IMG/VR virus record: IMGVR_UViG_3300024345_000775
Coordinates: 1-25,143 of that record
Origin: a virus
Taxonomy: Duplodnaviria; Heunggongvirae; Uroviricota; Caudoviricetes
Reading direction: 5' to 3' (one strand)
Length of the DNA: 25,143 nucleotides
In this document: positions 1 through 25,143 of the stretch, piece by piece
Numbering within the stretch: the stretch's first letter is position 1
How the letters are laid out: every line of letters begins with the position of its first letter
The notes under the pieces: generated by a model
What the model saw: the letters and a program-made list of their open reading frames with translations, nothing else
Told to the model about the DNA's origin: nothing
The model's database searches: none
Translations under genes and position numbers: made by a program

Positions 1-2
1 CT

Positions 3-3000
3 TTGAAGGAAGTGAGAGAGTGGGTGAGAGCGTGGGATGCAAGAGGAGCAGGACTTCTTGAACTTGGGTATGCTTTAGGTGAAGTTCCTGTTAGTACTGA
101 AGGGAAAGCTGAAGGTCATTATAACTTTAGACAGTTCTTTAAAAACTTAGATATTAGACATTCTTTTGAACCTGTAGCTAGTGACTTTACTATTATCTCT
201 AACTATCAGAAACATGCTGCTGAAGCAGTAATTCCTAAGATTTACAGAACTCAACTGAAATTAGGAAATACATCTTTAGCAGATATTACACCAGCTTACT
301 TTGAAAGAGTTAACAATTATTATAGAAGTGAGTTTAATGATGTAGAAGTAATAGTTAGAACAGATAGTGGTAAGTTTAGCATATCAAAAATTAAACCTCA
401 AAATGCTACTCCCGTTAATGTTCTTGTAAGAGAAGGATACAGGATAGACAAACAAGGTAATAGAATGTACAGGTGGCCTGAGGATGCCACTCTTTACATT
501 GGTGACAATTATGGTGAAGAATGTATAGTTCTTAACACACATTCAGATACAATTGCTGTAAAGGAAATCAACTAGATTTTATCAAGTTTAGATAACATAG
601 TTTCAGTACAACCTTTAGGTACACACTTCCATTCTTTAAAAGAATTAAGAACTCTTGTAAAGAATAGTGTTTATCATAATCAAATAAAGACATATGATAC
701 TGAGGCAATTGATGTTACCTATGCAAGTTCACAGCAGATGATTGGTGATGTTAAGAAAGCACTTGCTAATATCTATAATGATAGTGAGCAACAATACTCT
801 AGAGACTTGTCTCAAGTGTTATACAATTCTTTCTTAAAATCCTTAAATATCATCTCAACCAGAATACCTACTCAGGACTTACAATCATTCATGGCAATGA
901 AAGTTGCTGGATTTACTGAGAGTGAAGTAAATGATGTGTTTGTTACTAGGTGGCAATTATGGTTGCAAGGGTCAGATATGGACATTGATAAAAGTTACAT
1001 GTTAGGTGTTTCACTTAACAAGCAAGGTATTTATCAGCATTGGTCTCCATTAGCAGATTACACTAGTCAAGCAGCTATGGAGATTTCTGATAGATTACCA
1101 TTGCCAACTAACATTGAATTGGTTTGGGGAGATGACAGTGATGAAGGTACTAATAAAGTACAAGTAACTACTGACAATCCTGATGCACAACTTGTACAAC
1201 TAATTCAACAATACATATCAACAGATGACAATGTAATTGGTTTACAGTTACTGTTAGACATACTAAACTATGTAAATACTAATAAATCTTTTAACATTAC
1301 AAAAGACTTACTTGATAATAGACTTGTTAGAAACTTGATAATTAAACTTAACAAGCATAACAGACATATCATCACAGCTGAAGAATCTAAGAACTTAGTA
1401 GCAAGAAACATTAACTCTGTTTCTACTAATGCTAAAAACTTCTCTCTTTCTTACTCCTCTATTGATGGAGCAATGAAATTGTTTAAAGATGCTCTTGACA
1501 AGGTATTTATAGAACAACAACAAATGAATTTGTTTGATGGAATTTCTATTCATGCTTTACAAGAGATTAACTCAGTTGGTAAACAAACAGTAGGTGTAAT
1601 GGCAAATGGTATTAAAGTATTCTTTGCTTTAACACAATACTATAACCAATTCTATAGAAATAATCCAAGTGCACAAGATATTCTTGACAGCTATAAGTGG
1701 TTTAACAATAAACTTACATTACTTGTAAATGATGAGGAAGGTAAAGAAAAAAGAATTACTCTTCCAACAAGTTTTGTAGCAGATGTTAGAATCATTGAAG
1801 AAAGAATTAAAGAACTTTCCAAAGCATGGGCAGACTTATTAGGTAATCCTGAAAGACAGTTGTATTATAACAATAATACTGCTTCCTTATAGCAAAGTTC
1901 CTTGATTTCACTTGCAACAGATAATGCTAAAGAATTAGCACTTGCAAAAATGAATGCAGGTATTAAGCTTGCTTCAATACATGTATATTTGACTTTACTT
2001 GGAGTTGACCCAGAGACAATTGTTCAATTTACAACTTCTAAACCATTTAACAAATTTAATGAGATGATTCAATCTAATAGATTTGTTGATGGTGAAGAAA
2101 AAAGAATTGATGAACAATTATTTGAAGAATTCTTATCCTGGGGTAACAACAATGGATACTATGATGACTGTGTACAAATAATGAGACTTTATAAGTTTGC
2201 TGATGAAATTACTGAATTAGCAAGAATACTTGGAGTTAACTAGGGTGTTAAAGTTGATTTATTTAAAGCTAATGGTCTTTTAACAGGTTTCCAAAGTGTA
2301 TTATCTAACAGAATAAAAGATTTACATGAAACTCTCTTGGCAATTAGAGCAAGTCAAATGCCAGGACTATCCAAGAGTGGATGGTTCAATTTGAAAAAGA
2401 ACTTGTAGGTTGTAACAGATGATGAATTACCATTGTTAAATGTTAATACAGCAGTACAAGCTCTTACATTGATACATGATAACAGAAGAGGTAAAGTAGT
2501 AGAATATTACTCAGATAAGATTAGTAAGGCAAATGATATTATTAAAAAATATCAGATTGATATTACTAAACCTATCAGTATGACAAGATATTTTGCTGAC
2601 CCTGAATACAGAAAAGCAGTAACTGACATTTATGATGCGGTTAAATCTACTTACAATGTATATGACATTATCAATGAGTCTAGTAACTTCTATGCTATGC
2701 TTGAAGCATATTCTCAATCTATGGAAGAGATGAAAGCTCTTTCTGCAAAAGCTAGATTTATTTTAGATTCTGGTATCAATGGTTTCTTTGATGGTAGTTT
2801 AATTAACTTTAAGAGTAATGGAGTTAAGAGGATTACATACAACAGTAGAACTGCACAAAGAGCAATTAAATTCTTTGATGACTATGTTGTTGCTGATTTT
2901 CTTAAAGACCAAAACTTACAGATTACTTTACCATTTAGAAATAAAACTTTAAAGAAATTATACAAGATAGACTTCAAGAGCAACGCTTCTATAGAAGACT

Positions 3001-3740
3001 TTATTGAATTGATGAACTATATTGTAGTTCCAGCTCTTAAACAACTTAGTAGAAAAGCAATTAAAGAGAATCCTACTACACAAGATGAAATTGATTTGAA
3101 CTATGCTATTCAAGCTGTTACAAACAATGAATTTTTAGATGGAATAAGACTCTTTGAAGATGCTAATACTGGTGTAACTAAATATGTAGCTAACTTCAAT
3201 ATAGACCAAATCAACTCAGATTATGATACTTTGAAGTATCAGAACTTTGTTGGTGGATTTAATAGATTGATGAATATTAAGTTAGGAACAATTCTCCAAA
3301 GGACATCTACTGTAATGAACAAAGGTTTGGATATGACTTTTGGAGATTTAATGTTTATTTACAATCAAATCCTTAATCAAGATTCTATAGGGCAAAGGTC
3401 TCTTACAAAGATATTTGATAAGTACATTACTGATGCAACTCCTGAATCTTTATCACAGAGGTTAATCAATCATTATCTCTTGTATGATAGAGGAGAAAGA
3501 ACAATAGAGCCTACTCTTGAAAATAAAGAGAAGTTCATTTATTTCTTACTTAGAGGAAGAATAAGACCAAAATCCTTAATTAGATTTGAATCTGGTCATT
3601 CAATTATGGATGGTTTTAAAGGGTTACTTGGACTTAGAACTTTTGAAGAAGCTGAAGTAGATAACAAAGCTCTACAAAATGCTGCTAAAGTAACTAGTGC
3701 TTTAGAGAATGGAAGTTTGTCAGTTAATTATGAGTGTTAA
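3..3740 (+). CDS. Virion-packaged DNA-directed RNA polymerase, catalytic (beta-prime-like) part; 5'-partial, 1245 aa in window when read through 4 in-frame TAG codons
   Basis: Track ORFs 3-575, 738-1892, 1902-2243 and 2433-3740 share one frame. They are separated only by TAG at 573-575, 1890-1892, 2241-2243 and 2406-2408; I translated the gaps and found no other stop. The gene ends with TAA. Motifs: TRIPTQDLQS and WLQGSDMDIDK (DxDxD at 975-989; compare DFDID in phi14:2 gp66), ISLATDNAKEL and LGVN*GVK. Confidence 0.88.
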
Positions 3741-3741
3741 T

Positions 3742-4608
3742 ATGGCATGTGAATTTAAAGTAACATTAAATACAGGAAAGGGAGTGGAGGAGATTACTCT
3801 TCCCTCCCCAACTGCTATATCTGAAAATCCTAGAGAAGTAGCAGGGCAATTTTTAGAGGCTCTGAGAGCATATCCAGCTAAAGCTAATAAACTTGTCCAG
3901 TTGATAGATGAAAGTGTCTTAAATCAAAGAAAAACACCTTTAAAAGAGGTTGATTTATATTCTGCACTTAATATCATTGCAGATAACATGAGAACTCTAG
4001 GAGTAGATGTGCAGTTAGTAGAAGACTATCAGATGAAATCTTTAGGATTTCCAGAAAGCACAGAAGCTGGTGTAGCAGAAGGTAAAATCTATATTAACAC
4101 AAATGCTGCTACAACAACAGCTCCATTACATGAATTTACACATCTTGTATTTGGTGTAATGAAAGCTGACAGTTATTCTGACTTTATGAGAGCTATGGAA
4201 ATTGTTTCTAAAGTTCCACAGTTCCAAGAAATGTTAAGAAGTCTTCCTACTGAATATCTACACTTTATGGATTTAGATAGGAAAGAAGAAGCTTTTACTA
4301 GACTTATTGAAGCAATTATTGATAATAAGGTTAGTTATGAAGTAATTCCAGAATATGATGAATTGAATGCTATCATGGTAAAACATCTTGAGAAAACATT
4401 TGGACTTGAAGGAATTGTTGATTTTATTTCATACTTACAAGGTCCTTTATCTCAGATTGGTAATGATAGTAGTCTTTTGAAACCTAAAAAGATTGCAAAA
4501 ACAGGTTATTCTGATTATCAGTATAAAGTAGTTCAATCTGCAAAAGTTATGAACTATATTGAATCTTTAATTAAAGAAGGTATAATTACAGAAGGAGAAT
4601 GTCTATGA
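3742..4608 (+). CDS. Zincin-like (HExxH) metallopeptidase-domain protein of the virion RNAP module, 288 aa
   Basis: GKIYINTNAATTTAPLHEFTHLVFG, with HEFTH at 4129-4143 preceded by a typical beta-strand. ATG 3742 lies 1 nt after the RNAP stop, so it is preferred over the track start at 3709. The TGA overlaps the next ATG. Confidence 0.75.
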   Translation: MACEFKVTLNTGKGVEEITLPSPTAISENPREVAGQFLEALRAYPAKANKLVQLIDESVLNQRKTPLKEVDLYSALNIIADNMRTLGVDVQLVEDYQMKSLGFPESTEAGVAEGKIYINTNAATTTAPLHEFTHLVFGVMKADSYSDFMRAMEIVSKVPQFQEMLRSLPTEYLHFMDLDRKEEAFTRLIEAIIDNKVSYEVIPEYDELNAIMVKHLEKTFGLEGIVDFISYLQGPLSQIGNDSSLLKPKKIAKTGYSDYQYKVVQSAKVMNYIESLIKEGIITEGECL

Positions 4609-7600
4609 GTAAATGCTATACATTTAATAAAGTAACTCTTACTCAAGAGGAACTTGTACAAAACATACTTAGTAAGCTAGAACAGGAAGGAATGGAAGAC
4701 ATTAAGTCTACAATCTTGAGTGTGCAATCAGACCTTACTACAAGACTTAGAAGATTAGGTTCTTTGTCAGAAAGAAAGAACTCATAGACTGTTGTAAAGA
4801 AAGACAGGTTTATTGGTGTATCTGAATACCTTGAACAAGAACATGACCTTGGACAGGTTGATGCAGCAGGCAGAGTAATTATGAAGCCTCTTGTTCCTAT
4901 TTACAATAAAGAGAACAGAATAGAGAATACTCTTAAAAACTTGTTACAACCTGAAGATACTCAGAAAGCCAATGGAGACATGCAAGCAGCTTTAGATAAT
5001 CTTCTTTTACAAATTGAAGAAGAGTCTGCTGTTAGTGAATTTGGTAGTTTATTTCATAATCTTGTAAGTATTGCATTTAAGAATACAACTGCTAATCAGA
5101 AAGGCTATGATTCATTAGCATTTGCAACAGCTCTTGCTGAAGCTAAAAGAACTATTGAAACTAGTACAGAACATGAGGTTGATGGCCAGACAGTAGCAAG
5201 TTTAGATACTATACTTACTTCAAGAGAAAGAGGTTCTAAACCAAACATTGAAGAGATAATTAGAATTATCAAAAAGAATGTAATAGCTGTCGTTGATTCT
5301 ATTCTTAACAATCCTGATTACTCTGGAGCAACTATCTTGAGTGAACATCATATTTCTACTAACAATGTAAAAGTTAATGAAGATTTCTCTGGTATTAAAG
5401 GTATTTGTGACTTAATCATTGTTAAACCTAATGGTGATATTGACATTATTGACTTCAAAGTATCTACTAGAAGTTATGATGACTGGTATTCTGCAAAGAA
5501 AATACATACTCAATATCAGTTAGGTATGTATAGAGAAATACTCGCTGCTAATGGTTTTGATGGGTATAGAATTGGTTTATATACTTTACCAATTAGTATG
5601 CCTATGGGAGCTATTAGAAGTATGAGAGTAGAAAATAGAAGAAACTTAGGTATTTCCAGTGGTTCTACTCCATCAAAGCTTGATTACTCTTATGGTGACT
5701 ACTCTCAAAACATTAGACAACTTATATATTCTCCTGTAGCAGTACAAACTATAAATACATCAGAGTTAAATAATGAAGTCGATGAAGCTCTTAGAAAGTT
5801 AATCATTCCTTTTGAAAGAAAGGAAAGAAATTACACTTTTGAAGAACTTGATAGAAGAATTACTGTACAAGTGTGGAATGGTAGAACACAATATGTTCTT
5901 GTAAATCCTTTAACAGGTAAAGTTGAAAAGAGAACTAATAGAGAAGATTTTACAAAACATAATGGTATTATTGAACAAATCATCAACAATACTAGAACTC
6001 ACTTCAATAAACAAGTTCATGATATTGTAAGACAGATTACTGATTATCAGAGTACTTCTGCTCACCCATCTACATTTGACTTCTTAGGAACAAAGAGTAA
6101 TCCTAATACCAATACATACAATGTATTACAACAAACTTTTGGAAAGTATGTAAATAAGAAGTACAAATTACTTGATATTCCAACTCTTCTTGATTTAGGT
6201 ATTATTGCTTATGAAGATACAAGAAGTGGTGTAATTGATTTTATTTGCCTTACTGACCAGAAACTTGGTGTAGAACAAGATAACAATGGTTCTCAAACAA
6301 TACTTGGAAAATTCTATAGTAATGACCAAGTAAGAAGATTAGTTGGTGTTGAAGCAATGCCTTCTACAACTGAGAACATGGAATACATCAAACTGTTAGT
6401 TACATTAAATGTTATTGCTGATAAGAATCCTAATATCTTTAAAAATAAAAAGATTGGTCTTATTAAAGTAATCAACAATTATGAAGGACAATCTGATGTT
6501 CCTGTATTAGCACAACTAAAGAGTAACTTTGATTACTTGATTAAAGCTGCTAACAATAAAGGTGAGAACATTACTAATCACTTTGCACAAGATATTGTTG
6601 TAGCTGATGATTGGCAGTTATTGTTATCTGAACTTGATACTATTCTTGCTAATGTAAAAGAAGATGAAGAAGTTCATAAGATTATGACTTCTATACCAAC
6701 TTCTAACTTAGAGAAGAATCAAAAGATAGCAAAGATTGAAGACCTCATGAAGAAACTTAGAAAAGCTTATCCTCAAGAGTTAAAACATGAGAATATAACA
6801 ACTGCTAGAACATTTACCACACCTGTATCTCAAGTTTATTTCTTACTTGCTAATGCATTGTTACATTACAGAAATGCTGATGTACAATTTAATGGTAAAG
6901 TAAGTACTTGGGGAATCAATGTAACTGATATATTCAGATTGATTGGTGGTGCAATAGTTGCTAATCAAAATTCATTTGCTGGTCCATTACAGGGACTTAT
7001 TTCAACTACTCCTTCTGCTTCTCCATCACAAAACATGGAGAACATTGCTCTTTTCTATAGAGCTGCTTATGATAAGTTAAGAGAAGAATTCTTTAAACAA
7101 GCAAATAGTGTTAACAGAATTTGTCTTGATTATCTGAGAGATAGATGGAATAAATCTCAAATGGATAGACTTGCTTGGAATGATACATATCCAATTTGGC
7201 AATCTTTAATGGTAAAAGATGGAGAGGGAGATTTAGCAGACAGCTTGCTTTTAAAGAACCCTTACTCTGAAACCAATATGGACCCAAGGGATAAGTAGTT
7301 CCTTAAAGAGATTCTTTGGGAAATTAACAAATGGAGAATTAAAGGTCTTGACCTCAAATATCAAACAATGGCTTACAAAGGTAATGAAACTGAGATTGAT
7401 AATCTTGAACAAGTTAGAGATGCTCAATCAAAGGACACTTATTTTGAATTACCTTTAAGAAGAGGTTCTGATTTTAACAGAATGAGAAACATTGGTCATA
7501 TTGGCTGGATGAATTTCTTTAACAAAGCTTGGTAGAATCTTAGAGATGACTTTGATTTAAGAGGTGTACATGCAGATGTATCTGCTGAAATAGATAGACA

Positions 7601-9311
7601 ACTTGGAGAAGACTCTATTCAAATGTATAATGCTTATGACATTACAGGTAGAGCAAGACAAAGTTGGATTGAGAAAGAAGGTAAACATGACTTTGAAATC
7701 AATCTTAATTTTCTTGCTGCTGATATGGCATATCAAGCAATTAGAAAAAGATACTTTGATGAAGTCTTGTTACATGTAGAAGCAGTAGCAACAGTAATGC
7801 ATTATTACAGAGCTTCTGGTGGTGCAACATTCTCTGAAGAACTTGATGCTATTGACAAGCAGATAAACATCTCAATTAAAGACCAGACTATCTTACCAAA
7901 AGAAGTTCAAGGTGCAGCAAAGGTAATGAGTGTTGCTAAGAAACTTAACAGTTACTTGGTATTGTCACTTAGACCACTTTCATTCTTAAAGGAAATCACA
8001 TTTGGTACATTTAGTAACTGTGCTAGACTTTGGGCAATGAAAGGTACTTCTCAGGAATTTGATGCTGCTGATTTAGCAAAAGCTGCTGGATTTGTATATG
8101 GTCAATCTGGTAAGAAGTACTTAAATGCTGCTGGAGGAAATGGTGATATTGCAGACTTTTCTCTTTGTGAGCAAATCAACATTATGTATGGTATTGCTAA
8201 CCAAGATATTTCTTCTATAGTACAAAAGCAAACACTTAATAAAACAGGACTTACTAATCAATTTAGTAACTACATGTTTATTAACTCTATTGCTCCTGAC
8301 TACTATAATAGAATGATTTTGTTTATAGCAAAGATGATACATGATGGAGTACTTGATGCTCACTCATTTGATGAAAATGGAGTTCTCAAGTATGATTTTA
8401 CAAAAGATAAAAGATTTGCTACACTAAATAGAATTGGTCTTAATTCTACAAGTACTGATGCTAAATATCTTGAAGAGAAAGCTCTTTATAGAGCAATGGC
8501 TGATGAGTTTACACAGAATGGTTATCAAATGACTTCTTCTGATGGTAAGTTATTACCTCTGCCAAGAGCTTATACTAATAGACAAGCAGCATCTCTCAAG
8601 GAATTTTCTGATTCTGTTTATGGTTATTATGACCATGAAACAAAATCTCTGATTGACCACATGGCTATTGGTCTTATCTGGAAACAGTTTATGGCCTTCT
8701 GGACTGCAAAGTTTAGTTTGTGGTTTAAAGGTAAACCAAGAGTAGCTGGTCAATCAACCTCACAAGGTCAGTTTGTTCCATTAGTAATTGATGGAAAGAC
8801 TCAATACAGAAAGATTACAGAACTTGCTAACGGTGAACTGCAAGTTACTTTAGTAGAAGATAATGAAGGTGGTACTCTTGAGCCACAATATGTATGGCAA
8901 GGAGACTATATAGAAGGTATTTTTGCTTCTATCATGTCAACTATAAGAGACCTCTATCACTTGAACTTTTCTGAGATAATGAATAATAAACAAAGACTTG
9001 CTAACCTTAAATTAGGTTTACATGATATTCTTATTGGTTTGTTATTATATTATATTCTTAGACTTATCTTCTCTGGAGGAACTAATAAGATGTCAGACAT
9101 GAACCCATTTGAAAGAACTCTTGTCAGAGCACTTGATGATGTTGGTCCTCATGGTTTGACAGGATTGAGCTGGGAGCCTGGGTTCTATACAACTCTTGTT
9201 AATCTACAAAATGATTTATTTGCAGCATTTGATGATGACAAAGAAATTGATTTACAAGATTGGATGGATAAAAGAATAGGTGCTGCAAAAGACTGGAGCT
9301 GGGGAGATTAA
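4605..9311 (+). CDS. Large virion/ejected protein of the RNAP module with an N-terminal PD-(D/E)XK nuclease domain; 1568 aa when read through 3 in-frame TAG codons
   Basis: Track ORFs 4599-4787, 4881-7298 and 7623-9311 share one frame. They are separated only by TAG at 4785-4787, 7296-7298 and 7533-7535, and the gaps are otherwise open. ATG 4605 overlaps the upstream TGA (ATGA). Nuclease motifs: FGSLFH, SE, KGICDLIIVKPNGDIDIIDFK, QYQLGMY (~5400-5540). Ends with TAA. Confidence 0.82.
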
Positions 9312-9336
9312 CCCCAACCTCCATTCCTAATCTAGG

Positions 9337-9399
9337 AAAAAAATAACCCCCTGACATAGGAAACCAAATAAGGTCTCTTATGCAGGGGGTCTTTTTATT
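9337..9399. terminator. Bidirectional intrinsic terminator between the convergent modules
   Basis: ACCCCCTG (9346-9353) pairs with CAGGGGGT (9383-9390), extended by CATA/TATG and ACC/GGT pairs. It is flanked by an A-tract (9337-9345) and by CTTTTTATT (9391-9399), giving a U-tract on each strand. Confidence 0.8.
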
Positions 9400-9649
9400 C
9401 TTGTAGGTATCTGGCAACTACCAAATTATCCTTAGTTATAGTAATAAGTTGATAGCCATTCATTTCAGCTACCTGACACATTACCCAGTGCCAGTTGATA
9501 TACTGGCCTAACTGTAGTAATACTTGTAATTCTTGAGCATTTGGAATTCTCTTTCCTTTCTTGTTAAAAAACTCAACAATAAGTTCAGCTGCTACATCAG
9601 CAGTAATAGGATTCATCCAAATAATTTTTTCAAGTCTCTCTTTTGTCAT
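9395..9649 (-). CDS. Hypothetical protein, 84 aa
   Basis: ATG start and TAA stop abutting the terminator; overlaps the upstream ligase-like gene by 20 nt; co-oriented with the operon. Confidence 0.7.
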   Translation of the reverse strand: MTKERLEKIIWMNPITADVAAELIVEFFNKKGKRIPNAQELQVLLQLGQYINWHWVMCQVAEMNGYQLITITKDNLVVARYLQE

Positions 9650-10787
9650 TTAGATGCCAAACTATTGGATTTGTTGGTATACCGTTGTTTAACTCTTGAA
9701 AAGCTAACACTACTTGTCTACCTACTAATTCACTAGGATGTTGAGCATAATATTTTGTATCAAAATTACTAGGACCTACAATCATTGCATGAAAATAGTT
9801 ATTATGAGTATTATCTATCTGCACATAATCACCTCCAGAATAATACTTAATAACATATGTTCTTGTTCTAAAAGCCTCAGTTTCAACATAAAGAAAAGCA
9901 GATTTTCTACCTCCTCCATATTCTCTGTTTGCTTTTAACCATAATCCAGGATAACCTTTTCTAATAGCTTTTCTTGTTTCAGCAGATACAACATAATAAC
10001 CGTCAAGAGTTTTCCATTCTATTGAATGAATCAATGGGTTGGTAATCTCTTTCATCAGCTCTTCTATATGTTCTATTCTTTCTTCTAAAGAATTATCAGA
10101 AATGTAATCACAAATATATAAATGTAAATCCTTACATTGTTCAGACCATTCTTGTGCTTTAATAAGCTTTATGAGATGGTCTCTACTACTCTTAGGGTCA
10201 TGACTATATATCATACAATCTAATGCTAAATCAGGTTCTTTTACAAACATTGATTTAACATCATCTGTCAACAAATGTTGAATAGACTTTTTAAGATATA
10301 CATGATAATCTGTCTTGACTGCTATTTGTCCATCCTTCATGAAAATAAGACACCTAATGCCAGGAATTTTATAAGTCCAGTACCATTCTCTATCCATAGT
10401 ACTAGTAGCTACTTCTTCCCAGCTAACAGGTCTTACAAGTCTAGGAATTTTGAGTGTTGGTTCCTCATAGTTATTGAGTAAATCATTTAACTCATCTTCC
10501 TGTAACTCTTCAATTGTCTTATCTGTAAGGTCTTCCAGCCTTACATAGCCAAGGTGCACATATTGTCTTATACAAACTTCATATAAGTGAAATGCTTCCC
10601 TGACTATGTAATTACTGTTTCTACCTTTATTGATAAACAAAGGGTTATATTCCCTTTCTTTACCATGTACTTGCCATGTAGTTCTATATACACTGTATGT
10701 ACTTTCATTTCTATCCAGCTGAACCATAGCAAGTTGTAATTTTCCTTTATTATTTATTCTTGCAAGATAAGTAGTTCTAATTACCAT
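9630..10787 (-). CDS. ATP-dependent DNA ligase homolog with degenerate catalytic motifs, 385 aa
   Basis: Ligase motif order is preserved: YKIPGIRC (motif I, KxDGxR), LDCMIY (III), LYICDY (IIIa), GYPGLWLK (IV), GRKSAFLYVE (V), then an OB-like C-terminus. An N-terminal domain resembles those of phage ligases. Several invariant residues are substituted. Confidence 0.7.
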   Translation of the reverse strand: MVIRTTYLARINNKGKLQLAMVQLDRNESTYSVYRTTWQVHGKEREYNPLFINKGRNSNYIVREAFHLYEVCIRQYVHLGYVRLEDLTDKTIEELQEDELNDLLNNYEEPTLKIPRLVRPVSWEEVATSTMDREWYWTYKIPGIRCLIFMKDGQIAVKTDYHVYLKKSIQHLLTDDVKSMFVKEPDLALDCMIYSHDPKSSRDHLIKLIKAQEWSEQCKDLHLYICDYISDNSLEERIEHIEELMKEITNPLIHSIEWKTLDGYYVVSAETRKAIRKGYPGLWLKANREYGGGRKSAFLYVETEAFRTRTYVIKYYSGGDYVQIDNTHNNYFHAMIVGPSNFDTKYYAQHPSELVGRQVVLAFQELNNGIPTNPIVWHLNDKRET

Positions 10788-10863
10788 ATTCCAAATAAAA
10801 ATGTTAGTACTACTGATAATCTACCAAATTACTCTTCAAAAACTTATAAATCACTCAGCAATA

Positions 10864-11148
10864 TTAAACATCTTCAGTTAGAATATAAGTTCCTGTCATA
10901 TCTTGTACTATTTCTTTGATTTCTTCCTTGTCACTAATTCTATATCCTTTAGCAATAAATGGACCACCTTCTGGGTCAATGAATTCCAAAATAAAAGGAT
11001 TTCCTTCACTAGGACCAAATCTATAGTACTGACCTGATGTATAGAACTTATACTTATTTTTACTTACAGGAATAAGATGAGTATCCACATCTCTATATCT
11101 AGAGGGTAATTGGATTACTTCATCTTTTCTGATAGGTTTCTTTTTCAT
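10864..11148 (-). CDS. Hypothetical protein, 94 aa
   Basis: ATG overlaps the dUTPase TGA (ATGA); TAA stop; contains FIDPEGGPFI, which resembles small phage proteins I recall. Confidence 0.7.
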   Translation of the reverse strand: MKKKPIRKDEVIQLPSRYRDVDTHLIPVSKNKYKFYTSGQYYRFGPSEGNPFILEFIDPEGGPFIAKGYRISDKEEIKEIVQDMTGTYILTEDV

Positions 11149-11636
11149 TTAGTTCCTGTACTACCAAACCCATGTCTATCTGGATTTTGCAGGTCATCAA
11201 CAGGAACAAACTCAATTTTGCTATCAAACAGCCACTTCAGTTTTTGCCACCAAGTAGCTTTCTGACTTAATTGAACTTTGAATTGACAGATTCTGTCACC
11301 TTTATGGATAACAGTCTTATCAAAAGCAATGGCATTGAATCCCCAAATGTCATTGTTACCACAATAAGTGTTGTCTATCACACCAAAGCTATTAGCAAGT
11401 AGAACTTTAAACTTACTAAAGGTGCTACTTCTTGGGACAACAACTGCTTCAAATCCAGGTGGCAACTGCATTGCCACACCAAGGGAAATTAGTTTCTTAC
11501 CAAATACTACCTTGTTATCTTTAACAGAAGGTGCATCAATCTTTACTTCCTCTGCACTACAGAGGTCTACCCAATCACCTTTGTCAATAACTCTAGGTAA
11601 TAATTTAGGATTTTGTGTCTTTACTAATATCTTCAT
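11145..11636 (-). CDS. dut: Trimeric dUTPase
   Basis: Motifs DLCSAE, VVPRSS, GVIDNTYCG, GDRICQF and C-terminal RHGFGSTG. Start taken as ATG 11636 (MKILVK); 11648 is an in-frame alternative. Confidence 0.92.
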   Translation of the reverse strand: MKILVKTQNPKLLPRVIDKGDWVDLCSAEEVKIDAPSVKDNKVVFGKKLISLGVAMQLPPGFEAVVVPRSSTFSKFKVLLANSFGVIDNTYCGNNDIWGFNAIAFDKTVIHKGDRICQFKVQLSQKATWWQKLKWLFDSKIEFVPVDDLQNPDRHGFGSTGTK

Positions 11637-12135
11637 TGTTATGTACAAACTTTTTTGTTATGTCTTTTTGTATAAATACTACTCTTCCAAAAGGTGTATC
11701 CTGATGTAATTCTTCAATTTGATACATTCTTTGATTAGTAAGTGGATACTTATCTAAACCCCCCAAATCTTCTCTATAAGGACCTAACTTCAAATAGTTA
11801 AGATTGTAGATATGAACATGACGATTTAAAATATTTGCTCCACTATACCAAGCTGTTTTCAAATCAAATTCTTCCTTTACATACTCAAGTAAATGATTTA
11901 TTCTTTTTGGAGATTTATCACCTCCCATAAAACATACACAAGTAATTCCAGGATTATTTTTTACCAATTCACTAAGTTTTGCTTCTGTTAGCAATGCACC
12001 AACATCTTCTTGTAAATATGGTGAATGACATCCAGGACATTTAAAAGGGCAATTGGAAATATTTATACAAAGAGAAATCTCATCAGGAACTTCTGAAAAA
12101 CTTACAACAGTTTCTGTATATTTAACTTGATTCAT
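11605..12135 (-). CDS. nrdG: Anaerobic ribonucleotide reductase activating enzyme (radical SAM)
   Basis: EVPDEISLCINISNCPFKCPGCHS (CxxxCxxC), CVCFMGGD, WYSG, YLKLGPY, TNQRMY. ATG 12135 overlaps the upstream stop (TGATG). nrdD is nearby. Confidence 0.9.
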   Translation of the reverse strand: MNQVKYTETVVSFSEVPDEISLCINISNCPFKCPGCHSPYLQEDVGALLTEAKLSELVKNNPGITCVCFMGGDKSPKRINHLLEYVKEEFDLKTAWYSGANILNRHVHIYNLNYLKLGPYREDLGGLDKYPLTNQRMYQIEELHQDTPFGRVVFIQKDITKKFVHNNEDISKDTKS

Positions 12136-12377
12136 CAATAGTAACTCCTATAATTTTTATAACAACCTAGATAACCTCCATCAGCAAACCAGTATTTACT
12201 GATTCTTGCTTCATTTGTTACCATATACCTGATGTTATCTAAATCATAGCCATAATCCATAAGTAATGAATCAAAGTCACCATCATGAACATCCTCTTTT
12301 GAAAAATGTATCAAATCTACACTTTCTGTTCTAAAATCGAGGACTACTACTGTTCCATCAAATTTTCTTTTAGACAT
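12135..12377 (-). CDS. Hypothetical protein, 80 aa
   Basis: ATG to TGA, with short overlaps to both neighbours, filling the operon without gaps. Confidence 0.65.
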   Translation of the reverse strand: MSKRKFDGTVVVLDFRTESVDLIHFSKEDVHDGDFDSLLMDYGYDLDNIRYMVTNEARISKYWFADGGYLGCYKNYRSYY

Positions 12378-12594
12378 ATAATACTACTTTTATTCCTTCA
12401 ATAGAATTGTAGCAATGCGACAGTATATCTCTTATAACCTCACCATTACCATCAGGACCAGTATAATCAAAGTTATGATGGAATATCCTTGCCATTGATT
12501 TTATATCTTCAGGTAAGGCATGAGGAAATATATGAGTTACTATCTGTACTCTTCTATGTTCTGGAAGTCTATTCCACACTTTTAGAGCTAGCAT
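12370..12594 (-). CDS. Hypothetical protein, 74 aa
   Basis: ATG to TAA, with short overlaps to both neighbours. Confidence 0.6.
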   Translation of the reverse strand: MLALKVWNRLPEHRRVQIVTHIFPHALPEDIKSMARIFHHNFDYTGPDGNGEVIRDILSHCYNSIEGIKVVLYV

Positions 12595-13207
12595 AGATTA
12601 AAGCTTGATTTGTATTATCTTCAATTTGTTTCTCTATTGCTTCCTTAACTTGTTGGAAGCTCACAGGTGTAAACTGATGCCAATCAGTTCCAACATCATA
12701 TTGATAAGGAGGAACTGTTTTCATTATATCAAAATCTATACCTGTATTTTCATAAGTGGAGAGATGCACATGCCCATGTAAATTCCATACTTTTCTTTCT
12801 TTACCAGACCATGTAAGAAATGGAAAATGAGATAACCAAATCTTTTGACCATCAATACTTACAAACAGTTGACTTCTTACTTCATAAAAAAAGTCTTTAT
12901 GTTTAAAGCACTTATTTTTCCAATCATGATTGCCTGGTACTAATATATGAATTCCATTAAGAGCTTCTGTAAACTTCTTCCACTCAGCACTACCTCCAAA
13001 GCAAAAATCTCCCAAATCAAAAACAAGGTCATCTTTGCCAACAACCCTATTCCAATTGTCAATTATTGCTTGGTTCATTTCTTCAACATCTTTAAATGGT
13101 CTACCACACCAACCTATAATAGGTTCATGATTGAGATGTAAATCAGATGTAAAGAAAATATTCCTAGTAGTAGTTTTAAGATTTGAGAAATTTATGCCTT
13201 GTGTCAT
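12569..13207 (-). CDS. Calcineurin-like metallophosphoesterase, 212 aa (ends at TAG)
   Basis: All five motifs are present: FTSDLHLNH, DLGDF, PGNHD, LSHFP, LHGHVH, followed by YDVGTD. Confidence 0.9.
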   Translation of the reverse strand: MTQGINFSNLKTTTRNIFFTSDLHLNHEPIIGWCGRPFKDVEEMNQAIIDNWNRVVGKDDLVFDLGDFCFGGSAEWKKFTEALNGIHILVPGNHDWKNKCFKHKDFFYEVRSQLFVSIDGQKIWLSHFPFLTWSGKERKVWNLHGHVHLSTYENTGIDFDIMKTVPPYQYDVGTDWHQFTPVSFQQVKEAIEKQIEDNTNQALIYASSKSVE

Positions 13208-13209
13208 AG

Positions 13210-15414
13210 TTATGATTGTAAAGCAGATTCATCAGCATAGAATCTAGTCTTTTGCTCAATCTGCCTACCTTCAGACCAATTTCTCACTTTAGTTAAATAG
13301 CCAATAACTCTATCCCATAAAGCAGTATTAGTACTACCACATCTAGGACATTCTGTAAATGGTTGTTTAGCTATAAATCCACAATCTTCACATTCACAAT
13401 TAGGAATGTTAAATGTAAAATAGCTACATCCAACTTTACCTGCAAAATCCAGCAACTTTCTATATTGCTCTACAGAAAGATGTTTATCCAGATTTATATG
13501 AGCTGCTTGACCACCATCAAGACTTCCTGCTGAGAATTCTGTACCGTGCATAATCATCTTATCAAGTACAGAAATGTTGGTATCATTTGGTTTAAAGATA
13601 TAACTTGCATATAAGTTAGTATCTTCAGGTACCCAATAACCTTCAGCTTTGTCCCAATTATAGTTCTTAATAGCAAGACCTTCAGCAGGTACACATTCAG
13701 TATTAAGAGTTACTTTATGGCCAAAATATTTGCCATTGTGAGCTGTATTAAAGTTCTTGAATATAGAGAAAATGAGATTACAAAATTCTTTGTACTCATT
13801 ATTCTTATTACACTCAATTCCTATAAATTCAGCTGCTTGATTTAAACCATTTATACCTAAAGTAAGGTATTGGTTGTTTAAGTTAATAAAACCAGAAGAA
13901 TATACTGGAAGTAACTTAGCAGTATACATATCCCACAATAACTCATTATAAGCAATGTGATATTTAAATACTCTTTCTAAGATACTATTTATATATTCAG
14001 TTAACTGGGATTGAATTCCTGGTTTATCAGCAAAATACATAGCTTTTACAGTATCTCTATCAGTAGTAAACTGTCTAAAGAAATCCTGTATAATTCTAGA
14101 TAAATTACTGGTAATCACAGACTTAGAACCTGTTTGTACACCCATATTACCATTAGTGAAGTTAAACTCCTTAGTTGTAATCATGTTCTTCAACCTGCAA
14201 CAACTTGATAAAGAATCAACTGTATCACTAATATATGTAAAGAAACTATGTCCTCTAGCATACTCCTGAGCAACAAACTCTGCTGAACTCTTGTCTAAAA
14301 ATTCTCCATTTTGATAAACTAAAGCAAATGATTCTACAGGGAAAGTAAGAATACATCTTAATCTTTCCTGATTAAACCATTGCATAAATTCTCTTTGAAT
14401 CCAATTAAGAGAATCCCAATCTGGTTTAGTACCATCAGGGAACATAAATTCTCCAAACATTCCTTCAAAGAAATATTTATCAAAATAAGAAAAGTTAACA
14501 AAAGCTGATTGACTTCCTCTTGCAGCAGCTGGTTGATTTATGCTATAAATAACTTGCTGCCAATACTGATGTATTTGTTTCTTGATAGTCTTTTCTTTAT
14601 TACTATTCTTAGTAATTACTTTATCTGGATTTCTCCAAAAGTCTTCACCCCACTCCTTCTTAGCAAAGTAAGTGAAATAAAGCAAGAACTCAGAAGTAGC
14701 AACTGCACCAGCAAACATAGCACTAGTTGCAAAGATAAGATTAACATACATTCCGCAGAAGGAATCAATATTCTTTGGAGCAGCACTAAGTCCTCCAATC
14801 CCTTTTATACCATTTGTTAAGAATGGATACATGGTAATACTGCAACAATATGGAGCTATTGCACCAGCAAAAGAATTCTCATCATGCTTGTAAATGATAT
14901 GAGATTGTAAATCTCTTTGATACTGCTTAGCATCAAAGTCTGGATAAAGTTCTATAAGTTTTTGCATTACCATTGCTCTTGAAATCTGCAAGTTATCTTC
15001 CTTGTGAATTTCAGAGTTTAATACTCCAATGTTCTTATTAGCAACATTTGAATTGTCATCAATAGTAGCATTGGCAGTATTATTTGACTTTTTATATCTT
15101 TGTATAAAAGCCATTTTGTGTTGTGTATACTCTCTAATAGAATCATGTTTAGACCTATATAATATATAAGCTTTAGCAACTTCACTATTTTGTGTCATTA
15201 ACCAATTCTCAACATGATTTTGAATAGAATCCACAGATATTTGTTCACAATCTTTACAAAGCTCACTTGCTAAGTTATTTGCAAAACTTTCAATAAGTGG
15301 AACAGGCATAAATTGTCCTGTAGCATACACAGCAGACTGAATGGCATTTTTTACCCTGGTAGCATCAAAATCTACAAGGGTTCCATCCCTTTTGATTACT
15401 TGCAATTTACTCAT
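13210..15414 (-). CDS. nrdD: Class III anaerobic ribonucleoside-triphosphate reductase with N-terminal ATP cone, 734 aa
   Basis: VIKRDG ATP cone; YCCSI and SSCCRL active-site cysteine regions; CEDC...CPRC metal site; glycyl-radical loop RVIGYL. Confidence 0.95.
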   Translation of the reverse strand: MSKLQVIKRDGTLVDFDATRVKNAIQSAVYATGQFMPVPLIESFANNLASELCKDCEQISVDSIQNHVENWLMTQNSEVAKAYILYRSKHDSIREYTQHKMAFIQRYKKSNNTANATIDDNSNVANKNIGVLNSEIHKEDNLQISRAMVMQKLIELYPDFDAKQYQRDLQSHIIYKHDENSFAGAIAPYCCSITMYPFLTNGIKGIGGLSAAPKNIDSFCGMYVNLIFATSAMFAGAVATSEFLLYFTYFAKKEWGEDFWRNPDKVITKNSNKEKTIKKQIHQYWQQVIYSINQPAAARGSQSAFVNFSYFDKYFFEGMFGEFMFPDGTKPDWDSLNWIQREFMQWFNQERLRCILTFPVESFALVYQNGEFLDKSSAEFVAQEYARGHSFFTYISDTVDSLSSCCRLKNMITTKEFNFTNGNMGVQTGSKSVITSNLSRIIQDFFRQFTTDRDTVKAMYFADKPGIQSQLTEYINSILERVFKYHIAYNELLWDMYTAKLLPVYSSGFINLNNQYLTLGINGLNQAAEFIGIECNKNNEYKEFCNLIFSIFKNFNTAHNGKYFGHKVTLNTECVPAEGLAIKNYNWDKAEGYWVPEDTNLYASYIFKPNDTNISVLDKMIMHGTEFSAGSLDGGQAAHINLDKHLSVEQYRKLLDFAGKVGCSYFTFNIPNCECEDCGFIAKQPFTECPRCGSTNTALWDRVIGYLTKVRNWSEGRQIEQKTRFYADESALQS

Positions 15415-16457
15415 GGTATCTTATTTAGCCATTCAATTATATTGTTATCCCCTTCTTTGTTTATACCTTGCGGTACATCTGGATTAGTTCTAAGATAATC
15501 ATTAAGCTCTTGTCCTACTTCAAGAGGGTCCCTCAGCACTATATTATGGTTCATACCATATATAAGAGTTCCTCTTTTTTGAGTATCATCATACTTCCAC
15601 ACTAATGGTGTAAGAGTTCTCTTATTAGCTACAATAAACCTATAATCATCCAAAACAAAATCCTTAAAGAACGGGTCTTCATCTAGATTCTTCCTAATAA
15701 TAAGCCAGTAAAGTCTAGCTTGTTGACTATAGCTCCATTGAATAAAACTCTTGTAGAATTCATATTCTGGTTTACTGCTAGTCTTTAAATCTATTGGGTA
15801 AATTACTTTGTTAGCATAGTCTACCACTATGAGGTCAGCCATGCATCTATAATCTACACCATTTATGTTTGCTTTAAATTTGAGTTGATAAAGCCTATCA
15901 ACATCTTCAGTAATGCTATTTGCTCTAAAGTACCATTTGGTCTGTGGACTTTCTTTTAAAGCTCTTACTGTAGATAATACTTCATCAAAGGTTTCTTGGT
16001 TAATCGCTTCTTTACCATAAGCACTTCTCAGTGCAGCATAGTATTCAGAACCTTTTTGAAGAATAGAATTTACTCTATTTTCATCCCTCCAATTTCTTTG
16101 ATAATCAAAATTCTTGATTACTGTTAAAATTTCCTCACTAGGGATTTCTTGTAGAGTATTATACATTTCATGATATTTACCAAATAGAAAATCAACAATG
16201 CTTTGAATAGCAGGTGAGATTGCACTAAAATTGCATACTGCAAATCTATCATTGAACTCTTGCATACCACCTGTTATAATAGAATCTACAGCACTACCAA
16301 ATGTAAGTGATGCAGACTCTTGCTGTTCAAACAGATGTGATAGTTGGTCAAAACCAGTCCTATCAAATTTAGCAATAGTAGAATAACTTAAAGCTGGGTC
16401 ATTTCTATACTCTGTTTCTGATACTTGCCATGAAATGTCATAAAGAGATTTACTCAT
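15411..16457 (-). CDS. PD-(D/E)XK exonuclease, RecE/exonuclease VIII (DUF3799)-like, 348 aa
   Basis: LSYSTI, FGSAVDSII, RCMADLIVVD...IDLKTS and YSQQARLY (QxxxY). ATGA overlaps at both ends. Confidence 0.8.
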   Translation of the reverse strand: MSKSLYDISWQVSETEYRNDPALSYSTIAKFDRTGFDQLSHLFEQQESASLTFGSAVDSIITGGMQEFNDRFAVCNFSAISPAIQSIVDFLFGKYHEMYNTLQEIPSEEILTVIKNFDYQRNWRDENRVNSILQKGSEYYAALRSAYGKEAINQETFDEVLSTVRALKESPQTKWYFRANSITEDVDRLYQLKFKANINGVDYRCMADLIVVDYANKVIYPIDLKTSSKPEYEFYKSFIQWSYSQQARLYWLIIRKNLDEDPFFKDFVLDDYRFIVANKRTLTPLVWKYDDTQKRGTLIYGMNHNIVLRDPLEVGQELNDYLRTNPDVPQGINKEGDNNIIEWLNKIP

Positions 16458-16900
16458 AAACTTTTTATAATAGTTATTGCCTGTTGTAATGTTGAACTGT
16501 CATATATCTGAAAATACAAGCAATCTATCTTATTAGCTTCCAAATATCCTCTAAAAAGCTTTCTTTTAATCAGAAACACATCTGTTTCAAATCCTTTGAC
16601 TTCAATAATAATAAGCTTTCCTTTGTAAAAGAAAGTTATATCAGGAGTATAAGTTATAGGTAAGACTTTCTTATCTTGTAATTTAAGTACTCCTAATTTC
16701 TTATCTCTATCAAAGAATTTAACAGAAGGTTTAAATCCATTCCAAATGATGAATTTAGTTTGTTCATACTCAGGATTAAATCCCCCCTCTTGGAGAGCTT
16801 TAAACACTCTTACCTCAAGGAGGGATTTAAATTGAATTCCTGAATACATTTTAGCAACAGCATTTTTGACTTTCTTATTAACCTTATGTCTAGTGGGCAT
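16454..16900 (-). CDS. Small PD-(D/E)XK endonuclease (DUF1064/resolvase-like), 148 aa
   Basis: GIQFKSLLE, ITYTPDITF, IIEVKGFETDVFLIKRKLF. Confidence 0.78.
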   Translation of the reverse strand: MPTRHKVNKKVKNAVAKMYSGIQFKSLLEVRVFKALQEGGFNPEYEQTKFIIWNGFKPSVKFFDRDKKLGVLKLQDKKVLPITYTPDITFFYKGKLIIIEVKGFETDVFLIKRKLFRGYLEANKIDCLYFQIYDSSTLQQAITIIKSL

Positions 16901-17594
16901 TGTTATATTTCAAATCAAAAGCTGCTAAGAGTCTATCTCTGATAATCCTGTTGCAATTAACATTCAAATCAAACATAGAATCTCTTTTTAATACTTTAGT
17001 TGGCAATACTAAAAAGTCAGTTATGTTCTTACTAACAATTAAGTTTGGTTGAACATCATCCTCATTTTCAGTAACAATGTCATTTGATGCTAGAAAGGCA
17101 AAAACTTTTCCTGTAAGCATCTTATCAAAATCATCAGGGTTATGATAAAGTTCACTGTTTACATAAACAGTTATATCTTTACTCTGATGCTTGATAGTAT
17201 ACATTAACAGTATATTAAGGTTTGCATCAAGAATAATTCCTGGTGCAACATAATACCTTTTATCATTCAAAGTAACTGCTACTAATCTTCTATAAGGTTG
17301 ATACTTATTATTCATATAAGTAAGTAAAGAAGTTTTAGCAGCAACTTTTATAGGTACCTCATCTGAGAATGGCACATTGATAACATATTCCATTCTATCA
17401 TTATCTCTCTTGGAACCAAGCCAAGTACGATAAAGAAAGAGTGGAATTTCAACATCACCATTTGTAAGTTTCATTACTTTGAAGTACATAGAACTTTGAT
17501 GAGCTATTCTAAAGATATTATCACAATTAGTTTGATTGTCTAACTGTCCAGCATATTTGTAACATTCTGCCAGATTTCTCTCAAACTGTGTCAT
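16890..17594 (-). CDS. Hypothetical protein, 234 aa, translationally coupled to the E1/ThiF gene (ends at TAG)
   Basis: ATG overlaps the E1 TGA (ATGA). The TAG at 16890-16892 is followed by ACA-TAA. No family motif recognised. Confidence 0.75.
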   Translation of the reverse strand: MTQFERNLAECYKYAGQLDNQTNCDNIFRIAHQSSMYFKVMKLTNGDVEIPLFLYRTWLGSKRDNDRMEYVINVPFSDEVPIKVAAKTSLLTYMNNKYQPYRRLVAVTLNDKRYYVAPGIILDANLNILLMYTIKHQSKDITVYVNSELYHNPDDFDKMLTGKVFAFLASNDIVTENEDDVQPNLIVSKNITDFLVLPTKVLKRDSMFDLNVNCNRIIRDRLLAAFDLKYNNAH

Positions 17595-19024
17595 ACCCTT
17601 GTTCTTAAGAATAGTTGGTCTGCTTCATATACTGTTAAAAATGGTAAATCTCTTGGATACAAGATATTACTTTCCCCATTAAAGATAAAGTTAACAAGTA
17701 AGTTATTCATCATTGCACCAATCATAGCAGCACAATAAGAAGTTTGCTTATAAGAGCACAATACTCCATCAGCTTCATCATCTTCAAATAACCACTCAGA
17801 CTCATATCTACTCATAAGGTCATGTCTGTCTCCAGTAATACAGAATACTTGATATTGTTCTGCATTCAATCTACCATCAATAAAGAGACATCTCTCATTA
17901 GGATGACTCTCTGCATATTCTTTCCATTTATAGAAGAATACTTTTCTAGCAACCATATTATCAAAACCACAAACCATAATAGGTCCAACTTGTCTGGTTC
18001 TACCAGTATAGAAACTTTGGAAAGTCTCTATTCTATTATAGTTACAGAAAGTTTGTACTACACTTGCAAGTGCAGCTACTTTGGACATACCAACATGGTC
18101 TATGGAGAATAACTGACCACTAAGATTTGCAGATTCTACAACATCTGCATCAAATAGTTGGATACTTTCAGGGTTAGCTCTTGCTGCTAACAAAGTAAAC
18201 CAACTACCAATACCTCCACATCCAGCAACTATAATTTTAGTTCTTTGCATTGCATCAAACCAAGTTGCTCCACTGAATCTACTACCAATATCAGTAGACA
18301 CTGCATCTACTGGTATATTAGGTATTCTATTATTTTGTACTTCAACAGTTACCTGTGGACCTTGTGCAGGCTGTGCTGCTTCAGGAGCACTTTCGGGAGC
18401 AGCTTCAGCTAGTGCAGCATCATCTGTTGAACTAGCAGCAACACTAGTACCAGCATCAGTTGCAACAGTTTCTTCAATTGCTTGAGACAATTCTCCAAGA
18501 GCTTCAGCTACAGGTTCTGATGCAGCAGCTGCTTCCATAATTCCTTGCGGAATTTGAGGGTCAGCAGAAGCAGGAGCACTTGCATTTACAGTTTGTTCTT
18601 CTGCTGGAGCACTTTCTGGAATCATCTCAACAATAGGAGTAGTTCTACTAGTAAACCTTCTTCTTCTAGTAGGAGCAGTCGCAACTGCTTCTGTAGCAAT
18701 TGTAGTATCTACTGCAATAGCAGGACCAGAACCAGCAACATCTGTTATAAGTGTTTCAGCTGAAACAGCTTCTGCTACTTCTGAAGGAGTTTCTTGTACA
18801 GTATTTTGCTCATTAACAAGTCTGTTAATAGCTTCTGATATACTCTCAGGAGCAGAACCTGAATCTACAGCAGGGCCTTGTGCTAATTGTTGAATATTAG
18901 CAGCTTCAGCTACTCTTGTTGCATAAGCAGCACGAGCAGCCTCAGCTACAGCAGGTAATTCAGCTTCTGGATATAGATTTATAATTTCATCTACACTAAG
19001 TAAAGTAGCATCTATTTCTTCCAT
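17591..19024 (-). CDS. ThiF/MoeB/E1-like adenylating enzyme with a long low-complexity N-terminus, 477 aa
   Basis: From residue ~248: SRFSGATW, IIVAGCGGIGSW (GxGxxG), LFDADVVESANLSGQ, GMSKV, CGFDNMVAR, FIDGRL, and GVLCSYKQT (Cys423, 17756-17758) at the position of an E1 crossover-loop cysteine. Confidence 0.88.
   Translation of the reverse strand: MEEIDATLLSVDEIINLYPEAELPAVAEAARAAYATRVAEAANIQQLAQGPAVDSGSAPESISEAINRLVNEQNTVQETPSEVAEAVSAETLITDVAGSGPAIAVDTTIATEAVATAPTRRRRFTSRTTPIVEMIPESAPAEEQTVNASAPASADPQIPQGIMEAAAASEPVAEALGELSQAIEETVATDAGTSVAASSTDDAALAEAAPESAPEAAQPAQGPQVTVEVQNNRIPNIPVDAVSTDIGSRFSGATWFDAMQRTKIIVAGCGGIGSWFTLLAARANPESIQLFDADVVESANLSGQLFSIDHVGMSKVAALASVVQTFCNYNRIETFQSFYTGRTRQVGPIMVCGFDNMVARKVFFYKWKEYAESHPNERCLFIDGRLNAEQYQVFCITGDRHDLMSRYESEWLFEDDEADGVLCSYKQTSYCAAMIGAMMNNLLVNFIFNGESNILYPRDLPFLTVYEADQLFLRTRV
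18384..18620. repeat. Short dispersed direct repeat (PESAP-coding) in the low-complexity N-terminus of the E1 gene
   Basis: GGAGCACTTTCGGGA (18384-18398) and GGAGCACTTTCTGGA (18606-18620) match at 14 of 15 positions; a related APES motif and two AQGP motifs also recur in the protein. Confidence 0.5.
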
Positions 19025-19025
19025 A

Positions 19026-20528
19026 TTAAGCTAATCTTTCAATTTGGGAGATATAGTGTTTGATATATACATTCTTATTAGACAGTTTGTTCATCTCCTC
19101 TGCAAGTCTATCCATAAACTCATCAGAGAAGTTTTCAATTTCACCTTCCAAACCATCTAACTTATCACTTGCTACTTCATAAATATAATCAACTTGCATA
19201 TCTGCAAATCTCTTAAAATCTTCTAAAGTAGAAAATTGTCTAGAATATACATATCCTGATTGCATAGCCCAAGCTTCATAATCACTATTCAAGTTTGGAC
19301 CATCAATATCTCCAGTTAACAAATAATACATGGCTTTGTCAATCAATGCCTGTATTTCTTCTTCGATTTTCTTGTCTTTTTCTTCATGGTTCTTGGCATT
19401 CTCCTCTTTCATTTCTTGCCTGCAATGGGCCCAAGCAGAACCAGCATCTTCCCAATCAAAATTGAGTTCATCAGGTTCAGAGGGCCCAAGAGGTTCTGAA
19501 GTTACTTTAGGTTTATTTTTATTACCAAGAAGTGAACTAGCTGGTGTAATTACTTCATCAGTATCTTTATCTACCCAGCCTTTACCAGGAATGTAAACTT
19601 GACCTTTAGTTCTTGCAAAGTTTGTTGAAGCAGAAGCACCTGCATAACCACCACCTACACCAGTACCAAAAGAAGGTCTTTGTGCAGTTGGATAACTACC
19701 TGCATAAGGATAACCACTACCATAAACAGGAGTTGTTTTCTTCTTCTTTGCTTCTCTAATATCATCAAGTCTCTTCTTAGTTTCCTCAAATTTAACATCA
19801 GATACACCTCTGATGAGACTATTTACCATATCCTCAACAAAGTTATCTCTAATTTGTACTGCATTGTCAGCAGGTACTTTAGATTTGAGTACTTCCATTG
19901 TGGAAGAAAATGCTTCCTCAAGTTCTTTCTTCAGACTGACTTGAGCTTCATGCTTCTCTACTTCTAGCATGAAATATTCTACAACTGTGGATTGAGTTTT
20001 AACTGGTTCAATATCTCCCAGTTCAACTTCCTTATCATCAAAAGTTTTATATTTGAGTGTACCACTAATTGTCAAATCCTTAACAGCCTTTCTTGTAATT
20101 GCTGCTGTATATGTACCAGCATTATTTACAATAAGAGAAACAAAATGGTTTCTATCTTTACCCTCATCTAAGAGTGTGGAAGTATCTGTTCCACTAAAGA
20201 AAGTTGCCATATTGTTATGGCTATGAATGAGCCCATTATAAACATCAGGGCTAAGTAATTCAGGATGGTCACACATATAACTTACAGCATCAGGAGAGTT
20301 ATCAAACTCAGTGTAAGTTGATGTGCCAATATCCATCGGGAATATATCAACACAAGTGATAACTAAATCACTGTTTTCCATTGTTCCTGCTTTCTTGTAG
20401 AACAAGATTCCTGACCATTCTACTTCATGTACTTGCGCACAAAGGAATCTAATTTTCTCCTCTACATTTTCAGGAACTACTATCTTATATGTAGAGTCTT
20501 GCTTGACTAGAATTAACTTCTCTGCCAT
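19026..20528 (-). CDS. JAB/MPN+ (JAMM) metalloprotease-domain protein with long C-terminal extension, 500 aa
   Basis: E37 in VEWSGILFY, then H102-S-H104-x7-S112-x2-D115 (IHSHNNMATFFSGTD), an exact E-xn-HxH-x7-S-x2-D JAMM motif; followed by HFVSLIVNN. Confidence 0.9.
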   Translation of the reverse strand: MAEKLILVKQDSTYKIVVPENVEEKIRFLCAQVHEVEWSGILFYKKAGTMENSDLVITCVDIFPMDIGTSTYTEFDNSPDAVSYMCDHPELLSPDVYNGLIHSHNNMATFFSGTDTSTLLDEGKDRNHFVSLIVNNAGTYTAAITRKAVKDLTISGTLKYKTFDDKEVELGDIEPVKTQSTVVEYFMLEVEKHEAQVSLKKELEEAFSSTMEVLKSKVPADNAVQIRDNFVEDMVNSLIRGVSDVKFEETKKRLDDIREAKKKKTTPVYGSGYPYAGSYPTAQRPSFGTGVGGGYAGASASTNFARTKGQVYIPGKGWVDKDTDEVITPASSLLGNKNKPKVTSEPLGPSEPDELNFDWEDAGSAWAHCRQEMKEENAKNHEEKDKKIEEEIQALIDKAMYYLLTGDIDGPNLNSDYEAWAMQSGYVYSRQFSTLEDFKRFADMQVDYIYEVASDKLDGLEGEIENFSDEFMDRLAEEMNKLSNKNVYIKHYISQIERLA

Positions 20529-21858
20529 ATTCTATATTAAGTAAATCTATAATCAGTTGAAGGATAGGGCCAGCCCATCTAGGATGCATGATTCTAAATG
20601 CATGATTCTCTTCAACTAATGGAATGTTATCTTCAATTTGGAAAGTTAATGGTTCACCATGAAATATTCCAATTACATGACCAATTTTTGGTACATAACT
20701 TCTCCAAGCATCTCTACTTCCTTGTCTTCTATTTATTAAATGAATTGACTCATTGACCATAGCGGCTTCAACAAGAACAGTTTCTTTAATCATAGAAAGA
20801 CTATCATTAGAGATTCTACTTAAATTGTTAATATAAGTAATAAATGCTTGACTGATGTTAATTAGAAATTCATCATATGTGAATCCAGGTTTGATTTGAC
20901 CATCTAATCTTCTAAATGGTAAGTTGAAACTACTTGCATATTCTCTAATAAAAGGATGAAAATAAGTATTATAAACAGTGCTGTTCATACCTCTAAAATT
21001 CTCCTTGTTAAGAGGAATATTCATTTGTTTTACATTGTTATATCCTAACAGACTACCTTCATTAGTATTACCAGGAATTTGTGACATTCTTATGTATGGA
21101 CCTCCACTAAGAGACTCAACAGAAATATATCTTTCAAGCTCATTACAGAATAACATCCATACATCTAAATCACATACACTACTTAATCTGCTTTCAGTTC
21201 TAATAATAGGACCTGAACCAAGGCAACTTGTAGTCCAATCTCTATCAGGGTCACAAGTACTAGATGGACAATGAGAGTGCATATAACCTATTTGTAACTC
21301 ATTCTTAGTAAAAGTAGTTCTTTTTACAAGGAAGTTACCACAGAACTTTGCATCTTTGGTAAGTGGAATTTTGATATAGAAATTATTAGCTTCATGCTTT
21401 CTTCCATCTTCATTCTCAATAACAACATGTGGGAAGTGAACAATAATCACAAACATAGGATTATTGTTGAAAAATACATTAAGTTTCCTTGTAATATCAG
21501 TTTTGTCTAATGTAACAAGCTTTTCAAAATACTCATTTACTAACTTAGAACTATCCCAATTATTAAAAGTATAATAGTCATAATAACCTCTACTAAGATT
21601 AGGAATATAACTAATATGTCTAGGAGAACAATTTCTCCAAACATATTTTGCAAGTAGTTTTGCATGAGCTTCCTTTGTATTTTCTTTTACAAGTTCAAGC
21701 TCTTCAGCATCATTATATTTATGACTAAATTGCAAATCAACCCTTTGCTCTCCATAATAATCTTGAAATACTTTATATATTTTACCAATATTTTCAGTAT
21801 TCAAGGTATCAATATAAGGAGTTAAAATTTCCTTTTCTAATCGCTCTAAACCTGTCAT
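20485..21858 (-). CDS. Putative prokaryotic E2-like (ubiquitin-conjugating fold) protein, 457 aa
   Basis: GYMHSHCPSSTCDPDRDWTTSCLGSGPI: a His motif followed by a CLG cysteine (Cys212, 21223-21225), then a helix pattern (WMLFCNELERYI) like the post-catalytic helices of E2 folds. It lies between a Ubl gene and JAB/E1 genes. The fold assignment is inference. Confidence 0.5.
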   Translation of the reverse strand: MTGLERLEKEILTPYIDTLNTENIGKIYKVFQDYYGEQRVDLQFSHKYNDAEELELVKENTKEAHAKLLAKYVWRNCSPRHISYIPNLSRGYYDYYTFNNWDSSKLVNEYFEKLVTLDKTDITRKLNVFFNNNPMFVIIVHFPHVVIENEDGRKHEANNFYIKIPLTKDAKFCGNFLVKRTTFTKNELQIGYMHSHCPSSTCDPDRDWTTSCLGSGPIIRTESRLSSVCDLDVWMLFCNELERYISVESLSGGPYIRMSQIPGNTNEGSLLGYNNVKQMNIPLNKENFRGMNSTVYNTYFHPFIREYASSFNLPFRRLDGQIKPGFTYDEFLINISQAFITYINNLSRISNDSLSMIKETVLVEAAMVNESIHLINRRQGSRDAWRSYVPKIGHVIGIFHGEPLTFQIEDNIPLVEENHAFRIMHPRWAGPILQLIIDLLNIEYGREVNSSQARLYI

Positions 21859-21870
21859 ATTCTTAAGATT

Positions 21871-21913
21871 AGAAAATAAAAAGAAGGTTAGGGAGTTTTA
21901 CCTCCCTAACCTT
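21871..21913 (-). terminator. Intrinsic terminator downstream of the ubiquitin-like gene
   Basis: Perfect 12-bp stem AAGGTTAGGGAG (21884-21895) / CTCCCTAACCTT (21902-21913) with a 6-nt loop, followed on the minus strand by CTTTTTATTTTCT. Confidence 0.85.
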
Positions 21914-21923
21914 AAAAACAACA

Positions 21924-22523
21924 TTAGATGCTAGCTACAATAGCATCAATTTCAGACTTGGTATAAGAACCAATCTTCTCATCAACAGATGCTTGGCCAA
22001 TAGAACCAACAACATCATTGTACTGAGAAGTAGTCAGATAGCCGTTATGCTTCAGAGCATCAGCTAACTTCTTCAATGCTACAGCACTACTGCAAGCATT
22101 TTGTGCAGGAGCTGCGGTCTTAGCACTGAAGTGCTTTACAACTGCCTCAAGAACACTAGCACCTACATTGGTGTAGTTTCTACCATAGGTCTTTTGGATA
22201 TAATCCTTCATTGCCTGGCTTGCACCAACAGTTGCTCTAAGAGTTACATAGTCAGTACCAGACTTAATCTTCTTATTTGCTACAGTCAGCAAGAATACCA
22301 GTTCATTAGTGGTGCCTTCACCTCTAACAACATCTCTTGGTAGCAAGCTACTATCATTGAGGAGCTCAGTCTTAGTAAGACCCTCCATGAAGGTCATACC
22401 TTCATAATCAATATGAGCCTCTCTCATATCAGCCTTAAGTTGGCCAAGAGTCTCAGCTGCGGTCTCAAGAGTATATCTTCTGTTAGCTGCATTACTTACG
22501 ATAATCACATTTCTTACTTCCAT
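21924..22523 (-). CDS. Putative ubiquitin-like (beta-grasp) protein, residues 1-89 ending in KKIKSG, fused to a ~110 aa C-terminal extension; 199 aa
   Basis: The secondary-structure pattern fits a beta-grasp fold: strand (RNVIIVS), strand (RYTLET), helix (TLGQLKADMREA), strands (MTFMEG, TEL), LP turn, final strand (ELVFLLT) and a tail ending in Gly89 (22257-22259). It is adjacent to E2-, JAB- and E1-like genes. Confidence 0.6.
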   Translation of the reverse strand: MEVRNVIIVSNAANRRYTLETAAETLGQLKADMREAHIDYEGMTFMEGLTKTELLNDSSLLPRDVVRGEGTTNELVFLLTVANKKIKSGTDYVTLRATVGASQAMKDYIQKTYGRNYTNVGASVLEAVVKHFSAKTAAPAQNACSSAVALKKLADALKHNGYLTTSQYNDVVGSIGQASVDEKIGSYTKSEIDAIVASI

Positions 22524-22546
22524 AATTCTAAATGTTTAAAAAGTTT

Positions 22547-22831
22547 TTAATGAATTTGGCTTTGTATAAAGCCTTGTATAAATGTAGTAACATCATCATT
22601 ACCACATTCAATTTGTAGGTACTTCAATAGATACCATATGCACTTATGAATATCCTCTGATGAATTAAATTTATGGGTTCTTCTTAGAAGATATTTTAAT
22701 GCAGTATTAGCACAGTGCTCTTTTACACTTTCTGTGCCATTAAATGCCAGCATTACATCAATAGCCTGTAAGCCATTTTGATTGTAATGTTCAGGCTTCA
22801 CAACCATATCTTTAGTTTCATTCATCGACAT
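22547..22831 (-). CDS. DUF3310 / SaV-like small phage protein
   Basis: VVKPEHYNQNGLQAIDV...NTALKYLLRRTHK...EDIHKCIWYL matches the V.HP.HY...IE...GNA.KY..R...K...ED..KA.WYL pattern. Start is ATG 22831 or 22825. Confidence 0.8.
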   Translation of the reverse strand: MSMNETKDMVVKPEHYNQNGLQAIDVMLAFNGTESVKEHCANTALKYLLRRTHKFNSSEDIHKCIWYLLKYLQIECGNDDVTTFIQGFIQSQIH

Positions 22832-23411
22832 ATCCAAAAGCAACAAAGGTTCCTATCTTAGCATTTGATGATGGTTTATAGACACAATAAGCTTCTATTG
22901 GGTTTTCATCAGTTATCTTAACTCTAACAATAGAACAATTCTTTTTAGTCTCAGCAATATACTTCTTTGCAGCAGTCATTGCTTCAGACTTTGTATCATA
23001 TTCACCAATCACTTTGCCAACACTATTTATAGTGACAGCTTCCAATGTATTTCCATCATTGGATGTAACTACATCAAAATCATCAGTCCTTACTTGATGG
23101 ACAGTTTTCCATCTTCTATGGTCATTGTTGCGGACTTCATATACAGCATAAGGTCTAAGCCTTACATCTTTAGTATATTTATCTACCACAATATAACAAC
23201 CATATCCTACTTGACTTCTGGTTTTGAATGCTAACTGAGCCTCTGCCCAATCCAAAAAATCATCACTCCCAGGGACAGGCTTTCCAGCTCTGACCCAAGA
23301 CCTAGTAGAGTTAGCACCTTTAATAAGAGGGTCTAAGACTCTAAATGTAAGTCCTTCAAATGCATGTTCAGCAGAGTACCCTCTTCTTTGAGATACTTTA
23401 AGCTGTTTCAT
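22818..23411 (-). CDS. Hypothetical protein, 197 aa (resembles conserved crAss-like replication-module proteins)
   Basis: ATG to TGA, in operon. YDTKSEAMTAAKKY and YKPSSNAKIGTFVAFG resemble crAss-like conserved hypotheticals from memory; function unknown. Confidence 0.75.
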   Translation of the reverse strand: MKQLKVSQRRGYSAEHAFEGLTFRVLDPLIKGANSTRSWVRAGKPVPGSDDFLDWAEAQLAFKTRSQVGYGCYIVVDKYTKDVRLRPYAVYEVRNNDHRRWKTVHQVRTDDFDVVTSNDGNTLEAVTINSVGKVIGEYDTKSEAMTAAKKYIAETKKNCSIVRVKITDENPIEAYCVYKPSSNAKIGTFVAFGYVDE

Positions 23412-23417
23412 ACCAAC

Positions 23418-23759
23418 TTAGAAGGGAGCCCACTGTAAACACAGTTGTTGTATCTTTTTACAACACTCCTCTGTGTCTTTATAACCTGGATTAGGAACAT
23501 CGTCACAGCCATAAAGCAGGTCTTGACTTATGATTCCAATAGTAATAAGAAAAGCATCAAAGCCATTTGTTTCCACAAATTTCTTCTTATACACTACTTT
23601 CTCTAAGACATCAACTGCTGTAAAGTCTTTCTTAAATGATTTGTTAATCATAAAAGTAAGAAAACACACAGCTTTTAATATCTCAAGTTTATCTTCCAGT
23701 TTACCAGAAAGGAGTCTCCCTGTTGAAAAAAAGTTGTCATTTAATGTTTTTGCATCCAT
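23418..23759 (-). CDS. Hypothetical protein, 113 aa
   Basis: ATG to TAA; overlaps the primase end by 23 nt and ends 6 nt before the next ATG. Confidence 0.72.
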   Translation of the reverse strand: MDAKTLNDNFFSTGRLLSGKLEDKLEILKAVCFLTFMINKSFKKDFTAVDVLEKVVYKKKFVETNGFDAFLITIGIISQDLLYGCDDVPNPGYKDTEECCKKIQQLCLQWAPF

Positions 23760-24762
23760 TGCTATATCTATTAGTAAATTGGATTAGCATATCCTTCACG
23801 ACATCCTTTCCAAATTTTTTGTATAAGTCAGAGAAATCTTTTGCACCATACTTTCTAGGAATCCAAACATAAGTTAATTCAGGATGCATCTTCTTGATTT
23901 TTCTCATTCCCATAATGCCTGGTAAATCATTATCATAGAAGACAACTATATTCCTAAATCTACTTTTAAGTCTGTCTAGTTGTTGATTAGTTACAAAAGA
24001 TGTTTCACTGCCAGGTGCTATAGCAGGAATTCCAAATTCATGGAGTGCCATAACATCTTTCATAGATTTAGTAATAACTAAGAAATTGCCACTTTTTGGA
24101 AGGTGCTGACTTCCTTGTAGCATTGTGCCATTCCAGTTACTTATAAACCTATACATTTTTCTTTTAGGAAAATAAATTTTCCATATTTCACTACCTTCTT
24201 TTAGTCCACCAAAATAGCCAAATGCTGGGCTAGTTGGTGTACTACTAGTAAAGTAGTTACCATTTAGAAATACATTTTTACAAGAATATACTCTGTACTT
24301 TCTCAGAGTTTCTGGCGTTATTCCATAAGAAGCCCACCATGCTAATTCTTTTTCTGTAAAAGGTTGCATTTCTATCTGGATTTGTGCTGCTTCATGTGCA
24401 GTAATTGTTTCTTCACAGACACTAACTTTAATCTTAGGAAGACATTGCTCCTGTCCAGGATTAAGACCAAAGTCAGAAGCTATTTTATTCAAAGCTTGAC
24501 TATAGGAGAGGTTAAACAATTGTCTAACCACCCCTACAAAGTCAGCTTTAAAACCTATTCCAAAATCATGAAACAGTAAAGCTCCATCTCTACTTCTAAA
24601 GAAAGAAGCAGTAGGTCTTTTATCATGTCTAATTGGGCTTATAAATAAACCTTTTTTAACAGGAACTCCAAGATAAGTTTGCATGTAAGTTTCTTCTGTG
24701 TTGTGTTCCAGAAGGAACTCCCTAGTAACTTTTCTTACTGTTCTTGGAATAGTAAATGTCAT
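23737..24762 (-). CDS. dnaG: DnaG-type DNA primase (TOPRIM), crAss-like variant, 341 aa
   Basis: N-terminal zinc-finger-like region ISPIRHDKRPTASF...FHDFG...DFVGVVRQLFNLSYSQAL; TOPRIM VITKSMKDVMAL, IAPGSE and VVFYDNDLPG (DxD). Confidence 0.85.
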   Translation of the reverse strand: MTFTIPRTVRKVTREFLLEHNTEETYMQTYLGVPVKKGLFISPIRHDKRPTASFFRSRDGALLFHDFGIGFKADFVGVVRQLFNLSYSQALNKIASDFGLNPGQEQCLPKIKVSVCEETITAHEAAQIQIEMQPFTEKELAWWASYGITPETLRKYRVYSCKNVFLNGNYFTSSTPTSPAFGYFGGLKEGSEIWKIYFPKRKMYRFISNWNGTMLQGSQHLPKSGNFLVITKSMKDVMALHEFGIPAIAPGSETSFVTNQQLDRLKSRFRNIVVFYDNDLPGIMGMRKIKKMHPELTYVWIPRKYGAKDFSDLYKKFGKDVVKDMLIQFTNRYSNGCKNIK

Positions 24763-24769
24763 ACTTCAA

Positions 24770-25141
24770 TTATTGTTGAAGAAAACTCATATTGAAATTA
24801 GTCTCTGGTACCTCAGGTTCTGCTGGTTCAGTAGCAACACCTGCCAAAGGACTGTCAGCTGGCATACCTACTGGAGTAGGTTGTGCACTAGCTTCTCTTT
24901 CAATTCTTTCTTTCTCCTTCTTAGTCCATGTGATGTTCTTACCAATCACAGTAGAAGCAGGATACAGTTGATTCTCCTTATTGAAGTTTACAACTGTACC
25001 AGGAAGAATAGCTTCACCCTTAGAATTCTTAATCAACTTGATTTGACAAGTTTGACCAATGAAATCCTTGGTAGCAGCTACCATTGCAGCTCTAAGAGAA
25101 TCCCAAGAGCTTAAATCATTTACTTCACCTCTATCAATCTT
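24770..25141 (-). CDS. 5'-partial protein, possibly single-stranded DNA-binding protein
   Basis: The frame stays open from track ATG 25084 to the window edge (KIDRGEVNDLSSWDSLRAAMVAATK...). It has a Pro/Glu-rich disordered tail with terminal aromatic residues (PETNFNMSFLQQ) and sits directly upstream of the primase. The SSB call is context-based. Confidence 0.45.
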   Translation of the reverse strand, partial: KIDRGEVNDLSSWDSLRAAMVAATKDFIGQTCQIKLIKNSKGEAILPGTVVNFNKENQLYPASTVIGKNITWTKKEKERIEREASAQPTPVGMPADSPLAGVATEPAEPEVPETNFNMSFLQQ

Positions 25142-25143
25142 CT

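Follow-up and report, generated by a model that had tools for sequence, protein, structure and literature searches.

Prokaryotic Ubl conjugation has so far been described as a bacterial anti-phage weapon (Bil, CBASS Cap2/3 and probably Bub). Here we ask whether the same kind of machinery stands on the phage side, a question raised by consecutive genes in a window of 25,143 nucleotides (the whole stretch of DNA analysed, positions 1 to 25,143 of the IMG/VR record IMGVR_UViG_3300024345_000775). An earlier note on this DNA had read four of these genes as encoding a ubiquitin-like modifier (Ubl), an E2, a JAB peptidase and an E1. The Ubl, JAB and E1 assignments stood up to our analysis; that of the E2 is now argued from fold resemblance at middling Z, a His/Cys pair and gene context, with no sequence or profile link to E2 families. 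The presence of Ubl, JAB, E1 and a probable transfer enzyme as a fixed set suggests that these phages run ubiquitin-style tagging.

A conserved cassette among phage replication genes

The cassette lies among the DNA-replication genes of a crAss-like gut phage, with the following features in the window:

21924-22523, minus strand: Ubl precursor gene, ORF of 199 aa
22257-22523, minus strand: Ubl domain, residues 1-89 (beta-grasp 1-82, then the flexible tail NKKIKSG)
21924-22256, minus strand: C-terminal extension, residues 90-199 (helical domain, variable linker, conserved acidic tail)
21874-21913, minus strand: terminator-like hairpin and T-tract, 12-bp stem with 6 G-C pairs
20485-21858, minus strand: E2-like gene, ORF of 457 aa
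19026-20528, minus strand: JAB/JAMM metallopeptidase gene, ORF of 500 aa
17591-19024, minus strand: E1-like gene, ORF of 477 aa
16890-17594, minus strand: fifth gene, 234 aa

The ORF coordinates agree with the four co-oriented, tightly spaced genes described earlier: there is a 44-nt overlap between the E2-like and JAB genes, and the E1 ATG follows the JAB stop at a distance of one base. Between the Ubl and E2-like genes, the terminator-like hairpin lies within a gap of 65 nt, and the start of the fifth gene overlaps the E1 stop by 4 nt.

The synteny that the earlier note had expected in relatives is there. Of 83 related phage loci, 80 share the order Ubl, E2-like, JAB, E1 and its strand, among them the cultured phages crAss001 and DAC15 and the Flavobacterium phage FpV4, and the three loci that depart from it are on cut contigs; the arrangement is thus not a matter of chance. 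Gene coupling is conserved as well, with an overlap of 44-68 nt between the E2-like and JAB genes and either a 1 nt gap or a 4 nt overlap between JAB and E1. Across 50,697 phage records, E1 and the E2-like protein occur in an identical set of 74. In most relatives the Ubl gene follows the primase gene at a distance of about 40 nt. The window sequence is also present as contigs in sheep and bovine gut metatranscriptome libraries, which is no evidence of expression.

Public annotations give the cassette genes as 'thiamine biosynthesis', 'metalloprotease' or 'hypothetical'. Our literature searches on crAss-like phages with ThiF, JAB or ubiquitin turned up no description of the cassette.

In 74 of 76 loci a homologue of the fifth gene comes immediately after E1, and in 71 its start overlaps the E1 stop. 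Its invariant residues (F28, P51, Y114, G119, P153, F156, K158, F194, P198 and N215) include none that look catalytic and no Ser or His, and the protein has no Pfam match and no usable match in the Atlas. It is possibly a partner, an adaptor or a substrate.

A Ubl encoded as a probable precursor

The model of the Ubl domain has strands at residues 4-10, 15-21, 43-47, 65-72 and 75-81 and a helix at 26-35. It matches ubiquitin, NEDD8 and DIX at probability 1.0 in Foldseek and reaches VIA Z scores up to 9.2 (about 8 for ubiquitin), while residues 83-89 have a pLDDT under 50. The tail, which we confirmed codon by codon as K85-I-K-S-G89 (the Gly89 codon being 22257-22259), is conserved as KKI[KR]SG, with S88 and G89 invariant in 76 orthologues. 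By its predicted fold and its flexible tail with a conserved Gly, the domain qualifies as a ubiquitin-like beta-grasp modifier.

This upholds the earlier description of a beta-grasp-like domain ending in Gly, with one correction: the Gly, at the end of the domain, is internal to the protein, which terminates in ...VASI. Since a helical extension of about 110 residues follows Gly89, the Ubl protein would be a precursor, and a free Gly end needs cleavage. Helices span residues 91-198 of the model, and across phage Ubls the extension measures 110-170 residues, the conserved parts being the helical core and an acidic tail that aligns as S/T-x-x-E-I-D-x-x-hydrophobic. In three loci (L015, L071 and L077) the gene is split just past the Gly by a homing-endonuclease-like gene, the N-terminal piece ending in KSG plus 2 residues and the C-terminal piece resuming 3-4 residues on; Rfam gave no match to a group I intron where the gene is split. 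This fission at the Gly indicates that the two halves of the precursor can exist as separate chains.

A JAB peptidase and a minimal E1

The third gene carries the motif E...HxH-x7-S-xx-D, and its product may on this sequence evidence be classed as a JAB/MPN+ (JAMM) peptidase. The residues E37, H102-x-H104, S112 and D115 were verified codon by codon and are invariant in 73-75 of 75 orthologues, so that the JAMM motif earlier called perfect is indeed complete. The profile matches are lower (Pfam Prok-JAB at E 0.0021 and 18.3 bits, under the 25-bit cut-off; PADLOC JAB at E 0.0032). Beyond the JAB domain, at residues about 1-150, come a stretch rich in Gly, Tyr and Pro and then a C-terminal region that is helical and conserved.

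The product of the fourth gene can be placed by sequence in the ThiF/MoeB/E1 adenylation superfamily (Pfam ThiF, PF00899, 1.1e-15, 57.8 bits against a cut-off of 28.1; PADLOC E1-E2 model, 1.1e-10). Its adenylation domain is of the ThiF type and minimal (residues about 245-477, nt 17594-18292). The GxGxxG and crossover Cys reported for it are both present: G268-x-G-G-x-G273, D355 and C423 were checked codon by codon, and the invariant positions comprise GxGGxG, D292/D294, K315, D355 and, in the crossover region, C423-S-Y-K-Q-T. An invariant Gly replaces the Arg of the NLxRQ motif of ThiF, MoeB and E1 enzymes. The N-terminal 240 residues are of low complexity, rich in Ala, Glu, Pro and Thr, and vary in length among relatives, some of which have an E1 of 284 aa without this region. 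Sequence matches in the PDB are PaaA, MccB, TcdA and Cap2, the first two being the best. A search of genome contigs for bacterial relatives of the E1 gave only phage contigs binned into MAGs, and tblastn against plasmids returned mostly E. coli ThiF-family genes, matched over the N-terminal quarter of the domain only.

A probable E2 with a diverged UBC-like fold

The second protein is modelled with a pLDDT of 86 and a pTM of 0.77. The fold of residues about 13-260 is UBC/UEV/RWD-like, residues 45-131 being a helical insert, and residues 263-457 form an extra C-terminal domain. UBC, UEV and RWD proteins, Ubc13 and UbcH5 among them, make up most of the best 50 VIA matches, at Z scores of 4.8-6.9, where 5-7 is a range that the tool calls common; they include the Tsg101 UEV (6.9), the GCN2 RWD (6.7), Ubc9 (6.0), the BubCD-BubB entry (5.1) and Cap2 (4.9). 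In AFDB, matches with probabilities of 0.85-0.96 bear the names 'UBC core domain' and 'RING-type'. Foldseek found nothing under E 0.2 in the PDB, and a shape search of the ESM Atlas gave viral hypotheticals only. Of the two fold comparisons put forward in the earlier note, that of the Ubl gave a ubiquitin-type beta-grasp, and that of the 457-residue protein gave a resemblance to UEV, RWD and UBC proteins by VIA with no Foldseek match in the PDB.

Sequence searches linked the protein to no described E2. It and 12 relatives matched no family in Pfam, NCBIfam or PADLOC, a profile of 150 sequences found no family match among PDB sequences, and a further homologue search gave close relatives only, without Pfam annotation. 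The family itself is large (2868 clusters at 50% identity), and 150 representatives share N149, S195, H196, C212-x-G-x-G-P and E248-S249. The HSH...CLG motif noted earlier reads in codons as H194-S-H196 and C212-L-G. In the model, C212 is in a loop between a beta-meander and the next long helix, and H196 is 16 residues earlier. By topology this is the loop in which an E2 would have its catalytic Cys, the one after the four-strand meander. Taken together, the fold resemblance at middling Z, the invariant His/Cys pair and the gene context make this protein a probable E2.

Three other identities were considered. A zinc site formed by H194, H196, C212 and C238 is weakened by FpV4, where C238 is Leu, which argues against a four-ligand site. 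No caspase-like fold, as a His-Cys dyad of that kind would have, was among the VIA matches of the model. Prok-E2_D, first raised by an Atlas feature search (scores 0.81-0.86), received an hhalign probability of 0.2% against an alignment of 8 sequences (one gene from 401 Bacillota genomes and seven from plasmids); with a single Prok-E2_D sequence, Cys aligned with Cys and Trp with Trp, at a probability of only 0.6%.

A predicted complex of residues 1-262 of this protein with Ubl residues 1-89 weakly suggests a contact between the two. It scored 0.55 against 0.00 for the best control, on a scale whose mark 58 of 80 solved complexes attain, as do 2 of 110 mismatches, and where scores of 0.60 or under include 7 of the 80 solved complexes and both mismatches. 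The runs share at least 77% of contacts, with a partner pLDDT of at least 82.

A proposed tagging pathway and its alternatives

We lean, by a small measure, towards a phage tagging pathway in which the JAB frees the Ubl, the E1 activates it and the Cys of the E2-like protein hands it on to targets. The cassette would be expressed with the replication (middle) genes, and the hairpin 3' of the Ubl gene would yield more modifier than enzymes. The JAMM peptidase would cut past Gly89, producing an 89-residue Ubl that ends in ...KKIKSG and a separate helical C-terminal protein. A minimal, probably homodimeric E1 would then adenylate Gly89 and form a thioester on the crossover-loop Cys423, from which the Ubl would move, again as a thioester, to the large UBC-like protein at its Cys212; the extra domains of this protein would select the target. 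The last step would attach the Ubl to a lysine in one or several phage or host proteins, and the JAMM enzyme may also undo the conjugation.

The strongest alternative, which we hold to be rather unlikely, is activation without an E2. JAB and E1 would process and adenylate the Ubl, and the E1 would then join it directly to targets or make a thiocarboxylate; the 457-residue protein would serve as a target or adaptor, or be an unrelated enzyme of the His/Cys type, and not a thioester carrier. There are E2-independent systems of this sort (archaeal SAMP/UbaA, Thermus TtuB/TtuC and Urm1/Uba4), and the one-domain E1 resembles the ThiF and UBA5 types. Moreover, Ubl, JAB and E1 are solid, the E2 call comes from a fold at middling Z with no profile match, and the top VIA ranks are held by UEV and RWD proteins, non-catalytic proteins of the same fold. 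Yet the Cys/His pair is invariant across 150 diverse representatives, the E2-like protein strictly co-occurs with E1, its gene overlap with JAB is conserved, and the predicted contact with the Ubl, weak as it is, points the same way. A sulfur-carrier role is also disfavoured by the gene content: the 89-kb record (estimated 46% complete) has no rhodanese, cysteine desulfurase, PP-loop ATPase/thiolase or ThiG, as the earlier note had observed for sulfur-transfer genes, and each of these searches matches 13-14 of 14 control genomes.

One could also take JAB cleavage as the main event, the Ubl domain helping to fold, or to time the release of, an acidic-tail C-terminal protein that acts in replication beside the primase. 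Eukaryotic ubiquitin-ribosomal protein fusions are a precedent, and the conserved helical core and acidic tail, the closeness of the gene to that of the primase in most relatives and the occurrence of the halves as separate genes in three loci all fit. We nevertheless find this improbable: it leaves unexplained the E2-like protein and an E1 that is strictly co-inherited, whose adenylation site is intact and whose Cys is invariant, and the KKI[KR]SG tail is conserved beyond the needs of a mere cleavage site.

Very improbable, finally, is MccB/PaaA-type chemistry, with the E1 homologue modifying a peptide or protein C-terminus to give a nucleotide-linked or cyclised product, for although the adenylation domain finds its best PDB matches in PaaA and MccB and the plasmid matches are mostly E. 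coli ThiF-family genes, the matches are confined to the generic nucleotide-binding part (residues 257-341; the N-terminal quarter in the plasmid genes), the E1 here would act on a beta-grasp protein of 89 residues instead of a short peptide, and a JAB and a UBC-like protein are foreign to those pathways.

What a phage would use tagging for is a more doubtful matter than the pathway itself. It is possible that the Ubl serves during replication, either by tagging replisome or host proteins (the released acidic-tail half being a second, replication-linked product) or by saturating or reversing host Bil, CBASS type II or PRTRC-like defences of Bacteroidota. If true, this would be the first case of prokaryotic viruses encoding a complete E1-E2-Ubl-DUB pathway, and its E2 would represent a new family with over 2800 sequence clusters. 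Besides this large UBC-like family, so far unrecognised, the cassette would contribute a precursor architecture for a Ubl, and would correct the 'thiamine biosynthesis' label on dozens of public phage genomes. It is open to genetics and biochemistry, being a fixed feature of a clade to which the cultured gut phages crAss001 and DAC15 belong, as do the FpV4-group phages of fish pathogens.

Comparison with known Ubl systems

Pre-processing by a JAB of a Ubl fused to a downstream protein is described for both Bub (PMC11601596) and Bil (10.1101/2023.09.26.559546). BilABCD (Chambers et al., 10.1101/2023.09.26.559546; Hor et al. 2024) has the same four parts in the same order (Ubl, E2, JAB, E1), its JAB exposes the C-terminal Gly of the Ubl, and Cys-based chemistry is expected, as in our reading of the phage genes. 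With no E3 in that system, target choice is ascribed to the E2. The phage cassette departs from Bil in the feature that defines it, the E1, which here is one adenylation domain of about 230 residues with a crossover-loop Cys. BilB is a small recognisable E2, whereas its phage counterpart is 430-457 residues long, carries a helical insert and a further domain at the C-terminus, and lacks any match by sequence. In addition, the phage Ubl bears the conserved 110-170-residue extension, a conserved fifth gene is present, and the setting is a phage replication module instead of a bacterial defence island.

Type I Bub (BubAB, BubCD, BubE; Ye et al., PMC11601596) is similar in other respects: its Ubl precursor has a sizeable downstream protein and is cut by the JAB past a conserved Gly, JAB and a minimal homodimer-type E1 form a unit (fused in Bub, coupled genes in the phage), the UBC-fold E2 is diverged, and a further conserved gene follows. 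However, Bub works through oxyesters on an E2 Ser and an E1 crossover-loop Tyr, with no Cys, where the phage proteins have the invariant Cys212 and Cys423. The Bub Ubl is fused to the E2 itself and that of the phage to an unrelated helical domain. In place of the Ubl-E2 and JAB-E1 fusions that, with the DUF6527 protease, define Bub, the phage has four separate genes; the fifth gene, lacking an invariant Ser or His and a DUF6527 match, is not BubE.

PRTRC, or operon type 6d (Iyer, Burroughs and Aravind 2006, PMC1779556), combines Ubl, Prok-E2_D, JAB, ThiF and an alpha-helical protein, the same set of parts, on mobile elements; in a Priestia plasmid copy, E2, JAB and E1 stand beside Rad52 and DnaN, which echoes the order and replication context of the phage genes. 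Prok-E2_D has a His after the Cys and none before it (PMC1779556), whereas the phage protein has His194 and His196 before Cys212. A search of the phage record with the PF14460 model gave no match, in line with the hhalign result above, and scores stay far under the cut-offs for PRTRC_ThiF (TIGR03736, 26.3 bits against 144.75 for the phage E1) and PRTRC_A (TIGR03735, 12.5 bits against 101.8, E 0.078, for the phage JAB).

CBASS type II Cap2/Cap3 uses the same E1 adenylation, UBC-like and JAB chemistry (PADLOC E1-E2 at 1e-10, and Cap2 among the fold matches of the E2-like protein), but in Cap2 the E2 and E1 are fused and the protein conjugated is a CD-NTase instead of a beta-grasp Ubl, and neither a CD-NTase nor an effector lies near the phage genes. 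Pathways of the ThiS/MoaD sulfur-carrier type differ by their companion sulfur-relay and cofactor genes, absent from the 89-kb record (estimated 46% complete). The earlier note had compared the cassette with the gene sets of PRTRC and Bil. Defining features of Bil, Bub and PRTRC are absent from the phage cassette, which thus stands outside all three and is their relative in kind.

Organisation and conservation of the cassette

The cassette occupies 17591-22523 and is followed by a fifth gene:

21924-22523, minus strand, Ubl precursor (199 aa)
20485-21858, minus strand, E2-like protein (457 aa)
19026-20528, minus strand, JAB/JAMM peptidase (500 aa)
17591-19024, minus strand, E1/ThiF (477 aa)
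16890-17594, minus strand, fifth gene, its start overlapping the E1 stop

The ORF coordinates confirm the tight junctions reported in the earlier note: the E2-like and JAB genes overlap by 44 nt and a single base separates JAB from E1, while 65 nt lie between the Ubl and E2-like genes. A 12-bp hairpin and T-tract 3' of the Ubl gene may increase the amount of modifier relative to the enzymes.

The operon recurs in relatives. We compared 83 loci (80 from IMG/VR, crAss001, bajarodcaudo virus and the window), and 80 have the order Ubl, E2-like, JAB, E1 on one strand, the three exceptions being cut contigs. The E2-like and JAB genes overlap by 44 to 68 nt, and in every locus but one JAB and E1 either overlap, by up to 4 nt, or lie at most 11 nt apart. 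The order is the same in Flavobacterium phage FpV4, which belongs to a separate genus, Fipvunavirus, and retains the motifs KSG, YMHSH...C, HxH...S..D and C-x-x-K-Q-T. Searches of a phage collection with the E2-like protein and with E1 match the identical 74 of 50,697 records, most of them annotating E1 as 'thiamine biosynthesis protein'. In 74 of 76 loci the gene directly after E1 is homologous to the fifth gene. The invariant positions of the fifth protein are mostly hydrophobic residues, Pro and Gly; a single Lys is among them and none is Cys, His, Ser or Asp, which suggests a partner or substrate, not an enzyme.

Three loci (L004:4330-4869, L021:4332-4871, L033:4330-4869) have an additional homing-endonuclease-like ORF, free-standing and 179 aa long, between the Ubl and E2-like genes; the gap there is 550-600 nt versus the usual 25-90 nt. 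Locus L015 has a group I intron downstream of the cassette (10061-10304; Rfam RF00028, 84.8 bits, E 2e-20).

Phage and genome setting

The window comes from a crAss-like phage. Among cultured phages, crAss001, DAC15 and related Bacteroides phages are the closest to it by DNA (~68% identity, confined to parts of the window). The IMG/VR record that holds it is 89 kb long, with an estimated completeness of 46%, and contigs of 162-168 kb carry close, near-identical protein relatives of its genes, so the lineage is probably one of large-genome crAss-like phages. The stretch also occurs as contigs in sheep and bovine gut metatranscriptome libraries, which is not evidence of expression; together with the record's size and completeness and the long contigs, this points towards a ruminant crAss-like phage with a large genome. 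The cassette is surrounded by replication genes (primase, DUF3310, DUF1064 nuclease, PD-(D/E)XK, anaerobic ribonucleotide reductase, metallophosphatase and a ligase-like gene). The crAss001 counterparts, gp79 to gp75, lie within the replication block, which is transcribed as the middle module (PMC8375218).

Matches to the phage E1 in genome collections (L084-L093) are 9-111-kb contigs within MAGs labelled Acholeplasmatales, Bacilli, Clostridium, Spirochaetia and one archaeon, most likely crAss-like phage contigs that were mis-binned.

The Ubl as a probable precursor

Family-model searches returned no match for the 199-residue protein. Relatives share an N-terminal block of ~89 residues ending in KKI[K/R]SG, in which Ser88 and Gly89 do not vary across 76 orthologues; the alignment continues with a linker that varies and an acidic tail that is conserved. 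The AlphaFold model (23 sequences, pLDDT 78) has a beta-beta-alpha-beta...beta domain at residues 1-82, disorder at 83-89, and helices thereafter to the C-terminal end. With residues 1-85, Foldseek retrieves ubiquitin, NEDD8, ISG15 and DIX domains (probability 1.0, target TM 0.6-0.72), and the top VIA-align Z is 9.2 (ubiquitin ~8, MoaD ~7.3; 262 chains at Z of at least 5). The beta-grasp domain proposed in the earlier note is upheld by comparison of the predicted structure, and its terminal glycine is real, but Gly89 is internal to the protein and the product would therefore be a precursor.

The position at which this gene is split in three relatives provides a natural test of that boundary:

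L015:3556-4857, split Ubl precursor gene, HNH/homing-endonuclease-like ORF just past the KSG Gly
L071:3643-4856, the same
L077:3927-4856, the same

The N piece terminates at KSG plus two residues; the HNH-type ORF follows, and then the C piece, a separate ORF that restarts at the Met found 3-4 residues past the Gly in intact genes. Rfam identified no group I intron at these split sites. Each split may reflect either genuine fission of the gene or an intron that escaped recognition, and with either the Gly is the seam between two units.

JAB peptidase and E1

HMM matches of the JAB protein are weak. The JAMM motif, described earlier as perfect, is complete residue by residue (E37, H102-x-H104, S112, D115) and invariant in orthologues. 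Residues 261-350 (~90 residues; window 19479-19748) form a stretch rich in Gly, Tyr, Pro and Lys that lengthens the protein by ~100 residues relative to most orthologues.

In agreement with its original assignment, the fourth protein is recognised by the ThiF model (1.1e-15) and by CBASS E1-E2 models (1e-10), and its nearest solved structures by sequence are PaaA, MccB, TcdA and Cap2. Conservation is confined to residues 245-477, where the invariants include GxGGxG, D292, D294, K315, D355 and C423-S-Y-K-Q-T. From ThiF, MoeB and UBA5, we take Cys423 to lie at the end of the crossover loop, equivalent to ThiF Cys184 and UBA5 Cys250. At the position of the NLxRQ Arg of ThiF, MoeB, MccB and PaaA, all phage orthologues examined carry an invariant Gly (N-[M/L]-S-G-Q; window 18116-18118). 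The first 240 residues are of low complexity (Ala, Glu, Pro, Thr) and variable length (orthologues, 284-477 aa). The region encoding them (window 18293-19024) has a local G+C of 0.41 versus ~0.32, and relatives with an E1 of 284-385 aa lack this N-terminus or have a much shorter one.

The E2-like protein

HMM libraries and a profile search of PDB sequences recognise no family for the 457-residue protein, which belongs to a family of 2868 clusters at 50% identity (900 with E <1e-30). With a model built from 150 representatives (pLDDT 86, pTM 0.77), Foldseek gave zero matches against the PDB and only weak rows against AlphaFold DB clusters, 'UBC core domain' and 'RING-type' entries among them. 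The list from an exhaustive VIA search is almost wholly of the UBC/UEV/RWD superfamily, every match spanning residues ~13-260. Z values in this range are common, and the case therefore rests on the uniformity of the list, not on the height of Z.

VIA matches of the E2-like model
Tsg101 UEV, Z 6.9
GCN2 RWD, Z 6.7
Ubc9, Z 6.0
Ubc8, Z 5.9
Ubc13, Z 5.2
UbcH5 fusions, Z 5.0-5.2
Citrobacter BubCD-BubB-BubA entry, Z 5.1
Cap2, Z 4.9
Atg10, Z 4.8

In the model, a helix (21-35), a strand (40-44), a helical insert and a three-strand meander (136-184) precede a loop with H194-S-H196 and C212 and then helices 217-227 and 231-246, a predicted topology that fits an E2. Invariant over the 150 representatives are N149, S195, H196, C212, G214, G216, P217, E248 and S249. 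The absence of C238 from FpV4 speaks against a structural zinc site. Kinship with Prok-E2_D, a lead from an Atlas feature search, was not significant in a profile comparison with eight such proteins (probability 0.2%).

The predicted complex of E2-like(1-262) with Ubl(1-89) received weak support, scoring 0.55 (best control, 0.00). Solved complexes passed the mark in 58 of 80 cases and mismatches in 2 of 110, but scores of 0.60 or under include only 7 of the 80 and both mismatches. The runs of the complex agree in at least 77% of contacts, with partner pLDDT of at least 82. Of the original E2 assignment, the HSH...C motif holds and a UBC/UEV/RWD-like model now accompanies it, but sequence and profile searches do not recognise the protein, and this remains the weak link in the reading of the cassette.

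A candidate pathway of activation and transfer

The most economical reading, which we consider somewhat probable, is a pathway of Ubl activation and transfer. JAB would cut the precursor after Gly89; E1 would adenylate the Ubl and accept it on Cys423; the UBC-like protein would then receive it on Cys212 and hand it on to targets. Bub (PMC11601596) and Bil (10.1101/2023.09.26.559546) offer precedents in which JAB frees a Ubl from a large fusion.

The main rival, rather doubtful, is E2-independent activation, the 457-residue protein being an adaptor or a target. A sulfur-carrier role is unlikely since rhodanese, NifS-type desulfurase, PP-loop thiolase and ThiG are all absent from the 89-kb, incomplete record, which extends the absence of sulfur-transfer genes claimed earlier. 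A lesser rival, quite improbable, casts the Ubl mainly as a leader to be cleaved from the acidic-tail protein.

Comparison with known systems

The earlier note knew of no functional account of a complete phage system, and our search of the openly accessible literature likewise found no description of a crAss-like ThiF/JAB/ubiquitin cassette. New here are the UBC/UEV/RWD fold list for the E2-like protein with the negative Prok-E2_D profile test, and the evidence from split Ubl genes that Gly89 is a seam, with the strict co-occurrence of E1 and the E2-like protein. On a Priestia koreensis plasmid (L095:1744-7418), genes of the Rad52 family and DnaN are immediately followed by a bacterial operon of Prok-E2_D, MPN and ThiF (order E2, JAB, E1), in surroundings of replication and repair that resemble those of the phage cassette.

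The phage cassette resembles BilABCD in its parts and gene order, and Type I Bub in its precursor logic and minimal E1. It lacks defining features of each of BilABCD, Type I Bub and PRTRC, and is therefore a relative of these systems in kind and a member of none.

Follow-up and report, generated by a model that had tools for sequence, protein, structure and literature searches.

A ubiquitin-like precursor fused to a conserved helical domain, with a predicted JAB cleavage junction, in crAss-like phages

Introduction

Why should a phage encode a ubiquitin-like (Ubl) protein whose candidate reactive glycine is followed by a second domain of 110 residues? The question is raised by a gene in IMG/VR record IMGVR_UViG_3300024345_000775, whose positions 1 to 25,143 form the window analyzed here (25,143 nt). 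The genome record is an 89-kb fragment with an estimated completeness of 46%, and it holds the gene in one copy. An earlier, sequence-only reading had proposed that the neighbouring JAB peptidase cuts after Gly89 of the product, giving a mature modifier of 89 residues plus a second protein.

Two bacterial systems offer precedents. In the Type I Bub system (6E.1), BubAB is a Ubl-E2 pre-protein that the JAB domain of BubCD cuts right after the conserved G229, as established by active-site mutants and Edman sequencing (PMC11601596). In one crystallised Bil system, BilA carries Ala98 after its reactive Gly97, and the JAB of that system, BilC, has been proposed to trim it (PMC10557695). A Ubl precursor that is fused to a second protein and released by a JAB from the same operon is therefore already known, and the questions for the phage gene are whether its glycine junction is likely to be cut and what the attached domain might be.

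Results

Domain layout of the precursor

The gene and its predicted parts are as follows.

21924..22523, minus strand: complete gene of the precursor (199 aa, stop codon TAA), homologous to crAss001 gp79
22278..22523, minus strand: residues 1-82, ubiquitin-type beta-grasp core (predicted fold)
22257..22277, minus strand: residues 83-89 (N-K-K-I-K-S-G), tail with pLDDT<50; proposed JAB cleavage after G89
22119..22256, minus strand: residues 90-135, part 1 of the C-terminal domain (CTD), an indel-prone start and then three helices with an F-G-K-N-F/Y-T motif
21927..22118, minus strand: residues 136-199, part 2 of the CTD, an Ala-rich linker that varies, two acidic helices of weak conservation and the C-terminal motif
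21936-21965, minus strand: residues 187-196, conserved motif of the Y-S-D-x-E-I-D-x-M-F type, within part 2 of the CTD

Translation of the open reading frame places residue 89, the Gly of K-K-I-K-S-G, at codon 22257-22259. AlphaFold2, run on an alignment of 23 sequences, gave a model with a mean pLDDT of 78 and a pTM of 0.49, in which the N-terminal part folds as a beta-grasp (strands 4-10 and 15-21, helix 26-35, strands 43-47, 65-67, 70-72 and 75-81), the tail (83-89) has low confidence (pLDDT<50), and the CTD is made of three helices (91-100, 103-113, 122-135) and a further three (146-159, 165-175, 189-198), the two sets being joined by an Ala-rich linker of low confidence (136-143). Translation and model together bear out the layout described in the sequence-only reading, namely an internal Gly89, a helical segment, an Ala-rich linker and C-terminal helices. 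The proposed N-terminal Ubl was likewise recovered, since residues 4-81 were modelled as a ubiquitin-type beta-grasp and fold searches with the whole precursor model returned beta-grasp matches, MoaD structures among them. Family scans of the precursor against Pfam, NCBIfam and PADLOC yielded nothing meaningful (Pox_VLTF3, E 0.09, and a CARF model, E 0.004, were the only matches), and in PHROGs it belonged only to an unannotated family, phrog_15560.

Conservation of the Gly89 tail

We aligned 248 distinct sequences, comprising representatives from a HMMER scan and open reading frames from 80 IMG/VR loci. G89, whose conservation the earlier reading had made a test of its proposal, was present in 100% of them, S88 in 96%, I86 in 97%, and K84 and K85 in about 90%. 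Among these relatives, segment 83-89 was a constant seven residues, without gain or loss, and was directly followed by a stretch that varied in length from 2 to 14 residues. The position after G89 was Ala in 63% of the sequences and never Pro, Asp, Glu, Lys or Arg. Since a fixed, near-invariant sequence that is predicted to be flexible lies beside an indel-prone segment, the tail looks like an enzyme recognition site, and on these alignments the G89 junction is more than a chance feature. A sharp drop in conservation right after S-G had also been predicted; this held locally, in the variable stretch of 2-14 residues, but not overall, as conservation resumed in the CTD.

The tag and the CTD occur as a fusion

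At E <= 0.001, an exhaustive HMMER scan with the precursor returned 750 clusters defined at 50% identity. The best 150 of these 750 were all 150-337 aa in length, so none of them ends at the Gly, and nearly all began at query residue 1. A profile built from the CTD only, which admits lengths of 57-289 aa, was also run against 5.8 billion proteins; among the 120 matches listed, all 116 new proteins (116/116) carried the beta-grasp and the K-[KN]-I-x-S-G tail. The sole return of a search for shorter relatives ending at Gly was a 97-aa C-terminal fragment on a 518-bp contig. Thus, neither a stand-alone tag ending at Gly nor a stand-alone CTD was seen in the HMMER scan, the search for shorter relatives or the listed matches to the CTD profile, and, as far as sequence comparison reaches, the fusion of tag and CTD is obligate.

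A conserved cassette in crAss-like phages

On the same strand, the precursor gene is preceded by genes for a DnaG-type primase (phrog_12622, 1.9e-45) and a DUF3310 protein, and is followed by genes for a 457-aa protein (phrog_15310), a 500-aa JAB protein, a 477-aa ThiF-type E1 and a 234-aa protein. The downstream features named in the text are these.

21884..21913, minus strand: terminator-like hairpin, a 12-bp G+C-rich stem and then a U-run, between the precursor stop and the start of the E2-like gene
20485..21858, minus strand: 457-aa E2-like candidate, homolog of crAss001 gp78, with invariant H194-S-H196, C212 and C238
19026..20528, minus strand: 500-aa JAB/JAMM peptidase, the JAB being the N-terminal ~165 aa; C-terminal domain without a family match
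17591..19024, minus strand: 477-aa E1-like ThiF adenylyltransferase (Pfam ThiF, 1.1e-15)

The order primase, Ubl-fusion, 457-aa protein, JAB, E1 was kept in essentially all of the 80 IMG/VR loci with enough flanking sequence, in which the Ubl-fusion measured 197-258 aa. Linkage between the E1 and Ubl-fusion genes was seen in 68 of 82 loci; the contigs of the others were truncated. The same block was present in cultured Crassvirales (DAC15 gp047-gp051, crAss001 gp80-gp76, and cr111_1), where the public labels of its genes are 'hypothetical', 'metalloprotease domain' and 'thiamine biosynthesis protein'. By gene order and homology, the Ubl-fusion block was thus found throughout the crAss-like phages, and literature searches for the cassette in Crassvirales or crAss001 found nothing.

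Flavobacterium phage FpV4 (Fipvunavirus) has the block with a UDG gene inserted after the primase, and its gp53 aligned with the precursor over the beta-grasp, a K-Q-V-K-S-G tail and an N-Y-T motif (hhalign probability 97.4%, E 1.3e-11). FpV4 (NC_041872) is not classified in Crassvirales; its genes lie at 2844-7946 and comprise gp53 (precursor), gp52, gp51 (JAB) and gp50 (ThiF). At 289 aa, the FpV4 precursor exceeds that of the window in length; its tail region consists of low-complexity sequence, rich in Lys and Glu, with M-F-G at the end.

At the other end of the block, phmmer recognised homologs of the 234-aa gene after the E1 (16890-17594, minus strand) in only 5 of 82 loci. crAss001 (gp75), DAC15 and cr111_1 nonetheless have a gene of about this size after the E1, and the 234-aa gene may be a fifth component of the cassette that evolves rapidly. 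A second Ubl gene was not found in the cassette.

The hairpin that separates the precursor gene from the genes for its putative enzymes had a minimum free energy of -22.5 kcal/mol (z -4.2), and, by a crude search, 19 of 60 related loci have a comparable hairpin, with a T-rich tail, between the corresponding genes. Such a hairpin would fit production of the tag precursor in excess over its enzymes. The E2-like and JAB genes overlap by 44 nt (20485-20528, minus strand), and since overlaps of about 50-90 nt recur in related loci, coupled translation is suggested.

Contigs at least 95% identical to positions 19000-23500 of the window were present in RNA-seq libraries of sheep and bovine gut from four separate studies, which indicates a ruminant-gut habitat. 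These metatranscriptome contigs span the precursor gene without indels or joints, although, as contigs, they cannot show expression level, transcript ends or processing.

The neighbouring enzymes

The match of the JAB protein to Pfam Prok-JAB fell below the cut-off. It retains E23, E37, H102, S103, H104, S112 and D115, a complete JAMM set across 63 sequences, in all of which H102 and D115, the two residues that the sequence-only reading had singled out, were invariant. From about residue 250 to 500, the JAB protein has a low-complexity middle rich in Gly, Tyr and Pro and a conserved C-terminal domain without a family match, in which Y-L-x-T-G, F432, F438, W441 and L479-N486-Y488 are conserved.

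All matches of the E1 to ThiF/MoeB-type models of NCBIfam were below their cut-offs. It conserves a GxGxxG loop, a D-G-R motif, C352, C379, C395 and C423. Its residues 1-235 form an unconserved N-terminal extension rich in Ala, Glu, Pro and Thr whose length varies widely between phages, and the E1s of relatives measure 251-424 aa. Two properties of a Ubl modifier were found together at this locus: a beta-grasp fold, in the predicted structure, and a cognate E1 in the same operon, by the Pfam ThiF match.

The 457-aa protein, whose gene lies between the tag gene and the JAB gene, has a candidate E2/UEV/RWD-like core with invariant Cys residues; it had no Pfam match, no PDB sequence match and no Foldseek match in the PDB.

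A model of the JAB at the Gly89 junction

We predicted the complex of JAB residues 1-175, Zn and precursor residues 1-135, with alignments for both proteins and with controls. The ipSAE values were 0.71, 0.41 and 0.69 (median 0.69), compared to 0.01 for the best control. Among solved complexes, 58 of 80 attained this mark, as did 2 of 110 mismatched pairs; since complexes of JAB with ubiquitin have already been solved, a pass here speaks for a likeness to those complexes and stops short of binding or cleavage. The runs had at least 61% of contacts in common, with a partner pLDDT of at least 77. The modelled interface takes in precursor residues 84-95, which contact the JAB active site, with S88 touching E37, S39, H102, T114, D115 and T118 and G89 touching T114. 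Since these include JAMM residues, the model sets the proposed scissile bond at the metal site. Together with the known systems, the model indicates that the neighbouring JAB most likely cuts the precursor at the K-I-x-S-Gly junction, which would expose G89 as a free C-terminus.

The C-terminal domain

In part 1 of the CTD, Y92 was conserved in 88% of the 248 relatives, L105 in 92%, G114 in 92%, N116 in 86%, T118 in 100% and L125 in 98%; T118 is the invariant residue of the FGKNFT-type motif. The C-terminal motif of the Y-S-D-x-E-I-D-x-M-F type was kept at about 60-80% in the same set, and the linker ranged from 0 to 47 residues across relatives. In the relatives' alignment, the net charge of residues 90-129 was neutral to slightly basic (median +1), and the last two parts of the CTD were acidic (median charge -4 each).

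The sequence-only reading had allowed that the second protein might be a DNA-binding effector. This was unsupported, since the CTD had no family match and no fold match in searches with the whole model, its part 1 is weakly basic and its remainder is acidic; given this charge profile, it is unlike a classic DNA-binding domain. The F-G-K-N-F-T region was also considered as a DNA-binding motif of the HeH/SAP/HhH type and rejected, as the lone HeH match (E 0.28) lay in a different helix and the charge is not basic. Gluconate_2-dh3 was matched by 15 of 61 members in Pfam; two members that were re-scanned scored 20.8 and 14.4 bits, below the cut-off of 23.4, and the matches were therefore treated as noise. 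When a CTD profile was compared with PDB sequences, the matches were limited to designed helical repeats and calmodulin (E > 0.008), and Atlas feature searches with the CTD returned no named cluster. When the whole model was used for fold searches of PDB, VIA wide, AFDB clusters and Atlas, beta-grasp proteins filled the lists, and no row over residues 90-199 pointed to an E2.

The C-terminal motif, acidic and with a hydrophobic end, looks more like a short protein-docking motif. It may resemble SSB-type C-terminal tails.

Discussion

The cassette is probably best explained by a pro-protein, made of a Ubl modifier (residues 1-89) and a helical CTD, in which the JAB would free G89 for the E1 and the tag would go to the E2-like protein. 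The JAB/JAMM peptidase, encoded two genes downstream, would cut the peptide bond after G89 and expose a Gly carboxylate for adenylation by the ThiF-type E1; C212 of the E2-like 457-aa protein would then probably receive the tag and hand it on to targets. Each cut would release one CTD per tag, a strict 1:1 ratio. Since it is always fused and has invariant residues of its own, the CTD is more than a spacer; it may serve as a cap, holding the tag inactive before the protease is produced, as a partner protein with its own role in the replication module, or as both. What the analysis shows is the layout of the domains, how they are conserved, the linkage of the genes and a confident model of the JAB with the tail; the cut, activation, conjugation and any part played by the CTD are inferred. 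The predicted cleavage is well supported by the comparative and modelling evidence together with precedent; that it acts as an activation switch, as had also been suggested, is speculation.

The precursor could instead be a stable, uncut two-domain protein, its beta-grasp a docking domain like the Rad23- or BAG1-type UBL and its G89 a hinge, with the JAB and E1 acting elsewhere. The strong conservation of the CTD (T118 and L125 above all) and its constant fusion to the tag agree with this, as do the many AFDB matches of the whole model to eukaryotic proteins, such as the BAG and DDI1 types, in which helices follow an N-terminal UBL. However, an E1 requires a free C-terminal carboxylate and the cassette offers it no other Ubl gene; a hinge is unlikely to hold a near-invariant K-[KN]-I-x-S-G of fixed length in a segment of low confidence; and the complex model sets S88-G89 at the zinc site. 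We consider an uncut protein quite unlikely. Alternatively, the JAB may trim the precursor to an 89-aa sulfur carrier of the ThiS/MoaD type, which would bear a C-terminal thiocarboxylate for nucleotide or cofactor modification and would not tag proteins. JAB-type trimming of sulfur carriers is known from QbsD/QbsE and Mec+/CysO, the E1 is nearest in sequence to enzymes of the ThiF/MoeB/TcdA type and has a short core of about 240 aa, the cassette lies amid genes of nucleotide and DNA metabolism (beside primase and, in relatives, UDG), and MoaD structures are among the fold matches of the precursor. Such a carrier would not account for the conserved partner, with its candidate E2/UEV/RWD-like core and invariant Cys residues, encoded between the tag and the JAB; moreover, the five cassette proteins had no rhodanese, cysteine desulfurase or sulfurtransferase domain in Pfam or NCBIfam, and the tail ends in S-G, not G-G. 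This reading is just as improbable as the uncut protein.

If the precursor is cut, as the pro-protein reading holds, the CTD might still serve only to block G89 until the protease is present, as a disposable pro-peptide that has no function after its release. Known pro-forms of bacterial Ubls carry short extensions that are removed (BilA Ala98), the central CTD differs widely between relatives in both length and composition, as its linker illustrates, and neither family scans nor fold searches with the whole model returned a match to the domain. Yet a blocker would not need ~110 residues in every relative, and both the invariant Thr of F-G-K-N-F-T and the acidic C-terminal motif are kept as far as FpV4; a mere blocker is a doubtful but arguable account of the CTD. 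At the other extreme, the CTD may be a working protein, supplied 1:1 with the tag and freed upon appearance of the JAB, possibly an adaptor or mimic that engages the replisome or host SSB-client proteins, so that cleavage would time its activity. The precursor gene adjoins the primase gene, and the CTD ends in the acidic motif likened above to SSB-type tails. We hold this specific role to be unlikely, but, if true, the working CTD would be the viral counterpart of the eukaryotic ubiquitin-ribosomal protein fusions.

In eukaryotes, UBA52, RPS27A and polyubiquitin are precursors from which the modifier is cleaved after its terminal Gly, mostly by cysteine-protease DUBs. The phage precursor is like UBA52 and RPS27A in that a modifier is translated N-terminal to what would be a functional protein, with equal release after the terminal Gly, but the partners there are ribosomal proteins that have no sequence relation to the CTD. 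There is a likeness to Type I Bub, where a Ubl is also fused to a second protein, with a conserved Gly at the junction and a JAB/JAMM peptidase from the same operon (whose cutting is a prediction in the phage). In Bub, the partner is an E2 (BubB, with a catalytic Ser), whereas the phage CTD is predicted to be all-helical and has no family match. The Bub JAB is fused to the E1, and the DUF6527 serine protease BubE is present, whereas the E2-like protein, JAB and E1 of the phage come from separate genes and DUF6527 had no Pfam match among nine neighbouring proteins. Bub belongs to bacterial mobile or defence islands; the owner of the present cassette is a phage. Bil shares with the cassette the separate genes for Ubl, E2, JAB and E1 and the presence of sequence beyond the reactive Gly, but its extension is a single residue, compared to a conserved 110-aa domain in the phage. 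The Bil E1 has tandem adenylation domains and a Cys domain, unlike the single short ThiF domain of the phage E1 core, and Bil is a host defence whereas the phage cassette lies within a replication module. PRTRC systems, too, bring together a small Ubl, a ThiF-type E1 and a JAB-like protein, and are carried by mobile DNA. The comparison with PRTRC in the sequence-only reading does not extend to membership, as PRTRC_ThiF scored 26.3 bits against a cut-off of 144.75 and PRTRC_A 12.5 against 101.8, so the cassette is not a PRTRC member; no NCBIfam model, that of the PRTRC Ubl included, matched the precursor at E <= 0.1. What is different here, as judged from the sequences and models, is the partner, predicted to be helical and not E2-like, the separate enzyme genes and the phage owner.

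To our knowledge, studies of ubiquitin-like tagging in bacteria have until now treated it as a host defence (Bil, Bub, CBASS). In animal guts, crAss-like phages rank among the most abundant viruses, and the cassette belongs to their conserved replication module. An obligate fusion of tag and partner owned by a phage raises the questions of which targets the phage would tag, why the two are synthesized as one protein and what role the partner plays. Since crAss001 (gp79, gp78, gp77 and gp76) and DAC15 are in culture, the cassette is directly testable.
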